From contig CAKOTD010000004.1 in the NCBI GenBank assembly GCA_934120015.1, positions 5,338 through 69,337 of the forward strand: a stretch of 64,000 bases of DNA, read 5' to 3'. Each line of letters opens with the position of its first letter. Within the stretch, counting starts at the first letter, position 1. This DNA is from an uncultured Bacilli bacterium (lineage in GTDB: Bacteria; Bacillota_I; Bacilli_A; RF39; UBA660). The notes under the pieces were generated by a model that did no database searches, was not told where the DNA came from, and saw nothing but the letters and a program-made list of their open reading frames with translations. The position numbers and the translations under genes were made by a program. Shown here piece after piece: positions 1 through 64,000 of this stretch.

Positions 1-164
1 ATAGCGTTTATGCTTATTTTAATAATAATAAGTTTAATGAATTGATTATTGAAAGTATTCAATCAATTGATAAACAATCTGATTTAGGGGATTTTTTAAT
101 AAGTATGTACCAAAGATTTGTAAATGACCCCAATAATAAGGTTGTTACAACTAGATGGCTTTAA
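1..164 (+). CDS. 3' end of an unidentified gene that starts upstream of the window
   Basis: Open frame in phase with position 3 ending ...KVVTTRWL then TAA at 162-164, followed directly by a hairpin terminator. The 53 visible residues carry no motif I recognise. Confidence 0.35.
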   Translation, partial: SVYAYFNNNKFNELIIESIQSIDKQSDLGDFLISMYQRFVNDPNNKVVTTRWL

Positions 165-165
165 A

Positions 166-190
166 AAGTAGCACATAGAGTGCTACTTTT
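166..190. terminator. Bidirectional rho-independent terminator between convergent genes
   Basis: AAGTAGCAC / GTGCTACTT stem with a 5-nt loop, A-run on the left and T-run on the right. Confidence 0.6.
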
Positions 191-1127
191 CGTATTTTAT
201 TCCTTGATAAGTATTTCTTCTTACTAGTTCTTTATCAATATCATTAAGTACACAGAATTTTTTTGTAAGCCAGTTTGGTTCTACTAAATCATCTATTTTT
301 GGGTCACCTGTTATACGATTTATGACTATATTTGGTTTTAATAATTCTAATTGATCACATACAATATCTATATATTCTTCCTTTGTTAATATATGGAATG
401 GTTGCCTTTGAAATAGCTCTTCTAGTTTAGTACCTTTTAAAATATGAAGCATATGAATTTTTATACCTTGAATATCAAGATTGTTTAAATATTTGGTAGT
501 TTCAAGCATCATTTCTTTTGTTTCATATGGTAAACCATTTATAATATGAACAACCACATTTATATTATTTTCTCTTAATTTTTTCACCATTTCTTCAAAA
601 CATTCTAACGTATGACATCTATTAATTAATTTGGTAGTACTTTCATGAATAGTTTGAAGACCTAATTCAATTGTTAGATAAGTTCTTTTACTTAGATTAG
701 TTAGATATTCTAAACATTCACTAGATATAGAATCAGGTCTAGTTGCAATATTTAATCCAATTACATTATCCAAATTTAATATTGTTTCATATTTTTCTTT
801 TAGAACATTAACGGGAGCATAAGTATTTGTATGGGCTTGAAAATATCCAATATACTTAGCATTTGGCCATTTCAAGTGTAATATATTTTTTACTTGGTTA
901 AACTGAGTAATTAAATTTTCCTTAGGATTACCTGCATATTCACCACTGCCAGAATTTGAACAATAAATGCACCCATTTTTTCCAACAGTTCCATCTATAT
1001 TTGGACAACTAAAACCAGCATTTAAACTTACTTTGAATACTTTACTATTAAATTTTTGCTTATAAAAGTAATCTAAAGTATAATATCTTTTATTTGTATT
1101 TGAATATTTGAAAGGATTATTTAACAT
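183..1127 (-). CDS. TIGR01212-family radical SAM protein (YtqA-like)
   Basis: 314 aa. N-terminal FSCPNIDGTVGKNGCIYC cysteine motif and overall layout typical of this radical SAM subfamily. Confidence 0.8.
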   Translation of the reverse strand: MLNNPFKYSNTNKRYYTLDYFYKQKFNSKVFKVSLNAGFSCPNIDGTVGKNGCIYCSNSGSGEYAGNPKENLITQFNQVKNILHLKWPNAKYIGYFQAHTNTYAPVNVLKEKYETILNLDNVIGLNIATRPDSISSECLEYLTNLSKRTYLTIELGLQTIHESTTKLINRCHTLECFEEMVKKLRENNINVVVHIINGLPYETKEMMLETTKYLNNLDIQGIKIHMLHILKGTKLEELFQRQPFHILTKEEYIDIVCDQLELLKPNIVINRITGDPKIDDLVEPNWLTKKFCVLNDIDKELVRRNTYQGIKYEK

Positions 1128-1217
1128 AAATTATCACCACTTGTTATATTGTATCATATTTTCACTTACTAATTTACAAATTATTATCTTTTTAGTATAA
1201 TATATTTGAGGCATATT

Positions 1218-1439
1218 ATGAAAAAGATACTTATTAAAATTATTAAAATTTATCAAAAAATACCAGGTAATTTTCATGCTTATTGTAAGCATATACCCTC
1301 ATGTTCTAATTATGCAATAGAAGCTATTAATGAATATGGAAGTATAAAAGGAACTTATTTAAGTATAAAAAGAATTTTAAAATGTAATCCTTTTTCTAAA
1401 GGTGGAATTGATTTAGTGCCAAGAAAAAATAAGGAGTGA
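1218..1439 (+). CDS. yidD: Membrane protein insertion efficiency factor YidD
   Basis: Small protein with the CKHIPSCSNYAIEAI...KCNPFSKGGIDLVP signature. ATG at 1218 preferred over the TTG at 1206. Confidence 0.9.
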   Translation: MKKILIKIIKIYQKIPGNFHAYCKHIPSCSNYAIEAINEYGSIKGTYLSIKRILKCNPFSKGGIDLVPRKNKE

Positions 1440-1444
1440 AGAGA

Positions 1445-2311
1445 ATGAAAAGGATAGTTGGAATAGTTTTTTATCTACTATTTTGTATGAGTTTAACAGG
1501 GTGTTTTAAAAGAGATAATTTTGAGGGGATTAATATTTATACAACAGTTTATCCAATAGAATATATTGTTGAAAGATTATATGGAGAACATAGTAATATT
1601 TCAAGCATTTACCCAGATGGTGTAGATATAAATGATTATGAATTAACCGAAAAACAAATTACTGATTATAGTAAGACCACTTTGTTTACATTTAATGGGC
1701 TTGGTGAAGAGAAAAAGTATGTTAATGAATTTTTTAAGCATAATAAAAGATTAAAAATTATAGATACTACATCTAGTATGGAATATTTAAATGGTATGGA
1801 AGAATTATGGCTTGATCCATCGAATTTTTTAATGATGGTTCAAAATATTCGTTATGGACTAAAAGAGTATATAAATAATCATTATTTGAAGAATGAGATT
1901 GATGAAAAATATAATAAATTAAAAGAAGAAATTTCAAAATTGGATGCGGATATATATGAAATCAGTGATAACTCTTCTAACAAAACACTAATTGTTTCAT
2001 CAGATTTGCTTAAATTTTTAGAAAAATATAATTTTACGGTTATTTCATTAGAGGAAAATGAAAACTTAACTGAAAAAACTTTGGTAACTGTTGAAAATCT
2101 GATTAATGATGGTAGTGTACATTATATTATAATGTTACAAGGTGAAGAACCAAGTGAAACTATTAAAAAAATAATAGAAGATACAAATATAGAGCTTGTT
2201 TATTTTCACCTAATCACTAATTTAACTGGTGAAGAAAGAAATTTAAAGAAGGATTATATAAGTCTTATGAGTGAGAATATTGATCTTATAAGAAATGAAG
2301 TTTATGATTAA
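1445..2311 (+). CDS. ZnuA/TroA-like (cluster 9) solute-binding lipoprotein, apparently lacking the metal-ligand histidines
   Basis: Lipobox LTGC after a signal peptide. Family-like motifs are present but read DINDYELT and ELWLDPSN where DPHxYE and DPHxWLDP are usual. AAGGAG RBS lies 8 nt before the ATG at 1445. No ABC permease or ATPase is adjacent. Confidence 0.55.
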   Translation: MKRIVGIVFYLLFCMSLTGCFKRDNFEGINIYTTVYPIEYIVERLYGEHSNISSIYPDGVDINDYELTEKQITDYSKTTLFTFNGLGEEKKYVNEFFKHNKRLKIIDTTSSMEYLNGMEELWLDPSNFLMMVQNIRYGLKEYINNHYLKNEIDEKYNKLKEEISKLDADIYEISDNSSNKTLIVSSDLLKFLEKYNFTVISLEENENLTEKTLVTVENLINDGSVHYIIMLQGEEPSETIKKIIEDTNIELVYFHLITNLTGEERNLKKDYISLMSENIDLIRNEVYD

Positions 2312-2362
2312 AAATTATTGACATATCTATATCTTTAATGTAAAATTAATATGTAGTGTTTT

Positions 2363-2453
2363 GGAGTAGTACTCAAGAGGCTGAAGAGGCGCCCCTGCTA
2401 AGGGTGTAGGTCGGGTAACTGGCGCGAAGGTTCAAATCCTTTCTACTCCGCCA
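2363..2453 (+). tRNA. tRNA-Ser (anticodon GCU) with encoded CCA
   Basis: Acceptor GGAGTAG/CTACTCC, anticodon loop CT-GCT-AA, long variable arm, TPsiC GGTTCAAATCC, 3' GCCA. Confidence 0.9.
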
Positions 2454-2463
2454 TTATGTATTT

Positions 2464-2488
2464 AACCTTTGTTTATCAAAGGTTTTTA
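2464..2488 (+). terminator. Rho-independent terminator after tRNA-Ser
   Basis: AACCTTTG-tttat-CAAAGGTT followed by TTTTT. Confidence 0.7.
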
Positions 2489-2536
2489 TTTTAATTGGCC
2501 TTGTATCTAACCTTAAAAGGAATGGTGATAATATAT

Positions 2537-3205
2537 ATGAAAATATTAGATGAGTTAGGCATTAAGTCAGATAACATAAGTTTATATGAGACCGCTTTTA
2601 CGCATACATCTTATGCCAATGAGCATGATACAGAAAGTTATGAAAGACTTGAATATTTAGGTGATGCAGTATTAGAGCTTGTTATGAGTGAATACTTGTA
2701 TAAAAATTCTTTGTATGATGAAGGCGTAATGACTAAACTTAGGGCTCATTACGTTTGTGAAAATGCGCTATATGAATATTCATTAAAATTAAAACTAAAT
2801 GATTATTTAAAATTAGGTAAAGGTGAAGAAGAAAATGGGGGAAAATATAGAAAAGCAATAGTTGCTGATATATTTGAAGCATTTATTGGAGCAATGTATC
2901 TTGATCAGGGAATTGAAATAGTGAAGAATTTTGTAAATATAAGTGTTATACCCTTTATTCAAAATAATGAACTTGATTTTTTTAGTGATTATAAATCAAA
3001 ACTTCAAGAATTAGTTCAAACAGATAAAAGAAGTTTAGAATATATTCTTGTTGATGAGGATGGACCTGCACATAATAAAACATTCACAGTTGTTGTAAAG
3101 ATTGATGAAGTAATTTATGGGAAAGGTGTTGCTCATAGTAAAAAAGAAGCAGAACAAGAAGCTGCAAAGGATGCTCTTAGAAAGTCAAAAAATGCAGTAC
3201 AATAA
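2537..3205 (+). CDS. rnc: Ribonuclease III
   Basis: ERLEYLGDAVLEL RNase III signature, C-terminal dsRBD (HNKTFTV...GKGVAHSKKEAEQEAA). ATG at 2537 preferred over the upstream TTG. Confidence 0.92.
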   Translation: MKILDELGIKSDNISLYETAFTHTSYANEHDTESYERLEYLGDAVLELVMSEYLYKNSLYDEGVMTKLRAHYVCENALYEYSLKLKLNDYLKLGKGEEENGGKYRKAIVADIFEAFIGAMYLDQGIEIVKNFVNISVIPFIQNNELDFFSDYKSKLQELVQTDKRSLEYILVDEDGPAHNKTFTVVVKIDEVIYGKGVAHSKKEAEQEAAKDALRKSKNAVQ

Positions 3206-4343
3206 AGAACTTATAGAAGAAATACTTTTTAAGACTGTTTTACCAAATCTAAAAAACGGATATATTGAAGTGCCAGTGTATGATAATAATTTTAATGGAG
3301 AAAAAATTACATTTAATATTACTATAGATGCATTTGACAAAGAAAGTCCTTATTATCTAAATATCTATGATAAAGACAGATTAATAAATTTATTATATGA
3401 ATATACAAATACTATAGTTGAGTTCGATAATAATATTAACTCTGAAAATATTTATGATAAGATTACATATTATCTTACATTGATTTGGGCAAATGCAACT
3501 TATGAGGATTTAAGAGATCCTTTAAGTTTTATTCAAAGATATATTGATTTTAATAATAATCAAACTTTTGATAGTATTAACTATTCAAGTAATATTGGTT
3601 ATTTTGATGGAGCGGATATTGACATTATCATAAAAAGAGAACCTTTAAATATGGAAACACCTTATTCATTTGGTGCAATAATAAGGTTGTCTGATAATAT
3701 TTATCAATTGCCGTCCATATGCTATGGAATTAGTGATAATACATGTTATATATATTCTGTTCAAAATGGTAAAAATAATTTAAACTCTGAATTTGAAAAA
3801 AGAATAAAAAGAGCATTATATAAATTAAATGAAGGAGTTTCATTATCGGAAAGTAATGATTTTAAAGAATATAAACAGATTGAAGGAAACCAAAAAAATA
3901 TCAATGATATCTTTTATCCAGAAAATATTAGTGATGTTTCAGTATCTGCCATACTTGTTTTAACTATTTTTATGGATTTGTTATATGATATGAATATAAA
4001 TAAGATAAAAGTTGTGCCATTTCTTCCAATTAGATATAAAAATAAGGTGGATTCATATAAGAAAATATATGATAATAAATTAAAAACTTTGAATATTAAA
4101 GAAGATGAAGTTATCAGACAGGAACTTTATAAAAAAAGAATGGCAATTCAAAGAAATTTAACTGATAAATTTATAAGGAATTTTATGAGAATAAAATATC
4201 ATTTTAATGGAATTGATATTTTATCTTATCCTATGGAATTTGATGAATATCTTACAATTTGGATTAATAATATGGATTGTAATAATAATAAATTAATAGA
4301 AAATATAATTGAAAATAAAGTAAAAAATAGTCATACATTATAA
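3192..4343 (+). CDS. Hypothetical protein (about 383 aa)
   Basis: Long ORF with no motif I recognise. Start placed at ATG 3192 so that overlap with rnc is only 14 nt. Confidence 0.5.
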   Translation: MQYNKELIEEILFKTVLPNLKNGYIEVPVYDNNFNGEKITFNITIDAFDKESPYYLNIYDKDRLINLLYEYTNTIVEFDNNINSENIYDKITYYLTLIWANATYEDLRDPLSFIQRYIDFNNNQTFDSINYSSNIGYFDGADIDIIIKREPLNMETPYSFGAIIRLSDNIYQLPSICYGISDNTCYIYSVQNGKNNLNSEFEKRIKRALYKLNEGVSLSESNDFKEYKQIEGNQKNINDIFYPENISDVSVSAILVLTIFMDLLYDMNINKIKVVPFLPIRYKNKVDSYKKIYDNKLKTLNIKEDEVIRQELYKKRMAIQRNLTDKFIRNFMRIKYHFNGIDILSYPMEFDEYLTIWINNMDCNNNKLIENIIENKVKNSHTL

Positions 4344-4412
4344 ATATATACAAATTATCTTGTCAAAAATGTATAATTTTAGTAAAATAAATTTGAGAAA
4401 TGGGTGATATAG

Positions 4413-5129
4413 ATGGGAAGAGCTTACGAGGTAAGAAAGGCAAGTATTCAAAAAACTGGTGCTGCAAGAGGAAAAGTATACTCTATGTATGCAAAGGAAA
4501 TATATCAGGCAGCTAAAAATGGAGGTACTGAAGTAACTAGTAACGCAACACTTAGAAGATTAATTGAAAGAGCAAAAAAAGAACAAGTACCAAGTGATAT
4601 TATTAAAAGAGCTATTGATAAAGTAAATAGTGGGGTTGATGAAAATTATCAAACTGCTACTTATGAAATGTTTGGACCTACAGGTTCAACACTTGTAATT
4701 GATTGTTTGACTGACAATCTAAATAGAAGTATTAGTGATTTAAGAGCGGTTGCAAATAAATGTCATGTCAAAATGGGAGCACAAGGAAGTGTACTATTTA
4801 ACTATGATCATTTATGCATAGTTGGTTTTAAAGGATTGAATGAAGAAGAAACTATGAATGCTTTAATCGAAAATAATGCCGATTTTGTTGATATGGAATT
4901 AGATGGTGATATAATAATTGTATATGGTAATCCTCAAAATCTATATCAAATCAAAGAAGCAATCAATAAGGCAAAACCTGGTATTGAGTTTGAAATGGAC
5001 GAAATATCATATATACCAAAGGAAAAAATTACATTATCTGGTGAAGATAAGTTATTGTTTGAAAAAATACTTACTATGTTAGATGATGTTGAAGATGTTC
5101 AAAATGTTTATCATAATGTAGAAATGTAG
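4413..5129 (+). CDS. YebC/PmpR-family (YeeN-like) DNA-binding regulator
   Basis: 238 aa. N-terminus MGRAYEVRKASIQKTGAARGKVY...LRRLIERAKKEQVPSDIIKRAIDK matches the family pattern. GGGTGA RBS. Confidence 0.85.
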   Translation: MGRAYEVRKASIQKTGAARGKVYSMYAKEIYQAAKNGGTEVTSNATLRRLIERAKKEQVPSDIIKRAIDKVNSGVDENYQTATYEMFGPTGSTLVIDCLTDNLNRSISDLRAVANKCHVKMGAQGSVLFNYDHLCIVGFKGLNEEETMNALIENNADFVDMELDGDIIIVYGNPQNLYQIKEAINKAKPGIEFEMDEISYIPKEKITLSGEDKLLFEKILTMLDDVEDVQNVYHNVEM

Positions 5130-5222
5130 AAGATTTTTTATCTTCTTTTTTTGTAAATATCCTTTTTTATCTTTTTCTTTCATTAGATATATGATAAAAT
5201 GAATTTGTATGGTGGTGATGAT

Positions 5223-6506
5223 ATGACAAGAATAAATGTATTACCTGCAGATACATATTATTTAATTAATAAGTCTTTTTTTACAGAACAAGATAGAAAA
5301 ATGTTAACAATGTTTTATCAACCAATTATTGGAGTAATTGCCACTAGCCTTTATTTTACCCTATGGTCATTCTTGGATAGAGAAGAAGACAAAAAAGAAA
5401 AATTATATACACATTATCATTTAATGACAAATATGAAATTAAAACTCGATGTTATAGTTGAGGCAAGAGAAAAATTAGAAGGAATTGGTCTTTTAAAGAC
5501 ATATTGTAGAAAGAATGAAAATGGAAATACTTTTATCTATGAAATGTTTTCTCCTTTATCAGTTTCTGAATTTCTAAGCAGCCCCTTATTAAATACTTTA
5601 TTAATAAGTAACATTGGGGAAAATGATTACAAAAAATTGATTAGTAATTTCGAAATAAAAAAACCTAACTATGATGATTATATAGATATTACCTGTAGTT
5701 TTAAAGATATTTATAATATAAAGAATGATGAAAAAATCGTAAACTTTGATAATAGTTATGAAAAAAAGAGTTCTAATAATATTAATGTAAAATGTAATAT
5801 TGATATTGATTCAGTTCTTGACATGATACCTGATGAGATGCTAAATAAAAATAGGATAAGCAAAGAAATTATTGATTTAATAAATAATTTAGTATATTTA
5901 TATGATTTTAATGAGGAACAATTAAAAAATGTATTGATTAATTCATTAGATACTTCTCATGTAATTGATAAAGAAAAATTAAGGTATAATGCAAGAAATT
6001 TATATAAATTTGATCATCATAGTTCAAAGCCTACAGCTATATATAAAACTAGTTCAAATAAGATAAGTGATACTGATGTATCAAATAAATCAAAAATAAT
6101 ATATTCGTTTGAAAACACTTCTCCTTATGATTTTTTAGTAAGTAAATATAACGGGGCGGTTCCTGCAAAAACAGATGTTAAATTAATAGAGTTTTTACTT
6201 GTTGATATGAAGCTAGAACCATCAGTGGTAAATGTATTAATTGATTATGTTTTAAAAACAAATAATAATAAATTAACCAAATCTTATGTAGAAACCATAG
6301 CTGGGCAATGGAAAAGAAATAATATCAGCACTGCTAGTGATGCTCTTAGTTTTGCAAAGAGAGAGTATTGCAATACAAGAAAAGGAAAAATTGCAAAAAA
6401 ACAAGATAGTCCTAAGTGGCTCAACAAAAAGATAGAATCTACTATTGCTACAAAAGAAGAACAAGAAAATATAACAAAAATGTTAAAAGAGTTAGTTGGT
6501 GAATAA
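5223..6506 (+). CDS. dnaB: Replication initiation and membrane attachment protein (Firmicute DnaB, DnaD-domain helicase-loading factor)
   Basis: N-terminal LTMFYQPIIGVIATSLYFTLW region and C-terminal DnaD-like repeat (YVETIAGQWKRNNI), immediately upstream of dnaI as in Bacillus. Confidence 0.75.
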   Translation: MTRINVLPADTYYLINKSFFTEQDRKMLTMFYQPIIGVIATSLYFTLWSFLDREEDKKEKLYTHYHLMTNMKLKLDVIVEAREKLEGIGLLKTYCRKNENGNTFIYEMFSPLSVSEFLSSPLLNTLLISNIGENDYKKLISNFEIKKPNYDDYIDITCSFKDIYNIKNDEKIVNFDNSYEKKSSNNINVKCNIDIDSVLDMIPDEMLNKNRISKEIIDLINNLVYLYDFNEEQLKNVLINSLDTSHVIDKEKLRYNARNLYKFDHHSSKPTAIYKTSSNKISDTDVSNKSKIIYSFENTSPYDFLVSKYNGAVPAKTDVKLIEFLLVDMKLEPSVVNVLIDYVLKTNNNKLTKSYVETIAGQWKRNNISTASDALSFAKREYCNTRKGKIAKKQDSPKWLNKKIESTIATKEEQENITKMLKELVGE

Positions 6507-7420
6507 TGAAAACAATTGAAAAAGAAATTAAAAATTCACGTTTTGGAGTTGCTTCAATGGGGAATTTATATGCAAATTATGAGGAAGCACTAAAAAATGA
6601 AAAGTTTAAGAATTTAGTGGAAAAATTGGGTATTGATTCTAAAATACTTATGAAATATACTTCAAGTTTAGAGGAATCTGCTAATGAATATTATAATTGT
6701 ACTCATTGTAAAAACATTTGCACATGTAAAAATAAAATTATTGGTTATGCCTATTTACCTAAAATTAATGGAAAAAATCTTAGTTTTGATTATGTATCAT
6801 GCAAGAAGAAAATGAAAATAGATAAAGAAAATAAACATATTAAAAATATTTATCTTTATGACATACCGGAAGAAATTAAAAATGCTAAGATAACTGAAAT
6901 ATATACCCAATACAAAGAAAGATATGAGACAATAAAGTGGTTAAATGATTTTATTAAAAATTATCAAAAAGGAGGGAAAGGACTTTACTTACACGGAAAT
7001 TTTGGTAGTGGTAAAACGTATTTGATAGCAGCTGCTTTTAATGAACTTGCTAAGAAGAATATTAAAAGTGCTATTGTATTTTGGCCAGAATTTTTAAGAG
7101 ATTTAAAAACATCATTTCAAACAGATTTTAAAGAAAAATATGAGAAAATTAAAAAGGTAGAGCTTCTAATGATTGATGATATTGGTGCTGAAAACACAAC
7201 TAATTGGGGTAGGGATGAGATATTATGCCCACTTCTGCAATATCGTATGGAAAATCATTTAACAACATTTTTTACCTCAAATCTAACAATTGATAGTTTA
7301 GAGCAACATTTTGAGGTAACAAAGGATAATGTACAAGAAATGAAAGCTAAGAGATTAATTGAGAGAATAAAACAATTAACAATTGATATTGAAATGCTAA
7401 GTGATAATTTAAGAAAGTAG
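6506..7420 (+). CDS. dnaI: Primosomal helicase loader DnaI
   Basis: N-terminal Cys cluster (CTHCKNICTCKN), AAA+ Walker A GNFGSGKTYL, Walker B LLMIDDIG. Start overlaps the dnaB stop. Confidence 0.88.
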   Translation: MKTIEKEIKNSRFGVASMGNLYANYEEALKNEKFKNLVEKLGIDSKILMKYTSSLEESANEYYNCTHCKNICTCKNKIIGYAYLPKINGKNLSFDYVSCKKKMKIDKENKHIKNIYLYDIPEEIKNAKITEIYTQYKERYETIKWLNDFIKNYQKGGKGLYLHGNFGSGKTYLIAAAFNELAKKNIKSAIVFWPEFLRDLKTSFQTDFKEKYEKIKKVELLMIDDIGAENTTNWGRDEILCPLLQYRMENHLTTFFTSNLTIDSLEQHFEVTKDNVQEMKAKRLIERIKQLTIDIEMLSDNLRK

Positions 7421-7435
7421 TATAAGGTGAACTTT

Positions 7436-9385
7436 ATGGATAATAATACTTCAAGTACAAAATTAAAACAACTTAAAAGAGTATTAATACAATACCCAAA
7501 TTTGGAATTTGAACAATTAAAAGATACTCTTTTAATTGACAATAACATACTGTTATTGTCACTATTAGAAAAATTATTATCTAAAGATATTAATTCAATA
7601 AGTTATATAAAATATAATAATGATTATAATTATTTAATAACTTGTCTAAAACATATATTATATATTTTTACTAATTATAGTAAAAGTGTTGGAATAGATG
7701 AGCTAGAAGGATTAGAAAGAATTAGAAATAGTATTATTCAAAAAAGAAAAGAGAATAATGGTAAAATACCTAATCATTTAAAATATATATATGATAAATT
7801 ATTATTTATAATTAAACCTCTTATAGATTTACATGATAAAGATAACAACAAAAAACATGAAAAGCAAAAAAACAATAATAGTGCATTATATAAATTAGCC
7901 GAAAAAATAATATTCAAATATAATAAATTCGATTATTTTTACCAAATAGCAAAAATATACCCTGATATAATAAATTGTTTAGATAGTGATAACATTCCAT
8001 TGATTCAAAGAATTATTGAAAAACAAATAAGAAATTATAAAAAACATTGTAATATAGAAAAACTATTATATTTTGAATCATTAATAAAGTATATTTTACA
8101 ATCTTCAGCTTTTTATCTGACAAAAGTGCAGATAACATCAATTTTAAATTATTTGAAAGCAGAAGAAGATATTATTTTAAATAGTGATGAAGATAAAGAA
8201 GATTTAAATCTAAGTGTGTTTATAGATAATTGTTTTAATATTTTAAAGAAGAATAGTAAAAATATTACTAGTGTAAAATGTGAAAGAGAACTATTAAAAA
8301 AGTATTCAATAAAAAGTGCTGATGAACTATGTACTTTTGTTAATGCTGGTAATACTTTACTTGATGATAATTTGGAAGACTATACTGACAAAAGAATTAT
8401 TACTATGGATTTATCTTCAAATACAAAAATATATGATGATGCGGTTTCGTGTGAGATTCTTCCTAACGGTAATTATTTGATTGGAATATATATTGCTGAT
8501 GCTGCATCTATTATAAAAGAAGAAAGTAATATTGATTTGGTAGCTTATGAACTATGTGAAAATATATATTTACCTGATAAATTTATAGGAATGCTGCCAG
8601 ATAATCTTTCTGAATATTTGTCTTTAAGTGCTGGTTCATTTAAAAGAGCATTAGCTTACATGTTTGAGTTTGATCAAAAGTGTAATATGCATGATTTTAA
8701 AGTCAAAAATGTAGTTATAAAAGTTGATAAAAATTTAACATTTTCTAATGCTCAAAAGTTATATTATGTAAATCATAATAATGAACAAGGTCAAATATTA
8801 AAAGACTTAATACACTTTAGTAAATCTATACATGATTCAAATTTTTATAATACATCTTATCATTTGATAAAAGAAGAGAAGAGAAAATTATCACATAAAG
8901 ATGAATATCATACCAATAATGATTGTAGTAAATCTTTAGAAACTCTGATGATTTTAGTCAATTATTCTATGGCTAAGTTTTTTTCGGAAAATAATTATCC
9001 TCTTTTATATCGAGTAAACTCATCTCATGTTGATTCTGATATGATAGGTACACTTAAGAACTTTTCTACAAGTAATTATTTGCCAAATGAGATAATTAAG
9101 AATATTGATAAACTTTGTTCAAGATCAAAATATTCAAGTTTTAATAATGGCCATAATGGACTTAATTTATCATGTTATTGTCATAATACAAATCCAATTA
9201 GGAGTTATGCATCATTATTGAACCAAAGAATAATCAAAAAAGAGTTTATAGAAGGGGGACTTACTAAAGAGGAAATCACAAAATATGAAATGTTAATGCC
9301 TAGAATAGCTTCACATATTAATTCTTGTATCAAAAGGCATGAATGTTTTAGTGATGAATACATAAAAATATTAACAAAAAAATAA
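7436..9385 (+). CDS. RNB-domain (RNase II/R family) exoribonuclease-like protein with a non-canonical N-terminal half
   Basis: ITMDLSSNTKIYDDAVSCE and IYIADAAS motifs plus NPIRSYASLLNQR resemble RNB motifs I, II and IV. I see no cold-shock or S1 domain. Confidence 0.6.
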   Translation: MDNNTSSTKLKQLKRVLIQYPNLEFEQLKDTLLIDNNILLLSLLEKLLSKDINSISYIKYNNDYNYLITCLKHILYIFTNYSKSVGIDELEGLERIRNSIIQKRKENNGKIPNHLKYIYDKLLFIIKPLIDLHDKDNNKKHEKQKNNNSALYKLAEKIIFKYNKFDYFYQIAKIYPDIINCLDSDNIPLIQRIIEKQIRNYKKHCNIEKLLYFESLIKYILQSSAFYLTKVQITSILNYLKAEEDIILNSDEDKEDLNLSVFIDNCFNILKKNSKNITSVKCERELLKKYSIKSADELCTFVNAGNTLLDDNLEDYTDKRIITMDLSSNTKIYDDAVSCEILPNGNYLIGIYIADAASIIKEESNIDLVAYELCENIYLPDKFIGMLPDNLSEYLSLSAGSFKRALAYMFEFDQKCNMHDFKVKNVVIKVDKNLTFSNAQKLYYVNHNNEQGQILKDLIHFSKSIHDSNFYNTSYHLIKEEKRKLSHKDEYHTNNDCSKSLETLMILVNYSMAKFFSENNYPLLYRVNSSHVDSDMIGTLKNFSTSNYLPNEIIKNIDKLCSRSKYSSFNNGHNGLNLSCYCHNTNPIRSYASLLNQRIIKKEFIEGGLTKEEITKYEMLMPRIASHINSCIKRHECFSDEYIKILTKK

Positions 9386-9488
9386 AATAATATTTACAAT
9401 TTATTGCAGTTTTGGTATAATCTTTTTGAGTATTGATTACTCCTTGCTTTTTTTGAAAAGCCAAATAGACCATAAGGAGGTGTTAGGA

Positions 9489-9779
9489 ATGCGTAAATAT
9501 GAAATTATGTTTATTGTAAGACCAACAGTTGGAGAAGATGAACTTAAAAACGTTGTTAAAAGTTTTTCAGACATCTTAACTAGCAATGGTGCTACTATAA
9601 CTGATACAAAAGATATGGGACAAAGAGAATTAGCTTATGAAATTAAGAATTTTAAAAGTGGATACTATTATGTTCTAAATCTTGAAGCAAATGATGATAA
9701 AGCAATTAAAGAGTTTGATCGTTTAGCACTTATTAGTAATGACATCGTTCGTCATTTAATTACAAAAATAGAAATGTAA
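9489..9779 (+). CDS. rpsF: 30S ribosomal protein S6
   Basis: MRKYEIMFIVRP... start with an AAGGAGG RBS; rpsF-ssb-rpsR synteny. Confidence 0.95.
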   Translation: MRKYEIMFIVRPTVGEDELKNVVKSFSDILTSNGATITDTKDMGQRELAYEIKNFKSGYYYVLNLEANDDKAIKEFDRLALISNDIVRHLITKIEM

Positions 9780-9793
9780 AAAGAGGTATGTAT

Positions 9794-10249
9794 ATGAATA
9801 AAGTTATGTTAATTGGTAGACTAACTACAAAACCAGAATTAAGATATACTGGTGCTAATCTTCCATACACAAGATTTTCTCTTGCAGTAAATAGAACTTT
9901 TAATAATGCACAAGGAGAGAGAGAAACTGATTTTATTAACATTGTTGTTTGGAGAAAACAAGCCGAAAATGTTTGCAATTTCTTAAACAAAGGAAGTTTA
10001 GTATCTGTTGAAGGACGTTTGCAAACAGGTTCTTATGATGATAAAGACGGGAATAAGCGTTATACAATGGAAGTTGTGGCTGATTCTGTACAGTTCTTAG
10101 AAAGTAAAAGTCAAAGACAAGAACAAGCTAATTCAGGTGTTTCACCTTATGATTATCAAGATGCTGTTACTAATAATGTAAGTGTTGAAAATGATCCATT
10201 TGGTGATTTAGGTGATAGTGTTACCATAGATGATAACTTTTTGGACTAG
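9794..10249 (+). CDS. ssb: Single-stranded DNA-binding protein
   Basis: MNKVMLIGRLTTKPELRYT OB-fold N-terminus and acidic C-terminal tip DDNFLD. Confidence 0.95.
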   Translation: MNKVMLIGRLTTKPELRYTGANLPYTRFSLAVNRTFNNAQGERETDFINIVVWRKQAENVCNFLNKGSLVSVEGRLQTGSYDDKDGNKRYTMEVVADSVQFLESKSQRQEQANSGVSPYDYQDAVTNNVSVENDPFGDLGDSVTIDDNFLD

Positions 10250-10267
10250 AAAGGAAGGTAACTTATA

Positions 10268-10489
10268 ATGGCTGAATTTAATGGATATCGTAAAAAGAAA
10301 AAAGTTTGTCAAATGTGTGCAGGAAAGACTGTTACATATAAAGACGAAATTTTAAAAAAATATGTAAGCAATGAAAAATGCAGAATTTTACCTCGTCGTG
10401 TTACAGGTAATTGTGCTGAACATCAAAGATATATTGCTAATGAAGTAAAGAAAGCTCGTTTTATGGCTTTAATACCTTATACTGATTAA
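10268..10489 (+). CDS. rpsR: 30S ribosomal protein S18
   Basis: 73 aa, ...[32 protein letters not shown]. Confidence 0.95.
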
Positions 10490-10496
10490 AAGCTTT

Positions 10497-10690
10497 GATT
10501 AGGACACGGTTGATTGAATAAATTTGTAGAAAGTCAGTGGTGGATGAAAACTGGTAATATTATTCAATTAATTACTACCTAGGAGTTGAACTTGAAAAAG
10601 ATTTCCGGTTAATACCGTTATTAAATTAAGTAAAAGACAGGATGGTACCGTGTTTTAGCACTCCTACAGATTTGTAGGGGTGTTTTTTTG
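10497..10690 (+). promoter_or_regulatory. T-box leader (tRNA-Thr responsive) with terminator/antiterminator
   Basis: Stem I (GATTGAATAA...TTATTCAATT). Adjacent Thr codons ACT-ACC at 10574-10579 in the putative specifier loop. T-box sequence AGGATGGTACCGTG at 10638-10652. 10-bp terminator stem at 10659-10682 plus a T-run. Confidence 0.85.
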
Positions 10691-10704
10691 AAAGGAAGAT
10701 TATT

Positions 10705-12456
10705 ATGATAAATATTAAGGAAGATGAAAGACTAAGTAAGCTGAATCATAGCTGTGCACATTTACTTGCACAAGCAGTTAAACATTTGTATCCAGATGCT
10801 AAATTTTGGGTAGGACCTGTTATTGAAGAGGGCTTCTACTATGACATAGATTTAGGAAATGAAGTAGTTAAAGAAGAAGATTTACCAAAACTTGAAAAAG
10901 AAATGAAGAAGATTAGTAAAGACGGTAAAAGAATAGTAAGACATGAACTTACTAAAAATGAAGCACTAGAAATGTTTAAAGATGATGAATATAAGATAGA
11001 TTTAATTAATCGAATGGATGATAATGACACAATTATTAGTTGTTATACTCAAGGAGATTTTACGGATCTTTGCCGTGGGCCACATGTTGATACAGTTAAA
11101 GAATTAAAGTATTTTAAATTGCTAAAGGTAAGTGGAGCCTATTGGAAAGGTGATTCAAACAATAAAATGCTTCAAAGAATTTATGGAGTATGTTTTGAAA
11201 CAGAAGAAGATTTGAATAAACATTTAGAAATGCTTGATGAAGCAAAACAAAGAGATCATCGTAAACTTGGCAAAGATTTAAAGATATTTATGACTAATGA
11301 TTTAGTTGGCAAAGGGCTACCATTATGGCTTCCAAATGGTGCAACAATTAGAAGAATATTGGAACGCTATATTGTGGACAAAGAAGTTTCTATGGGATAT
11401 AGTCATGTTTATACACCATCTTTAGGTAGTGTTGACTTATATAAAACATCAGGTCACTGGGATCATTATAAAGATGATATGTTTCCTGTTATGCATATGG
11501 ACGATGAAGAATATGTTTTAAGACCAATGAATTGTCCTCATCACATGCTTATTTACAAAAACGATATTCATTCTTATCGTGACTTACCAATTAGAATAGG
11601 TGAACTAGGTCATGATTTTAGATATGAAGCCAGTGGTGCTGTTTGTGGACTTGAAAGAGTTCGTGCTATGTGTCAAAATGATGCCCATCTTTTTGTAAGA
11701 CTAGATCAAGTTGGAGAAGAATTTGCTAAAGTGGTTAATTTAATTTTAGATGTTTATAAAGATTTTCATTTTGACAATTATACATTTAGATTATCACTTA
11801 GAGGCAAAGAAAAAGAAAAATATTTTGATAATGATGAAATGTGGGATAAAGCTGAAAATATGCTTCGTAAAGTTTTAACTGATTTGAAATTAGATTTCTA
11901 TGAGGCAGAAGATGAAGCTGCATTTTATGGTCCTAAGTTAGATGTTCAAATTAAATCAGCTATTGGACATGATGTAACACTATCAACATGTCAATTAGAC
12001 TTCTTACTTCCAGAGAGATTTGATTTGTCATATATTGATGAACATGGTGAAAAACAAAGACCGGTTGTTCTTCATAGAGCAATTCTTGGAACATTTGATA
12101 GATTTACAGCGTTTTTATTAGAAGAAACAAAAGGAAATTTACCATTATGGCTTGCACCAATACAAATGAATATTATTCCTGTAAATAATGAATATCATTT
12201 AGAGTATGCAAAAGAACTAGAAAAACTGTTAAAGGAAAATAACTTTAGAATAATGTTGGATGATAGAGAAGAAAAGCTATCTTATAAGATGCGTGAAAGT
12301 CAAACTAAAAAAATACCATTTACTATTATTTTAGGTGACAAAGAGAGAGATGAAAGACAAATTAGTTATCGCAGATTTGGGACTACAGAGACAGTGACAT
12401 TATCTATAGATGAATTTGTTACATTTATTAGTAAAATGATTAGTGAAAAACAATAA
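10705..12456 (+). CDS. thrS: Threonine--tRNA ligase lacking the N-terminal TGS domain
   Basis: 583 aa. Begins just before the HSCAHLLAQAVKHLYP editing-domain motif. Class II motifs (RPMNCPHH, FRYEASG) and a C-terminal anticodon-binding domain are present. Confidence 0.93.
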   Translation: MINIKEDERLSKLNHSCAHLLAQAVKHLYPDAKFWVGPVIEEGFYYDIDLGNEVVKEEDLPKLEKEMKKISKDGKRIVRHELTKNEALEMFKDDEYKIDLINRMDDNDTIISCYTQGDFTDLCRGPHVDTVKELKYFKLLKVSGAYWKGDSNNKMLQRIYGVCFETEEDLNKHLEMLDEAKQRDHRKLGKDLKIFMTNDLVGKGLPLWLPNGATIRRILERYIVDKEVSMGYSHVYTPSLGSVDLYKTSGHWDHYKDDMFPVMHMDDEEYVLRPMNCPHHMLIYKNDIHSYRDLPIRIGELGHDFRYEASGAVCGLERVRAMCQNDAHLFVRLDQVGEEFAKVVNLILDVYKDFHFDNYTFRLSLRGKEKEKYFDNDEMWDKAENMLRKVLTDLKLDFYEAEDEAAFYGPKLDVQIKSAIGHDVTLSTCQLDFLLPERFDLSYIDEHGEKQRPVVLHRAILGTFDRFTAFLLEETKGNLPLWLAPIQMNIIPVNNEYHLEYAKELEKLLKENNFRIMLDDREEKLSYKMRESQTKKIPFTIILGDKERDERQISYRRFGTTETVTLSIDEFVTFISKMISEKQ

Positions 12457-12472
12457 TATAATAATTTAAGAA

Positions 12473-12501
12473 GCCAGAAATTTAAATTAATTTCTGGTTT
12501 T
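12473..12501 (+). terminator. Rho-independent terminator of thrS
   Basis: CCAGAAATT-taaatt-AATTTCTGG followed by TTTTT. Confidence 0.8.
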
Positions 12502-12664
12502 TATTATGTTATACGTTTATTAGGATTTTAAAATTTGTTTTTAATGCGTAATATATTAGTATAAACTTATAATATTTTCAAGTTTAATATATAAAATTTA
12601 ACTTTTTGTCATTTTTTTAAAAAACTATAATATATTTTAGTAGGTGACACTAGGAGGAATTTTT

Positions 12665-13192
12665 ATGGTAAATAAAAAAAATTTGTGGTTTGTAACATTA
12701 TTTAGTCTTATTTTAGTATTAAGTATATATTATATAACTATGCCATCAGAATTATTAATGACAAATAATAATAATTATCTATCTGGAACAAAAACAGTAT
12801 CAAATGATAAAGATGATGATAAGGATGTAAAAGTAACAGTTGAAGAAAGTGAAATATTAGTAGCACTTAGGGTAGAAGCAAATGATCAAATGTTAAATGA
12901 AATCAATGAGCTTGAATTAATACTTACTAATACATCATCAACAGTAGATGAAAAAAATAATGCATTTGAAAAAATAAAGTTATTAAATATTACTAGAGGA
13001 GAAGAAGAAGAATTAGAAAATAAAATATTAGAGGAATTTAATCTTAAAGCTTTTGTTAAAATAAATGGAGATCAAATAAGAGTAGTAGTAGCAAACGATA
13101 AGCATGATGAAGAACTTGCTAATAATATAATGAGAAGTGTCCAATCTAAATATAATTCAAAAAAATACATTTCTGTTAAATTTCAAAAATAA
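12665..13192 (+). CDS. spoIIIAH: SpoIIIAH-like sporulation protein
   Basis: N-terminus KKNLWFVTLFSLILVLSIYYITMPSE and C-terminus GDQIRVVVANDKHDEE parallel B. subtilis SpoIIIAH (sequence recalled from memory). TAGGAGG RBS before the ATG at 12665. Confidence 0.7.
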   Translation: MVNKKNLWFVTLFSLILVLSIYYITMPSELLMTNNNNYLSGTKTVSNDKDDDKDVKVTVEESEILVALRVEANDQMLNEINELELILTNTSSTVDEKNNAFEKIKLLNITRGEEEELENKILEEFNLKAFVKINGDQIRVVVANDKHDEELANNIMRSVQSKYNSKKYISVKFQK

Positions 13193-13256
13193 TTTGTAAT
13201 AAATTATTTTTTTAGGCTAATTTTATCACTAACATTTTCCTGATACATAAAATAAT

Positions 13257-13508
13257 ATGAGAAAAATATATACCACCCGACGAGGAAGTGAGGGGAAGAT
13301 AGTGAATAATAGTATTTTAACTAAAAGAGAAAAGCAGGTTTTTGAATTATTAGTTTCAAATAAATCTACTAATGAAATAGCAAATATACTCAAAATAAGT
13401 GAAAAAACAGTAAGAAATCATATTTCAAATGCTATGCAAAAACTTGGTGTAAAAGGAAGAGCAGGAGCAGTTGTGGAATTATTAAAACTTGGTGAAATTT
13501 CTTTGTAA
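13257..13508 (+). CDS. gerE: GerE-type LuxR-family HTH sporulation regulator
   Basis: LTKREKQVFELLVSNKSTNEIANILKISEKTVRNHISNAMQKLGVKGRAGAVVELLKLGEI is near-collinear with B. subtilis GerE. The true start may be GTG 13302. Confidence 0.85.
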   Translation: MRKIYTTRRGSEGKIVNNSILTKREKQVFELLVSNKSTNEIANILKISEKTVRNHISNAMQKLGVKGRAGAVVELLKLGEISL

Positions 13509-13555
13509 AAGTGCATTTTATTGTACTTTTTTTCATATCATTAAATGGTGATACT

Positions 13556-14518
13556 ATGTTAAAAAAATTTTGGTTAAAAAAAATTATAGCTTCCACATCT
13601 GTTTTATTTGCTCTCTTATTATTGTGTTTAATACCTAAAAATGAACAAAAAGTATTAAAAAATATACCACAGGAGTTAGAATATGTTGATATGAGCATCA
13701 ATAAAGAAGAAATGTTTTTACTTGATATAAATGGGTATCTAGCTCGTAGTATGGTTTCAATAAATGATGGTAGTGAAGTAGAAAAAGCAAAAGAAATAAT
13801 TAATATATTAATTAATGGAAGTTCTGGTGAAAGTAAGGTACCTAACGGCTTTAAAGCAATATTACCATCTGATACGAAAGTACTTAACATTGAACTTAAA
13901 GATGGAGTATTAAAGATAAATTTTAATAAAGAACTTTTAGATGTTAAAAAGGAAATGGAAGAAAAAATAATAGAAGCTTTAGTATATAATTTAACTAGTA
14001 TTAATGGTATTGATAAAATTATAATTTATGTAGAAGGAAACATATTAACAAAATTACCGCAAACAAAGATTAATCTACCATCTTCATTAGATAGAAGTTT
14101 TGGAATAAATAAAGAATATGACTTACAAACTACTAAAAATATAAGTGGTGTAACAGTTTATTATATAAATAAATATAATGATTTAGAATACTATGTTCCA
14201 GTCACAAAGTATATGAATGATGATCGTGAAAAAATTCAGATAATAGTTGATGAATTAACAAGCACCCCAACTTATAATTCTAATTTAATGAGTTACTTAA
14301 ACAGTAACACTAAATTATTAGCAATCTCAGAAAATGTTGATAGTTTAGAGTTAGTATTTAATTCATATATTTTAAATAATATAACAGAAAAGGAAATACT
14401 AGAAGAAGTAATATATACAATTTCGTTATCAGTTAAAGATAATTATAATGTAGAACAAGTAATTTTTGAGGTTGAAAACGAAGAAATTTATAAAAGTGTA
14501 TTAAAAACTATTGAATAA
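13556..14518 (+). CDS. GerM-like protein with two GerMN-type domains
   Basis: N-terminal membrane anchor, then two repeats of the pattern (FLLDINGYLA...LKDGVLKINFNKE and VTVYYINKY...YVPVTKY...). Lies next to gerE. Confidence 0.6.
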   Translation: MLKKFWLKKIIASTSVLFALLLLCLIPKNEQKVLKNIPQELEYVDMSINKEEMFLLDINGYLARSMVSINDGSEVEKAKEIINILINGSSGESKVPNGFKAILPSDTKVLNIELKDGVLKINFNKELLDVKKEMEEKIIEALVYNLTSINGIDKIIIYVEGNILTKLPQTKINLPSSLDRSFGINKEYDLQTTKNISGVTVYYINKYNDLEYYVPVTKYMNDDREKIQIIVDELTSTPTYNSNLMSYLNSNTKLLAISENVDSLELVFNSYILNNITEKEILEEVIYTISLSVKDNYNVEQVIFEVENEEIYKSVLKTIE

Positions 14519-14566
14519 TTACTTAATTTATTGTATAATCTATTTGTTCAGTAATGAATAGATTGT

Positions 14567-14643
14567 GTCCTAGTAGCTCAGCTGGATAGAGCAGTGCCCT
14601 TCTAAGGCAAAGGTCAGGGGTTCGAATCCCTTCTGGGACACCA
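14567..14643 (+). tRNA. tRNA-Arg (anticodon UCU) with encoded CCA
   Basis: Acceptor GTCCTAG/CTGGGAC, D-arm AGCTCAGCTGGATAGAGC, anticodon loop CT-TCT-AA, TPsiC GGTTCGAATCC. Confidence 0.9.
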
Positions 14644-14653
14644 TATAGTAGAT

Positions 14654-14677
14654 AACCATTGATTTTCAATGGTTTTT
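14654..14677 (+). terminator. Rho-independent terminator after tRNA-Arg
   Basis: AACCATTGA-ttt-TCAATGGTT followed by TTTTT. Confidence 0.75.
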
Positions 14678-14782
14678 ATTTTATTTTTGTTTTTAATGTG
14701 TTTTGAATATTATATTAATTAATTATATAAAATTATTATAAAATGTGATATAATATAGAAGTAAAATTGAGGTGATATATAT

Positions 14783-15907
14783 ATGGTATACTTAGATTAT
14801 TCAGCAACAACGCCTGTAAATGATGATGTATTAGATTCATATGTAAAAGCTTGTAAAAATTATATTGGAAATCCTAATTCATTACATAAGTTAGGATTTG
14901 AAGCAAATAAAATAATCGAAGAAGCAACAAAACAAATAGCTAATTTGCTTCATGTAAAAGAGGATGAAATAATATATACATCTGGTGCTAGTGAATCTAA
15001 TAATACTGCTATTAAAGGAATTGCCGAAAAATATAAAAATAGAGGAAAACATATAATTACTACTGATTTAGAACATTCATCTATTTATGGTCCAATATCT
15101 TATTTGCAAAATCAAGGATTTGAAATTGACTTTGTTAAGCTTGATAAAAATGGGTTAGTTGATATAAAAGATTTAAAAAGTCTAATTAGAGATGATACCA
15201 TTTTAATAAGTATTAGTGCGGTTAATAGTGAAACAGGATTGAGACAACCTGTAGAAGAGATTGGAAAATTTCTTAGCAATTATCAAAAATGTTTCTTTCA
15301 TGTAGATGCTACTCAGTGTATAGGAAAAGATAAAATTGATTTAGAAAATATTGATTTAATTAGTTTTTCAGCTCATAAATTTTTTGGAATGAAAGGTGTA
15401 GGAATTTTAATTAAAAAAAGTGGTATTAATTTGGAACCTTTAATCCATGGTGGAAAGAGTACAACAAAGTATCGTAGTGGGACTCCATTTTTACCATTAA
15501 TTGTTTCTACATCAAAGGCCTTAAGAATTGCTCTTGAGAATTTTGACGAAAAATATAATTATGTTACAAACTTAAATAAATATTTAACAGAAAAATTAAA
15601 TACAATTAACGGAGTAACAATTAATAGTAATAATTATTGTATACCACAAATAGTTAATTTTAGTGTCTTAAACATTAAACCAGAAACAATGTTGCATGCT
15701 CTTGAAGAATATGAAATATATATTTCAACACAGAGTGCTTGTTCAAGCAATAATTCAAAATCAAGGGCTGTTTATGCATTAACAAAAAGTGATGATCTTT
15801 CTAATCATTCACTTAGAGTAAGTATTTCATATATAACAACTAAGGATGAAATAGATAAGTTTGTAGATGGTTTAAAGTGTTGTATAGAAAAATTAAATTT
15901 GAAGTAA
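14783..15907 (+). CDS. Cysteine desulfurase (NifS/IscS-like class V aminotransferase)
   Basis: PLP-lysine motif FSAHKFFGMKGVG and active-site Cys context STQSACSS. Confidence 0.85.
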   Translation: MVYLDYSATTPVNDDVLDSYVKACKNYIGNPNSLHKLGFEANKIIEEATKQIANLLHVKEDEIIYTSGASESNNTAIKGIAEKYKNRGKHIITTDLEHSSIYGPISYLQNQGFEIDFVKLDKNGLVDIKDLKSLIRDDTILISISAVNSETGLRQPVEEIGKFLSNYQKCFFHVDATQCIGKDKIDLENIDLISFSAHKFFGMKGVGILIKKSGINLEPLIHGGKSTTKYRSGTPFLPLIVSTSKALRIALENFDEKYNYVTNLNKYLTEKLNTINGVTINSNNYCIPQIVNFSVLNIKPETMLHALEEYEIYISTQSACSSNNSKSRAVYALTKSDDLSNHSLRVSISYITTKDEIDKFVDGLKCCIEKLNLK

Positions 15908-15917
15908 GGATGATAAT

Positions 15918-16196
15918 ATGAAAATATTAAAATTTAGTGCAATTTGGTGTCCTAGTTGTATAATTATGACTAATACTATAAATAAACTTGTAAAAAAATA
16001 TCCAAATATTGAAATCATTAATTATGATTATGATTCAGAAGATGAATTGGTAAGTAAATATAATATAGGTGATATATTACCAGTTTTGATTTTTATAAAT
16101 GATAATGGTGATGAGATTACAAGAACCATAGGTGAAAAAAGTTTAAAAGAACTTGAAGAAGTAGTAAGGAAAAATAATTATGAAAAGAATAATTAA
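15918..16196 (+). CDS. Thioredoxin-family protein
   Basis: 92 aa with a WCPSC active site. Confidence 0.75.
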   Translation: MKILKFSAIWCPSCIIMTNTINKLVKKYPNIEIINYDYDSEDELVSKYNIGDILPVLIFINDNGDEITRTIGEKSLKELEEVVRKNNYEKNN

Positions 16197-17337
16197 GATT
16201 TTTGTTATATTGTTAGTTAGTGTATTAACTTTTAATATTAATAAAGTAAAAGCGGAAGATAATCAAAATTCAGAGATAAAGATATATTTATTTTATGGAG
16301 ATGGTTGTCCACATTGTGCAAATGAAAAAAAGTTCTTGAAAGAACTTATTAAGAAATATGACAACATAGAAGTAATATACTATGAGGTATGGAATAATGC
16401 TGAAAATGATAAATTGATGAACATCACTAAGGAGAAGCTTGGTATTGAAAGAAAAGGTGTTCCATTTACTGTTATTGGAAATAATGGATATGTTGGATAT
16501 AATGAAAATATTGGATATCAAATAGAAGAAGTGATTAAAGAATTAAGTGATTCTAATAATAATCAGGATAAAGTTAAAGACGATAATGGTATGTATGTTG
16601 TTCCAATTATTGGTAAAGTAAATGCAAGAGATGTATCATTACCTCTTATGGCTGTTGTAATAGGAGCTGTTGATGGATTTAATCCATGTGCTATGTGGGT
16701 ATTGTTATTCTTACTTAGTATACTAATTGGAATGAAAAATAAAAAAAGGGCATTTTGTTTAGGAATTACATTTTTAGTAGCGTCTGCTTCTGTATATTTG
16801 TTGTTTATGGTTGCTTGGCTTAATATTGCCATATCTATGACCGATATTGGTATTTTACGCTTCATAGTTGCCATTGTTGCCTTAATAGGTGCTGCTTTTA
16901 ATTTAAAATCCTATTTTAAGAAAACTGAAGATGGTTGTAGTGTTGCTGATGCTAAGAAAAAGAAAAAAGTATTTGAAAAAATTAAGAAATTTACAAGTGA
17001 AAAGAGTTTTATTTTAGCTATTTTAGGTATAATAGCTCTTGCAGTATCTGTTAATTTAATAGAATTAGCTTGTTCAGCAGGTTTACCATTACTATTTACC
17101 CAAATCCTTAGTTTTAATAATTTAAGTACATTTTGGTATGGATTCTATATTGGATTATATATTTTATTCTTTATGCTTGATGACTTAATTATTTTCTTTA
17201 TTGCTATGTTTACAATGAAACTAACTGGTATTTCTAATAAATATACTAAGTATTCACATTTAATAGGCGGTATTTTAATGCTTGTAATTGGAATTCTGTT
17301 AATTGTAAAACCAGGAATCTTGATGTTTAATATATGA
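16180..17337 (+). CDS. Thioredoxin-fold (CPHC) domain fused to a multi-pass membrane domain; candidate transmembrane thiol-disulfide transfer protein
   Basis: Signal/anchor sequence, GDGCPHCANEKKF, then about 6 hydrophobic helices including DGFNPCAMWVLLFLL and ELACSAGLP. Confidence 0.55.
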   Translation: MKRIIKIFVILLVSVLTFNINKVKAEDNQNSEIKIYLFYGDGCPHCANEKKFLKELIKKYDNIEVIYYEVWNNAENDKLMNITKEKLGIERKGVPFTVIGNNGYVGYNENIGYQIEEVIKELSDSNNNQDKVKDDNGMYVVPIIGKVNARDVSLPLMAVVIGAVDGFNPCAMWVLLFLLSILIGMKNKKRAFCLGITFLVASASVYLLFMVAWLNIAISMTDIGILRFIVAIVALIGAAFNLKSYFKKTEDGCSVADAKKKKKVFEKIKKFTSEKSFILAILGIIALAVSVNLIELACSAGLPLLFTQILSFNNLSTFWYGFYIGLYILFFMLDDLIIFFIAMFTMKLTGISNKYTKYSHLIGGILMLVIGILLIVKPGILMFNI

Positions 17338-18164
17338 TAATTAATGCCAGTGGTAGAACCGATATATGTGCTTTTTACAGCAAATGGTTTATTGATAAAA
17401 TAGAAAAAGGATTTGTAGATGTTAAAAATCCTTTTTTTCCAAATCTAATTAAAAGAATATATTTAAACAAAGAGAATATAGATGCAATCGTATTTTGTAC
17501 TAAGAATCCTATTCCAATGATTAAGTATATGAATAAGCTACAGGATTATTTTACTATTTTTCATGTAACTATTACCCCTTATAAAAGTGATATAGAGCCT
17601 AATGTAAAGAATAAAAATAATATAATTAAAAGTGTTATATATTTGAGTAATTTGATAGGAAAAGGTAGAATCTTTTTAAGATATGATCCAATTATTATAA
17701 ATGAAAAATATAGTGTAGAGTATCATGCTAAAGCATTTGAAAGATTAATAAAAGTACTTGGTAAATATGTAAATAGAGTCATTATAAGTTTTGTTGATAT
17801 TAAAAAAAATACTAGAAATCATAATATAAGAGAACTTTCACTAGAAGAAATTTATTTGATTGCAGATTTATTTGGCAAGATAGGTAAAAAATATAATGTT
17901 ATTATTCAAATGTGTGCTGAAAAATATGATTTGTCAAAATATGGAATCATTAATGAGTCATGTCTTAGTCCAGTAATTTTCTATAATTTAACAGGTAAAA
18001 TAGTTAAAGAGAAAAATAAAAATAGAATTAATTGTAATTGTATTAAGAGTATAGATATAGGATTCTATAATAGCTGTATGCATTTATGTAAGTATTGCTA
18101 TGCAAATTATGATGAATGTAATGTAAAGAATAATTATCTGAAAATAAATAAAGAAGAGTGGTGA
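17334..18164 (+). CDS. DUF1848-family protein (C-terminal CX3CX2C cluster)
   Basis: MIINASGRTDICAFYSKWF N-terminus and C-terminal CMHLCKYCYA radical-SAM-like cysteine triad. Confidence 0.7.
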   Translation: MIINASGRTDICAFYSKWFIDKIEKGFVDVKNPFFPNLIKRIYLNKENIDAIVFCTKNPIPMIKYMNKLQDYFTIFHVTITPYKSDIEPNVKNKNNIIKSVIYLSNLIGKGRIFLRYDPIIINEKYSVEYHAKAFERLIKVLGKYVNRVIISFVDIKKNTRNHNIRELSLEEIYLIADLFGKIGKKYNVIIQMCAEKYDLSKYGIINESCLSPVIFYNLTGKIVKEKNKNRINCNCIKSIDIGFYNSCMHLCKYCYANYDECNVKNNYLKINKEEW

Positions 18165-18168
18165 TAAA

Positions 18169-20328
18169 TTGCTTGCTGATGTATTAATAGAAATTTCTGC
18201 TAAAGGATTAAATAAAACTTTTTCATATTTGATTCCAGATAACTTAAATGTTATAAAAGGAATTAGAGTTCTTGTCCCTTTTGGAAAAAAAGTAATAGAA
18301 GGTTTCGTACTTGACATAAAGAAAAGAGAAGAAACTAATTATGAATTAAAGGAAATTATTGAAACTATTGATGATGTAGAAGTATTGAATAGTGAAATGT
18401 TAGAATTAGGACATTTTATTAGTAAAAAGTATTTTTCCGGATTAATAAGTGCATATCAAACAATGTTACCAGTTGGATTAAAGGCTAAAAAAAATAAAAG
18501 AATCGGAATTAATTATGATATCTATTATTATTTAAATAATAATATTAATGAACTAGCATTTACTAAAAAGCAGTTAGAAATTATTGAACATTTCAAAAAT
18601 AATGGATTAATAAAAAAAGAGGATTTTAATTATTCTATTTCAGTGTTAAAAAATTTGATTGCTAAAAATGTTATATGTATTAAAAAAGTGCCAAAATATC
18701 GTATAAATAAAACTAATGATTCTATAAGTAGAAATATTGTTCTAACTGATAAACAAATGAATATTGTGGATAGTATTTATAGTAAAAAGTCTACTTTTTC
18801 TCCTTTTTTGTTACATGGTGTAACTGGTAGTGGTAAAACAGAAGTTTATATTGAACTTACAAAAAAGATAATTAGGGATAATAAAGAGGTTATTATTTTA
18901 GTTCCAGAAATTAGCTTGACACCACAATTTATTAGTAGGTTTGAAGAAGCATTTGGAAATAAGATAGCTGTTTTACATAGCGGACTAAGTGATGGTGAAA
19001 AGTATGATGAATGGCGTAAAATAAAGAACAAAGATGTATCAATTACTATAGGGGCAAGAAGTGCTATATTTGCTCCATTTGAAAATATAGGTTTAATAAT
19101 TATAGATGAAGAACACTCTGATACATATAAACAGGAAAATAATCCTAAATATAGTGCTATAGATGTTGCATTACATCGTGGTAAAAAACACAACTGTCCC
19201 GTAGTTCTTGGAAGTGCTACACCATCTATTGATAGCTATACAAAATGTAAACTTGGTATATACACACTTTTAGAACTAAAATCAAGGGTTAATGCTTGCT
19301 TGCCTAAAGTATACACAGTTGATATGAAAAATGAAATAAAAAAAGGCAATAAAATATTTTCAGAAATCCTAAGTAAGAAAATCAATGAATGTATTTCTAA
19401 TAATCATCAAGCTATTATATTATTAAATAGAAGAGGATATTCTACAACTATATCATGTCATGATTGCGGAGTTAGATTAACTTGTCCAAAGTGTGATATA
19501 CCTCTTACTTATCATAAGAATGGTAATTATTTATTATGCCATTATTGTAATTATAGAACTTATAAGCCTAAAATATGCCCTAATTGTAAAGGAAAAAGTA
19601 TTGATGAATTTGGTATTGGTACTGAAAGATTAGAATTTGAGATAAAAAAAACATTTGAAAAGGCAAATGTTATTAGAATGGATACTGATACAACTACAAA
19701 AAAAGGTAGTCATGAAAAAATAATTGATGATTTTAAACATCAAAAATATAATATATTAGTTGGTACACAAATGATTGCTAAGGGATTAGATTTTGATAAT
19801 GTTACATTGGTTGGAGTAATAAATGCTGACTCAAGTTTAAATATTCCCGACTTTAGAAGTGCCGAAAGAACTTATAATTTATTAAGTCAAGTAGCTGGTA
19901 GGGCTGGAAGAGGAAGTAAAAATGGAGAAGTTTATATGCAAGGATTTAATATGAATCACTATAGTATATCTGCTGCATGTATGCATGATTATAAAAGTTT
20001 TTATAATACTGAGATAAAAATTCGTAAACAATTAAATTATCCTCCATATTTTAATTTATGTGTTCTTAAAACTAGTTACAAGAATGAGAATGAATTAATA
20101 GATGAAAACGATAAGATTATTAAATACTTAACTGATATGACTAAAGATTGTATTATTTTAGGCCCATCACCGTGTAGTATTTCTAAAGTTAATAATATAT
20201 ATTACTATCAGATTATCATTAAATATAAAAAAAGAGAAACTATAAATGAACAATTAAAATTTTTATATAATTATTATAGTGGTAAAAAAATTAGATTTGA
20301 TATTGATGTAAATCCATATCATATATAG
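18169..20328 (+). CDS. priA: Primosomal protein N' (replication restart helicase PriA)
   Basis: Walker A GVTGSGKTEVY, DEEH box, Cys-rich zinc region (CHDCG...CPKC...CHYC...CPNC). Confidence 0.93.
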   Translation: MLADVLIEISAKGLNKTFSYLIPDNLNVIKGIRVLVPFGKKVIEGFVLDIKKREETNYELKEIIETIDDVEVLNSEMLELGHFISKKYFSGLISAYQTMLPVGLKAKKNKRIGINYDIYYYLNNNINELAFTKKQLEIIEHFKNNGLIKKEDFNYSISVLKNLIAKNVICIKKVPKYRINKTNDSISRNIVLTDKQMNIVDSIYSKKSTFSPFLLHGVTGSGKTEVYIELTKKIIRDNKEVIILVPEISLTPQFISRFEEAFGNKIAVLHSGLSDGEKYDEWRKIKNKDVSITIGARSAIFAPFENIGLIIIDEEHSDTYKQENNPKYSAIDVALHRGKKHNCPVVLGSATPSIDSYTKCKLGIYTLLELKSRVNACLPKVYTVDMKNEIKKGNKIFSEILSKKINECISNNHQAIILLNRRGYSTTISCHDCGVRLTCPKCDIPLTYHKNGNYLLCHYCNYRTYKPKICPNCKGKSIDEFGIGTERLEFEIKKTFEKANVIRMDTDTTTKKGSHEKIIDDFKHQKYNILVGTQMIAKGLDFDNVTLVGVINADSSLNIPDFRSAERTYNLLSQVAGRAGRGSKNGEVYMQGFNMNHYSISAACMHDYKSFYNTEIKIRKQLNYPPYFNLCVLKTSYKNENELIDENDKIIKYLTDMTKDCIILGPSPCSISKVNNIYYYQIIIKYKKRETINEQLKFLYNYYSGKKIRFDIDVNPYHI

Positions 20329-20374
20329 ATAATATTTACACAATGTGTTATTATAATAAAGAGGTGAATAATTT

Positions 20375-21340
20375 ATGAAACTAGAAGATCTTAATGTTGA
20401 AAAAGAATTAAAAATTATATATATGGGAACGCCTGGATTTAGTGCAACTGTTTTAGAAGGATTAATTTCTAAATATAATGTTAGAGCAGTTGTTACTCAG
20501 CCTGATAAACCATCTGGAAGAGGTGAACATATAAATGTATCACCTGTAAAACAAATCTGTAATGAAAAAGCAATTTTAGTATTACAACCATCTAAGATAA
20601 AAGAAAGCATTGATGAAATTTTATCCCTAGACCCAGACTTAATTATAACATGTGCATATGGACAAATTTTACCCAAGGAAATTCTTGATTATCCAAGATT
20701 AGGATGCATTAATGTTCATGCTTCTTTACTTCCAAAATTAAGGGGTGGTGCACCAATTCATAGGGCAATAATGAATGGTTATAAGGAAACTGGGGTAACT
20801 ATTATGTACATGAACGAGGAAATGGATGAGGGTGATATGATTGCTAAGAAAAGTGTCACAATAGAAGAAAATGAGACGGCTGAAACTCTTCATGATAAAT
20901 TAAGCTTAGTTGGTAGAGATTTACTTCTTGAGGTGCTTCCAAGTATAATTGCTGGTACAAATGATAGAGTAAAGCAAGATGATTCACAAGCTACTTATGG
21001 TTTTGTAATAAAAAGAGAAGATGAAAAAATAGATTTCTCTAAAACAAAAAGGGAGATATATAATAAAGTTAGAGGCTTAAATTCATGGCCAGGGGCATAT
21101 TGTACTTTTAATGGAAAAATTGTTAAAGTTTGGGAATGTTATACAACGGAAAATAATTTTTCTAATTTATTAGATGGCCAAATTACAGAAATTTATTCTG
21201 ATGGAATTGGGGTAAAAGTTTCAAATGGTGAAATAGTATTAAAGGTGGTTCAACCAGAAGGAAAAAGAAGGATGTCTGGAATTGATTTTGCAAATGGTAT
21301 GTTAACCAATCGTGGTGATATTGTAAAAATATTTACTTAG
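20375..21340 (+). CDS. fmt: Methionyl-tRNA formyltransferase
   Basis: NVHASLLPKLRGGAPIHRAI motif, 321 aa. Confidence 0.93.
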   Translation: MKLEDLNVEKELKIIYMGTPGFSATVLEGLISKYNVRAVVTQPDKPSGRGEHINVSPVKQICNEKAILVLQPSKIKESIDEILSLDPDLIITCAYGQILPKEILDYPRLGCINVHASLLPKLRGGAPIHRAIMNGYKETGVTIMYMNEEMDEGDMIAKKSVTIEENETAETLHDKLSLVGRDLLLEVLPSIIAGTNDRVKQDDSQATYGFVIKREDEKIDFSKTKREIYNKVRGLNSWPGAYCTFNGKIVKVWECYTTENNFSNLLDGQITEIYSDGIGVKVSNGEIVLKVVQPEGKRRMSGIDFANGMLTNRGDIVKIFT

Positions 21341-21348
21341 GAGTTATT

Positions 21349-22086
21349 ATGGATGATAAAAATAAAGTAGAAAAAGTTAGTAAAATAAAGGTTATTAAAG
21401 AGTTTCTTTCTGACAAGAGAAATAAGGCTATTGTAAAATTGTGTGCATATTTTATATTCTTTTTTGTTATAATATTATTTATTAGATTATCAGATAAAGG
21501 AAAAAATATGATAGACAATAATGATATAGATTTACCACCTACAATAACAAATGGTATTAAAAATCTTAAGCAAAAGAGTAATTTCAAATATAAACTAAAT
21601 TATAGTATTGTGATAAATAATATAGAAAATAAAATAATTTTTGATTATGATTTTGAAAATAATGTTTATAAAATAAGTAATTTTAAGGGTGAAAACTTAA
21701 ATAATGAATTATTGTTAGTAAGTAGTGAATATTATAAAGATGAATATGGATGGTATTATATGATGGAAAGTAATAAGACCTATATGAATTATTATTTATT
21801 TGATGACCTTAAATTATTTTCACCAGATAATATATATAATTATCTATTAAAAAGTAATTATCAGTTTAAAAAGGAGGATCTAAATAATAATATTATAATT
21901 AATTCAATTATTTCAGTTGAGGACTTTTCATTATTAAATAACAATATTATTGAGGACAAAGATGACATTATTATTGAAACAACTACTAATATTGATGGTG
22001 AAGAATCTATAATGTTTAATCTTACAAATTATTATAAGAATATTGATAATTTAAATTCATATATCATATATATTGAAATAAATTAA
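21349..22086 (+). CDS. Hypothetical N-terminally membrane-anchored protein
   Basis: One TM helix (CAYFIFFFVIILFI), then an N/Y-rich domain. No recognisable motif. Confidence 0.5.
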   Translation: MDDKNKVEKVSKIKVIKEFLSDKRNKAIVKLCAYFIFFFVIILFIRLSDKGKNMIDNNDIDLPPTITNGIKNLKQKSNFKYKLNYSIVINNIENKIIFDYDFENNVYKISNFKGENLNNELLLVSSEYYKDEYGWYYMMESNKTYMNYYLFDDLKLFSPDNIYNYLLKSNYQFKKEDLNNNIIINSIISVEDFSLLNNNIIEDKDDIIIETTTNIDGEESIMFNLTNYYKNIDNLNSYIIYIEIN

Positions 22087-22094
22087 AAGCAGAC

Positions 22095-23849
22095 TTAATT
22101 GTCTGCTTTATTGTTTTCTCTTTCTCTATACCTTGATAAGCCTTTTTTATATTCATTTATAAAATTAATTGTATCATTTAATCCATAATCATCGAATTGA
22201 GGTTCATTATTTTTTTTCTCTTCATTTTCTTTTTTATTTTCTTCTAATTTTATATCAGAGTTTAAGTTGTTTTTCTTAGAAAACATTTGTTGCGCTTCAG
22301 CTAGAAATGATTCTAAATTATTGCTTCGTGAAATTCTTTTTTCTTCGGCTTGTTCATTATTACTTTTAGAGGGCGCATTTCTATTATTTGTAAATGATCT
22401 AAAATTATTTTCCTCTAACTTTTCTTCTTTAGGTAAATTACCATAACTATTTTTTAATATAGTAGAATTTATTTTATTATTGTTATTATTTTCTTCTACC
22501 ACCTTTTTAGAAATATTATCTTTCATATCTTTATTGATATTTTTTTCTATACTGACTTCATTTTCTTTTACATCATTAAACTTTTCTTCATTATTATGTG
22601 TATTTGATTTACTTATATTTGTATCATTAATTGCTTTTTCTAACCCATGTCCGCTGCGTAAGTCTTCATCATCTAATTCAATTAATTTAAGTATTTCTTC
22701 AAAAGTTGTTTTACCTTCAAGAACTTTTTCTAATCCATCTTGAAGTAATGTAGTAACATCATTTTTATAGACTAACTCACGAAGTGCATCCTTTCTAATG
22801 TTGTTACTAATAGCATCTTTTATTTCTTGATTTATTAGTAAAACTTCATGAATAGCAACACGGCCTTTAAATCCGTTATTACATTCTTCACATCCTTCGG
22901 CAGTATATAGTTCAGTAATATCTTTTCCTAGAACATTTTTAAACAATTCTTTTTCATAATCATTTGCTGGTCTTGTCTTTCGACATTTAGGGCAAAGCTT
23001 ACGAGCCAGTTTTTGTGAGATGATACCGGTCAAGGCACTTGCAAGCAAGTATCTTTCAACATCCATATCAAGTAAACGTTCAATTGTGTTAAGAGAGTTA
23101 TTGGTGTGAATTGTAGATAATACTAAATGTCCTGTAATAGAAGCACGAACTGCAATTCTTGCTGTTTCAGTATCACGAATTTCTCCAACCATTATAATAT
23201 TAGGGTCTTGACGTAATATTGAGCGAAGAGCACTAGCAAATGTTAATCCAATTTCACTATTAGTTTGAACTTGATTGACTCCTTCAATATTCATTTCTAT
23301 TGGGTCTTCAACTGTTATAATATTTGTGTCTTCTCGATTTAGTCTTTGCAAAATAGAGTACACAGTTGTAGATTTACCTGTTCCAGTAGCACCTGTTACT
23401 AATATAATACCATTTGGAACACTAATCATTTTGAGAACTCTTTTTAAGTTATTTTCACTAAATCCCAATTGATCAATACCAGTTACACTTAAAGAATAAT
23501 CCATAATACGAATAACAATTTTTTCTCCAAGATTTGTAGGCAGAGCAGAAACACGAAGATCTAAGTTAACATTATCTATTTTTCCCTTAATAGCCCCATC
23601 TTGTGGAAGTCTTGACTCAGTAATATTCATTTCTGATAAAATTTTAATACGAGTGACTAAATTCTTTTTTATATCATTTGGTACTTCAGTATAATCAATT
23701 AATTCCCCATCAATTCTTATTCTAACCTTCATAAAATTTTCATGTGGATCAAAGTGAATATCACTAGCACCTCTTTTAGATGCATCTATTAATATTTCAT
23801 TTACTATATCAACTACAGGCATTTTGTCATAGTCAAATTTTTTTAGCAT
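22095..23849 (-). CDS. GspE/PilB-family type II/IV secretion ATPase with a roughly 190-aa low-complexity C-terminal tail
   Basis: Walker A GATGTGKSTT, Walker B IIMVGEIRD, His box GHLVLSTIHTN, tetracysteine CPKC...CEEC. The last ~190 aa are N/K/E-rich. Confidence 0.88.
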   Translation of the reverse strand: MLKKFDYDKMPVVDIVNEILIDASKRGASDIHFDPHENFMKVRIRIDGELIDYTEVPNDIKKNLVTRIKILSEMNITESRLPQDGAIKGKIDNVNLDLRVSALPTNLGEKIVIRIMDYSLSVTGIDQLGFSENNLKRVLKMISVPNGIILVTGATGTGKSTTVYSILQRLNREDTNIITVEDPIEMNIEGVNQVQTNSEIGLTFASALRSILRQDPNIIMVGEIRDTETARIAVRASITGHLVLSTIHTNNSLNTIERLLDMDVERYLLASALTGIISQKLARKLCPKCRKTRPANDYEKELFKNVLGKDITELYTAEGCEECNNGFKGRVAIHEVLLINQEIKDAISNNIRKDALRELVYKNDVTTLLQDGLEKVLEGKTTFEEILKLIELDDEDLRSGHGLEKAINDTNISKSNTHNNEEKFNDVKENEVSIEKNINKDMKDNISKKVVEENNNNNKINSTILKNSYGNLPKEEKLEENNFRSFTNNRNAPSKSNNEQAEEKRISRSNNLESFLAEAQQMFSKKNNLNSDIKLEENKKENEEKKNNEPQFDDYGLNDTINFINEYKKGLSRYRERENNKADN

Positions 23850-23948
23850 GTATTTTCCATCCCCTTTATTCTAATTAGGACTAGTATTTATCCTGAAACT
23901 ATTATATAATATATTTAGGATAAAATACAAGTAAGAAGGGGAAAAATT

Positions 23949-24461
23949 ATGAAAAAAAACAATAATAAAGGTTTTATGCTTACAGAATTATTAGTAACAG
24001 CAACCTTAATATGTACGGTTTTAATCTTTTTGTATACACAATTTTACAATGTAAAAAAGGGGTATGATAGAAGTTTTAATTACAATACAGTAAATGGTTT
24101 GTATATACTTGATAATGTAAAAAAATTTTTAACTGAAAATGATTTGTCTGTTTTTAAATTACAATTAAGCAATAAAAATTATGTTGAATTAACTGAAACT
24201 GAAAATATATCATTAATGAGCAATCAAGATTATTTTAATAAAATGATTTCTTTTACTAATATAAAAAAATTATATTTTACCAAAGAAAATCTTGAATCAT
24301 TAAAAAATGAACTTAATTTAAATCCGATAGGTGAACTAGAATCCCTTAGAAAATTTGTAAATTATATTGATTATGATTCTAATGCAGGAGATAACTTATA
24401 TCGTTTGATTGCTGAGTTTAATGATTCTACATTTTCAACAATTTTATTAGGAGGGGAATAA
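23949..24461 (+). CDS. Prepilin-type (type IV pilin / pseudopilin-like) protein
   Basis: N-terminus KKNNNKG|FMLTELLVTATL has a class III signal: G at -1, E at +5 and a hydrophobic helix. Confidence 0.75.
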   Translation: MKKNNNKGFMLTELLVTATLICTVLIFLYTQFYNVKKGYDRSFNYNTVNGLYILDNVKKFLTENDLSVFKLQLSNKNYVELTETENISLMSNQDYFNKMISFTNIKKLYFTKENLESLKNELNLNPIGELESLRKFVNYIDYDSNAGDNLYRLIAEFNDSTFSTILLGGE

Positions 24462-24462
24462 T

Positions 24463-27156
24463 ATGAGAAATAGAAAGGGAGCAACAATTGTTGAATTAAT
24501 TGTTTCAATTACTGTTCTTCTTGTAATTGTTACATTTTTATTTCAAACAGTAATATCACTTAAAGAAGTCTACAATAGTTCTGGTATTAAAACAGAAATG
24601 CTTACAAAACAAGCCTTAATTAGTAAGATGATAAATAATGATCTTAGGTCAAAAAAAATTGAGCTTGCTACTACCTGTGGTGACAATAATTGTATTGCAT
24701 TTTATTTTGAAGATGGGACAAGAAAAACACTTGAATTAATAAAAAAGACTGAAGAAAGTCCTGCTTATTTAATTTATGGAGATTATAAAACAGAACTTAC
24801 AAAAAATAGTAATTTTGGTGATTATCAAATAAAATCCGAAACTATTTCTACCACGGCTAACTTAAATTATGATTCAATGCTTTCAATAGATATTCCTATT
24901 TTTCATTCGTTACTTCAAAATCAAGATTACGGAATAAATATTGTTTATCAATATGATAGTAAAGACACTTCAATTACTAATCTTGTTATTGGTGATAATA
25001 CTGATGTAAGTGATATATATTTAATTGGTTCGAATAATATGACATGGTATACAACAGTTCCATTTGAAGAACCTGGCTATTTTTATTTAGATAGTAATAA
25101 CAACTTAATCAAAGATAATAAGAGTAATGATGATATTAATGTACTAGCTAGTGAGATTGTAAATAATATTCAAACCATAACATATCAATCTAAAAAAAAT
25201 CCTGATGTAAAAAAAATTAGAACTATTACTTATATTAAATCAGAATATACATATGAATTAAATAATAGTTATCATTCATTTACAGTACCTGTTAGTGGAA
25301 CATATAAGATTGAATTATGGGGTGCAAATGGTGTTTCTAATTCTATTGGTTCTGGAGGGAAGGGTGCTTACACTAAAGGAAATATTTATTTAAATTCTGG
25401 TGAAAAAATATATATTTATGTTGGAGGAACTGGTTCAGGTGATACTGGTGGATATAATGGTGGAGGAAATATAACTACTGGGCAAAGTAATTTTAATGGT
25501 GCACCTGGTGGAGGTGCTACTGATATTCGTTTAGTAAATGGTAGTTGGGACTTAGAGGGTAGTCTTTACTCTAGGATAATGGTTGCAGCCGGTGGTGGAG
25601 GTGCATCATCAAGTGCCTGTGGCAGTTCCTTTAAATCCGGGGGCAATGGAGGTACTATTAATAGTAATAGTGCTAGTATTGGAGAGAAATGTACTGATAG
25701 TATTTGGACAATTGCCTACGGAGCAGACCAAACAACCGGTGGAACTATAGATGTATTTAACACTGATGGTTCAAAAATAGGAACATATCAAGCTGGTAAA
25801 TTTGGTTATGCCTCTTTTGCAACTGAATATACAGGTGATATTAGATCCGGTGGTGGAGGAGGATATTACGGAGGTACAAGTAGTGGATATGGTAGTTTTG
25901 CTACAGGTGGCTCTTCATTTGTATCTGGATGTGATGGATGTAAAGCAATTGATATTAAGGGAAATTCTGGAGAATCTAATATACATTATTCTGGAAAGAC
26001 CTTCTCTAATATAGAAATGAAATCAGAACATAATTTAGAAAGTGATAATGGATTTGCTAAAATATCATTAGTTGGTGTTTCATATTCAAATGATAATACT
26101 ATTGAACTAAATATTGAAGCTAAAAAAGCAAATTCAAAAACCTCAGTTGCAACAAATACATGGAGTAATGAACCTTTAGTGTTTACTATAACAAAGAATT
26201 TCTATGGTGATAGTAATTCTAAACTATATTACTGCAAAGATACAACTAATACTTGTGATCCTAATATTGAAACTATAAATAGAGGTGAATTTAGTATTAG
26301 TGATGTTGGAACATATTATATAAGATATAAATCAAAAGATAGTTCTTCAAAAGATAGTGCTATAAAATCCTTTAAAGCAAATGTCGATATAGTTTCTCCT
26401 AATATCATATATAACACAACATCTCTTGATTATGGAATAACAAATGCTGTTACTGTAACTGATGACAATTTTTCATATATGAATATAGTTGCATCATGTC
26501 CAAGTTGTAATATAAATCGTGAATATTTAAACATAAAAGATACAAATTATAGTATACCAACATTTAATAAAGCTGGAACTTGGAATTTAATTACAGAAGC
26601 TTATGATAAAGCAGGAAATAAGTCTACTAAAACAGAAGAATATATAGTTATGCCATCATTATCTGGAATAAAAATTGTCCCAAACAATGGAAGTGTTACA
26701 ATGACATGGGATGTTTATCAAGGGGCTACAAGATATCGTATTCAAAGATTGATAGAATCAACATGGACAACTATTGCACAGCCAACAGATACAACATATA
26801 CAGATTCTTCATTAACTAATGGAATTACTTATAAATACCGCTTTATAGTATATAATGGTACTAATTGGACTATACCAACAGATGCTTATAGTGTTGTACC
26901 AACAACAACTCCGCAAAATATTAAGGTTACTCTAAATAATAATAATGCTGTTATTACTTGGAACGCAGTTACTGATGCTACACAATATCGTGTTCAAAGA
27001 CTTAATGGAACAACATGGACTACAATAAGTTTTCCAACAACTACAACATATACAGATTCTAATTTAACAAGTGGAACAACTTATAAATATCGTGTCCTTT
27101 CTTATGTTAATGATACTTGGAGTGGCGTTTCTGAAGTTGTTAGTATAACACCGTGA
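24463..27156 (+). CDS. Giant prepilin-like protein: N-terminal pilin helix, glycine-rich domain, Ig-like region, two FN3 repeats
   Basis: MRNRKG|ATIVELIVSITVLL prepilin motif. YKIELWGANG...GGKGAYTKG...IYVGGTGSG...GGYNGGG...GGGATDIRL...MVAAGGGGAS glycine-rich domain. Two C-terminal (W..V.gAT.YR.QR...TW.T......TYTDS.LT.G.TYKYR) FN3-like repeats. Confidence 0.8.
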   Translation: MRNRKGATIVELIVSITVLLVIVTFLFQTVISLKEVYNSSGIKTEMLTKQALISKMINNDLRSKKIELATTCGDNNCIAFYFEDGTRKTLELIKKTEESPAYLIYGDYKTELTKNSNFGDYQIKSETISTTANLNYDSMLSIDIPIFHSLLQNQDYGINIVYQYDSKDTSITNLVIGDNTDVSDIYLIGSNNMTWYTTVPFEEPGYFYLDSNNNLIKDNKSNDDINVLASEIVNNIQTITYQSKKNPDVKKIRTITYIKSEYTYELNNSYHSFTVPVSGTYKIELWGANGVSNSIGSGGKGAYTKGNIYLNSGEKIYIYVGGTGSGDTGGYNGGGNITTGQSNFNGAPGGGATDIRLVNGSWDLEGSLYSRIMVAAGGGGASSSACGSSFKSGGNGGTINSNSASIGEKCTDSIWTIAYGADQTTGGTIDVFNTDGSKIGTYQAGKFGYASFATEYTGDIRSGGGGGYYGGTSSGYGSFATGGSSFVSGCDGCKAIDIKGNSGESNIHYSGKTFSNIEMKSEHNLESDNGFAKISLVGVSYSNDNTIELNIEAKKANSKTSVATNTWSNEPLVFTITKNFYGDSNSKLYYCKDTTNTCDPNIETINRGEFSISDVGTYYIRYKSKDSSSKDSAIKSFKANVDIVSPNIIYNTTSLDYGITNAVTVTDDNFSYMNIVASCPSCNINREYLNIKDTNYSIPTFNKAGTWNLITEAYDKAGNKSTKTEEYIVMPSLSGIKIVPNNGSVTMTWDVYQGATRYRIQRLIESTWTTIAQPTDTTYTDSSLTNGITYKYRFIVYNGTNWTIPTDAYSVVPTTTPQNIKVTLNNNNAVITWNAVTDATQYRVQRLNGTTWTTISFPTTTTYTDSNLTSGTTYKYRVLSYVNDTWSGVSEVVSITP
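26653..27153 (+). repeat. Tandem ~250-nt duplication encoding the two FN3-like modules
   Basis: Units of about 83 aa share W..V..AT.YR.QRL...TWTTI..PT.TTYTDS.LT.G.TYKYR. The DNA is similar but diverged. Confidence 0.7.
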
Positions 27157-28137
27157 CTATAAGATTATAACCCATATATCAAAAAGAAAAAAAACTATTA
27201 AACTGGATATTAATGCATGGCATACTCTAGCAGTTAAATAAGGCAAATATTTAATTTTAGTATCACTTATAATACTTATAACTTGCATATGAACGCTAAA
27301 TCCACCAAAAGATATTATAAGTGTACTAATTATTGTTTTAAGCTTAAGAGGAATATTTAATAATCCAACATATTTTAATCCTTGTGTCATTTCTATTAGT
27401 CCATTTAATATACTTTGATTGTAATTATTTAAGTTTACGTTATTATCAATGATTGTAGTAACACATAAAAACATCGTTACTACTCCTAAAATTAATAAAA
27501 GAGTATTTATAGTATTTAATAAAGAATTAGTAATAATAGTTCCAAATTTTAATTTATTATTAATTCTTTTATTATGCATATTATTTATAGCTCTTTTTAT
27601 AGAAGTTTTTTCCTTAGCACATCCTTCTGGTTCGTAATTTCTAAACATAAGGCCAATAACTATGTTTCCTATATAATGACTAAATAAAACAAGTATTCCT
27701 GCCTCTTTATTTCCTAGAAAAGTAAGAGCAATACTACCCATTATAAATAGTGGATTAGAAAAGTGTGTAAACATTAATAATTTTGATGCCTCATTTTCAT
27801 TTAAAATTCCTTTTGTATATAATTCTTTTACATATTTAGCATTACTAGGGAATCCAGAAATCATACTCATAATAAATACAAATGCCCCTTCACCTTTTAC
27901 TTTAAATAATTTATTCATAATAGGCTTAAATAGTTCACCAAGTAATTCAACAAAGCCAAAATTAATTAAAAGTTCAGATAAAACAAAAAACGGAAACAAT
28001 GAAGGAAATATATTGTTTGTCCAAATACCAAATGAAAATATAACTGTATCCATTATTGATTTTGATTCTGTAAGAATTTCAAAACCAATAAAAATAAATA
28101 TAATAATATATAAAATACTAATAAATTTTTTATTCAT
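27157..28137 (-). CDS. ylbJ: Sporulation integral membrane protein YlbJ (nucleoside-recognition/Gate domain family)
   Basis: FGIWTNNIFPSLFPFFVLSELLINFG...ISGFPSNAKY pattern; neighbour of a ylbL-like gene as in Bacillus. Confidence 0.75.
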   Translation of the reverse strand: MNKKFISILYIIIFIFIGFEILTESKSIMDTVIFSFGIWTNNIFPSLFPFFVLSELLINFGFVELLGELFKPIMNKLFKVKGEGAFVFIMSMISGFPSNAKYVKELYTKGILNENEASKLLMFTHFSNPLFIMGSIALTFLGNKEAGILVLFSHYIGNIVIGLMFRNYEPEGCAKEKTSIKRAINNMHNKRINNKLKFGTIITNSLLNTINTLLLILGVVTMFLCVTTIIDNNVNLNNYNQSILNGLIEMTQGLKYVGLLNIPLKLKTIISTLIISFGGFSVHMQVISIISDTKIKYLPYLTARVCHALISSLIVFFLFDIWVIIL

Positions 28138-28174
28138 ATTAACCCCTTAAATAGTATATAATATAATTAATTTT

Positions 28175-29206
28175 ATGAAAGGATTTGATTCAATGTTCAA
28201 TAAATTATATGAGAAATTAAAAAAAATCATTTCTGAAAATTTTAAATTCATTTTATTAATGATTATTACAATTATTATATGTTTTGTTGAGTTACCATTT
28301 TACATAAGTGCTCCAGGAGGTGTAATAGATATCTCCTCTAAAATAAATATAGAAGATTCTTACAAGGTTGATGGTAGTTTCAATATGGCTTATGTTACAG
28401 AGTATAAAGCTACACTTCCCATGCTTATAGTTGCTCTTATTAATAATGACTGGGATATTGAAAAAAAATCTGATGTTTTAAGTTCAACAGAAACTGATAA
28501 AACGGTATTAATTAGAGATCATATAATGCTTGAGGAAGCTAATCAAAATGCAGTCATTTATGCTTATAAGAAAGCTAATAAAAAGATTTCAATTTTAAAT
28601 GAAAAGATATATGTTACACATGTATATGAATATGCAGACACCAATTTAAGTGTTGGTGATCAAATAATAAGCATTAATAACATAGAAATTATGAATAAAG
28701 AACACTTATATAATGTCATAAACACTTTAGATAAAGATAAATTAATTGATATCAAAGTTAAAAATAATAATAAAACAGAGAGTAAAAGTGCAAAATTAGT
28801 TAATTACAATGGTAGTTATCTTATTGGAATTATGATATCTTCACTAAAAGAATATGATGTAAGTCCTAATATTAAAATTAATTTTTCAAAATCAGAATCA
28901 GGACCATCCGGTGGGTTGATGATGAGTTTAGCAATCTATAATTATTTAACTAAAGAAGATATAACAAAAGGATATAAAATAGCTGGTACAGGTACTATTG
29001 ATGAGAATGGAAATGTTGGCAGTATTGGCGGGGTTGAATATAAAATCAAAGGTGCTGTTCATGACAAAATAAAATATTTTATTATACCAAATGGTGATAA
29101 TTACGAAGAAGCCCTTAAAATAAAAAATAAATATAATTATGATATCGACCTAATTCCAGTCAATACTTTTGAGGAAGCACTTGAAGCATTATCTAAAATA
29201 AAATAA
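28175..29206 (+). CDS. YlbL/SepM-type PDZ + Lon-C (S16) serine protease
   Basis: TM anchor, PDZ (VGDQIISINNIEI), Lon-like catalytic region SGPSGGLMMSLAIYN...GGVEYKIKGA. Confidence 0.8.
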   Translation: MKGFDSMFNKLYEKLKKIISENFKFILLMIITIIICFVELPFYISAPGGVIDISSKINIEDSYKVDGSFNMAYVTEYKATLPMLIVALINNDWDIEKKSDVLSSTETDKTVLIRDHIMLEEANQNAVIYAYKKANKKISILNEKIYVTHVYEYADTNLSVGDQIISINNIEIMNKEHLYNVINTLDKDKLIDIKVKNNNKTESKSAKLVNYNGSYLIGIMISSLKEYDVSPNIKINFSKSESGPSGGLMMSLAIYNYLTKEDITKGYKIAGTGTIDENGNVGSIGGVEYKIKGAVHDKIKYFIIPNGDNYEEALKIKNKYNYDIDLIPVNTFEEALEALSKIK

Positions 29207-29260
29207 TAATAGGAATTGAATAGATTCCTATTTTTTGATACAATAGTGTAAGGTGATATA

Positions 29261-31819
29261 ATGAAACGTAGTGATGTAGATTTAAATAAAGTAACTCCCA
29301 TGATGAGGCAATATTTAGAAGTGAAAAATGAAAATCCAGATATTATTTTATTTTTTAGACTAGGAGATTTCTATGAAATGTTTTTTGAGGATGCAATTAA
29401 TGTTTCAAGAGAGTTAGAACTTACATTAACAGGAAAAAGTGCAGGCCTTGATGAAAAAATACCAATGTGTGGAATTCCTCATCATGCAGCTAATGTATAT
29501 ATTGAAAAATTAATTGAAAAAGGGTATAAAGTAGGTATTTGTGAACAGTTAGAAGATCCTAAAAATGCTAAAGGAATAGTTAAAAGAGATGTAATACAAA
29601 TTATATCTTCCGGAACTGTAATTAATAATGATTCTTTAATTGAATATGAAAATAACTATATAGGTAGTTTAATTGATTTTGACCATGCTTATGCACTTTG
29701 TTATGCTGATATTTCAACTGGTGAGGTTAATGTAACTTTATTTGAACATAATTTGACAAAAATAGTAAGTGAAATTGTAAGTATAGGGATTAAAGAAATT
29801 GTTACTACATCAAAAACAAATATTTCTTTGACTAGTTTGCTTTCAAAGCAATATAAAATTACAATATCTATAAATGATAATATCAGTAATGATGATTGTT
29901 ACAAATATATATATGAAGAGCTTAGTGATGTTAGATATATTGAGACAATTAAACTTTTACTTAGTTATGTTACTAATACTCAGAAAAGGACATTAACACA
30001 TTTTCAGAAAGCAAAGGTAAAAGAAAACAAAAATTATTTAAAAATGGATATACATACTAAAAGAAATTTAGAGTTGACAGAAACTCTTAGACTAAAACAA
30101 AGAAATTTTTCTCTTATATGGCTTTTAGATAAGACAAAAACAGCAATGGGTTCAAGACTTTTAAAACAATATATTGAAAGTCCAATTTTAGATAAAGATG
30201 AATTAAACAGACGATATGATATTATTGAGACTTTGTCCAAAGAATTTATTTTAAAGAGTGATCTACAAGAATGTTTAAATGAAGTTTATGATTTAGAAAG
30301 ACTAAGTGGAAGAATTGCCTTTGGTAGTGCCAATGCAAGGGATTTATTACAACTCAAGAATTCTATTAAAGTTTTACCTCAGATAAAAGAAATACTAAAG
30401 AAGATAAATTATTATAAATCTATAAATACTTTTGATAATTTATATAGTTTAATTGAAAATAGTATATATGAAAATCCTCCTATGGGATTAAAAGAAGGAT
30501 ATCTTATTAAAGAGGGATATAATGCCGAATTGGACGAACTAAAAAGTTTGAGAAAAGGTGGTAAAGATTTTGTAGCCAATTTTGAAGCTGAAGAAAAAAG
30601 AAGAACTGGTATTAAAAACTTAAAAATTGGTTATAATCGTGTTTTTGGATATTATATAGAAATATCTAAAGGAAATACTTCTATGATAAAAGATGAATAT
30701 GGCTATGAGAGAAGACAAACGCTTGCTAATTGTGAAAGATATATTAGCCCTATTTTAAAAGAAAAAGAAGCATTAATCCTTAATGCAGAAGAAAAAATTA
30801 TTGACATTGAATATAATCTATTCATAAGCGTAAGAGAAGAAATTAAAAAATATATTGCTGAACTTCAATTACTTGCAAAAACAATTAGTGAGATAGATGT
30901 GTTACAATCTTTTTCAACAGTTGCGGAAGAAAACAATTATGTAAGACCAATTTTGATTGAAAAGAAAAGTATTACTATTATCAATGATAGGCATCCTGTT
31001 ATAGAAAAGGTTATTAATGATGAGTATGTTCCAAATGATATTGTAATGGATGAAAATACTAATATTCTATTAATAACAGGTCCAAATATGGCTGGTAAAT
31101 CAACTTATATGAGACAACTTGCTATTACAATAATAATGGCTCAGATTGGCTCATTTGTTCCGGCAGATAGTGCTAAAATGCCAGTCTTCGATGCAATATT
31201 TACTAGAATTGGTGCAAGTGATGATTTGGTTAGTGGTGAATCAACCTTTATGGTTGAAATGAATGAAGCAAATAATGCTATTCAAAATGCAACAGAGAAT
31301 AGTTTATTATTGTTTGATGAATTAGGTAGGGGTACAGCTACTTTTGATGGAATGGCACTTGCTCAATCAATTATTGAGTATATTCATAACAAAATCAAAG
31401 CTAAAACTTGCTTTTCAACTCATTATCATGAATTAACAGATTTGGATAAAACACTTACCAATTTAAAAAACATACATGTTAGTGCTCATGAAGAAGATGG
31501 AAAAATAACTTTTCTTCATAAGATTGAAGAAGGCAGCATTGATAAAAGTTACGGAATCCATGTAGCTTCTCTTGCTGGACTTCCTAATGAACTTATTAAA
31601 AGAGCAAATGAAGTATTAAAGGTTTATGAATTAAAAGAGAAAAAAAGAGATATAAAAGTACAAGAGTCTCTTCCGCTCGATGAAATTATAATAAATAATA
31701 ATGATAATGAAATAATTAATGAGTTAGAAAAAATTGATATTCTTAAAACAAGCCCAATAGACGCATTAAATATATTATATGAATTAAAGAATAAAGCTGA
31801 TAGTATAAAGAATAGATAG
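29261..31819 (+). CDS. mutS: DNA mismatch repair protein MutS
   Basis: TPMMRQYLEVK, GDFYEMF, Walker A GPNMAGKSTYMRQ, DELGRGT. Confidence 0.95.
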   Translation: MKRSDVDLNKVTPMMRQYLEVKNENPDIILFFRLGDFYEMFFEDAINVSRELELTLTGKSAGLDEKIPMCGIPHHAANVYIEKLIEKGYKVGICEQLEDPKNAKGIVKRDVIQIISSGTVINNDSLIEYENNYIGSLIDFDHAYALCYADISTGEVNVTLFEHNLTKIVSEIVSIGIKEIVTTSKTNISLTSLLSKQYKITISINDNISNDDCYKYIYEELSDVRYIETIKLLLSYVTNTQKRTLTHFQKAKVKENKNYLKMDIHTKRNLELTETLRLKQRNFSLIWLLDKTKTAMGSRLLKQYIESPILDKDELNRRYDIIETLSKEFILKSDLQECLNEVYDLERLSGRIAFGSANARDLLQLKNSIKVLPQIKEILKKINYYKSINTFDNLYSLIENSIYENPPMGLKEGYLIKEGYNAELDELKSLRKGGKDFVANFEAEEKRRTGIKNLKIGYNRVFGYYIEISKGNTSMIKDEYGYERRQTLANCERYISPILKEKEALILNAEEKIIDIEYNLFISVREEIKKYIAELQLLAKTISEIDVLQSFSTVAEENNYVRPILIEKKSITIINDRHPVIEKVINDEYVPNDIVMDENTNILLITGPNMAGKSTYMRQLAITIIMAQIGSFVPADSAKMPVFDAIFTRIGASDDLVSGESTFMVEMNEANNAIQNATENSLLLFDELGRGTATFDGMALAQSIIEYIHNKIKAKTCFSTHYHELTDLDKTLTNLKNIHVSAHEEDGKITFLHKIEEGSIDKSYGIHVASLAGLPNELIKRANEVLKVYELKEKKRDIKVQESLPLDEIIINNNDNEIINELEKIDILKTSPIDALNILYELKNKADSIKNR

Positions 31820-31828
31820 GGGAAATAT

Positions 31829-32215
31829 ATGGATATTTTAAAAAAACAAAATTATTGGATTTGGATATTATTAACACTCTTTACACTTGGTAGTAGTAAT
31901 ATAGTTTTAGGCGCATTGCTTGGTGTTTTTAACAAAAAATCATGGTATGCAAAGCCTAAAAATTGGATAATAGGGTTATTATGTTTAATATTTCCATTCT
32001 TTATAATGGCAATAGTTTTTGAACTGCAAATTGTATGTCTTACAAATGCTCGATTAAATACCCCAGGAAAAGAATTATATCTTTCTCCGTATATATGGTT
32101 ACTATGTTTAATTGTACCAATTTTAGGTTGGATTATATTTCTTGTTTTAATTATTTATCTACACATATGGCCTATTGTTATGCTATATAATGGTAATGGA
32201 GAAAAATATATATGA
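31829..32215 (+). CDS. Small multi-pass membrane protein, unknown function
   Basis: 128 aa with about 4 hydrophobic helices. Its stop overlaps the next start. Confidence 0.5.
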   Translation: MDILKKQNYWIWILLTLFTLGSSNIVLGALLGVFNKKSWYAKPKNWIIGLLCLIFPFFIMAIVFELQIVCLTNARLNTPGKELYLSPYIWLLCLIVPILGWIIFLVLIIYLHIWPIVMLYNGNGEKYI

Positions 32216-33495
32216 GAAAAAGAATTAAAAAAAAACCTATCATTTTTCTTTTGATAGTGATTATTTTAATAAACTATTATTTTATAGGTAAAACTAAAAA
32301 CAAAGAAATTGTAACCAGTAATTATAAGGCAATTATTACAGAAAAAGAGGAAAGTAATCCTGAGGTTGTAAATGAGTATTTTGCAAACGGAATGAATTCT
32401 GATGATTATATTTCTACAATAGAAAAGGTTGATAATTATCTTGATATAAAAGGAAATTATAAAAATATAAATTATGAAATTGAGACAAAATATCACTATA
32501 ATAAATTAGAAGAAATATATAAACAATTAGGTTTATCAGAAATCGTTAAAATAGAAATTATTGGAAAAAGTGTTGATGGCAGAAATATATATGCTATTGA
32601 GATTGGTAATGGTGACAATGTTACTATATTTGAAGCTGGTATTCATGCTGCAGAAATTGCAAGTCCACTTTTTATAACTAAGTTTATGGTTGACGTTGTT
32701 AATCGTTATGAAAATGGTGATAAAGAAATAGCCAATTTATTAGAAAATAATAAAATTGTAGTTGTTCCGTCTGTAAATCCAGATGGCTATGAAGCAGCTT
32801 TGTTTGGTACAGAGATTTTGAATAACCAGGATTTGTATATTGCTAAAAATGCCGATAGTGAAAGTTTAAAATATATAAAAAGTAATGCAAACGGTATTGA
32901 TTTAAACCGCAATTTTCCATCACAAACAGCAGGTTTATATTATAAAAAATATGATTTACATTATTCTGTCAGCTTAAAAAAATCTACTGATATGTATAGA
33001 TATTTTCCAGGTGATACATTAGGCTCAGAACCAGAAACTAGAGCAATTATATATCTTCAGAATAAATGGAAAGAGAAATTGAAATCTTATGTAGCCCTTC
33101 ATTCAGCTGGAAGAGTTATATATAATGGCAAACCTTATTTATCAAGTGAATATAATAATAATTCAAATAATTGTGCCCAAATTGTTGGAGATATAACTGA
33201 TTATATGGTTATGAACAAATATGATGAAGAAGCTGGTGAAGGAAATGATGGAACAAGTACTGAATATATGGCAGAAACATTATCAGGATTTATTTTTAGT
33301 TCAAAAACAGGCAGATTAAGTAGTTCATCATATATGAATTATGAAAAAGAATTAAAATATAAAAATACCTGCGTTATAGTAATAGAAGCATTAGAAAATT
33401 ATACAAGCAATTTAAAAACAATAGAAGATGAATACTATAATCATAAATTAGAAGAAGCTTATTTAGCAATAATTAATAGGCAGGGATTTAATTAA
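32212..33495 (+). CDS. M14-family zinc carboxypeptidase (gamma-D-glutamyl-meso-DAP peptidase-like)
   Basis: HAAE zinc motif, NPDGYE, GIDLNRNFP, ALHSAG third ligand. N-terminal anchor. Confidence 0.8.
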   Translation: MRKRIKKKPIIFLLIVIILINYYFIGKTKNKEIVTSNYKAIITEKEESNPEVVNEYFANGMNSDDYISTIEKVDNYLDIKGNYKNINYEIETKYHYNKLEEIYKQLGLSEIVKIEIIGKSVDGRNIYAIEIGNGDNVTIFEAGIHAAEIASPLFITKFMVDVVNRYENGDKEIANLLENNKIVVVPSVNPDGYEAALFGTEILNNQDLYIAKNADSESLKYIKSNANGIDLNRNFPSQTAGLYYKKYDLHYSVSLKKSTDMYRYFPGDTLGSEPETRAIIYLQNKWKEKLKSYVALHSAGRVIYNGKPYLSSEYNNNSNNCAQIVGDITDYMVMNKYDEEAGEGNDGTSTEYMAETLSGFIFSSKTGRLSSSSYMNYEKELKYKNTCVIVIEALENYTSNLKTIEDEYYNHKLEEAYLAIINRQGFN

Positions 33496-33583
33496 ACAAT
33501 GAAGGAAAATAAATTTTATCCTTTATTTTATTGACTTTTTATGTTATATATACTAATATAATATATAAGTTTGGGGGATATTT

Positions 33584-33988
33584 ATGAAAAAGGATAATAA
33601 AAAATTAAAAATTGTTATTAATGGTAATGAAAAAAATAAGAGTGAAATAGTATATAATAATTTACTTAATAATATGGATAGTGCTGACTTATCTAAAGAT
33701 AAACAAATTGAATATTTAAAATCTAGGATAAATTTTCTAGAAACTAATATTAAATCAAAAGTCTTACTATTCTTAATTATTATAATCAATTTTACATTAT
33801 TATGTTTTGGAATGTTTTTGATATGTATAAATTATAAATTATTAGGTATTATTATTAATATAATAAGTTTTACTTCAGTTATTATATCACTTACAAAATT
33901 TTATAAGCAATATGGAGACTTTGATATTCATAATGATTTTGGTGAAATTGATAGTTTAAGGAAAATATTAAATTCTAAATTGAAATGA
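33584..33988 (+). CDS. Hypothetical membrane protein
   Basis: 134 aa: charged N-terminus, two TM helices, GGGGGA-type RBS. Confidence 0.45.
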   Translation: MKKDNKKLKIVINGNEKNKSEIVYNNLLNNMDSADLSKDKQIEYLKSRINFLETNIKSKVLLFLIIIINFTLLCFGMFLICINYKLLGIIINIISFTSVIISLTKFYKQYGDFDIHNDFGEIDSLRKILNSKLK

Positions 33989-34055
33989 TTATTCATTTCT
34001 TTTTGTTTGAATTTTTTATTTTCTGTGGTAAAATATAAAATAGGAGTTGGAATTT

Positions 34056-34475
34056 ATGGAACAAAGAACAAGAAGTGAACTAAGAGTACAGATAATGAAT
34101 ATTTTATATCAAGTATCCATTTATAAAATAAGAAACATATCTTATAATTTAGATAATGTTATTAAAGAAAATGTAGAAATTGATAGTGAATTTGTTAAAG
34201 ATATAGTATATGGGGTTGTTACACATGAAGATGAAATTGTTGATACTGCAAATAGTGTCCTAAATAATTGGACTCTTGATCGTTTAGGATATACAGACCA
34301 GGCAATATTAAGGATAGCAATTTATGAAATATTATATACTGATACTCCAAAAATCGTTTGTATAAACGAAGCTGTTGAACTTGCTAAAACGTATAGTGAT
34401 GATGATGTTAGAAAAATGATTAATGCTGCGCTTGATAAATTATTACACAATTTAGAAGATAATGAATCAAAATAA
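34056..34475 (+). CDS. nusB: Transcription antitermination factor NusB
   Basis: RSELRVQIMNILYQ...DRLGYTDQAILRIAIYEILY...INEAVELAK pattern. Confidence 0.88.
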   Translation: MEQRTRSELRVQIMNILYQVSIYKIRNISYNLDNVIKENVEIDSEFVKDIVYGVVTHEDEIVDTANSVLNNWTLDRLGYTDQAILRIAIYEILYTDTPKIVCINEAVELAKTYSDDDVRKMINAALDKLLHNLEDNESK

Positions 34476-35733
34476 ATATCTTACCATTGGAGCATTAACA
34501 AAATATTTAAAATTTCAGTTTGATAATGATCATAATCTGCAAACTGTTTTTTTAAAGGGTGAAATTTCTAATTTTAAGTCACATACTACAGGCCATTTAT
34601 ATTTTTCTATCAAGGATGAAGTAAGTAAAATTAATGCTATTATGTTTAGTGCAAATGCAAAAAAAATTAATTTTAACCCAATGGATGGTTCAAAAGTTTT
34701 AGTAGTTGGAAGAGTTACAATATATGAAGCAACAGGTAGTTATCAAATTTATGTTGATGAGATGATTGAGGATGGTATAGGTAATTTATATATTGCTTTT
34801 GAAAAATTAAAAGAAAAACTTTCTAAAGAAGGGTTATTTGATCAAAAGTATAAAAAAGAAATACCAAAATTCCCTCAAAAAGTAGGAATTATTACAGCTT
34901 CTACTGGTGCAGCCATTAGAGATATTTTAACTACTATAAAAAGAAGATATCCGATATGTGAAACTTATTTATTTCCTAGTTTAGTGCAAGGTGATAATGC
35001 TAAGGATGACATTGTTAGAAATATAAAGAAAGCTCAAGACTTTGATCTAGATGTTCTAATTGTTGGTCGTGGTGGTGGCTCTATTGAGGATTTATGGCCA
35101 TTTAACGAAGAAATAGTAGCACGTGCCATCTTTGCATCTACTATACCTGTAATTAGTGCAGTAGGTCATGAGGTTGACTTTACTATTGCTGATTTTGTTT
35201 CTGATTTAAGAGCACCAACACCAACAGCTGCAGCTGAACTTGCAGTTCCAAACATTGTTGATATATACAACAATTTAAATCAGTATAAAATTAGGATTAA
35301 TGAAAATATTAATAAAAAGATAAATTTTTATAATTTATATTTGGACAGTTTAAAAAATTCATTTGTAGTTAAAAATCCGCTATTAATATATGAGCAAAAA
35401 TTTCAAAAACTAGATTTGTTATATGAAAAAATAAATAAAGAAATAAAATTAAAAATTGAAAAAAATGAAAATAATTTAAATATTATTAAAAATAATACTT
35501 TTCTTATTAATCCTAATAGATTATTTGAAAAACAATTTAATAATTTAATGTTATTAAGTAATAAATTAGAAATTCTAAATCCACTTAGTACATTAAATAG
35601 AGGTTATAGTGTGACATATATTAATGATAATGTACTAAGTGATATAAAAAATATTAATATAAATGATTGTATAAAAATTAAAATCAAAAATGGAAAAATA
35701 GAAGCTAAAGTAACAAATATTGTGGAGGAATAA
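34462..35733 (+). CDS. xseA: Exodeoxyribonuclease VII large subunit
   Basis: GEISNFKSHTTGHLYFSIKD OB-fold N-terminus, VGRGGGSIEDLWPFNEE, coiled C-terminus. Confidence 0.92.
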   Translation: MNQNKYLTIGALTKYLKFQFDNDHNLQTVFLKGEISNFKSHTTGHLYFSIKDEVSKINAIMFSANAKKINFNPMDGSKVLVVGRVTIYEATGSYQIYVDEMIEDGIGNLYIAFEKLKEKLSKEGLFDQKYKKEIPKFPQKVGIITASTGAAIRDILTTIKRRYPICETYLFPSLVQGDNAKDDIVRNIKKAQDFDLDVLIVGRGGGSIEDLWPFNEEIVARAIFASTIPVISAVGHEVDFTIADFVSDLRAPTPTAAAELAVPNIVDIYNNLNQYKIRINENINKKINFYNLYLDSLKNSFVVKNPLLIYEQKFQKLDLLYEKINKEIKLKIEKNENNLNIIKNNTFLINPNRLFEKQFNNLMLLSNKLEILNPLSTLNRGYSVTYINDNVLSDIKNININDCIKIKIKNGKIEAKVTNIVEE

Positions 35734-35952
35734 ATGAAATTTGAAGATAAAATAAAAGAGTTAGAAGAAATAATTAATAAATTAGAAAATGGAGATGCAT
35801 CATTAGATGAATCCTTTGATTTATATTCTAAGGCTATGAAACTTATAAAAGATTGTGATAAACAATTAAATAAGGTAAAAGAAAATGTTAATAAGATTGT
35901 GACAGAAAATAACGAATTAAAAGATTTTAATGTATATGATGATACCAAATAA
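35734..35952 (+). CDS. xseB: Exodeoxyribonuclease VII small subunit
   Basis: 72 aa, LEEIINKLENGDASLDESFDLYSKAMKL. Start abuts the xseA stop. Confidence 0.9.
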   Translation: MKFEDKIKELEEIINKLENGDASLDESFDLYSKAMKLIKDCDKQLNKVKENVNKIVTENNELKDFNVYDDTK

Positions 35953-36037
35953 TGTCTTTTTGACATTATTTTTGTTTCATAAAAAAACTTTACTAATTCA
36001 TAATAATAATGTAGCTTATAGAAAAGGAGATGAAGCA

Positions 36038-37021
36038 ATGTTTTTAAAAAAATTTAAAAACAGTTTACTAGCTATTCTTCTTACATTTATTATTATGCCA
36101 TTTAATGTGTTTGCTTATTCAGATTACATAATTGCAGGTGGAAATAATATTGGCATGGAGTTAAATGCAAAAGGCATAATAATTGTTGGACAATATAAGG
36201 TTAATTCTTCGAGCCCAGGGTCTGATTCTGGATTAAAAGTAGGAGATATTATTACAAGTATAAATGATATTACAGTATCAAATATTAATGAAATGGTTAC
36301 CGAAATTGACAAGGCAATTAATAAAAATTCCATAAAAATAGGATTCATACGAAATAATAAAGAAAATACAACCTCCCTTAAACTTAGTATGGACGAAAAT
36401 GGAATTTATAAAACAGGTCTTTATGTAAAAGATAGTATTACTGGTGTTGGCACTTTAACTTTTATAGATCCAGAAACTAAAATATTTGGTGCGCTAGGAC
36501 ATGAAATACTTGAAAAATCAACAGGAAAAATACTTGAAATAAAAGATGGAAAAATATTTGATACAGCTGTTACGGGGATAATCCCAAGCAAAAACGGTGA
36601 TCCAGGTGAAAAACAAGCTACATTTTATAATAATCAGATAATGGGAAAAATAAGTGAAAATACTAATAAAGGTGTTTTTGGTATATACAGTGATGATGTT
36701 TCAAATGAAAAATTATACAAAGTTGCTAAACCAGAATTAGGCCAGGCACAATTACTAACAGTTTTAAACGGTCAAGAAATAAATGGTTATGATATTAATA
36801 TAATTAAAATTAATGATAAAGGTAAAACCAAAAATATTTTGTTTGAAATAACAGATGAAGAATTAATAAATAAAACTGGTGGAATCATTCAAGGCATGAG
36901 TGGAAGTCCAATTATTCAAAATAATTCTATTGTAGGTGCTGTTACACACGTTATAGTTGACAGTCCAAATCGCGGCTACGGTATTTTTATAACTAACATG
37001 TTAGAAGAAGCTGAAAACTAG
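36038..37021 (+). CDS. spoIVB: SpoIVB peptidase (S55)
   Basis: PDZ (GLKVGDIITSIND), GTLTFIDPETKIFGALGH, catalytic GMSGSPIIQNNSIVGAVTHV. ATG at 36038 follows a GGAGA RBS. Confidence 0.9.
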   Translation: MFLKKFKNSLLAILLTFIIMPFNVFAYSDYIIAGGNNIGMELNAKGIIIVGQYKVNSSSPGSDSGLKVGDIITSINDITVSNINEMVTEIDKAINKNSIKIGFIRNNKENTTSLKLSMDENGIYKTGLYVKDSITGVGTLTFIDPETKIFGALGHEILEKSTGKILEIKDGKIFDTAVTGIIPSKNGDPGEKQATFYNNQIMGKISENTNKGVFGIYSDDVSNEKLYKVAKPELGQAQLLTVLNGQEINGYDINIIKINDKGKTKNILFEITDEELINKTGGIIQGMSGSPIIQNNSIVGAVTHVIVDSPNRGYGIFITNMLEEAEN

Positions 37022-37124
37022 GAAGTGAATCTTCCTTTTTATTATGAAAAAAATTTATCAAATTATTTGCTTTTAATTAAATATTGTGTTAATATATAAC
37101 CCGAATTATTAGAGGTGATAGGTG

Positions 37125-37949
37125 ATGAATGATTCTAAATTTTTACTAACTAGAAAACAATTAATTAAAAAGCAAAAAGTATTATTAAGTTTACAAAAAG
37201 ATATCAAAAGAATCAAATATCAAATAAACCATCCTAACTTATGGAATGCAAAAACAAAAACTATTAAAAATTTAAAAATATTTTCTAAGGTGTGTATTTT
37301 AGTAACACCATATATCTTAACAGCAGGAATTACTATAAATGCAGGAAATAATATTATGAAAGAGTTTGAACAAAAATATGTAAACAAACAAGATATTAAT
37401 AGTGATTTTTATGACAATATATATAAAAGTAATAATATTAATGATATGCTTATATATTGCAATAAATGGCAAAAAAGTAATAATGGATATGAGCGGATTT
37501 TGAAAATATATGATAATAAAAATATTGATGAGACTGTTAAACAAATATTAATTGAGAATAATGAGTTAAATTGTGAGGATATTATTGGTAATCCTGTTTC
37601 ATATGAAAAAGAGTATAAATTAGAAGTTTCAATTGAAGAACTAAATTCAAGTATACAATTACTTAGAGTGTATTATTCTGATTTAAATAATAATATAAAT
37701 ATTATTAATGAGACAAGTAAATCATATGAGATAAATCAAAATTCCTATATATTTCTTAAAAATATTGTGACTATAATTTTAACTTTTTGCACAGAATCTT
37801 TAGTTGCTTTAATAAAAACAAAATTAACTAATTCTGATATAATTAGTATTATCAATAAAACTAAAAACGAATACCCAGAAATTAGTATATCTGAATTAAA
37901 AAAAACGCTTAAAATAAAAGAACAAAATTACAATAGATTAATGAGGTAG
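37125..37949 (+). CDS. Hypothetical two-TM membrane protein
   Basis: Basic N-terminus, TM near residue 55 and TM near residue 205. No recognisable motif. 5-nt gap to the next gene. Confidence 0.5.
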   Translation: MNDSKFLLTRKQLIKKQKVLLSLQKDIKRIKYQINHPNLWNAKTKTIKNLKIFSKVCILVTPYILTAGITINAGNNIMKEFEQKYVNKQDINSDFYDNIYKSNNINDMLIYCNKWQKSNNGYERILKIYDNKNIDETVKQILIENNELNCEDIIGNPVSYEKEYKLEVSIEELNSSIQLLRVYYSDLNNNINIINETSKSYEINQNSYIFLKNIVTIILTFCTESLVALIKTKLTNSDIISIINKTKNEYPEISISELKKTLKIKEQNYNRLMR

Positions 37950-37954
37950 TAATT

Positions 37955-38986
37955 ATGTATTATAAAAATAACTTTTTAGAGGATATAATATCAACTAATC
38001 AAATATTTTATTATTTAAATCCTAATGATAATGATATGTTATCAGAATTAAATGGAAACGATTTACAAGATTTGTTTATCTTAATTGATGATTATTCTTT
38101 GTCATTAAGAAAAAATCTTGGATTCAAAAATGGTATTACTTTTGGTTTTGAAATTGAGGTTGAAAATGTTAAAAATTTTAAACATATGTCATCATTAATT
38201 CACAATAATTTGGTAAACTGGAAAATATCAGATGATATCTCCCTTAATAATGGAAAAGAAATTATTTCACCAATTTTAAATGATAAAGAAATATATTGGA
38301 ATAAACTTAAAAGAGCTTGTGACATTATAAAAAAATATGCAAATATTGATACAAATAGTGGAGGACATATTCATATTGGAACACAGGTTTTAGGTAACAA
38401 CAAAGATTCATGGATTAACTTTATTAAACTATGGGCAACATATGAAAACATAATATATAGATTTTCATATGGAAATAGTTATGAACCTAGAAGTAGAATT
38501 GAAAATTATGCCTCTCCATTAAAAACAATTTTATTAAATGATTATAAAGAAATAGTTAATTCTAACTATTCACTTGAACAAATTTTAAAAAAAATTAGTC
38601 ATAAAAGAAGTCAAGCCGTAAACTTTGAATGTGTTAAAGATTGTAATCATATATTAGATAAAAACACAATTGAATTTCGATGTCCAAACGGTTCAATTGA
38701 CCCTATAATTTGGCAAAATAATACTAGTTTATTTGTAAATACGTTATTATACTCAAAAAATAGTGGTTTTAATAATGATATAATTGAAGCAAGGAATAAA
38801 GCACTGGATGATGAATATAATGATTTAAAGTATTATGGAAAAATTTATATTGATCAAGCTCTGGAATTTGCTGATATGATATTTTCTAATAATTTGGATA
38901 AAATATACTTTTTGAAACAATATTTGAAGTCATATAATAATATAAGTAATAAATCAAAATATAATAAATCTTTAGTAAAAAAATAA
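37955..38986 (+). CDS. Amidoligase-like protein (glutamine-synthetase-like Amidoligase_2 fold, tentative)
   Basis: Ordered motifs ITFGFEIEVE ... GKEIISPIL ... SGGHIHIG ... RSQAVNF ... NTIEFRCPNGS match my recollection of the Amidoligase_2 pattern (ExE, E..SP, GxHxH, EFR). Confidence 0.55.
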   Translation: MYYKNNFLEDIISTNQIFYYLNPNDNDMLSELNGNDLQDLFILIDDYSLSLRKNLGFKNGITFGFEIEVENVKNFKHMSSLIHNNLVNWKISDDISLNNGKEIISPILNDKEIYWNKLKRACDIIKKYANIDTNSGGHIHIGTQVLGNNKDSWINFIKLWATYENIIYRFSYGNSYEPRSRIENYASPLKTILLNDYKEIVNSNYSLEQILKKISHKRSQAVNFECVKDCNHILDKNTIEFRCPNGSIDPIIWQNNTSLFVNTLLYSKNSGFNNDIIEARNKALDDEYNDLKYYGKIYIDQALEFADMIFSNNLDKIYFLKQYLKSYNNISNKSKYNKSLVKK

Positions 38987-39051
38987 TTAAAATTTCTGAT
39001 AAATTCAGAAGTTTTTTGTTTTTATATGATAAAATATATATGGTGGGAATT

Positions 39052-39861
39052 ATGAAGTTTAAAAAGATATATATAGAAATAACCAATATGTGCAATTTAA
39101 ATTGTTCTTTTTGCTTAAAAAAAGCAAGAAGAAATAGGTTTTTAAAATTCGAAGAATTTAAATTAATACTCAAAAAAATTAAACCATATACTTCATATTT
39201 GTATTTTCACATTTTGGGTGAACCATTATTACATCCCTTAATTAATGATTTTATTGATTATGCAACCGATATGGGCTTCTTTGTTAATATTACAACAAAT
39301 GGATATTTAATTGATAGAATTAAGAAGAATAAAAATATTAGACAGATTAATATATCTTTGCATAGTTATGATGAAAAATATTGTGTTAATCTAAAAGATT
39401 ATTTAAATGGTATATTTAATATATCTAACAAACTTAGCAATAATACTTATATATCATATAGACTTTGGACAAATAATAAATATAATAAAAAAATTATTGC
39501 ACTAATAAATAATCATTATAATTTAAATATAGATGATAGTTTTACTAATATCAAATTAGCTAAGAATATATATATTAATCAACAGAAAGAATTTATTTGG
39601 CCATCAAAAGATGGTAGTATTAATGATTTAAATGGGAAATGCTATGGATTAATTGATCACATTGGTATTCTTTCTGATGGAACTATAGTACCATGTTGCC
39701 TGGATGGAAATGGAATTATAAATCTAGGAAATATTTTTTTTGATAATCTTGAAGATATATTAACCAGTAAAAGAGTTAAAAAAATTATTGATGGATTTAA
39801 AGAAAACAAAAAAATTGAAGAATTATGTCAAAAATGTAACTTTAATAGTCGATTGAATTAA
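39052..39861 (+). CDS. Radical SAM / SPASM-domain protein
   Basis: ITNMCNLNCSFC (CX3CX2C) near the N-terminus. C-terminal Cys cluster CYGL...GTIVPCCLDG...CQKCNF typical of SPASM or twitch auxiliary clusters. Confidence 0.75.
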   Translation: MKFKKIYIEITNMCNLNCSFCLKKARRNRFLKFEEFKLILKKIKPYTSYLYFHILGEPLLHPLINDFIDYATDMGFFVNITTNGYLIDRIKKNKNIRQINISLHSYDEKYCVNLKDYLNGIFNISNKLSNNTYISYRLWTNNKYNKKIIALINNHYNLNIDDSFTNIKLAKNIYINQQKEFIWPSKDGSINDLNGKCYGLIDHIGILSDGTIVPCCLDGNGIINLGNIFFDNLEDILTSKRVKKIIDGFKENKKIEELCQKCNFNSRLN

Positions 39862-39922
39862 ATTCTATAATCACATCTATATAAATATAATTTACTAAAA
39901 TATTATTGTTATGGAGGAAAAA

Positions 39923-41122
39923 ATGAAAAATATTTTATATGTACTAATACTATTTCTAATAAACATACCAAGAATTATAGGGCTAGAAATAAATAGCAAA
40001 AATGTTATCCTTTATAATATGAATGAAAATAAAGTGATATTTGAAAGAAATGCCAATGAAGTTATAAGTATTGCTAGCTTAACTAAGATTATGACTACTA
40101 TTGTGGCAATAGAAAATATAGATGATTTAGATAAAATGGTCACTATAACAAGCAATGATTATAAAGGTTTATATGATGCTTCTTTAGCTGGATTTTCAGT
40201 TGGACAAACTCTATCATATCGTGACCTTTTATATGGGACTTTTTTACCAAGCGGAGCTGAAGCAACCCAAGCACTTGCTAATAATATAAGTGGGTCTGTA
40301 GAAAGTTTTGTTGAATTAATGAATAAAAAAGCAAGTGAATTAGGTATGAATAATACACATTTTTCTAATACTACAGGTTTAGATGATAAGGATAATTATT
40401 CAACTGTTGAAGATGTAGCTAAACTATTAAAATATGCACTAAAAAACGATACCTTTTATGAAATATATAAATCATATACTTATACTACTTCATTTGGGAA
40501 AATATTAAGCAGTTCATTTAGATATACAGCTTATGTCAATAATTGTAGTATGCCAAGTATTATAGGTGGGAAAACCGGGTATACTGATGATGCAGGAAGA
40601 TGTTTGGCAAGTACAGCATATGATAAAAAAAATGCTATTCTTTATATGTTAGTTACATGCAGAGCAGATACTGATATTTCAAAAGCATATCATGTTAAAG
40701 ATACATATAATATTTATAATTATTATTTTAATAATTATAAATATCAGACTATTTTTGATAAAGGGGAAGTTTTAATTAAAATTAAAGCTAAAAATAGTTG
40801 GAATGATTATGTAAACTTTTATGCTGATGATAAAATTAGATATTATCTTCAAAATGATTATGATACATCTAAAATTAAATTAGAATACGAGGGACTTGAT
40901 GAAATAGATCAATCCATTAAAAAAAATACTAAATTAGGAACATTAAGTATTTACTACGATAATGAAAAAATAATTGAAAAAGATATAATTCTCAATAATG
41001 AATACCATTTTTCATTAATTAAATATTTAATTGGCAAGAAAGCATTTTACATTTTGATTTTTCTATTGATTTTTATTTTTATAAAAAAGATAGATAAACA
41101 TCTATCTTACAAAAATAATTGA
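39923..41122 (+). CDS. D-alanyl-D-alanine carboxypeptidase (S11, DacB/DacF-like)
   Basis: SIASLTKIM (SxxK), LPSGAEA (SxN-like), KTGYT (KTG), C-terminal TM anchor. Confidence 0.8.
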   Translation: MKNILYVLILFLINIPRIIGLEINSKNVILYNMNENKVIFERNANEVISIASLTKIMTTIVAIENIDDLDKMVTITSNDYKGLYDASLAGFSVGQTLSYRDLLYGTFLPSGAEATQALANNISGSVESFVELMNKKASELGMNNTHFSNTTGLDDKDNYSTVEDVAKLLKYALKNDTFYEIYKSYTYTTSFGKILSSSFRYTAYVNNCSMPSIIGGKTGYTDDAGRCLASTAYDKKNAILYMLVTCRADTDISKAYHVKDTYNIYNYYFNNYKYQTIFDKGEVLIKIKAKNSWNDYVNFYADDKIRYYLQNDYDTSKIKLEYEGLDEIDQSIKKNTKLGTLSIYYDNEKIIEKDIILNNEYHFSLIKYLIGKKAFYILIFLLIFIFIKKIDKHLSYKNN

Positions 41123-41278
41123 ACTGATATACATTGCAATAGTTGCTAGTAACAATATAATTACAACGATTCTTTTAATAACTGGTTTCATATAACACCT
41201 CAAATATATTATAATATATTTTATACATTTATGGAATATTTAAATAATAAAATAATATATTTAAATAGGTGATAATAA

Positions 41279-41908
41279 ATGAAGCAAAAGTTGGACAAGT
41301 TTAAACAAAGCATTTTGATTAATAAAAATCTTTTAATTTTTTTAATAGTATTAATTTTTATAGGTATTATTTTTGGAAGTGTATTTGCTCTTAAAATTAG
41401 TGAGAATGATAAAAAAATTATTACTGATTACTTAGCAAAATTTATTAATGATATTTCTGAAAACAAACTAAATTACATAGATACCTTTAAAAATAGCATA
41501 ATAAATAATTTTTGTTTTATAATTGTTATATGGATTTTAGGATTTTCAATAATTGGAATTCCTGTTATTATATTTATGTTTTTCAATAAAGCATTTATTA
41601 TAGGATTCTCAATAGCTAGTTTTATAGTTAATTACGGATTTAAAGGAATATTATATTCATTATTATATTTACTCCCTGGAATTTTATTATTTTTAATTGG
41701 TATAACGATATTAGTGATATATTCATTATCTTTATCTATAAAATTACTAATGTCAGTTATAAAGAAAAAAGAAATAAATTTTAGAAACATATTTAATAAA
41801 TATTTAGTTATATTAATAATAGTTGTTATGATAGTATTATTAGTTAGTTTATGTGAGGCATTTATTATGCCGAGATTATTTAAACTAATTATAAATATTT
41901 TTAAATAA
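41279..41908 (+). CDS. spoIIM: Stage II sporulation protein M-like membrane protein
   Basis: 209 aa, 5-6 TM helices. Size, topology and the dacB-neighbour context fit SpoIIM. Confidence 0.6.
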   Translation: MKQKLDKFKQSILINKNLLIFLIVLIFIGIIFGSVFALKISENDKKIITDYLAKFINDISENKLNYIDTFKNSIINNFCFIIVIWILGFSIIGIPVIIFMFFNKAFIIGFSIASFIVNYGFKGILYSLLYLLPGILLFLIGITILVIYSLSLSIKLLMSVIKKKEINFRNIFNKYLVILIIVVMIVLLVSLCEAFIMPRLFKLIINIFK

Positions 41909-41981
41909 ATCATAATAATTTTATGTTATAATGTTTAGAAAGTTATGAGAATTTTAATGTAAATTAAAAGTCTTATAACGC

Positions 41982-42009
41982 TATTGTGCCAATTTCTGAT
42001 GGTAAAGTC
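41982..42009 (+). repeat. Left terminal inverted repeat of the element
   Basis: TATTGTGCCAATTTCTGATGGTAAAGTC matches the reverse complement of 44312-44340 at about 24 of 31 aligned positions with 2 gaps (aligned by hand). Confidence 0.6.
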
Positions 42010-42168
42010 GTATAAGGGGAAAGTAACTTTTAACTTTTGTTATAAACTATATGTTTTGTATAAATTATATAAATGAAAAGGAATAAAAAAGAACAAATAA
42101 TCAAATTTTGAATAGAATTCCCCTTACCCCATAAGAGTGATGACTCTTAAAAGTTAAATATATATTAG

Positions 42169-43305
42169 TTAATTAGTACAGAGTCGTCTAATATCATATA
42201 GAAAAGAATAACTGAAATTTGTAGAACCACACTTTTCACATTTAAAATCTTTAAATTTTCTAGATAAAGAAGAAACAAAATCTTTAGTTAAAATTCTAGA
42301 TATAAGTAATCTACAAAATCTAATGTTGTTTCTTTTATTTCTATTACTAAGTAATCCATAATGCTTTATTTTGGTGAATTTACTAGGTAAAACATGTAAA
42401 AGAAATCTTCTGATAAATTCATCTGCAGTAATAGTCATAAGTTTAATTTTGGAATTATCTTTATAATCTTTATATTCAAAAGTAACATTACCATTTTCAA
42501 TATTTTTAATTCTATCATTAGAAATAGCTACTCTAAAAGAATATCTACCAACATATTCAATTACATTTTCAGTTTTACCTTTAGGAGGTTCAATATAAGT
42601 AATCCAAGTTTTATTATAAAGAGGCTCTATAAATTTATTAAAAGATTTAAAGTTTTTAAGATTATTATTTAAAATAAGATTATTGAATTCATGTTTTAAA
42701 TAAAATAGAAATTTACCCTTAAATAAGGAACCTAAAACTTGAACTTTAAATAAATAATCATTACTACAAGTTATCCACTTATTATTTTTAAGTCCACCAC
42801 CCGTAACAATAGAATGAATATGAGGATGAAATTCCATAGTTTGACCCCAAGTATGAAGAATAGAAGTAATACCAACTCTAGCTCCTAACCATTTAGGATC
42901 ATCACATAATTCTAAAATAGACTCAGAGGTAGCTTTAAATAAAATGTCATAACAAATTTTTTGATTATATAAAAATAATTCATTCAATTCATAAGGAACA
43001 GTAGTAATAATATGAAAATACTTGGAGTCTAGTAAATAACTAGATTCATTTTGAATCCATTTTTCTCTTTTATAATTCTGACACATAGGGCAATGTCTGT
43101 TACGACAAGAATTAAATCCAAAATATTCCTCACCACAATCTAGACAAGTAGAAATATGATAACCTAATTCTTTAGTGCCACAGTTTCTAATTGAATTAAA
43201 TACTTTCCATTGTTCTTTAGATAAATTATGATTTTTAATATATTGGTTACCATAAAGATTAAATATATTTTGAATAGAATACTTAGACATTTTTAGTAAC
43301 CTCAT
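42169..43305 (-). CDS. IS91-family rolling-circle (HUH, Y2) transposase
   Basis: Zn-binding N-terminus CLDCGEEY...CRNRHCPMCQ, HUH motif FHPHIHSIVTGGG, tyrosine motif YVGRYSFRVAIS. Confidence 0.88.
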   Translation of the reverse strand: MRLLKMSKYSIQNIFNLYGNQYIKNHNLSKEQWKVFNSIRNCGTKELGYHISTCLDCGEEYFGFNSCRNRHCPMCQNYKREKWIQNESSYLLDSKYFHIITTVPYELNELFLYNQKICYDILFKATSESILELCDDPKWLGARVGITSILHTWGQTMEFHPHIHSIVTGGGLKNNKWITCSNDYLFKVQVLGSLFKGKFLFYLKHEFNNLILNNNLKNFKSFNKFIEPLYNKTWITYIEPPKGKTENVIEYVGRYSFRVAISNDRIKNIENGNVTFEYKDYKDNSKIKLMTITADEFIRRFLLHVLPSKFTKIKHYGLLSNRNKRNNIRFCRLLISRILTKDFVSSLSRKFKDFKCEKCGSTNFSYSFLYDIRRLCTN

Positions 43306-44140
43306 TTATTGGGGAATAAACATTTTTAAAATTTTCGGCCATATGTAGGTAAATAGAAGTAGTATTAATAGAAGAGTGACCCAATATATTTTTAAGTTCC
43401 CAAATATCACCACCAGCTTTAATAAATTCAGTGGCATAAGAATGCCTAAGAGTATGAAAAGTAATAGAATTATCCAAATTATTATTTTCTTTAATTTTTT
43501 GAAAGGCTTGTTTAATAGTAAAAGAATTTATGTGTGAATTTTTTGTTTTATTATATAAACCGGGGAACAAGAAATCATTGTTAATGATATTTTTATTTCT
43601 AAAATAATATGATTGTAAGAGTTTTAAAGTAAAATTAGGAAGAGGAGCAAACCTTTCTTTATTACCTTTACCAATAATTCTTATTTTGTGATCTTTACAT
43701 AAAATATCACTAACCTTTAAAGAGGCAACTTCAGAAATTCTAAGTCCAGAACCATAGGCAAGAATAATCCAAAGTTTATATTTTAAGTTGAATTCAGAAT
43801 TAAACATTTTAACGAAATCATGTTTTGATATTAATTTAGGAAATCTAGATGGGATTTTAGTTTGGGGTAATAAAATATTATTAAAATCAATATTAAAATT
43901 AACTAAATAATAATATTTAATAGCAGCCCGATTAACATTAATAGTAGCAGCAGAGCAACCAATATTAATGAAATTTTCTTTTAAATATTCTAAAATATCA
44001 CTTTCATTTAAATTTACTAAGTTTTTAAATTTGTAATAATTTTTAAACCTATTAATACAACTTAGATAATTAGAAATAGTTCTAGTAGAACAATTTCTTA
44101 GCATTAATAGATCTTTGACTTTTTGTAAGTCATTATTCAT
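43283..44140 (-). CDS. Tyrosine site-specific recombinase (phage-integrase family)
   Basis: GLRISEV (Arg I), HTLRHSYATEFI, LGHSSINTTSIYLH (catalytic Tyr). ATG at 44140 preferred. The 3' end overlaps the transposase start. Confidence 0.88.
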   Translation of the reverse strand: MNNDLQKVKDLLMLRNCSTRTISNYLSCINRFKNYYKFKNLVNLNESDILEYLKENFINIGCSAATINVNRAAIKYYYLVNFNIDFNNILLPQTKIPSRFPKLISKHDFVKMFNSEFNLKYKLWIILAYGSGLRISEVASLKVSDILCKDHKIRIIGKGNKERFAPLPNFTLKLLQSYYFRNKNIINNDFLFPGLYNKTKNSHINSFTIKQAFQKIKENNNLDNSITFHTLRHSYATEFIKAGGDIWELKNILGHSSINTTSIYLHMAENFKNVYSPINEVTKNV

Positions 44141-44311
44141 AAAAAATACCTTCTTTCTATAAATTGTCAAAACAAAATATAAAAAAAGGCTTTATTAAAT
44201 TAAAAAAATATGTATAATATTAAGTAAGCACTTGAGTTATATTTTGCTTTCGACGGCTTATATAATAAACTCATGTGCTTTTTTTGTAAATAGAAATTTA
44301 AACTAAAATAG

Positions 44312-44340
44312 AGACTTTTCGTCAGAAATTTGGTACAATA
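44312..44340 (-). repeat. Right terminal inverted repeat of the element
   Basis: The reverse complement reads TATTGTACCAAATTTCTGACGAAAAGTC. Confidence 0.6.
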
Positions 44341-44343
44341 TCT

Positions 44344-45453
44344 ATGGTGATTTTTGTGAAAAAAGTAGTAATTGGAATGAGTGGCGGAGTAGACAGCAGT
44401 GTTGCTGCTCTATTATTGAAAAATCAAGGATTTGAAGTTATTGGCCTTTTTATGCGCAATTGGGATAGTTCAATTAATAATGATTTTTTAGGAAATCCTA
44501 ATATAAATAATAATATTTGTCCTCAAGAGCAAGACTATAATGATGCACTTGAAGTTTGCAAAAAAATTGGTATTACACTTCATAGAGTTGACTTTGTTAA
44601 AGAGTATTGGGATTATGTATTTACATACTTTTTGGATGAACTAAAACGAGGAAGAACCCCAAACCCCGATGTTATGTGTAATAAATATATTAAATTTGAT
44701 ATGTTTGCTAAAAAAGCCAAGGAGTTGGGAGCAGATTATATAGCAACAGGGCATTATGCAAGAATTAAAAATGGTAAACTTTTAAGAGGAATTGATGATA
44801 ATAAAGATCAAACATATTTTTTAGCTCAACTTAGTAAAGAGCAACTATCAGATGTGATTTTCCCAATTGGTGATTTGGAAAAACCTATCGTAAGAAAAAT
44901 AGCTGAAGAAAATGGACTTATAACTGCTAGAAAAAAAGATTCTACCGGAATTTGTTTTATCGGAGAAAGAAATTTTAAAAAATTTTTAGAAAACTATCTT
45001 CCAAATATTCCTGGAGATATTATAGATATTGAAACAGGTAAAAAAATAGGGGAACATATAGGACTTATGTATTATACAATAGGGCAGAGAAGGGGACTTG
45101 AATTAGGTGGTAACTCTGATAAGTATTTTGCTGTAGGAAAAGATTTAAACAAAAACATTTTATATGTAGCACTTGGATCTGAAAATGAATATTTATATAG
45201 TACGGAAGCTGTTTTAGAAAGCGTAAATTTTATAACAGATAGAAAACCAAATAAGTGCACTGCAAAATTTAGGTATAGACAAAATGATATACCTATTAAT
45301 ATATATTATGGTGATGAAATTGTTGTTTCATATAATCATGTAAAAGCTGTTACACCTGGGCAATTATGTGTGTTTTATGATAATGAAGAATGCCTAGGTA
45401 GCGGTATTATTAAAGAAGTTAGAAAAAATAATAAAAAAATTTGGTATTTATAA
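44344..45453 (+). CDS. mnmA: tRNA 2-thiouridine(34) synthase MnmA
   Basis: PP-loop GMSGGVDSSVAA, CNKYIKFD, conserved C-terminal barrel. Alternative start GTG 44356. No clear SD. Confidence 0.92.
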   Translation: MVIFVKKVVIGMSGGVDSSVAALLLKNQGFEVIGLFMRNWDSSINNDFLGNPNINNNICPQEQDYNDALEVCKKIGITLHRVDFVKEYWDYVFTYFLDELKRGRTPNPDVMCNKYIKFDMFAKKAKELGADYIATGHYARIKNGKLLRGIDDNKDQTYFLAQLSKEQLSDVIFPIGDLEKPIVRKIAEENGLITARKKDSTGICFIGERNFKKFLENYLPNIPGDIIDIETGKKIGEHIGLMYYTIGQRRGLELGGNSDKYFAVGKDLNKNILYVALGSENEYLYSTEAVLESVNFITDRKPNKCTAKFRYRQNDIPINIYYGDEIVVSYNHVKAVTPGQLCVFYDNEECLGSGIIKEVRKNNKKIWYL

Positions 45454-45518
45454 ACTATACTATTGGTTTACACTTGACATTTGACATATTAGTGGTAAAA
45501 TTAGTATAGGAGGTTTAT

Positions 45519-46307
45519 ATGGACAGATTAAATGATATACTTCATGAGCTAGGGATTTCAAAAGTTAAATTAGCTAAGTTTCTTGGAGTTTCAAGACAAA
45601 TGATTTACAATTATTTAGAATTAGATGATATTAATAAATGGCCAAAAGATAAAAAGGTATTGTTATTTAATTTACTTGGGGTAAAAAGTGCTGATGAAAT
45701 TAATAATATAAAAGTTGATACTGATTATATTATGTTGGTTGAAACACGCATTAATAGTTTGTTTGAAAAAGAAAGTCAACAATGTGATTTTAATGATAAT
45801 ATCGATATATATAATGGAATGTCAAAACGACAAAAAGAAGTTTTACATAATATTATAGAGTTGATAAAAGAAAATATGAATTCAGATGATGATAATGACA
45901 ATTCATATTATTCATATAAATACTTATATCATTTTCTACAAGCTATGAATTTATCTAAAGAATTGAAATATGTATTAGGATATTTTTCTAAAGCTAGTGG
46001 TGCAATAAAACCAAATGAATTTGTATTTGATGAAGATGAGCAATTTATATTTGAAAGCATACTTTTTTCAGCAATGACGCTTTATAATAATGGTGGTGCT
46101 TCAAAAACAAAATTAGTTGAAGCACATAAACGTTTTGAAAATCAAATAGAACACAAAATTGAAGAAAAAATGAGTCGTACACTTGAATTAAATGCAATAA
46201 AAGTTCAAGCTTTGAAAGAATTGGGTTATACTGAGATTAATGAAGATAATGCTGGTGAAGTTTTAGAAAAAATTGTTGAAATTCAATCAAGAAAGGTTAT
46301 GTCATAA
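45519..46307 (+). CDS. HTH-domain protein of unknown function
   Basis: N-terminal XRE-like HTH (LGISKVKLAKFLGVSRQMIYNYL), then a 200-aa helical acidic domain. TTGACA / TAAAAT promoter upstream. Confidence 0.55.
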   Translation: MDRLNDILHELGISKVKLAKFLGVSRQMIYNYLELDDINKWPKDKKVLLFNLLGVKSADEINNIKVDTDYIMLVETRINSLFEKESQQCDFNDNIDIYNGMSKRQKEVLHNIIELIKENMNSDDDNDNSYYSYKYLYHFLQAMNLSKELKYVLGYFSKASGAIKPNEFVFDEDEQFIFESILFSAMTLYNNGGASKTKLVEAHKRFENQIEHKIEEKMSRTLELNAIKVQALKELGYTEINEDNAGEVLEKIVEIQSRKVMS

Positions 46308-46333
46308 AGTAACATAATTATTACACATTTTAT

Positions 46334-46362
46334 AAAGAACAGCTAATTGTTCTTTATTTTTT
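46334..46362 (+). terminator. Rho-independent terminator
   Basis: AAAGAACA-gctaat-TGTTCTTT followed by ATTTTTT. Confidence 0.75.
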
Positions 46363-46375
46363 AAGGTTTTATTAA

Positions 46376-46403
46376 ATAATTTATAATGTATAAAAGGGTT
46401 AAT
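46376..46403 (+). other. Hybrid dif-like site (attL): XerC arm + central region intact, XerD arm degenerate
   Basis: ATAATTTATAA-TGTATA-AAAGGGTTAAT. It shares the 16 nt TAATTTATAATGTATA with the site at 55822-55849; only 5 of 11 positions match in the right arm. Confidence 0.7.
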
Positions 46404-46476
46404 TTTAAGTTACTTTTTAAAAAACTATATGAATTAAGGCTAAAGTAGGGTAGACTTTTTGAAAAATATATTATAT

Positions 46477-46501
46477 AAAAAAAGAAACCATTTATGGTTT
46501 C
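46477..46501 (-). terminator. Rho-independent terminator of the leftward regulator operon
   Basis: On the minus strand: GAAACCAT-aa-ATGGTTTC followed by TTTTTTT. Confidence 0.7.
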
Positions 46502-46565
46502 ATCAGTTTTAATTTATGAAACAGCAAGGATTAAACCTTGTTGTTTTATTTTATAATATTTTGTG

Positions 46566-46778
46566 CTATTTCTTTTCTATAGTGATTATTAGATTATGTT
46601 TTTTTGCAATTTCCATTAATTTATTAAATGTAATTTTGTTTTTGTCTGTTTCTATCTTTGTAATGGAATCTCTTCCATAATTTATTGTCTGACCGAATTC
46701 TTTTTGATTTAATTCTGTCCATTGTCTAATTATTTTTATTGTTTCTCCTGGTGTGTAATTATTTGCTATTATTTTCAT
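46566..46778 (-). CDS. XRE-family HTH protein (second regulator of the leftward operon)
   Basis: 70 aa, IRQWTELNQKEFGQTINYGRDSITKIE HTH. Confidence 0.75.
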   Translation of the reverse strand: MKIIANNYTPGETIKIIRQWTELNQKEFGQTINYGRDSITKIETDKNKITFNKLMEIAKKHNLIITIEKK

Positions 46779-46779
46779 T

Positions 46780-46872
46780 TTATTTATTTATAAAGTTTAA
46801 TGTGTAATTAAATATTGTTATAAATATAATTATTCCACCTATTATCACTAATGCTTTTATAAATTTACTCAT
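46780..46872 (-). CDS. 30-aa hydrophobic peptide between the two XRE genes (below the ORF-track cutoff)
   Basis: MSKFIKALVIIGGIIIFITIFNYTLNFINK. Its ATG overlaps the upstream TAA (TAATG), and its stop lies 1 nt before the next ATG. Confidence 0.45.
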   Translation of the reverse strand: MSKFIKALVIIGGIIIFITIFNYTLNFINK

Positions 46873-47108
46873 TATATATCTTTCCTTTCTAAATCTTTGA
46901 TTTTATATTCTTTTTTTGTAGTATTATCTTTAAATATAATTTCGAAATTGCATTCTTTTGCTATTTGTTCTATTGTTTCATAAGTTGGATTACTATATTT
47001 TGTTTCATATCCTGATAATGTTGTTTGTGCCACATTTAGTAATTTTGCTAGTTGTATTTGACTAAATCCTTTTTGCTTTCTCATGAACCTTAACATTTTT
47101 CCAATCAT
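46872..47108 (-). CDS. XRE-family HTH repressor candidate (cI-like position)
   Basis: 78 aa, LRFMRKQKGFSQIQLAKLLNVAQTTLSGYE. Divergent from the structural operon. GAGGGGGA RBS. Confidence 0.8.
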   Translation of the reverse strand: MIGKMLRFMRKQKGFSQIQLAKLLNVAQTTLSGYETKYSNPTYETIEQIAKECNFEIIFKDNTTKKEYKIKDLERKDI

Positions 47109-47161
47109 TTTGTTTATTATTCCCCCTCATAAAAATTATTGCATTTCTCGTTATTTTTTTC

Positions 47162-47190
47162 TTGACTTAACGAGATACTCGTTATATAAT
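47162..47190 (+). promoter_or_regulatory. Rightward phage promoter with a palindromic operator filling the spacer
   Basis: TTGACT - 17 nt - TATAAT. The 17-nt spacer is the perfect inverted repeat TAACGAG-ATA-CTCGTTA. Confidence 0.75.
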
Positions 47191-47201
47191 GTTTTTAGAA
47201 A

Positions 47202-47218
47202 TAACGAATAACTCGGTA
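47202..47218 (+). promoter_or_regulatory. Second operator copy downstream of the -10
   Basis: TAACGAATAACTCGGTA matches the spacer palindrome at 13 of 17 positions. A further half-site CTCGTTA lies at 47147-47153. Confidence 0.55.
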
Positions 47219-47264
47219 TTTCTAACCCCTGAAAATAACTATAAGAAAGGAGTAGAGAAGAGAA

Positions 47265-47561
47265 ATGAAAGAAACAGAAAATAAGACAAGTATTATAGTT
47301 ACAAAGGTAGTTCGTATTGAAAAAATAAAGAAAACTTTAATTGAATATCTTATGAAAGATGTAAGAAATACAAATATTAAAGGTTCTTCAACACATCAAT
47401 TGTGGCTAGAAGGTACAAAATATTTTGATAATTTCAATGAAGAGAAAAATATGTATATTCCTTTGGATGCTGAATTTGAGTATGTTGTATGCAACAATGG
47501 ACAATACAGAATTTCATTAACTCAAATATATGACACTGATAGTTCATGCTTGTTGGTATAA
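47265..47561 (+). CDS. Hypothetical phage protein (first gene of the rightward operon)
   Basis: 98 aa, AAGGAG RBS. No motif. Overlaps a 66-aa ORF (47530-47730) in another frame. Confidence 0.55.
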   Translation: MKETENKTSIIVTKVVRIEKIKKTLIEYLMKDVRNTNIKGSSTHQLWLEGTKYFDNFNEEKNMYIPLDAEFEYVVCNNGQYRISLTQIYDTDSSCLLV

Positions 47562-47796
47562 CCCTAATACACAAAGCTTTTACATGAAATATTATAGATT
47601 TTCGATGTTTAGTTTTGTTGGTTTTACTAATACATTTGGTCATCGTATTGTAAGTTATTTGGTTTACTACCCTCCTCTAGGGAAATTTATAACTTATGAA
47701 TACGCTTATAGCTTAGTGTATAAAAGATAAATTTGTTAAAAATGCATTTTTATATATATGAATAAAAGAATAAATAATAAAAAGGTGGTGTTAAAT

Positions 47797-47982
47797 ATGG
47801 AAGGAATGGCTACATCAGCTAATATCACATCAGTTCTTGAAGTGTTAAAAACTATTGCGGTATTTATTTTAGGTTTAGTATCTGAAATTGTTAACGTAGT
47901 AATAGCAAGCCCTTTACTATTAATTCCAATTGGAGTAGTAATGCTAAGAACTGTTATTTCAGTATTTAGAAGCTTATATTAA
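47797..47982 (+). CDS. Small hydrophobic protein, coat-protein candidate
   Basis: 61 aa from the ATG after an AAAGGTGG RBS. Two hydrophobic stretches and a basic C-terminus (RTVISVFRSLY). Confidence 0.55.
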   Translation: MEGMATSANITSVLEVLKTIAVFILGLVSEIVNVVIASPLLLIPIGVVMLRTVISVFRSLY

Positions 47983-48056
47983 TAGCTATCTAAATTCCAT
48001 ATAGAGGCTAGTGTGTAAGCACTAGTTTTTATTTTATATATTGAGGTTGATTAATA

Positions 48057-48353
48057 ATGGAAAATTTAGAAAATTGCTTTTTTAGAGTATATGAATATAC
48101 ATTTACTTATCGTGGTGATAGTTATATAGCAGATTATTGTTCATCAGGTAAATTTGGCTCATATTGTGAGAAAGATGGTATAACTTACAATAATGTAGAG
48201 TATAAATCAGTTGTTGTTGGTTGTGAAGATAATAAATTTAATAATATTAAGATTTATGAATTTAGTTCTTTATTTTTGATTTTAATTTCCCTTTTATTAT
48301 TTTGGTATTTTTGGCATTTGATTTATAAATTACTTAAAGGGGTTAAAATTTAA
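48057..48353 (+). CDS. Cys-containing protein with a C-terminal TM anchor
   Basis: 98 aa. The soluble N-terminal part has 4 Cys; C-terminal helix LFLILISLLLFWYFWHLIY. Confidence 0.5.
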   Translation: MENLENCFFRVYEYTFTYRGDSYIADYCSSGKFGSYCEKDGITYNNVEYKSVVVGCEDNKFNNIKIYEFSSLFLILISLLLFWYFWHLIYKLLKGVKI

Positions 48354-48429
48354 TGATAAGATTTAGAACAAGAAAATTTTTATATTATACATTGAAGAGA
48401 TTAATAAAAAAAATATGGAGGTAGATTAT

Positions 48430-48540
48430 ATGAAAAAAATATTAGAAATAATCAAAGAAAACAAAGAAATAATAAATAAGGTACTTAATGTATTATGCAT
48501 TATATCAATAATTGTAATTTTAGTTTTAGCATTCATATAA
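48430..48540 (+). CDS. 36-aa TM peptide (below the ORF-track cutoff), coat-protein candidate
   Basis: MKKILEIIKENKEIINKVLNVLCIISIIVILVLAFI. A GGAGG RBS lies 8 nt upstream. Confidence 0.5.
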   Translation: MKKILEIIKENKEIINKVLNVLCIISIIVILVLAFI

Positions 48541-48550
48541 GAGGTGTAAT

Positions 48551-48793
48551 ATGAGTATTTTAAAGAAAATAAAAAAGAAAAATGAATTGTTAAGTGATAT
48601 AGAATTAAAAGAGTATGAAAAAGAACTATATTTATTACAAGATAAAGCAATTAATATAACAAGTAGAGGAAACCCTACAAAGAAAGATTTTCAAGAACTT
48701 TTAACTATTGGAAAAAGAATAAAAACTATTAAGAAGATATTAAAAGAGGCAAATAAAAAATGTTTAAAGCAAGAAAAAAAGAATATCAATTAG
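48551..48793 (+). CDS. Small basic coiled-coil protein
   Basis: 80 aa, K-rich, GAGGTG RBS. Confidence 0.5.
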   Translation: MSILKKIKKKNELLSDIELKEYEKELYLLQDKAINITSRGNPTKKDFQELLTIGKRIKTIKKILKEANKKCLKQEKKNIN

Positions 48794-48886
48794 ATATTTT
48801 TGGTAATTGGGTTTCTTTAGATTATATAAAATTGTGCAAAGATTGTGATAGAAAATATAAATTGAAAGTGAAAAGAGGTTTTAATA

Positions 48887-49075
48887 ATGTTAGTAAGAAA
48901 AAGTAATGTACCTACCAATTTTGTATTGCCAGTTATATTAAATGGTTCATATGAGCTTTACTGGTATTATGAAAGTGAGAAAATGCTTTTTAAGGCATAT
49001 AATCAGTTAAAAAAAATAAATGGTAACTATAAACCTAAGTATCCAATAATTTTAGAAGAGGTGATTGAATTATGA
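48887..49075 (+). CDS. Hypothetical small phage protein
   Basis: 62 aa, soluble, AGAGG RBS. Its stop overlaps the next ATG (ATGA). Confidence 0.45.
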   Translation: MLVRKSNVPTNFVLPVILNGSYELYWYYESEKMLFKAYNQLKKINGNYKPKYPIILEEVIEL

Positions 49076-49248
49076 TTATGTTTTTGTTAGGAATATCAAT
49101 TTCAGTTAATTTTTTATTAGGTTTTTTAGTTTATAAAATAAAAGATGAAAAGGAATTGAAGGAGGCTGTTGTCGATGAGGAGTGTTACAAAGATTTTTCA
49201 AAATCAAATAAACCAAGTTTTGATAAGTTTTTTAATAGTAATAAGTAG
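49072..49248 (+). CDS. 58-aa protein with an N-terminal TM helix (below the ORF-track cutoff)
   Basis: MIMFLLGISISVNFLLGFLVYKIKDEKE... ATGA coupling to the upstream ORF. The 3' end overlaps the start of the 701-aa gene in another frame. Confidence 0.4.
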   Translation: MIMFLLGISISVNFLLGFLVYKIKDEKELKEAVVDEECYKDFSKSNKPSFDKFFNSNK

Positions 49249-51280
49249 TTTTTTTCTTGTAAATAGTAGTGCTAAAGCAGCTACTGATTATTCCACTTAT
49301 TTTTATGAATATGATAGTGAATTTGTGGAATCTACTATAAATCATGAGAATTTTAAAACAGCTTATGATAAGCTAATGGAATATTATACAAATGGTAATT
49401 ATAAGAATTATTTGATATATGCTTTTTATAATGCTAATAATATTAAACTTTCGATATTATTATTTGATACTGAAGATATTACAATAAATTTTAATTTAGA
49501 AAATAGTTATATAGGTTTAAGTTTTACACATGGCTATGAATATAATTGTACTTTAAGTGATTTAACATGTACAACTTCGGCTATTAACCGCTCTAAAACT
49601 TCTATAATTTCATTTTCTGGTGGTTCTAATAAATTAACAGATGAAAATATAATTAAAAATACTTTTTTAATTAATGATAGTCGTAAATTTTTCATTTATG
49701 AGTCTAGCACAGATAAGATATATACTAAAAATCCAAGTATTGAACATTTTAAGGATAGTGAAGGTAATATATTAGATAAAATTCCTGTTGCAAAAAAGAA
49801 AGCTAATATTACATTTGAACAGAATAATTATAAATATACAAATGGTGATAAAGAGTATGTGTATGCGGTCGACGTAAAAATTAATTTTAATGTAGATGAT
49901 AAAGATAAATATTATTATTTGTATAAATTTCCAACTGATGAAGATGATAGTTGGTATACTTATACACCAATCAAAGAACCAGTAAGTACAACAATTCATT
50001 TAACAGAAAATAAAGCTATATATGTAAAAATAGTTAATAAGGAAACAGATGAGCTTGTATATGATGTTACTTGGAATGTAGTTAGTATAAATTATAAAGA
50101 AAATTATACTTTAAAGAAAACTTATAATAGTGGAACAAATGGTAATGATTTATATAGCTTGAATATAACTAATTTGAATAAAGATTCAGTTAATTATGAT
50201 ATTCCATTTAAAATACAATTTGGTAGTAATGACTTTTCAAATAATTATGTTCCCCGTATAGTTGATATAAAAGGTTATTATGGATCAGATAGAAAAAAAG
50301 AAGATAAAAATGTAAAAATAAAAGATTTTAAATGTTATAGAGAAGTAGAAGGAGATAGTGAGGTTTTCTGTACAGGAACAATGACAAAGAATTTATCATT
50401 GTCCGCATATTATGAAATTATATTTGAAAATACAGAAAACTATTATTTATATTATTATGATAATTTTAGTGATGATTATAGAACTTTAGATATAACAACT
50501 AATTTATTTAAAGATTATAACAAATATCGTTTTAAAGATAATAGTAATAAAGCTTATATATCTTTAAAAAATAAAAATCAAAGTAATAAAAAGGGAAGTG
50601 TAATTCTTCCGTCGTATTATGTTACAAATGATGAATTAAATGTAAGAATGTTTGATTATAATTCTTATTCAAATGTTTTTGAAAACGAACATGTTTCGTT
50701 ATATTTAGAAGATAAATATTATCGAAAATTTGATTTTGAGATAACAGACACAATAATACCAGTTTTAACCAATAAGAAAGATAAGCATTGTGAAACTTAT
50801 CGTTATGGTGAAGGTACACCAAACATTGATGAAGGCGGTTATTATACATGGATAGGTGATATTAAAACTTTTGTCCCTTTTAGTCATAGAAATAATTATC
50901 TTTTTTCTAGTTATAATGAGGCTGTAACTTGTTATCAAGAAGAACCAGTATATTTCTATGTTCATAAAGATTTTTTAGTAACATTTAATAAAATCGATGA
51001 AAACAAAGAAAGTATTGGTAATGTTCCAATAACTGATGAAGAGGGAAATGTTATCTTGGTAGTAGGAAAAGATGATGATAATACAAATATTTATAAAGAA
51101 GAAAACAAAGGTTTCTTTGATCTAGTTAGTGAAAGTTTTTCTTTTTTTACTAAACCATTAATGGAATTTTTAAACATGTTTAATTATTTTTGGAACGGGT
51201 TAAACATAATAATTAAATATTTTATAGTGTTTGTAATAGTTTTCTTACTAGTTTTATTTATATTAAAGTTTCTTTTATAG
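49175..51280 (+). CDS. Large secreted, C-terminally membrane-anchored protein (pIII-like adsorption protein candidate)
   Basis: Signal peptide ...FFLVNSSAKA|AT, about 650 aa with no recognisable domain, terminal TM IIIKYFIVFVIVFLLVLFILKFLL. GGAGG RBS before the ATG at 49175. Confidence 0.7.
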   Translation: MRSVTKIFQNQINQVLISFLIVISSFFLVNSSAKAATDYSTYFYEYDSEFVESTINHENFKTAYDKLMEYYTNGNYKNYLIYAFYNANNIKLSILLFDTEDITINFNLENSYIGLSFTHGYEYNCTLSDLTCTTSAINRSKTSIISFSGGSNKLTDENIIKNTFLINDSRKFFIYESSTDKIYTKNPSIEHFKDSEGNILDKIPVAKKKANITFEQNNYKYTNGDKEYVYAVDVKINFNVDDKDKYYYLYKFPTDEDDSWYTYTPIKEPVSTTIHLTENKAIYVKIVNKETDELVYDVTWNVVSINYKENYTLKKTYNSGTNGNDLYSLNITNLNKDSVNYDIPFKIQFGSNDFSNNYVPRIVDIKGYYGSDRKKEDKNVKIKDFKCYREVEGDSEVFCTGTMTKNLSLSAYYEIIFENTENYYLYYYDNFSDDYRTLDITTNLFKDYNKYRFKDNSNKAYISLKNKNQSNKKGSVILPSYYVTNDELNVRMFDYNSYSNVFENEHVSLYLEDKYYRKFDFEITDTIIPVLTNKKDKHCETYRYGEGTPNIDEGGYYTWIGDIKTFVPFSHRNNYLFSSYNEAVTCYQEEPVYFYVHKDFLVTFNKIDENKESIGNVPITDEEGNVILVVGKDDDNTNIYKEENKGFFDLVSESFSFFTKPLMEFLNMFNYFWNGLNIIIKYFIVFVIVFLLVLFILKFLL

Positions 51281-51292
51281 GAGGTGTGTTTT

Positions 51293-51553
51293 ATGACAGA
51301 TATTATAAGTGTTATTACGGAATTTTTTGGTACGTTTTTAACTTTTATATCTACGTTTTTTGATTTAATAAAAAATTATATATCAAAAGGTTTAGGTTTT
51401 GTATCTACTTTGCTTAACATAGTCCCTAATTTTTTAATAAATGTCTTATTTCCGAATATGCCTCCATTTTTTCAAAGCTTATTCTATGGCTTATTTGGTT
51501 TTATGATGTTTGTATTATTAGTTAAATTAATAATGATGTTTACATTTAAGTAG
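51293..51553 (+). CDS. Small multi-TM membrane protein (pVI-like position)
   Basis: 86 aa, AGGAGG RBS, 3 hydrophobic segments. Confidence 0.6.
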   Translation: MTDIISVITEFFGTFLTFISTFFDLIKNYISKGLGFVSTLLNIVPNFLINVLFPNMPPFFQSLFYGLFGFMMFVLLVKLIMMFTFK

Positions 51554-51563
51554 GAGGTAATGT

Positions 51564-51725
51564 ATGGAAGATTTTGGGTTAAATATATATAACTTTGTTA
51601 AACAATTAATAGGACAAGTACCAATGGAAATGGAGTTTATATATGCTATTGGTACAATTATACTTATTATTATTGTATTTTTAATGGTTTATTTGCCATT
51701 TTCTTATTTATTAGGTAGGAGGTAG
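51564..51725 (+). CDS. 53-aa TM peptide (below the ORF-track cutoff)
   Basis: MEDFGLNIYNFVKQLIGQVPMEMEFIYAIGTIILIIIVFLMVYLPFSYLLGRR. AGGAGG RBS at 51552-51557. Confidence 0.55.
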   Translation: MEDFGLNIYNFVKQLIGQVPMEMEFIYAIGTIILIIIVFLMVYLPFSYLLGRR

Positions 51726-51730
51726 TTAAA

Positions 51731-52051
51731 ATGTATGATATTATTGATTTTTTCTTAACTATATTTGATAAGCTAGTTAATTTGTTAAATGTTAAATTTT
51801 TTGCTGATGTTGATATAACTTTTTTGCAAATAATTTTAATAGGCATAGCTTTAAAATATGTGTTTAAATTTTTATTTGGTGGTTTTAAAGAAATAGATAC
51901 AAGCACTAATTATATGAGTAGTGGTGTTGTATATAAATTATCAAATAAAGAACGTAAAAAAGAAATTGTTGAAACAAAAAAAGAACGCATGGTTGATGTA
52001 TTTGGTGATGGTACATATATGGTACCTTATAGTAAATATTATGGAAAGTAG
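51731..52051 (+). CDS. Small membrane protein
   Basis: 106 aa, AGGAGG RBS, N-terminal TM segments, basic middle region. Confidence 0.6.
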   Translation: MYDIIDFFLTIFDKLVNLLNVKFFADVDITFLQIILIGIALKYVFKFLFGGFKEIDTSTNYMSSGVVYKLSNKERKKEIVETKKERMVDVFGDGTYMVPYSKYYGK

Positions 52052-52059
52052 GGATTATA

Positions 52060-52239
52060 ATGTATACATTAATAAGTTTAGAAAAGATTATATCTTTTTT
52101 TGAAAAGTTTAACATTGATTTTACACAATTTACTAATTTTGAACAATCAATACTTATCGTTTTATGTAATATTTTATTTATATTATTTTGGTGGTTTGTA
52201 CTTAATTTATTATATAAAATTATTGTGAGGTTAGTATAA
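52060..52239 (+). CDS. 59-aa TM protein translationally coupled to the ATPase gene (below the ORF-track cutoff)
   Basis: MYTLISLEKIISFFEKFNIDFTQFTNFEQSILIVLCNILFILFWWFVLNLLYKIIVRLV. Its TAA overlaps the ATG at 52239 (TAATG). Confidence 0.5.
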   Translation: MYTLISLEKIISFFEKFNIDFTQFTNFEQSILIVLCNILFILFWWFVLNLLYKIIVRLV

Positions 52240-53324
52240 TGAAAAATAATGGTTTATATGCATTTTGTGGTATTCCTGGAAGTGGGAAAACCTTAACAGC
52301 TGTTAAAGTAGCTTTATCACATTATAAAAAAGAAAATATGCCTCATAAATACTATATTGCTTATCTTAAATATATATTGTTAAATAATAATTTATTTAAG
52401 TTTTTTGTTAAACTATTTAAAAAATATAATTTATATTTAATTTTAAAAAATAAATATTTAAATTGGTATAAATTAAATTATAGTAGCAAGGTTAAAGTTA
52501 ATCGTGTTTTAGCTAAAATAAGTATGTTATTATTTAAAATTTTAAAATATTTATTTAAATTTATTGTTTGTATTTATATATATGTTGTTCCTAGTTGGTT
52601 AGTTAAAATATTTTTGTTTATCTTGTTATTTTATACTAAAAAAATTATTAGTTGGTTTGATAGTTTAGATTATGAGTATATATGTACTTTTCCTTATAAG
52701 AAGATAAATAATGTGTATAGTACTTTTCCGATTTTGTTAGATAAGAAAAGAAATATATATTCTCATAAAGTATCTTTGTGGGACTTAAATAATTTATATT
52801 CGTTTTTGCCTAATTCCGTTATTATACTAGATGAAATTCAATTATTTGTTGATAGTGACGAATATAAAAATATAAAACTTAAAGATATTTTAGAAAAAAT
52901 AGCTAATTATTTTCAGGCACATAGACATTTTGGAATTAAGAATATAATTGTTACTTCACAAGGTGTAACTCGTATATTTAAAAAGTGTCGTGATGTATGT
53001 AGTGGGTATTTAAAATTGAATAAGGTTGTAAAATTTCCTTTTTTGCCAATTGGTTATATTAGCGGTACTTTTTATTATGATATAGACTATTACGGAAAGT
53101 ATATTCCTAAAAATAAAGAAGAAAGAAGAAAACTACCTTTCGAATATAAAAAGTATAGATGTTTTTGTAATATGAATAGGGTGTATAGTTCTTATGATAG
53201 TAGATATTTAGCAAATATGAATTATTCAAAGCCATTGTTGGAAAAGGGTTATTATGATAGTTTAAAAACAACGAAGGAAGATATTAAAGAGATATTTAAG
53301 AAGCCAGAAGAGTTTAGCAAGTGA
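52239..53324 (+). CDS. pI/Zot-like P-loop assembly ATPase
   Basis: LYAFCGIPGSGKTLTAVKVAL aligns with f1 pI VYFVTGKLGAGKTLVSVGKI. SVIILDEIQLF aligns with LLVLDECGTWF. FQAHRHFGIKNIIVTSQ aligns with FLHARKLGWDIIFLVQ. The f1 sequence is recalled from memory. Confidence 0.8.
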   Translation: MKNNGLYAFCGIPGSGKTLTAVKVALSHYKKENMPHKYYIAYLKYILLNNNLFKFFVKLFKKYNLYLILKNKYLNWYKLNYSSKVKVNRVLAKISMLLFKILKYLFKFIVCIYIYVVPSWLVKIFLFILLFYTKKIISWFDSLDYEYICTFPYKKINNVYSTFPILLDKKRNIYSHKVSLWDLNNLYSFLPNSVIILDEIQLFVDSDEYKNIKLKDILEKIANYFQAHRHFGIKNIIVTSQGVTRIFKKCRDVCSGYLKLNKVVKFPFLPIGYISGTFYYDIDYYGKYIPKNKEERRKLPFEYKKYRCFCNMNRVYSSYDSRYLANMNYSKPLLEKGYYDSLKTTKEDIKEIFKKPEEFSK

Positions 53325-53349
53325 AAAAAAGCCTTGCTTTTTCACTTGC
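53317..53349 (+). repeat. 12-bp perfect-stem hairpin spanning the ATPase stop codon
   Basis: GCAAGTGAAAAA-aagccttgc-TTTTTCACTTGC. Confidence 0.6.
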
Positions 53350-53687
53350 ATTATTATTATTTTTGTAGTCAATAGAACATGGAATAACGGAACTTGTGAA
53401 ACAAGTGAGTATATGCCGTGAAAGTCTATTGATTAAAGAAAATAATATTATAATTGGTTTTTTAATTCAAAAAGATTTTTCTTTTTGAATTGATTGCCCA
53501 CAACGGCAAGTTGTAGAAAGTTTTTGTTTTACTTTTTTTAAAAAGTAATAAAAATCGTTTTAATGGCATTTTTGGACGTTTTTAGTGCTTTATAATATAG
53601 ATATACTATATCGTTGTTAAAAACTTCGTAATTTGTCTCTTTTTGATGAAAATAAGCATGCATGAAATAGAGTAGGTGGTATTAAAT

Positions 53688-53933
53688 ATGAAAAGTGAGA
53701 TTGAAAGTTTAAAAAAACAGGTATGTTGTATAAGAGAATATGCTAAATGGCATGTAGATGCATTTACTAATGATATTTTAGATTATATAGATGACGATAG
53801 AATAGGTAATAAAGATTTTATTGACGAATTAAGGGAAGATAGAGAACATTGGAAAGATGTTGTTAAGTTGTGTGATAATGATTTTAACTTATATATGAAT
53901 AATGTAATTTCAAGATTTAATAGTGATAACTAA
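53688..53933 (+). CDS. Hypothetical acidic phage protein
   Basis: 81 aa, AGGTGG RBS. No motif. Confidence 0.5.
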   Translation: MKSEIESLKKQVCCIREYAKWHVDAFTNDILDYIDDDRIGNKDFIDELREDREHWKDVVKLCDNDFNLYMNNVISRFNSDN

Positions 53934-54103
53934 TTATAGAAAAATATATTGTATTGTTAATTTGAAATTGCATATTATTTACTATAATTAAATTTGCATT
54001 TCGTTTATGTCGTGAAAGTTCTTTACTTTTTGCTGGAAATTTTTGATATGATATGTGGTTATTGAAAGAGGGCAAGCGTTAATCTAAAATTCTTGATTTC
54101 GTA

Positions 54104-54289
54104 TTAAATATCGATATCATCAAAATCATAATCATAACAATCGACATTGTCGAATATATCTTCATCGTGTTCTTCGAATTTTTCAGGCTTCATTTTTTTC
54201 ATGATTTCAACCCACATGTCGATTGGTAAAACTACATCTTCATTATCGATATTAATACGAATAAATTCTATTTGTTTCATGCGTGACAC
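54104..54289 (-). CDS. Highly acidic 61-aa protein on the opposite strand
   Basis: MSRMKQIEF...EEHDEDIFDNVDCYDYDFDDIDI. AAGGAG RBS on the minus strand. Confidence 0.5.
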   Translation of the reverse strand: MSRMKQIEFIRINIDNEDVVLPIDMWVEIMKKMKPEKFEEHDEDIFDNVDCYDYDFDDIDI

Positions 54290-54446
54290 TCCTTTCTAGT
54301 AATCTTTCAATTACAAAGTTTTGAAATCAAAAATTGGAACAAAAAGTCAAGAAACATGAAATAAAAAGAAAAAAAATTTAATGTATAACTATGTTTGGCA
54401 ATTTCAACATTATACAATATAAATTATATTTTTAAGTTTATATAAC

Positions 54447-54478
54447 TATCTGGCAATTAGATATCTAATTGCCAGATA
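54447..54478. repeat. Perfect 32-bp palindrome
   Basis: TATCTGGCAATTAGAT|ATCTAATTGCCAGATA. Confidence 0.85.
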
Positions 54479-54497
54479 TAAAAAACAAAGTATCTAT

Positions 54498-54528
54498 ATG
54501 TACTAATAATTAAAAATAATTAGTACAT
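54498..54528. repeat. 31-bp near-perfect palindrome
   Basis: ATGTACTAATAATT-aaa-AATAATTAGTACAT, 13 of 14 pairs. Confidence 0.8.
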
Positions 54529-54549
54529 AAAATATATAAAATTTGGGTA

Positions 54550-54578
54550 TTGACAAAAAAATAAAAATAGTGTATCAC
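54550..54578 (+). promoter_or_regulatory. Candidate rep promoter
   Basis: TTGACA - 17 nt - TATCAC, with TG immediately upstream of the -10 (extended -10). Confidence 0.5.
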
Positions 54579-54600
54579 GCGCGCGCGCGTTTACTTGATA
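54577..54600 (+). other. Candidate double-strand origin: (CG)6 palindrome followed by a CTTGATA nick motif
   Basis: ACGCGCGCGCGCGT at 54577-54590, then TTA-CTTG|ATA at 54594-54600, 80 nt upstream of a pC194-type rep gene. Confidence 0.6.
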
Positions 54601-54681
54601 CTTATTAGACAGAAGCTGACCCACCCTTATTTTATATAGAACAAAGGTAACCATTGAGATAACTTTTTCTGGAGGTGTTAT

Positions 54682-55785
54682 ATGTGTTTAGATGAATTTA
54701 AAGATATTACATATAATATATCTGATTTTCAGGTAAACAAAGATTTTATTTTAGAAACTTATAATAATACGATTTATAATAATATAATTATAGAATATTA
54801 CAAAAAATTACAAGAAGAGAGTAGGGTATTTGGACATAATACTATAAACAACGATAAAATCAAAAGTATTGAAGGTTGTAATAAAATGTGGTTAATAAAT
54901 ACTTATCACGAAAATAGAATAAAAGATTTTGTTAGTACTAATTTGTGTAAAGATAAATTTTGTAACAATTGTAAGAAAGTGAAACAAGCGGTAAGATTAT
55001 CTCGATATATACCTTTATTATCAAAATATAAAGATAATTTATATCATATTGTTTTTACTCAACCAAATGTATGTGGGAAAGATTTAGAAATTTGTTTAAA
55101 AAAAATGTCTAGTAGTTTTAGTAAATTAATTCGTATTATAAGAGGTAATTATCGTTGTTTTATTGATTTTAGTAAATATGGTTTTTTAGGTTCTGTTCGG
55201 TCATTTGAAACAACATTTAAAAAAGATGTTTATCATCCGCATTTCCATTGTGCATTTGCTTTTAACAATTTAGTTTTAGATAAAAAAGTTAAAAACCAAT
55301 ATTCATATTCTAATTGTAATAATGAAATTAGGTTATTTAGTGAATTTGAAATTATTTTACAAAAATTATGGTATATGTTATATAATGATATTCCAATAAC
55401 AGAAAATAATTTTAATATATTAGATATTGGTTATAGTGTTATATGTGATAAATTTAAAGATGATGATTATATTGAGTTATTTAAATATATGACAAAGTCT
55501 ACTAATGAAGATAATGAAATATTAACATATGATAATTTTAAAGCTTTATATTATGCATTGTATAATAAAAAACAGATACAAGGTTATGGATGTTTTTACA
55601 ATATAACTGATGATGAAATAACAGAAAATGAAATTGAAAAAATAAGAGCTTCAATACGATTATTTTTAGATAGTGACGAACAATACACAACAGATTTTGA
55701 GTATTTGCCATCGTTATTAGTTGATAATGAATATACTTTAATTAGTAGAAAATCAATATATGAATATTTAAAAAAAATTAAATGA
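54682..55785 (+). CDS. Rolling-circle replication initiator, pC194/pUB110-type HUH Rep
   Basis: Motif 1 HIVFTQPN, motif 2 YHPHFHCAFAF (HUH), motif 3 ELFKYMTKS (E-x3-Y). GGAGGTG RBS. Confidence 0.8.
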   Translation: MCLDEFKDITYNISDFQVNKDFILETYNNTIYNNIIIEYYKKLQEESRVFGHNTINNDKIKSIEGCNKMWLINTYHENRIKDFVSTNLCKDKFCNNCKKVKQAVRLSRYIPLLSKYKDNLYHIVFTQPNVCGKDLEICLKKMSSSFSKLIRIIRGNYRCFIDFSKYGFLGSVRSFETTFKKDVYHPHFHCAFAFNNLVLDKKVKNQYSYSNCNNEIRLFSEFEIILQKLWYMLYNDIPITENNFNILDIGYSVICDKFKDDDYIELFKYMTKSTNEDNEILTYDNFKALYYALYNKKQIQGYGCFYNITDDEITENEIEKIRASIRLFLDSDEQYTTDFEYLPSLLVDNEYTLISRKSIYEYLKKIK

Positions 55786-55821
55786 TACCAAGTTTGCCTT
55801 TATTTATATAGGTCAAACTAA

Positions 55822-55849
55822 TTAATTTATAATGTATATTATGTTAACT
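55822..55849 (+). other. Chromosomal dif site (XerC arm - 6-bp centre - XerD arm)
   Basis: TTAATTTATAA-TGTATA-TTATGTTAACT. The centre is identical to E. coli dif TGTATA. The XerD arm matches E. coli TTATGTTAAAT and B. subtilis TTATGTAAACT at 10 of 11 positions each. Confidence 0.8.
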
Positions 55850-55925
55850 TCTTTTTTCGAATTATTGTTCATATTATTTTGTATATATTATATATTTTTG
55901 TAAATAATATTATTGGGTGATTATA

Positions 55926-56093
55926 ATGAAAAAAAATAAAATGAACAATACTAGTGTTAATTCTAAGACTAGTAAGACAATAAATTCAAAAAGTCAGAAA
56001 AATATAGGCTTTGAAACTGATGCTAAAGCCACTGAATCATTTAAATATGATGAAAATGCTGACCATTCTTTTGAATTAAAAGATTGTAAATAA
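55926..56093 (+). CDS. 55-aa hydrophilic protein (below the ORF-track cutoff)
   Basis: MKKNKMNNTSVNSKTSKTINSKSQKNIGFETDAKATESFKYDENADHSFELKDCK. GGGTGA RBS; followed by a strong terminator. Confidence 0.4.
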   Translation: MKKNKMNNTSVNSKTSKTINSKSQKNIGFETDAKATESFKYDENADHSFELKDCK

Positions 56094-56096
56094 CCC

Positions 56097-56129
56097 AAAA
56101 GTATAACTATATTTTAGTTATACTTTTTT
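56097..56129. terminator. Bidirectional terminator between convergent genes
   Basis: AAAAGTATAACT-atatttt-AGTTATACTTTT, a 12-bp stem with A and T runs on both sides. Confidence 0.75.
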
Positions 56130-56132
56130 CTA

Positions 56133-56882
56133 TTAAAATACTAGATGTGTAATTAATGTTACTACACAACCTATAATTATAAATAATATACTATATAGTC
56201 TATTATTATATTTAAGTGATTCAGTAATAAGTTCTTTTACTGAAATTCTGAACATTATTCCAGCTATAATTGCAAACAAGCAGCCTAATATTAAATTATT
56301 TATAAAGGATTTCAGAAATAAAAAAGCAAGTAGGGCACCAAATGGTTCTGATAATGCAGAAATCAATGTATAGAAGAAGGCTTTTCCCCTACTTTTCGTT
56401 GAATAATATATTGGTATTGATATGCTGATTCCTTCAGGAATATTATGAAATGCAATAGCAAGTGTAAGTGAAATTCCTAATTTTATATTACTACTAGTTG
56501 CCATAAATGTTGCTATTCCTTCAGGTATATTATGTATTATGATAGCAACCATACTAATTAAACCTACTCTATATAAACCTTCTCTACTCTTCTCTTCTGG
56601 CAAATATTTATCGATAATCATTGATAAAATAGCTCCAATGCAAAAGAATATACCTATGATTAATAAGCATGGAATATAATAAAAATAATCATTTAATAAA
56701 TTATATGATTCTGGAATTAAATCCAGGAATGATATAGATATCATAACTCCTGCCGCAAAAGCTAAAGAACCACAAATTATGTTGTTTTTATTCTTAAAAT
56801 TAAAGAAAATTAATATTGTACCGATTAAGGTTGCTAAACCAGCAATTGACGGAAGTAAAAAGGCATAAAAATTAACATTCAT
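56133..56882 (-). CDS. zupT: ZIP-family zinc transporter ZupT
   Basis: Eight-TM layout with two HNIPEG motifs. Confidence 0.88.
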   Translation of the reverse strand: MNVNFYAFLLPSIAGLATLIGTILIFFNFKNKNNIICGSLAFAAGVMISISFLDLIPESYNLLNDYFYYIPCLLIIGIFFCIGAILSMIIDKYLPEEKSREGLYRVGLISMVAIIIHNIPEGIATFMATSSNIKLGISLTLAIAFHNIPEGISISIPIYYSTKSRGKAFFYTLISALSEPFGALLAFLFLKSFINNLILGCLFAIIAGIMFRISVKELITESLKYNNRLYSILFIIIGCVVTLITHLVF

Positions 56883-56930
56883 AATATCACCTTAGTTTAA
56901 TACTATGAAAATAACTATCAAATTTGATAG

Positions 56931-57287
56931 TTATTTTAAATATTCTTTTACAATTTTAATAATTCTTTCGGCCTCAGCCATTAAATTATCGAAATTATCA
57001 TTTACATACGCTATATCACTTTCTTTACTCTTCATTTCATGATTAAAAGATAATTCGGCTAATTCTGTAAATCCTAAATATTTTGAATCACTCTTCATTG
57101 CGTGTACCAAAATTGCATAGTTTTGCATATCACCATCTTCTTTATATAATTTTAATTTAGGTAAACGCGTTTCAGACTCGATTATAAAATCGTTTAATGT
57201 TTCATTATACATTTCTATATCACCAAGTATTTCTAGTCCTTGGTCTACATTAATTCCATTATCTTTAAGTATATTAATATCTCTCAT
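56931..57287 (-). CDS. Hpt (histidine phosphotransfer) domain protein
   Basis: 118 aa, VHAMKSDSKYLG phosphoacceptor His motif. Confidence 0.8.
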   Translation of the reverse strand: MRDINILKDNGINVDQGLEILGDIEMYNETLNDFIIESETRLPKLKLYKEDGDMQNYAILVHAMKSDSKYLGFTELAELSFNHEMKSKESDIAYVNDNFDNLMAEAERIIKIVKEYLK

Positions 57288-57296
57288 ATTTTCCTC

Positions 57297-59489
57297 CTAT
57301 TTATTTAAATATTTTTTTAAAACTCTATTTAACTCATTGTTATCTATCGGTTTTGATAAATAATCATCAAATCCTTTACTTAAATACTCTTGTTTTTTTC
57401 CAACAATAGCATCTGCTGTTAAAACTACAACAGGAATATTAAAACCTTTTAATTTTTTAAACTCACTTAGTGTTTTGGTACCATCCATTTCTGGCATCAT
57501 TTGATCCAATAAAATAAGATCAATATTTTCCAAATTATCAGTAACATATTTAACTGCATCATTTCCATTATCAGCAGAGTTAAATGTTATATTATATGGT
57601 TTTAATAATTTCTGAGCTACTTTAATATTTAATTTATTATCATCTACTACAAAAACATTTTTACCTTTTGCATCAAATGTATTAATTTTTTTCTTTTCAA
57701 AAATATATGTTTCTATATCACCAACAGGTGTGCTATCTATTATTTTTTGTTCAACAGATATATTAATTGTAGTACCTTTTCCAACTTCACTTTCAGCGGC
57801 AATTTCACCTTTCATTAAATCAATCAACTTTTTACTAATCGATAATCCCATACCTTCAATATATTGATTATCATTTTTTACAACTTTTTTTGAATCATCA
57901 AATAACCTACTTAATTTTTCAGGTTCTATTCCTACACCAGTATCAATTATTGAGACGTTAAGATAAAAAAGTGTTTTTTCCTTTTTAAAATCAATTTTGA
58001 TTTTAATATAACCATCATTTGTAAATTTAATAGAATTATTTATTATATTCATAATAATTTGACGAATTTTACCACTATCTCCGCATAATATCGTAGGTAA
58101 TTTTTCATTGCACTCTAAATAAAACTTAACTTTATTTAAATCCATATTTTTTTTAGTGACAGTCTCAATTTCCTTGAAAAACTTTGCAGTATTATATTCT
58201 TTTTCTTCAATGGTCATAATTCCTTCCTCAATTTTGGATATATCTAAAATACCATCTATAATTTCAAGAACATTATGACTTGCATCATTAATATTTTGAA
58301 TATCTTCTTTTATATTACTATCCAGTTTTTCTTCTAGTACAGAAGTGCTAAGACCAACTATGGCATTCATTGGAGTTCTTATTTCATGGGACATGATTGC
58401 TAAAAATTCATCCTTTGCCTTATTTGCTTTTTTCGAATCATCTAATGCTTCTTGCAACATAATGTTTTGCTTACGAATAAATTCTGCATTTTCAGTTACG
58501 TTTTTAGTTAAAATTATTACATGCATTTCTCCTCTACTTGTAGTAAAGAAAGCTGTACTTTCAAGCCATACTATATCTTTTTCATTATTTGTTCTATATC
58601 TAATAATTAATGGCTCAAACTCTTTTTTTTCATATAAATTCATAAACTTATTAATTGAAAACATCTTTTTTACATCTTTTAAGTCATTTTTATTAACATA
58701 GTTATCAAAAATAGAATCAAAATCAAGAACATAATTTCCACTTCTATTTTCTCCTAAATAATTAATATTTGATTTTAAGTTCTTAACAGTAAAGTCCTTG
58801 CTAGAAACATTAATATCTATTTCAACGTCATATGATGTGCTTGTTATTTGATTCAATTGTCTTTCTCTTGTTTTAATGTCACTTGCTTGAGATACTAATA
58901 AATGTTGTTGATCATGTTCTTTTGTAACATCAGAAATTAAAATAACATGATATTTTTTCTTTTTATCCTTAAATGGATATATTTTCACTTTAATCCATCT
59001 TACATGCTGATATTCTGGTTTCTTATAAGAAAGCATTTGACTTACAAATTCATCTTTTCTATTCCAATCATCCATTTCACTTCTTAAAACAGGATGATTT
59101 AACAAATCATCTATAACTTTTGTTTCAGTTTTATCTGTATCATTTAATTTGACTCCTAAAACTTCTTCCACATTCTTTGTTATATAGGTATACTCGTGAT
59201 TATTAACATTATACATTATATATATAGTATCAGAATTAATAACTAAAGAATTAAATAATTTATCACGATGTTTTAATTCTTTAGATTTTTTTCTTCCAAA
59301 AACAAAATTTTTAATAAAAAATATAATTATTAATAAAGCTATTAAACTAAATGTTATTATAAATATTTTATCTTTAAAAATTTCTACACTAAATCCATTA
59401 ATATTAATATTATAATACACTAAGTAACACCCTAATAGTATAAATATAATTAAAATAAATATAAATATCTCTTTGAATTGTTTTGACAT
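57297..59489 (-). CDS. Hybrid sensor histidine kinase / response regulator
   Basis: Two N-terminal TM helices, PAS-like region, H-box MSHEIRTPMNAI, HATPase (N, G1, G2 boxes), C-terminal REC (VFVVDDN...LILLDQMMPEMDG...LTA...K). Confidence 0.88.
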   Translation of the reverse strand: MSKQFKEIFIFILIIFILLGCYLVYYNININGFSVEIFKDKIFIITFSLIALLIIIFFIKNFVFGRKKSKELKHRDKLFNSLVINSDTIYIMYNVNNHEYTYITKNVEEVLGVKLNDTDKTETKVIDDLLNHPVLRSEMDDWNRKDEFVSQMLSYKKPEYQHVRWIKVKIYPFKDKKKKYHVILISDVTKEHDQQHLLVSQASDIKTRERQLNQITSTSYDVEIDINVSSKDFTVKNLKSNINYLGENRSGNYVLDFDSIFDNYVNKNDLKDVKKMFSINKFMNLYEKKEFEPLIIRYRTNNEKDIVWLESTAFFTTSRGEMHVIILTKNVTENAEFIRKQNIMLQEALDDSKKANKAKDEFLAIMSHEIRTPMNAIVGLSTSVLEEKLDSNIKEDIQNINDASHNVLEIIDGILDISKIEEGIMTIEEKEYNTAKFFKEIETVTKKNMDLNKVKFYLECNEKLPTILCGDSGKIRQIIMNIINNSIKFTNDGYIKIKIDFKKEKTLFYLNVSIIDTGVGIEPEKLSRLFDDSKKVVKNDNQYIEGMGLSISKKLIDLMKGEIAAESEVGKGTTINISVEQKIIDSTPVGDIETYIFEKKKINTFDAKGKNVFVVDDNKLNIKVAQKLLKPYNITFNSADNGNDAVKYVTDNLENIDLILLDQMMPEMDGTKTLSEFKKLKGFNIPVVVLTADAIVGKKQEYLSKGFDDYLSKPIDNNELNRVLKKYLNK

Positions 59490-59569
59490 GTATATCCTCC
59501 TTTATTATCTATATAGATTATATCATATTTTATATAATATAAAAAGAAAAAATTAAAACAAAAAAAGGC

Positions 59570-60952
59570 TTATGCCTTTTCATTTAAAAATTCATTAATT
59601 ATATTTGTAAATTCGTTTTCCAAATTTTTTAACAATTCTTTTTTATTTGCTTCAAATCTCATTGTAATGTTTGGACCTGTGTTTGATGCTCTAACCAAAG
59701 CCCAACCATAATCAAAATTAATTCTTACACCATCTAGTTCACAAGTATCATATTTTCTTTTGCGTGCGTACTTTTTTACATAATCAACTAATTTAAATTT
59801 TTTATCATCGGGAACAGCAATTTTTACTTCTTCAGTGGAATAATATTTATTAATACCTTTTAATAATTCACTTAGCTTTTTATCAGTATTTGATAGTATT
59901 TCAATCATTCTAAGTCCCGCATATATACCATCATCAATTCCTGGAAATTTATCTCTAAAATAAATGTGTCCTGAATATTCACCACCAAAATCAAAATCCC
60001 CATCCTGCATCATTCTGCAGGTATATGAGTTCCCAGTACGATACATTACTGGCTCTATATTTAATTTTATAAGTTCATCTATAAGTGATTTTGAACACTT
60101 AACATCAAACATAATCTTTTTATTTTTCATTTTAGTTACAATGTTTCTTGCTACAATTAACATATATAAATCTGCCGGTATTACTTTCCCAGTTTCATCA
60201 ACTATCCCTACTCTATCAGCATCACCATCTATACCAATTCCGATATCATAACCTAATTCTTTTACTTTTTTTGACAAGTCTTTTAGATTTTTAGATACAG
60301 AAGGATCAGGATGATGATTTGGGAAATTACCATCACTATCACAATATAATGGATAATACTCAATACCTAACTCATTAAAGATATCTTTTATTATAATAGA
60401 TCCTGTCCCATTTCCACAATCAACAACAGCTTTAATTTTCTTATTGCCGAGTTTAATTGACTTTTTTATTAGCTCAAGATAGTCATCTTTTATATTACGA
60501 GTAATTTCTATGCCATACCCATCAATAAAATTTTGCCTCATAGTAAAATCTAAAAAATCTAAAATTAATTTTCCGTAGGCATTTCCCTTCTCATCAAATG
60601 CCATTTTAAACCCATTATCATCTTTAGGATTATGACTGGCTGTAACCATTATTCCAGTTTTAATATTATAAAATTTTCTTGCATAATAATACATAGGGGT
60701 TGTTACTAAGCCAAGATTTATAACATTTACTCCTGTCGATAAAATACCTTTAATCAAGGCATCTGTTAACAAAGGAGATGATAAACGATTATCATGACCT
60801 ATTATTGTTTCCATGCAGTCCATCTTTCTTATATAAGAACCAAAACTTTTACCAATAGTATATGCAACATCTTCATTTAGATCTTGTCCATATATTCCTC
60901 TTATATCATATTCCCTAAAAATATTTTTATTTATCTTTGTAGTTAATTTCAT
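59570..60952 (-). CDS. Phosphomannomutase/phosphoglucomutase-family enzyme
   Basis: FREYDIRG, active-site TASHNPKDDNG, metal loop GIDGDADR. Confidence 0.85.
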   Translation of the reverse strand: MKLTTKINKNIFREYDIRGIYGQDLNEDVAYTIGKSFGSYIRKMDCMETIIGHDNRLSSPLLTDALIKGILSTGVNVINLGLVTTPMYYYARKFYNIKTGIMVTASHNPKDDNGFKMAFDEKGNAYGKLILDFLDFTMRQNFIDGYGIEITRNIKDDYLELIKKSIKLGNKKIKAVVDCGNGTGSIIIKDIFNELGIEYYPLYCDSDGNFPNHHPDPSVSKNLKDLSKKVKELGYDIGIGIDGDADRVGIVDETGKVIPADLYMLIVARNIVTKMKNKKIMFDVKCSKSLIDELIKLNIEPVMYRTGNSYTCRMMQDGDFDFGGEYSGHIYFRDKFPGIDDGIYAGLRMIEILSNTDKKLSELLKGINKYYSTEEVKIAVPDDKKFKLVDYVKKYARKRKYDTCELDGVRINFDYGWALVRASNTGPNITMRFEANKKELLKNLENEFTNIINEFLNEKA

Positions 60953-60962
60953 ATTTCCACCT

Positions 60963-62114
60963 CTATTTTAATCTTTCTAAAAAACTTTTTCCATTCTCTA
61001 TTTTTATATCAAAGTTATCAGCTATAGTAGCTCCAATGTCTGATAATGTTTGAAGATATGGTAATTCATCTGAATCTTTGAATTTTGGACTATATACTAA
61101 CACTGGAACATTTTCACGGGTATGATCAATTCCAGAATAAGTCGGATCATTTCCCTGTTCAGAAGTAAATATCACAATATCATTTACCCCAATGTTTTTT
61201 AGTAACAATGGGATTAAATGATCATAACTTTTAAGTACATTAGCGTATTTTTCAGGATTTCTTCTATGACCACAAATATTTAAATCACTAAGATTGGCTA
61301 TACATAATCCATTGAAATTAAATGTAGATGCTCCTATTAATTTTTTCACACTATCTAAATCATTATTAGTGAGACACATGTTTGTTATTTCATTTATGTT
61401 AAATACTTTATTAGCTTTCCCTATTGTTATAATTTTTAATCCTTTTTTCTTCATCTTATATAGTAAATCACTATTTTTTTCTTTAAAAGATATTATATTG
61501 CAATTTTTATCAAGCATAAATAGATTATTTGTCCCTTTAAAATTATATACACATATCTTATTAATAAAGTATTTTTCTCCTAATATATCATTAAATATTT
61601 GTCCAATTTTAGTTAAACCATTTAAAGGAATTATTGATTCATGTGCATATATATTTAATGTATAATAATTATAGTTAATAATAATATTACCATTTCTTAT
61701 ATTATCTGTTCCATATTTTTTTAACATGTCATCTATATTATTTGTATCCGATATAACAATTTTACGATCTATTTCTGTTTCAAGTAAATTCCGTAAATCT
61801 TTATCAAGATATTTTAAATCAAATTTTTGATACCTTTTTTCCAATTTATTGCCAATCATTTCCTGCATACTTATTACTGAACATTTATTTTTTGAATAAG
61901 GAATACCTTTGGTATAATAACCAATTGTTTTATAGTCACCATCATCAAATAATTTAAATAAGCCTAAAGCTTTAAAATTAGGAAGTTCTATATTGTAATT
62001 TTTTAGAGTATTCAAAAGTGAATTAGAGGTTCCATCACCATAGTTATCCGAATCTTTAGTTGCCCCTATGCCAAAGGAATCTAATATAATTAAAAAAATT
62101 CTTCTAAATTTCAT
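60963..62114 (-). CDS. deoB: Phosphopentomutase
   Basis: RIFLIILDSFGIG N-terminus, alkaline-phosphatase-superfamily layout, xerD-deoB synteny as in B. subtilis (ripX-drm). Internal ATG with an AGGAGG RBS preferred over the TTG at 62153. Confidence 0.8.
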   Translation of the reverse strand: MKFRRIFLIILDSFGIGATKDSDNYGDGTSNSLLNTLKNYNIELPNFKALGLFKLFDDGDYKTIGYYTKGIPYSKNKCSVISMQEMIGNKLEKRYQKFDLKYLDKDLRNLLETEIDRKIVISDTNNIDDMLKKYGTDNIRNGNIIINYNYYTLNIYAHESIIPLNGLTKIGQIFNDILGEKYFINKICVYNFKGTNNLFMLDKNCNIISFKEKNSDLLYKMKKKGLKIITIGKANKVFNINEITNMCLTNNDLDSVKKLIGASTFNFNGLCIANLSDLNICGHRRNPEKYANVLKSYDHLIPLLLKNIGVNDIVIFTSEQGNDPTYSGIDHTRENVPVLVYSPKFKDSDELPYLQTLSDIGATIADNFDIKIENGKSFLERLK

Positions 62115-62134
62115 ATATTTCCTCCTATTATATT

Positions 62135-63010
62135 TTATCCATGTGGATGACAACTATGATAATTTTTTAAAGTTGTTTTTTTTGAAATATTTGTATATAT
62201 CTGTGTAGTTGAGATACTAGAATGTCCTAACAACTCTTGAATGCTTCTAAGATCAGCACCATTTTCAAGTAAGTGTGTAGCAAAAGAATGCCTAAGTGTA
62301 TGCGGTGAAAATGATTTGTTAATATTTTTTTCAAGTGCTAGTTTTTGTAATAATTTAAAAAATGCTTGCCTAGATATTTTGTCACCATGATTATTTAAAA
62401 ATAAGTAATCACTTGATTTGTTTTTTGAAAGCCATCCTCTTGCATTTTCAAGATAAAGTTTAACTGCAGAAGCTGCATAATCACTAATAGGTATAATTCT
62501 TTCTTTACTCCCTTTTCCAAATACTCGTATAGTATTATTTTCATAATTAATATCATGCATACTTACATTAACTAATTCACTTACACGAAGTCCACTGGCA
62601 TACATAAGCTCTAACATAGCTTTATTACGATAATCATAATAATCTTTTAACTCTATATTGAGAAGATTATCTACATCTTCATATGATAATACTTTAGGTA
62701 TATTTTTTGAAAGCTTAGGTCTTTGTACCTGCTGCATCGGATTAATTTTTAAACCTTTGTATCTCATCAAAAATTTATAAAAACTTTTTAATATAGATAT
62801 ATGATTAGATATAGTAGATACATTATAATTTTGATCATATAAATGTTTTAAGTAGTTAGTAATTTTCTCATAAGTAATTTCCTTTACATTACAATTATTA
62901 TAAAAAACACTGAACTGATTTAAACAAAAATCGTATCTACATATAGTATTATCACTATATTTTCTATCTACCTGCAAGTATATTTTAAATGACTCAATCA
63001 AATCATGCAT
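62135..63010 (-). CDS. xerD: Tyrosine recombinase XerD (RipX-like)
   Basis: SGLRVSELV, HTLRHSFATHLLENGADLRSIQELLGHSSISTTQIYT. Position upstream of deoB. Confidence 0.8.
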   Translation of the reverse strand: MHDLIESFKIYLQVDRKYSDNTICRYDFCLNQFSVFYNNCNVKEITYEKITNYLKHLYDQNYNVSTISNHISILKSFYKFLMRYKGLKINPMQQVQRPKLSKNIPKVLSYEDVDNLLNIELKDYYDYRNKAMLELMYASGLRVSELVNVSMHDINYENNTIRVFGKGSKERIIPISDYAASAVKLYLENARGWLSKNKSSDYLFLNNHGDKISRQAFFKLLQKLALEKNINKSFSPHTLRHSFATHLLENGADLRSIQELLGHSSISTTQIYTNISKKTTLKNYHSCHPHG

Positions 63011-63092
63011 TTACTCCCACCTATTATAATTATAACAAAAAGTCTTTGATTTTTCTACCTTTTTTGTTAAAATAATATATAGGTGATGTAAA

Positions 63093-64000
63093 ATGAATGA
63101 ACCACTAGCGTCAATGTTAAGACCAACTTGTTTAAAAGAAATTTATGGTCAAAAACATTTAATTGGAGAAGGAAAAATATTGTCAAATCTAATTAATAAT
63201 AATAAAATTTTTTCTATGATTTTATATGGTAAGCCTGGAACAGGAAAAACTAGTTTGGCTCTTGCTATCGTAAACGAATTGAAACTAAAATATAGATTAT
63301 TAAATGCCGTTATAAATAATAAAAAAGACTTTGATATTGTTGTTGAGGAAGCCAAAATGTACAAAGGAATTGTAGTAATAATGGATGAAATACATCGTTT
63401 AAACAAAGATAAACAAGATCTTTTGCTTCCTTACCTTGAAAGCGGTTTAATTACTTTAATTGGTGTAACAACCTCTAATCCTTATCATAAAATTAATCCT
63501 GCAATAAGAAGCAGATGCCAAATATATGAAGTTCATTCTTTAGATTCAGAGGATATTATTGAAGCACTTAAAAATGCTACAAAGTCAGAATACTTAAAGG
63601 ATATTATTATAGATGATGAGGCAATTGAATTTATTGCTAATTTATCTAGTGGAGATTTAAGATATGCATATAATATGCTTGAAGTAGCATATTATTCAGC
63701 AACAAATCATACTATTAATAAAGATTTTCTTAAGACTATAAACAATAAACCTTCTTTTTTTCATGATAAAAATGAAGATGGCTATTATGATGTTTTGAGT
63801 GCATTTCAAAAGTCTATCAGAGGCAGTGATGTCAATGCAGCACTTCATTATTTAGGAAGAATGATTGAAGCCGAAGATTTTGAAAGTATATATCGTCGAA
63901 TGACTGTTATAGCTTATGAAGATATAGGGCTTGCTAATCCATCAATTGGGCCTAAGGTAGAGGCCGCTATTAATGCTTGTGAAAGGCTTGGCATGCCAGA
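63093..64000 (+). CDS. rarA: Replication-associated recombination protein A (RarA/MgsA AAA+ ATPase), 3'-truncated by the window end
   Basis: Not in the ORF track because no stop is reached. MNEPLASMLRPTCLKEIYGQKHLIGEGK...ILYGKPGTGKTSLA...VVIMDEIHRLNK...LITLIGVTTSNP. Confidence 0.85.
   Translation, partial: MNEPLASMLRPTCLKEIYGQKHLIGEGKILSNLINNNKIFSMILYGKPGTGKTSLALAIVNELKLKYRLLNAVINNKKDFDIVVEEAKMYKGIVVIMDEIHRLNKDKQDLLLPYLESGLITLIGVTTSNPYHKINPAIRSRCQIYEVHSLDSEDIIEALKNATKSEYLKDIIIDDEAIEFIANLSSGDLRYAYNMLEVAYYSATNHTINKDFLKTINNKPSFFHDKNEDGYYDVLSAFQKSIRGSDVNAALHYLGRMIEAEDFESIYRRMTVIAYEDIGLANPSIGPKVEAAINACERLGMP

What the first reader, a model, noticed from the sequence alone, without database searches (positions are those of the whole stretch)
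23949..27156. 897-aa prepilin-like protein carrying a glycine-rich domain and FN3 repeats, paired with a small prepilin
Both ORFs begin with class III (type IV prepilin) signals: KG|FMLTE and KG|ATIVE, each with Glu at +5 and a hydrophobic helix. The second is roughly 5-6 times the size of a normal pilin. It contains a ~250-aa glycine-rich module (WGANG...GGKGAY...VGGTGSG...GGYNGGG...GGGATDIRL...VAAGGGGAS) of the type annotated as a glycine-rich domain in bacterial surface and phage proteins and in the ALK/LTK ectodomain. Ig-like sequence and two FN3-like repeats follow. A pilin-anchored display of such a module, possibly a tip adhesin or a pseudopilus-tethered surface protein, is not a standard Com or type IV pilus component.
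Basis: partly seen in the sequence, partly recalled or inferred. Interest (0 to 1): 0.62.

Follow-up and report, generated by a model that had tools for sequence, protein, structure and literature searches.

The report
Core minor pilin carrying ALK-type domain
The two genes encode the conserved minor-pilin pair of a stripped-down type IV pilus in an uncultured small-genome gut bacterium, and in this lineage the second pilin has acquired an ALK/LTK-type glycine-rich binding domain plus Ig/FN3 spacers, which makes it a probable pilus-tip adhesin of the known but little-studied "modular pilin" kind.

Summary
Both ORFs lie at the stated coordinates and both start with class III (prepilin) signals. 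The 897-aa protein has an ALK_LTK_GRD domain (Pfam E 3e-37) and two FN3 repeats.

The pair sits head-to-head with a PilB/GspE-type ATPase. In relatives, PilC and PilD lie directly beside that ATPase. In this genome they are on another contig, next to comEA and comEC. I found no PilT or PilM.

The N-terminal 180 residues form a predicted pilin lollipop. This module is a single-copy core minor pilin, present in 137 of 151 genomes of the order. Among the 150 best cluster representatives:
- 60 are bare pilins.
- 35 carry a GRD.
- 45 carry some other long extension.

In the relatives I scanned, the extensions on this pilin or on its small partner include ConA-like lectin and Fib_succ_major domains. 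In two genomes a third, Glu5-less pilin-like gene follows, giving the order I-J-K as in gspIJK or comGE-GF-GG.

My reading is a tip-displayed modular minor pilin whose GRD binds a ligand. That is inferred, not shown. The pilin-GRD architecture is already listed in Raynaud et al. 2021, so this is a new member of a known kind and of moderate interest.

The parts
22095..23849 (-). PilB/GspE-type assembly ATPase (584 aa), transcribed divergently from the pilin pair. The T2SSE core is residues 8-387. It is followed by a low-complexity N/K/E-rich tail of about 195 aa.
   Evidence: Pfam T2SSE E 1e-128. NCBIfam scores are GspE 488 bits and PilB 485 bits against ComGA 263 bits, all below the equivalog cut-offs. 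The same divergent arrangement is seen in 18 of 24 related loci examined.
23850..23948 (.). 99-bp divergent intergenic region between pilB and the pilin operon. Presumably it holds both promoters.
   Evidence: Read directly from the sequence. The consensus promoter scan is uninformative in this 25% GC DNA. Promoter function is inferred only.
23949..24461 (+). Small core minor pilin (170 aa, 'I-like'). Leader MKKNNNKG, then FMLTE with Glu5.
   Evidence: Translation. Weak ComGE N-terminal match, E 0.003, 17.6 bits against a cut-off of 49. 24 distinct homologues were recovered from the fetched loci, and wherever a PilB match is present in the locus they lie between pilB and the P0002-type pilin. 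They show a conserved KGF.L.E.L ... YN motif.
24463..24480 (+). Leader peptide MRNRKG of the 897-aa prepilin. The predicted prepilin-peptidase cleavage site is after Gly6.
   Evidence: Sequence. Gly6, Thr8 and Glu11 are invariant in 76 homologues. Cleavage itself was not tested.
24481..25002 (+). Pilin module (residues 7-180, 'J-like'). It has a 54-residue alpha1 helix, a beta-sheet head and a conserved Cys72/Cys77 pair.
   Evidence: AlphaFold2 gives helix 10-63 and strands 66-164 at pLDDT around 90. A profile of this module finds one copy in 137 of 151 genomes of the order and 714 cluster representatives at E<=1e-10. There is no significant Foldseek match to solved pilins.
25009..25245 (+). 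Ig-like linker domain (residues 183-261, DUF5011/Bact_surface_Ig-like type).
   Evidence: Modelled as a beta-sandwich at pLDDT 86-94. The family profile matches BT_2262 (5fq3) at E 1e-5. PF16403 is precomputed on many homologues.
25246..26085 (+). ALK/LTK-type glycine-rich (TG/GRD) domain, residues 262-541, 22% Gly.
   Evidence: PF12810 E 3.3e-37. The family profile hits ALK, LTK and SCD-2 GRD structures at E 2e-8 to 7e-7. pLDDT is above 90 throughout and mostly above 95. Foldseek finds the LTK TG domain 7nx1 at E 4e-8 and ALK 7mzy, 7lrz and 7ls0. It also finds phage proteins with the same fold at E 1e-16 to 1e-10.
26086..26667 (+). Poorly modelled middle region (residues 542-735), probably two Ig-like domains.
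   Evidence: Only weak Pfam matches: Bact_surface_Ig-like E 0.03 and Big_13 E 0.2. pLDDT is 24-60. It is 43% identical over 101 aa to part of the giant pilin on C24 of the same genome.
26668..27156 (+). Two tandem FN3 domains (residues 736-815 and 816-897) and the stop codon.
   Evidence: Pfam fn3 scores 30.7 bits for repeat 2 and 16.5 bits for repeat 1. PDB sequence hits are 3mpc at E 4.5e-5 and FN3con at E 5e-4 and 1e-3. Foldseek finds titin and tenascin FN3 tandems. The repeats are 49% identical to each other.

Best explanation
The 897-aa protein is a modular type IV minor pilin.

Proposed mechanism (inferred by analogy, apart from the domain composition and gene inventory cited in the evidence):
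1. It is made as a prepilin anchored in the membrane by its class III signal.
2. The genome's PilD-type peptidase removes the six-residue leader.
3. The pilin module, together with the small partner pilin encoded just upstream, is built into the priming or tip complex of a minimal type IV filament. The parts identified for that filament are the divergently encoded PilB-type ATPase, an N-terminally extended PilC platform protein and small GspG/ComGC-like candidate major pilins (none confirmed as the major subunit). No PilM or PilT was found.
4. A Glu5-less pilin-like protein encoded elsewhere probably joins the same complex.
5. [quoted passage not shown]
6. There the glycine-rich domain acts as the ligand-binding (adhesive) module. 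The ligand is unknown.

The same filament may also serve DNA uptake, because comEA and comEC are present and this is the only PilB/PilC/PilD-class machine in the genome.

The pilin module is ancient and near-universal in this family of small-genome gut Bacilli. The glycine-rich domain is one of several interchangeable cargo modules grafted onto it.
For: Class III signal:
- G-1, T+2 and E+5 are invariant in 76 homologues.
- 145 of 150 cluster representatives carry the motif.

Fold:
- The predicted lollipop has a 54-residue alpha1 helix plus a beta head at pLDDT around 90.

Machinery in the same genome:
- Peptidase_A24 at 58.7 bits, above the cut-off.
- PilC.
- A PilB-type ATPase immediately upstream and divergent.
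- No PilM above the cut-off.
- Only three T2SSE ATPases, two of them in Tad-like loci.
- ComEC and ComEA 8-10 kb upstream of pilC on C17.

Synteny:
- The order PilC-PilD, divergent PilB, small pilin, this pilin, convergent ylbJ-like gene recurs in distant relatives.

The pilin module is a core component:
- One copy in 137 of 151 genomes and 80 of 87 genera.

The cargo is interchangeable:
- Of the 150 best representatives, 60 are bare pilins, 35 carry a GRD and 45 carry other long extensions.
- The orthologous pilin pair carries ConA-like lectin (Laminin_G_3) or Fib_succ_major modules in other genera.
- The lectin architecture matches that of the glycan-binding tip pilin PilC of S. sanguinis, which is stabilised by the small pilin PilA (PMC9934059).

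Gene order:
- In two genomes the order is I-like, J-like, then a Glu5-less K-like gene. This matches gspI-J-K and comGE-GF-GG.

The GRD as a binding domain:
- Pfam E 3e-37.
- The fold matches the ligand-binding domains of ALK and LTK.
- It also matches many phage proteins.
Against: - No experiment shows cleavage, assembly or binding.
- The Pfam N_methyl score is just under its cut-off, and residue +1 is Ala rather than Phe.
- The pilin head has no significant Foldseek match to any solved pilin; the best E is 0.17.
- Profile search against PDB sequences finds only weak alpha1N similarity, E 0.03. The I/J/K assignment therefore rests on gene order and the Glu5 pattern alone.
- The NCBIfam ComGF model does not hit. 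ComGE hits the partner only weakly.
- The FN3/Ig domains lie distal to the GRD, not between the pilin and the GRD. That is unusual if they were mere spacers.
- pilC and pilD are not adjacent in this genome. They sit on another contig.
Confidence: 0.7

Rival explanations
1. Membrane-tethered display without polymerisation. The class III signal is cleaved or simply retained as an anchor. The protein stays in the cytoplasmic membrane as a monomer. The Ig, GRD, Ig and FN3 domains reach through the wall like an ordinary surface protein and are never incorporated into a filament.
For: - The protein is long and multi-domain, with FN3/Ig modules shared with other surface proteins of the genome.
- At least eight pilin-headed large proteins exist in a 1.3-Mb genome. 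That could mean the prepilin route is used as a general anchoring device.
- The pilin head has no match to solved pilins.
Against: - The head module is conserved as a bare pilin of about 170 aa in many genomes. A cargo-less anchor has no obvious use.
- It is strictly linked to pilB and to a partner pilin.
- Glu5, which is needed for subunit docking in filaments, is invariant.
Confidence: 0.14
2. Competence (Com-type) pilus minor pilin. The essential role of the pair would be DNA capture at the tip, as for ComGD/ComGF in Streptococcus sanguinis. The GRD would be a secondary ornament or itself a DNA or nucleotide-polymer binder.
For: - The machine has the minimal four-component make-up of Com pili, with no PilM or PilT.
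- ComEA and ComEC are present near pilC/pilD.
- The organism has a reduced genome, so DNA scavenging would be valuable.
- The partner pilin gives a weak ComGE match.
- This reading largely overlaps with the best explanation and does not exclude it.
Against: - The ATPase and platform score higher with the GspE/PilB and GspF/PilC models than with ComGA and ComGB. All NCBIfam Com equivalog cut-offs are missed.
- The gene order is not comGA-GG.
- Orthologues carry lectin modules, which points to glycan or protein ligands.
- The GRD is not basic: K+R 5.7% against D+E 7.5%.
Confidence: 0.1
3. Pseudopilus of a secretion system (T2SS-like). The pair would form the tip of a piston that exports proteins across the wall.
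For: The ATPase, the platform and several small pilins score best with the GspE, GspF and GspG models.
Against: - The organism belongs to the Bacilli, so it is presumably monoderm. No secretin was looked for.
- All Gsp scores are far below the equivalog cut-offs.
- A large adhesin-like cargo on a piston tip is not a feature of known T2SS.
Confidence: 0.03

Closest known systems
Modular type IV pilins of Streptococcus sanguinis: PilC (pilin + ConA-like lectin, stabilised by the small pilin PilA) and PilB (pilin + vWA) (PMC8179133, PMC9934059)
   Same: - A class III signal and a small pilin module with a functional domain grafted on the C-terminus.
- The gene is paired with a small non-modular minor pilin.
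- Tip display is predicted.
- Orthologues of this very pilin pair in other genera carry the same Laminin_G_3 lectin module.
- The census in PMC8179133 already lists IPR012902-PF12810 architectures.
   Different: - The cargo here is an ALK/LTK-type glycine-rich domain followed by Ig and FN3 domains. No pilin with this cargo has been studied.
- The carrier pilin head has no detectable similarity to solved pilins.
- The machine lacks PilT and PilM, which S. sanguinis T4P have (statement about S. sanguinis from my own knowledge).
Tip complex of four minor pilins: GspH-I-J-K of T2SS, and ComGD-GE-GF-GG of the Com pilus (T4dP) (PMC12153270)
   Same: - Adjacent I-like and J-like pilin genes, followed in some relatives by a Glu5-less K-like gene.
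- A minimal machine of peptidase, ATPase, platform and pilins, as in T4dP.
- comEA and comEC are present.
   Different: - None of the Com or Gsp equivalog models reaches its cut-off.
- The gene order around the ATPase is divergent rather than a comGA-GG operon.
- The minor pilins carry large cargo modules.
ALK/LTK extracellular TG (TNF-like + glycine-rich) domain, Pfam PF12810 (PDB 7nx1, 7mzy, 7lrz, 7ls0, 7lir)
   Same: - The sequence profile matches.
- The predicted fold matches.
- In the animal receptors this is the cytokine-binding domain.
   Different: - Only 14-20% identity, and TM-score normalised to the target of at most 0.49.
- There is no kinase, no EGF-like domain and no ALKAL-like ligand gene.
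- The domain is mounted on a pilin, and its ligand is unknown.
GRD-containing phage structural proteins (BFVD models, auto-annotated 'receptor protein-tyrosine kinase')
   Same: The same GRD fold, at Foldseek E 1e-16 to 1e-10. The hit list also contains 'Tip attachment protein J' and tail-fibre entries, but I did not check which domain those match; the query also carries FN3 and Ig domains.
   Different: They are mounted on phage proteins rather than on a pilin. None has a characterised receptor that I could find.

Membership tests
Type IV pilin (class III signal peptide protein) | Short basic leader ending in Gly, then about 21 hydrophobic residues with Glu at +5 | tested here: met
   MRNRKG|ATIVELIVSITVLLVIVTFLF. 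G-1, T+2 and E+5 are invariant in 76 homologues. 145 of 150 representatives carry the motif. Caveat: Pfam N_methyl scores 17.8-19.8 bits against a cut-off of 21.2, although several homologues carry PF07963.
Type IV pilin (class III signal peptide protein) | Lollipop fold: an alpha1 helix of about 50 residues carrying a beta-sheet head | tested here: met
   AlphaFold2 gives helix 10-63 and strands 66-164, with pLDDT around 90 in the full-length model and 84.5 mean for the module alone. This is a prediction only.
Type IV pilin (class III signal peptide protein) | Detectable similarity of the head to solved pilins | tested here: not met
   Foldseek against the PDB gives a best E of 0.17 with no pilin among the hits. 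The sequence profile against PDB sequences hits only alpha1N of geopilin and PilE1, at E 0.03-0.5.
Type IV pilin (class III signal peptide protein) | Cognate prepilin peptidase, assembly ATPase and platform protein in the genome | tested here: met
   Peptidase_A24 at C17:29972-30304, 58.7 bits. T2SSF at C17. T2SSE immediately upstream. All three are clustered with the pilin pair in relatives.
Type IV pilin (class III signal peptide protein) | Leader cleavage, N-methylation and incorporation into filaments | not testable with these tools
   Needs biochemistry.
Modular pilin (sensu Raynaud et al. 2021) | A pilin module plus at least one extra domain that is defined independently of type IV pilus biology | tested here: met
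   PF12810 GRD and fn3 lie C-terminal to the pilin module. The definition and the listing of IPR012902-PF12810 are in PMC8179133.
ALK_LTK_GRD (PF12810) | Score above the Pfam gathering threshold | tested here: met
   129.2 bits against 24.5, covering profile positions 7-242 of 243.
ALK_LTK_GRD (PF12810) | Fold similarity to solved ALK/LTK TG domains | tested here: met
   Foldseek finds 7nx1 at E 4e-8 with probability 1.0 and TM(target) 0.49, and also 7mzy, 7lrz and 7ls0. The TM-score is moderate, so the similarity is real but distant.
Com pilus (T4dP) components ComGA, ComGB, ComGE, ComGF | NCBIfam equivalog models reach their cut-offs | tested here: not met
   ComGA 263 against 300. ComGB 141 against 240. 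ComGE 17.6 against 49 for the small pilin. The 897-aa pilin has no ComGF match; the small partner matches ComGF only at E 0.96 (9.7 bits against a cut-off of 80).
Com pilus (T4dP) components ComGA, ComGB, ComGE, ComGF | Minimal machine (peptidase, ATPase, platform, pilins) without PilM/N/O or PilT | tested here: met
   No PilM above the cut-off. The only other T2SSE ATPases lie in Tad-like loci. PilN and PilO were not searched.
Fibronectin type III | Pfam fn3 above the gathering threshold | tested here: met
   Repeat 2 scores 30.7 bits against 25 when scanned alone. Repeat 1 scores 16.5 bits but is 49% identical to repeat 2.

The most novel reading that the evidence does not exclude
In a whole family of reduced-genome gut Bacilli (0.6-1.6 Mb), one minimal Com-like type IV filament may be the main interface with the outside world. 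Its I-, J- and K-like tip pilins would form a plug-and-play platform onto which GRD, lectin, Fib_succ_major and unknown modules are grafted in different genera. The same filament would then do two jobs. It would take up DNA through ComEA/ComEC. It would also attach the cell to host mucus or to partner microbes on which these auxotrophs depend. On this reading the bacterial GRD is a receptor-binding head shared with phage proteins and with the animal ALK/LTK receptors.
Probability: 0.3. Interest if true: 0.6.

Novelty: new member of a known kind. Interest (0 to 1): 0.4.

Why it matters
Modular pilins explain how a simple filament gains new functions, but only a few have been studied (vWA, lectin, CofB-type).

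- The bacterial relatives of the ALK/LTK ligand-binding domain have no known ligand. Here the domain sits on a conserved, single-copy tip pilin, in a position that lectin modules occupy in sister genera. That gives a concrete, testable hypothesis for what the domain does.
- The lineage is an abundant but uncultured group of small-genome gut bacteria. Their way of attaching to the host or to partner microbes is unknown. This pilus is nearly universal among them, so it is a sensible first target.
- The work also defines a carrier pilin family that current pilin models barely detect. It has 714 cluster representatives at E<=1e-10.

Tried and rejected
- Foldseek of the isolated pilin module against the PDB, to assign it to a GspI/J/K or ComG class, gave nothing significant.
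- A sequence profile of that module against PDB sequences found only weak alpha1N matches.
- phmmer of the whole protein against PDB sequences missed ALK/LTK altogether and found only FN3. A family profile was needed.
- Pfam and NCBIfam gave no family for the small pilin beyond a weak ComGE N-terminal match.
- No family was found for the 245-aa upstream ORF or for the 360-aa N-terminal extension of PilC.
- The promoter and terminator scan of the locus was uninformative. It found fewer promoter-like sites than in shuffled sequence.
- Literature searches for PF12810, and for 'glycine-rich domain' together with pilin, found no functional study.
- I considered rapid cassette-like swapping of the GRD within this clade. 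It is not supported. The GRD and the pilin module diverge in step: 60% and 61% identity in close homologues, 41% and 42% in distant ones.
- I considered a poly-G or poly-A phase switch, of the kind reported for another pilin gene of this genome. The 99-bp intergenic region has no such tract.
Full report
**Observation**

One nucleotide separates them, and a GGAGGGG ribosome-binding site lies inside the end of the first gene. They are almost certainly co-translated from one transcript.

The translations start MKKNNNKG|FMLTELLVTATLICTVLIFLY and MRNRKG|ATIVELIVSITVLLVIVTFLF. Each has a short basic leader ending in Gly, then a hydrophobic stretch with Glu at +5.

Pfam puts ALK_LTK_GRD (PF12810) on residues 278-536 of the large protein, at E 3.3e-37. 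The last FN3 repeat passes the Pfam threshold when scanned alone, at 30.7 bits. The first repeat scores 16.5 bits but is 49% identical to the second. The N_methyl model scores 17.8-19.8 bits, just below its 21.2 cut-off. The window has about 25% G+C.

**Surroundings**

It encodes a 584-aa T2SSE ATPase (Pfam E 1e-128). This ATPase scores higher with the GspE and PilB models (488 and 485 bits) than with ComGA (263 bits), and all three scores are below the equivalog cut-offs. The other neighbours are housekeeping genes: priA, fmt, a ylbJ-like Gate protein, a ylbL-like Lon/PDZ protease and mutS.

The genome is 1.31 Mb in 52 contigs and about 90% complete. It holds:
- one prepilin peptidase (Peptidase_A24, 58.7 bits) directly after a 773-aa PilC on contig C17;
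- comEA and comEC 8-10 kb upstream of these.

The only other T2SSE ATPases sit in Tad-like loci on C21 and C8. No PilM reaches its cut-off. The organism therefore has a single PilB/PilC/PilD-class machine with the minimal composition that Pelicic and co-workers describe for Com pili (PMC12153270). Its sequences are not canonical Com proteins.

**Relatives and synteny**

The large protein has 1,726 database relatives at E<=1e-3 among the 8,000 candidates scored. The closest (54-64% identity) are mostly about 550 aa and cover residues 1-540. Of the 124 proteins on file at that point (120 search hits plus the window's own four), 100 start with a class III signal.

Contigs carrying three of them show a conserved arrangement. 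The two distant relatives have PilC, PilD, a divergent PilB, a small pilin, this pilin, a convergent ylbJ-like gene, then ylbL and mutS. The closest relative, like this genome, lacks pilC and pilD at this site.

In this genome pilC-pilD remain behind dnaG-sigA-trmK-yqfQ on C17. That is the same left flank as in the distant relatives, so a rearrangement has split the cluster.

Named genome records with relatives are labelled 'uncultured Tenericutes', 'Bacilli' or 'Mycoplasmatota' gut MAGs.

**The pilin module is a core component**

I built a profile of residues 1-182 only. It finds exactly one copy in most genomes of the order: 137 of 151 genomes and 80 of 87 genera, all 0.6-1.6 Mb in size. In many of them the ORF is only 150-210 aa, so it is a bare pilin.

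Against 1.84 billion cluster representatives the profile finds 714 proteins at E<=1e-10. Of the best 150:
- 60 are bare (200 aa or less);
- 10 have short extensions;
- 35 are long with a GRD;
- 45 are long without a GRD;
- 145 carry the class III motif.

I annotated twenty loci from across the family. In 15 of them a PilB gene, a small partner pilin and this pilin are adjacent; the other five lack one or both neighbours within the stretch fetched. Either pilin can carry cargo. Pfam on the non-GRD extensions finds ConA-like lectin (Laminin_G_3) on one or both pilins in two genera, Fib_succ_major in a third, and no known domain in the rest.

The lectin architecture is that of S. sanguinis PilC. 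PilC is a glycan-binding modular pilin that the small pilin PilA stabilises, and it is modelled at the pilus tip (PMC9934059).

**A third, Glu5-less partner**

The genome's only other GRD protein (C10:11739-13052, 437 aa) starts MRKLNQNG|FAIASILY. This is a pilin-like helix without Glu5, as in GspK and ComGG (that property of GspK and ComGG is from my own knowledge).

Its N-terminal 158 residues find relatives in 59 of 101 family genomes. Most matches cover only the first 55 residues or so. In two genomes the gene directly follows the pair. The order there is divergent PilB, I-like + Ig + GRD, small J-like, then Glu5-less K-like + Ig + GRD. This mirrors gspI-J-K and comGE-GF-GG, and it is my basis for calling the window's two proteins I-like and J-like.

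The assignment is an inference from gene order. No profile or fold comparison supports it.

**Structure**

AlphaFold2 on a 76-sequence alignment gave mean pLDDT 77.7. By region:
- a 54-residue helix (10-63) followed by a beta-sheet head (66-164), pLDDT around 90;
- an Ig-like domain (185-258);
- a very confident GRD (262-541, pLDDT mostly above 95);
- a poorly modelled stretch (545-735);
- two FN3 domains.

Foldseek finds the LTK and ALK TG/GRD structures (7nx1 at E 4e-8; 7mzy, 7lrz, 7ls0) and FN3 tandems. In the viral library it finds phage proteins with the GRD fold at E 1e-16 to 1e-10. The family profile hits ALK, LTK and SCD-2 sequences at 2e-8 to 7e-7, and BT_2262 for the Ig linker.

The pilin module modelled alone (pLDDT 84.5) has no significant match in the PDB. 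I report that as a negative result.

**Evolution of the parts**

Within the GRD-bearing clade the pilin head and the GRD diverge in step. Identity to this protein is 61% and 60% in close homologues, and 42% and 41% in distant ones. The Ig linker is more variable, at 49% and 26%. The GRD was therefore inherited together with the pilin in this clade and was not swapped recently.

The C-terminal extension is different. Close relatives end at about 550 aa or carry unrelated tails. The Ig and FN3 modules found here recur in a 1,075-aa pilin (C24) and a 1,056-aa protein (C6) of the same genome. That points to local domain shuffling.

The genome has at least eight large pilin-headed proteins. One is a 336-aa pilin with a Laminin_G_3 lectin module, and others carry BNR, FN3 or Ig modules.

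**Interpretation**

The best-supported reading is a modular minor pilin, processed by PilD and built into the tip complex of a minimal type IV filament. The GRD would be the exposed binding module.

Shown here:
- the signal motif and its conservation;
- the predicted fold;
- the domain identities;
- the machinery in the genome;
- the synteny;
- the core status of the pilin module;
- the interchangeability of the cargo.

Inferred:
- cleavage of the leader;
- polymerisation into a filament;
- the tip position;
- the adhesive function and the ligand.

The rivals are:
- an unpolymerised membrane tether;
- a mainly DNA-capturing Com-type role, which overlaps with the main reading rather than excluding it;
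- a secretion pseudopilus.

**Comparison with what is known, and novelty**

Modular pilins are an established category (PMC8179133). The supplementary census of that paper already lists IPR012902-PF12810 architectures, and even a PilY1 with PF12810. I found no functional study of any bacterial GRD.

Earlier notes of this scan report pilin-GRD fusions in about twenty other genomes, with the same verdict. I treated them as leads only.

Three things are new here:
- this particular carrier is the lineage's near-universal J-like core minor pilin;
- it sits in a conserved pilB-I-J(-K) unit of a minimal machine;
- the GRD alternates with lectin and other modules at the same position.

That is a new member of a known kind, of moderate interest.

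Noticed in passing
own genome C10:11739-13052 (outside the window; locus L092:739-2052): A 437-aa protein with a pilin-like N-terminus lacking Glu5 (MRKLNQNG|FAIASILY) and a GRD (PF12810, E 2e-45). In two related genomes its homologue directly follows the pilin pair. It may be the GspK/ComGG-like cap of the tip complex.
   Followed up: partly
window 22095-22680 (- strand, C-terminal part of the ATPase): The PilB-type ATPase ends in a low-complexity tail of about 195 aa rich in N, K and E, with no domain hit. PilB homologues in relatives range from 427 to 706 aa, so this tail is variable.
   Followed up: no
own genome C17:27325-29646 (L091:10325-12646): The PilC platform protein is 773 aa. Its first 360 residues or so have no Pfam match. 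Relatives also have extended PilC proteins (535-674 aa).
   Followed up: partly
window 21349-22086 (+): A 245-aa ORF with one predicted membrane helix and no Pfam or NCBIfam hit lies between fmt and the 3' end of pilB. A 250-aa ORF occupies the same place in a relative (L006). A bidirectional terminator-like hairpin lies at 22086-22109.
   Followed up: no
own genome C34:5210-6220 (L098:710-1720): A 336-aa pilin with N_methyl plus a Laminin_G_3 (ConA-like lectin) module. This is the same architecture as the glycan-binding pilin PilC of S. sanguinis.
   Followed up: partly
own genome C1:60923-64369, C11:2579-7990, C19:3151-5097, C24:7630-10857, C2 and C9 contig ends: Six further large proteins (595 to 1,803 aa) start with canonical KGFTLIELL prepilin signals. 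The four scanned with Pfam (C1, C11, C19, C24) have N_methyl above its cut-off. Their cargo includes Ig, BNR and FN3 domains, with a sub-threshold CBM_5_12 hit on C11. Pilin-headed display is a genome-wide habit here.
   Followed up: partly
own genome C21:17400-22463 and C8:5580-10902: Two Tad-like loci. C21 has a TadA-type ATPase, TadB/C-like T2SSF proteins, a ParA/CpaE-like protein and TadE-like small proteins. C8 has a 364-aa T2SSE-like ATPase with small membrane proteins.
   Followed up: no
window 27154-27159: The stop codon of the large pilin gene abuts the stop codon of the convergent ylbJ-like gene (27157-28137, - strand). There is no spacer, and no terminator-like hairpin was detected.
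   Followed up: no
own genome C6:23119-26289 (- strand): A 1,056-aa protein ends in an FN3 domain 49% identical to the second FN3 of the large pilin. This suggests recent exchange of stalk modules among surface proteins.
   Followed up: no

Follow-up and report, generated by a model that had tools for sequence, protein, structure and literature searches.

An integrase-less filamentous prophage at the dif site of an uncultured gut Bacilli bacterium and its probable integration by host Xer recombinases

We describe a block of 9,418 bp (46404–55821) that lies between two 28-bp dif-like sites in the chromosome of an uncultured Bacilli bacterium; the window, as used here, is the whole 64-kb stretch of DNA that was analysed. 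It is highly probable, in our judgement, that a temperate, integrase-less filamentous phage gained entry to this chromosome when its dif-like attP underwent site-specific recombination with the host dif. The original prediction had read the locus as a case of Xer-mediated (IMEX) integration, and that reading is supported by empty sites in the same species, by the attP of free relatives and by the lack of a recombinase of the element's own. Both integration and excision would be catalysed by the host Xer enzymes. The locus suggests that Xer hijacking of the cholera-phage type also operates in Gram-positive bacteria.

Results

Two dif-like sites and the replication terminus

The block is bounded by the following two sites:

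46376..46403, + strand: attL, the hybrid site, which reads ATAATTTATAA-TGTATA-AAAGGGTTAAT (host XerC-type arm, shared 6-bp centre, phage arm)
55822..55849, + strand: attR, which reads TTAATTTATAA-TGTATA-TTATGTTAACT (phage XerC-type arm, centre, host XerD arm)

Both 28-mers read back at 46376 and 55822 exactly as originally given. The 16 nucleotides said to be shared between them were recovered as an exact 16-mer, TAATTTATAATGTATA, which occurs in exactly two copies in the window, both on the + strand; the expectation from dinucleotide shuffles is 0.02, and 0/100 shuffles reached two matches. We compared the complete site with the established reference sequences of E. coli dif (centre TGTATA and right arm) and of the B. 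subtilis right arm. Its centre is identical to that of E. coli and its right arm agrees with either reference at 10/11 positions, which is what had been claimed. The right arm of attL, on the other hand, is not XerD-like (5/11 matches in register); the letters GTTAA emerge on a 1-nt shift. Similarity also extends to the left of both sites (72% over 60 nt, D1), a feature not seen in the free relative L058.

The dif core ATAA-N6-TTATGTTAA has a single exact occurrence in the window, at 55829. When one mismatch is allowed, two occurrences are found vs 3.3 expected, i.e., in a window of 25% G+C the motif alone is not above chance. Since the loose motif is at chance level, we rest significance not on the motif but on the exactness of the repeat, on where it lies and on the comparative evidence. 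As to position, GC skew stays at approximately +0.2 to +0.37 until about 55 kb and at −0.2 to −0.34 from 56 kb onward, and the maximum of cumulative GC skew within the window falls at 55–57 kb, i.e., at the complete dif. Gene orientation switches where GC skew switches. The complete site marks the replication terminus of this uncultured species, and attR, placed at the skew switch, is probably the working dif of the lysogen.

Gene content of the prophage

The interval between the sites appears, from its gene content, to be an intact inovirus-like prophage holding a complete genome of inovirus type. Its features are as follows:

46566..46778, − strand: 70-aa HTH protein at the left end, nearest attL; weak XRE-family match (Pfam HTH_3 2.7e-5) and PHROG transcriptional regulator
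46872..47108, − strand: 78-aa Cro/CI-type repressor (Pfam HTH_3 8.6e-14, Phage_CI_repr 2.6e-5), divergent from the structural genes
47265..49248, + strand: small early and structural ORFs, with no Pfam or PHROG family matched
49169..51280, + strand: 703-aa protein; a hydropathy scan shows a signal-like hydrophobic segment at its N terminus and a membrane anchor at its C terminus
51284..52239, + strand: four small membrane proteins of 89, 53, 106 and 59 aa, with hydrophobic TM-like segments typical of inovirus coat/assembly proteins
52239..53324, + strand: Zot/pI-like morphogenesis ATPase, encoded by the hallmark gene of inoviruses; it matches Pfam Zot at 29.7 bits (5.4e-7; cut-off 20.3) and PHROG 197 Zot-like at 1.1e-8
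54447..54589, + strand: probable replication-origin or packaging region 5′ of rep, as read from the sequence
54682..55785, + strand: Rep_1-family rolling-circle initiator (HUH; Pfam Rep_1 4.5e-13), with an IS91-like zinc-binding N-terminal region

A Zot/pI ATPase, a rolling-circle Rep, small TM proteins, a length within 5–12 kb and genes mostly on one strand are what defines an inovirus, and all are found in this phage. The 70-aa HTH protein has a 41% identical homologue in L058, shows no DUF3653 match and, in the PDB, matches generic XRE-type proteins only. Homologues of the 78-aa repressor occupy the equivalent position in two lysogens of related species (L182 and L187). Among the small ORFs, a 74-aa protein with hydrophobic segments (47758–47982) is the coat-protein candidate, and a 62-aa ORF (48887–49075) is widely conserved. 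The 703-aa protein has no family match in Pfam or PHROGs; its predicted architecture is that of a pIII-like adsorption protein, and it is 57% identical to the large ORF that is split in the circular L058. The four small membrane proteins share 65–84% identity with L058 and 46–69% with L063 and L182.

With the “ZOT protein” of Dulem virus 59, a faecal Inoviridae record, the Zot-like protein shares 42% identity; this was its only match among GenBank phage records, and the prophage DNA and Rep matched none. Upstream of rep, the hairpin region comprises a 32-nt perfect palindrome (54447–54478), within which k=31 contigs from two samples break, an imperfect hairpin (54497–54529) and a (CG)6 run (54578–54589). 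The rep stop codon lies 36 nt 5′ of attR. The table 4 (Mollicutes) genetic code was considered for this 25% G+C DNA; it left the main ORFs unchanged, and table 11 was therefore kept.

Twenty prophage ORFs of at least 50 aa were compared with Pfam, and ten of these also with PHROGs. No integrase, transposase or serine recombinase was found among them, and HTH, Zot and Rep_1 were the only families matched, in agreement with the original statement that the element carries no recombinase. In the same ORFs, no XafT/DUF3653-like activator was detected, at E ≤ 0.01 for ten and at E ≤ 1 for the ten others; a non-homologous factor may yet fill that role.

The host locus

One gene of the flanking chromosome is directly relevant to the sites:

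62135..63010, − strand: host xerD, 6.3 kb from dif (TIGR02225, 329.8 bits)

The assignment of xerD to this ORF, also part of the original prediction, holds by a marginal score: the ORF passes the TIGR02225 XerD cut-off of 329.6 by 0.2 bits only, while it scores 309.3 against the XerC model, below the cut-off of 335.15. xerD is kept beside dif both in the empty-site contigs and in L187, and the closest XerD outside the species is 67% identical. No XerC paralogue is present within the 64-kb window.

Contigs of the window lineage carry the sporulation genes for SpoIIM and for a peptidase S55, which we take to be SpoIVB-type from what is known of the family. A member of the germination-protease family Peptidase_A25 is found in the related locus L061, and the syntenic contigs of related species belong to uncultured Bacilli or Bacillales MAGs. 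Judged by these genes and contigs, the host is most probably a Gram-positive-type spore-former (Bacillota/Bacilli). The only tyrosine recombinase in the window besides XerD (43283–44170) is not Xer-like and is paired with an IS91-family transposase; the pair is a separate insertion.

Empty sites and lysogens of the same species

Conspecific contigs were retrieved from public assemblies of human-gut metagenomes via exact flanking proteins, and they differ from the window by 0–16 SNPs per 2 kb of flank. In the block-free contigs, one 28-mer is all that separates the 262-aa gene from the ZIP-transporter side. In four of them (L002, L003, L012 and L020) this empty site is ATAATTTATAA-TGTATA-TTATGTTAACT, i.e., the native dif that had been predicted, correct to the base and between the same flanks. 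A junction unrelated to it in strains without the block, which had been named as the outcome that would count against the prediction, was not seen. The empty-site contigs part from the window sequence directly after the TGTATA of attL, and attR differs from the empty-site dif by 1 nt, at the first base only.

The other six distinct empty-site contigs (L004 and L006–L010) have a TGTATG centre, and L017 is a further TGTATG contig; L014–L016 are L008–L010 retrieved again and are not counted as distinct. One or two of the TGTATG contigs also carry C at arm position 2. TGTATG is commoner than TGTATA among the empty sites, and the A allele (TGTATA) is present on two different flank haplotypes.

Over 9.6 kb, the lysogen contigs match the window at 100% identity, and their flanks are identical as well; they thus represent one clone and one integration event. 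The centre polymorphism was considered as a test of the order of strand exchange and fails as such, all lysogens being one clone. The assembly of sample ERR7745411 breaks at attL.

The exact attP junction expected of the window phage (…CAAACTAATTAATTTATAATGTATAAAAGGGTTAATTTT…) was found in none of the viral or metagenome contig collections. A looser pattern, AATTTATAATGTATA-N0-1-AAAG, returned 116 metagenome loci, none of which encodes Rep or Zot relatives; an HTH78-like tblastn match was found in L158 only. The group formed by L116, L140 and L158 has an attP-like look but is an ordinary intergenic promoter region, and was discarded.

Free relatives, lysogens in other species and alternative modules

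Rep has 556 homologues, many of them on contigs of 6–10 kb, and the circular relatives measure 7.0–9.7 kb. L058 is a free, circularly permuted genome of 9.7 kb, and the two ends of its contig divide the large ORF between them. Relative to the window phage, its Zot is 78% identical, its Rep 60% and its coat-size ORFs 79–85%. Just after rep, it carries the attP ATAATTTATAA-TGTATA-TAAAGTTTTAC, the right arm of which is non-XerD, and its XerC arm and centre are those of the window host's dif at 17/17 positions. A 7.0-kb circular genome that was recovered in two permutations from two samples (L063/L064) has a left-armed attP with other arms, and so has a 7.4-kb free genome (L184). The kind of attP that had been deduced from the window, which keeps a good XerC arm and an identical centre but lacks a XerD arm, is therefore seen directly in these free genomes. 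In all relatives, attP directly follows rep.

Lysogens in related species adjoin a homologue of the window's flanking gene (L182, L187 and L025). In L182, attL is AAAGTGTATAA-TGTATG-AAAAAGCAATT and attR is AAAGTGTATAA-TGTATG-TTATGTTAACT. In L187, the two sites are ACTTCGTATAA-TTTATA-CTATAAAATAA and AGTTCGTATAA-TTTATA-TTATGTTAACT, with arms A(C/G)TTCGTATAA. In both pairs, the arm of the phage is a copy of the XerC arm peculiar to its host species, and the centre is copied as well. The pattern of XerC arm plus centre is also shown by L025, and the centre is identical at attL and attR in 4/4 left-armed lysogens.

Other designs occur among the relatives. L024 and L061 show the mirror image, with a good XerD arm and centre and a degenerate XerC arm, while in L025 two different inoviruses flank one complete dif as a tandem array. 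A dif-like site is missing from L059 and L185, where a tyrosine integrase is encoded downstream of rep, immediately so in the former and after three small ORFs in the latter. Given that a tyrosine integrase stands in where the dif-like attP is missing, this phage group seems to integrate via tyrosine recombination with a module that can be swapped.

Discussion

Integration model and alternative explanations

The proposed mechanism starts from the circular double-stranded replicative form of the phage, in which attP would lie 36 nt after the rep stop codon. The deduced attP, TTAATTTATAA-TGTATA-AAAGGGTTAAT, would combine a XerC-type arm with the same centre as the host dif and a right arm that is not of XerD type; it agrees with attB at 16/17 positions of XerC arm and centre. 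Host Xer recombinases, with a XerC/CodV partner presumably encoded elsewhere in the chromosome, outside the window, would synapse attP with the chromosomal dif, ATAATTTATAA-TGTATA-TTATGTTAACT, and strands would be exchanged where the 6-bp centre common to both sites meets the arms. Of the two products, attL is crippled, with the host XerC arm and the phage non-XerD arm, and attR is a complete dif at the terminus, with the phage XerC arm and the host XerD arm. The latter could still resolve chromosome dimers. The two left-end HTH repressors presumably maintain lysogeny. Given the single prophage copy, phage production would presumably need Xer-mediated excision (attL × attR, with identical centres), after which replication may proceed by the Rep-driven rolling circle from the hairpin region upstream of rep.

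We prefer the Xer enzymes over Rep, chance or RecA because the phage arms track each host's dif, because an integrase takes their place in related phages and because the site is dif. It could be argued that the phage HUH Rep itself integrates at dif as an IS91-like rolling-circle transposase/integrase, with no role for Xer: Rep is weakly similar to the IS91 zinc-binding domain (Pfam Zn_Tnp_IS91 0.0066; NCBIfam IS91 1.6e-5, far below the cut-off), and the invariable place of attP behind its gene would be in keeping with such a role. HUH enzymes, however, require just a short nick site, whereas the crossover here falls inside a 17-bp identity of XerC arm and centre that co-varies with each host's dif arm in independent pairs. 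Moreover, the same Rep family is found with the opposite dif half in L024 and L061, and together with a tyrosine integrase in relatives that lack a dif-like attP. We regard integration by Rep as very improbable. We attach next to no weight to a last set of causes, namely insertion of the block by the neighbouring non-Xer tyrosine recombinase (43283–44170) and IS91-family transposase, a chance repeat, or homologous recombination. It is true that all lysogen contigs of the lineage contain the recombinase/IS91 pair and the empty-site contigs do not, but this co-occurrence is explained by the lysogens being one clone. The recombinase lies outside the element, 2.2 kb off and past two housekeeping genes, and lysogens of related phages in other species lack the pair (L182 and L025 have spoIIM beside mnmA). 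A chance repeat is excluded by the shuffles (0.02 expected), and a homology of 16–17 bp is too short for efficient RecA recombination.

Two further alternatives retain Xer and change its mode of action. In a CTXφ-type route, the single-stranded (+) genome folds two inverted dif-like half-sites into attP(+), XerC swaps one strand pair irreversibly and replication resolves the product. The phage is an inovirus with an ssDNA stage, its deduced attP region folds better than shuffles (z = −4.1), and an inverted near-copy of the XerC arm and centre does exist at 54411–54427. That copy, however, is 1.4 kb off and is conserved in no relative, and in the predicted fold the XerC arm is paired with the degenerate one, the centre falls partly in a loop and no XerD arm arises. 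As it stands, the double-stranded attP mimics dif directly, its centre being identical, and attL and attR always have the same centre; folding of this type is thus hardly credible to us as an explanation. In a XerC-only, VGJφ-like route, XerC acting on the good arms of the double-stranded form would swap one strand pair, and replication would resolve the Holliday junction with no need for catalysis by XerD. This would suit an attP that keeps the XerC arm alone and a phage in which XafT, the activator of XerD, was not found, and it would be in line with B. subtilis, where SpoIIIE and SftA are not known as direct recombinase activators (PMC5357621). Yet for such a route homology on the XerC side of the centre would be enough, and all six positions are identical in every left-armed lysogen. 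The phage centre also matches the host allele TGTATA and lysogens are never TGTATG, which is a weak point given that the lysogens are clonal. We consider XerC-only exchange unlikely, and, since the centre is identical at both junctions, a complete exchange of both strand pairs by the host Xer recombinases, as in TLCφ and the GGI, would be the favoured course.

Novelty and implications

IMEXs have been described from Vibrio, Neisseria and Enterobacter, and also from Xanthomonas and Legionellales, all of which are proteobacterial. No Gram-positive IMEX was found in the searchable literature, where Xer exploitation is tied to Firmicutes/Bacillota/Gram-positive inoviruses in general reviews only. 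The IMEX concept and the site design are thus known, and the host phylum and the phage lineage are new. For Bacillota, no direct activation of the XerD/XerC homologues (RipX/CodV in B. subtilis) by septal translocases is known (PMC5357621). We put forward, as a tentative proposal about which we remain rather doubtful, that the phage and its relatives are the first Gram-positive IMEXs and use a route of Xer activation unlike any known. If this were true, recombination would be triggered by the half-site attP as such or by a small phage protein so far unrecognised, and the TGTATA/TGTATG polymorphism of the host dif centre would be a determinant of resistance or compatibility. Variants of dif1 determine CTXφ compatibility; host dif-centre alleles may control phage compatibility here.

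Taken together with its relatives, the locus indicates that dif serves as the attachment site for filamentous phages of gut Bacilli that have no integrase. This would provide a simple rule for the borders of inovirus prophages in Firmicute genomes and MAGs, and a natural system for the activation of XerC/XerD homologues (CodV/RipX) without FtsK-gamma or XafT.

Comparison with known systems

The element has the attributes of an IMEX: it is inserted in the terminus dif, has no integrase of its own and possesses a dif-mimic attP, and one of its junctions regenerates a complete dif. We classify it as a probable IMEX with the left-armed attP architecture of TLCφ and the GGI, in Bacillota and without a XafT homologue. 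The original prediction had placed it in the TLCφ/GGI class; this stands for the architecture of the site and does not extend to XafT (DUF3653), which is absent here.

In TLCφ, a satellite phage of Vibrio cholerae, attP combines a good XerC arm and a dif-identical centre with a strongly divergent XerD arm (PMC5357621, PMC6744903). The same architecture is found in the window phage, with a right arm at 5/11. Both lack an integrase, and TLCφ integrates in double-stranded form at dif, regenerating a functional dif; in elements of its type, XerD makes the first strand exchange and does not depend on FtsK. TLCφ, however, encodes XafT (HTH + DUF3653), which activates XerD, whereas none was found in the window phage; XafT-type IMEXs have been reported solely from gamma- and beta-proteobacteria (PMC6744903). 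They differ further in that TLCφ is a satellite while the window phage carries a full morphogenesis set, and in that the host of the latter is a Bacillota spore-former. The GGI of Neisseria also has the left-armed site architecture and, like our phage, encodes no XafT (PMC5357621, PMC6744903). It is, on the other hand, a proteobacterial 57-kb T4SS island and not a phage, and its stability, ascribed to FtsK stripping XerCD from the degenerate site, is a feature of the GGI.

CTXφ and VGJφ, which represent the XerC-only types of IMEX, are likewise filamentous, have no integrase and make use of host Xer at dif. In CTXφ, attP is folded ssDNA, a forked hairpin formed from two inverted dif-like sites approximately 90 nt apart; the window phage has no second site near its attP, and the ssDNA fold predicted for it lacks a XerD arm. 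VGJφ has both Xer arms and homology on the XerC side of the centre only, in contrast to the missing XerD arm and the 6/6 identical centre observed here. Gut Firmicutes inoviruses have been described as small Zot/pI-encoding prophages flanked by direct repeats (Enterocloster, PMC10061712; Roux et al. 2019, PMC6813254), and the window prophage is similar in both respects. The term “Xer” has 0 occurrences in PMC10061712 and PMC6813254, and dif is likewise unmentioned in them.

Finally, the left-armed 17-bp attP class has been catalogued in Vibrio, together with right-armed and full-length forms and tandem arrays (PMC12715192). The terminal gene pairs of the Vibrio IMEXs are rstR/xafT or rstR/zot, whereas here the pair is HTH/rep, with a Rep of the Rep_1 family and hosts among gut Bacilli. 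The designs nevertheless recur: the window phage has one arm plus the centre, L024 and L061 have the opposite arm, L025 has the tandem array and, as in the Vibrio catalogue, an integrase module serves as the alternative in related phages.

Surroundings and junctions of the prophage

Two overlapping genes lie near the integrase-less prophage, inserted between spoIIM and mnmA:

42169-43305, minus strand: IS91-family Y2 transposase
43283-44170, minus strand: non-Xer tyrosine recombinase

All lysogen-lineage contigs (L001, L005, L188) carry this pair, and it is missing in the empty-site contigs of the same species that reach that far (L002-L004, L006-L008). It is therefore a mobile element separate from the prophage.

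The similarity between the two prophage junctions also extends to the left of the XerC arm (46333-46392 vs. 55779-55838, 72% over 60 nt) and includes CTTTATTT…AGGT; the free relative L058 shows no such extension. There are hints that the left junction is heterogeneous in sample ERR7745411, where two contigs break on either side of attL, L005 ending at window position 46396 and L189 starting at 46380, with a mutual overlap of only 17 nt. Unlike attL, attR is traversed by contigs of that sample.

Upstream of rep, the prophage harbors several repeated or inverted features and, adjoining the palindromes, a sequence that nearly repeats the XerC arm and centre of the host in inverted orientation:

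54411-54427, minus strand: inverted near-copy of XerC arm and centre, ATAATTTATATTGTATA, then ATGTTGAAATT
within 54447-54589: perfect 32-nt palindrome, TATCTGGCAATTAGATATCTAATTGCCAGATA
54497-54529: imperfect hairpin
54578-54589: (CG)6 run

The (CG)6 run, the palindrome and the hairpin lie in 25% G+C DNA, and in k=31 assemblies of two samples contigs break inside the perfect palindrome. The segment 54447-54589 is probably an origin or packaging signal of the prophage. The near-copy is conserved in none of the relatives and probably arose by chance.

Related inoviruses at dif

In some related species, dif is inverted relative to its conserved flanking genes, the homologue of h262 (a 262-aa gene) and the ZIP-transporter gene: the h262 homologue is faced by the XerC arm in the window and in L061, and by the XerD arm in L182 and L025; L061, L182 and L025 are loci with related inoviruses at dif. 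The sites compared in relatives are as follows:

L024, 2481-2508 and 11066-11093: junction sites
L061, 3195-3222 and 11084-11111: junction sites
L025, 1284: complete dif, CTTGTGTATAA-TGTATA-TTATGTTAACT

The inoviruses of L024 and L061 have a mirror-image attP, with a perfect XerD arm and centre directly after rep and a degenerate XerC arm (TTCTTCCAAAG, ATATTATAAAG). The two junction centres of L061 differ from each other (TATGTA vs. TGTATA), and an additional isolated XerD arm is found there 58 nt away.

L025 (1-6397) holds two different inoviruses in tandem around its single complete dif, i.e., a Rep_1 phage on the XerC side and, on the XerD side, a Rep_OBD/Zot phage whose end reads AGTTAGTATCG-TGTATA-TTATGTTAACT (6370). 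This arrangement is an IMEX array, resembling those of Vibrio.

Alleles of the dif centre

Comparison of L002-L020 revealed a within-species polymorphism of the dif centre at the position equivalent to window 55838. All lysogens have TGTATA there, as do L002, L003, L012 and L020, whereas the centre reads TGTATG in L004, L006-L010 and L017 (L014-L016 are L008-L010 retrieved again and add no contigs to this count). Two flank haplotypes carry the A allele (TGTATA).

In the free 7.4-kb relative L184, two attP-like copies stand in tandem about 70 nt apart (about 5420-5520), each followed by a hairpin; they read ATTATGTATAA-TGTATC-… and ATTATGTATAA-TGTATA-…, differing in the last centre base, and the pair may target two dif alleles.

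Since the attP centre of the prophage matches the A allele only, the allele present at the host dif centre may be a determinant of phage compatibility; by analogy, we liken the TGTATA and TGTATG alleles to the dif1 variants of V. cholerae.
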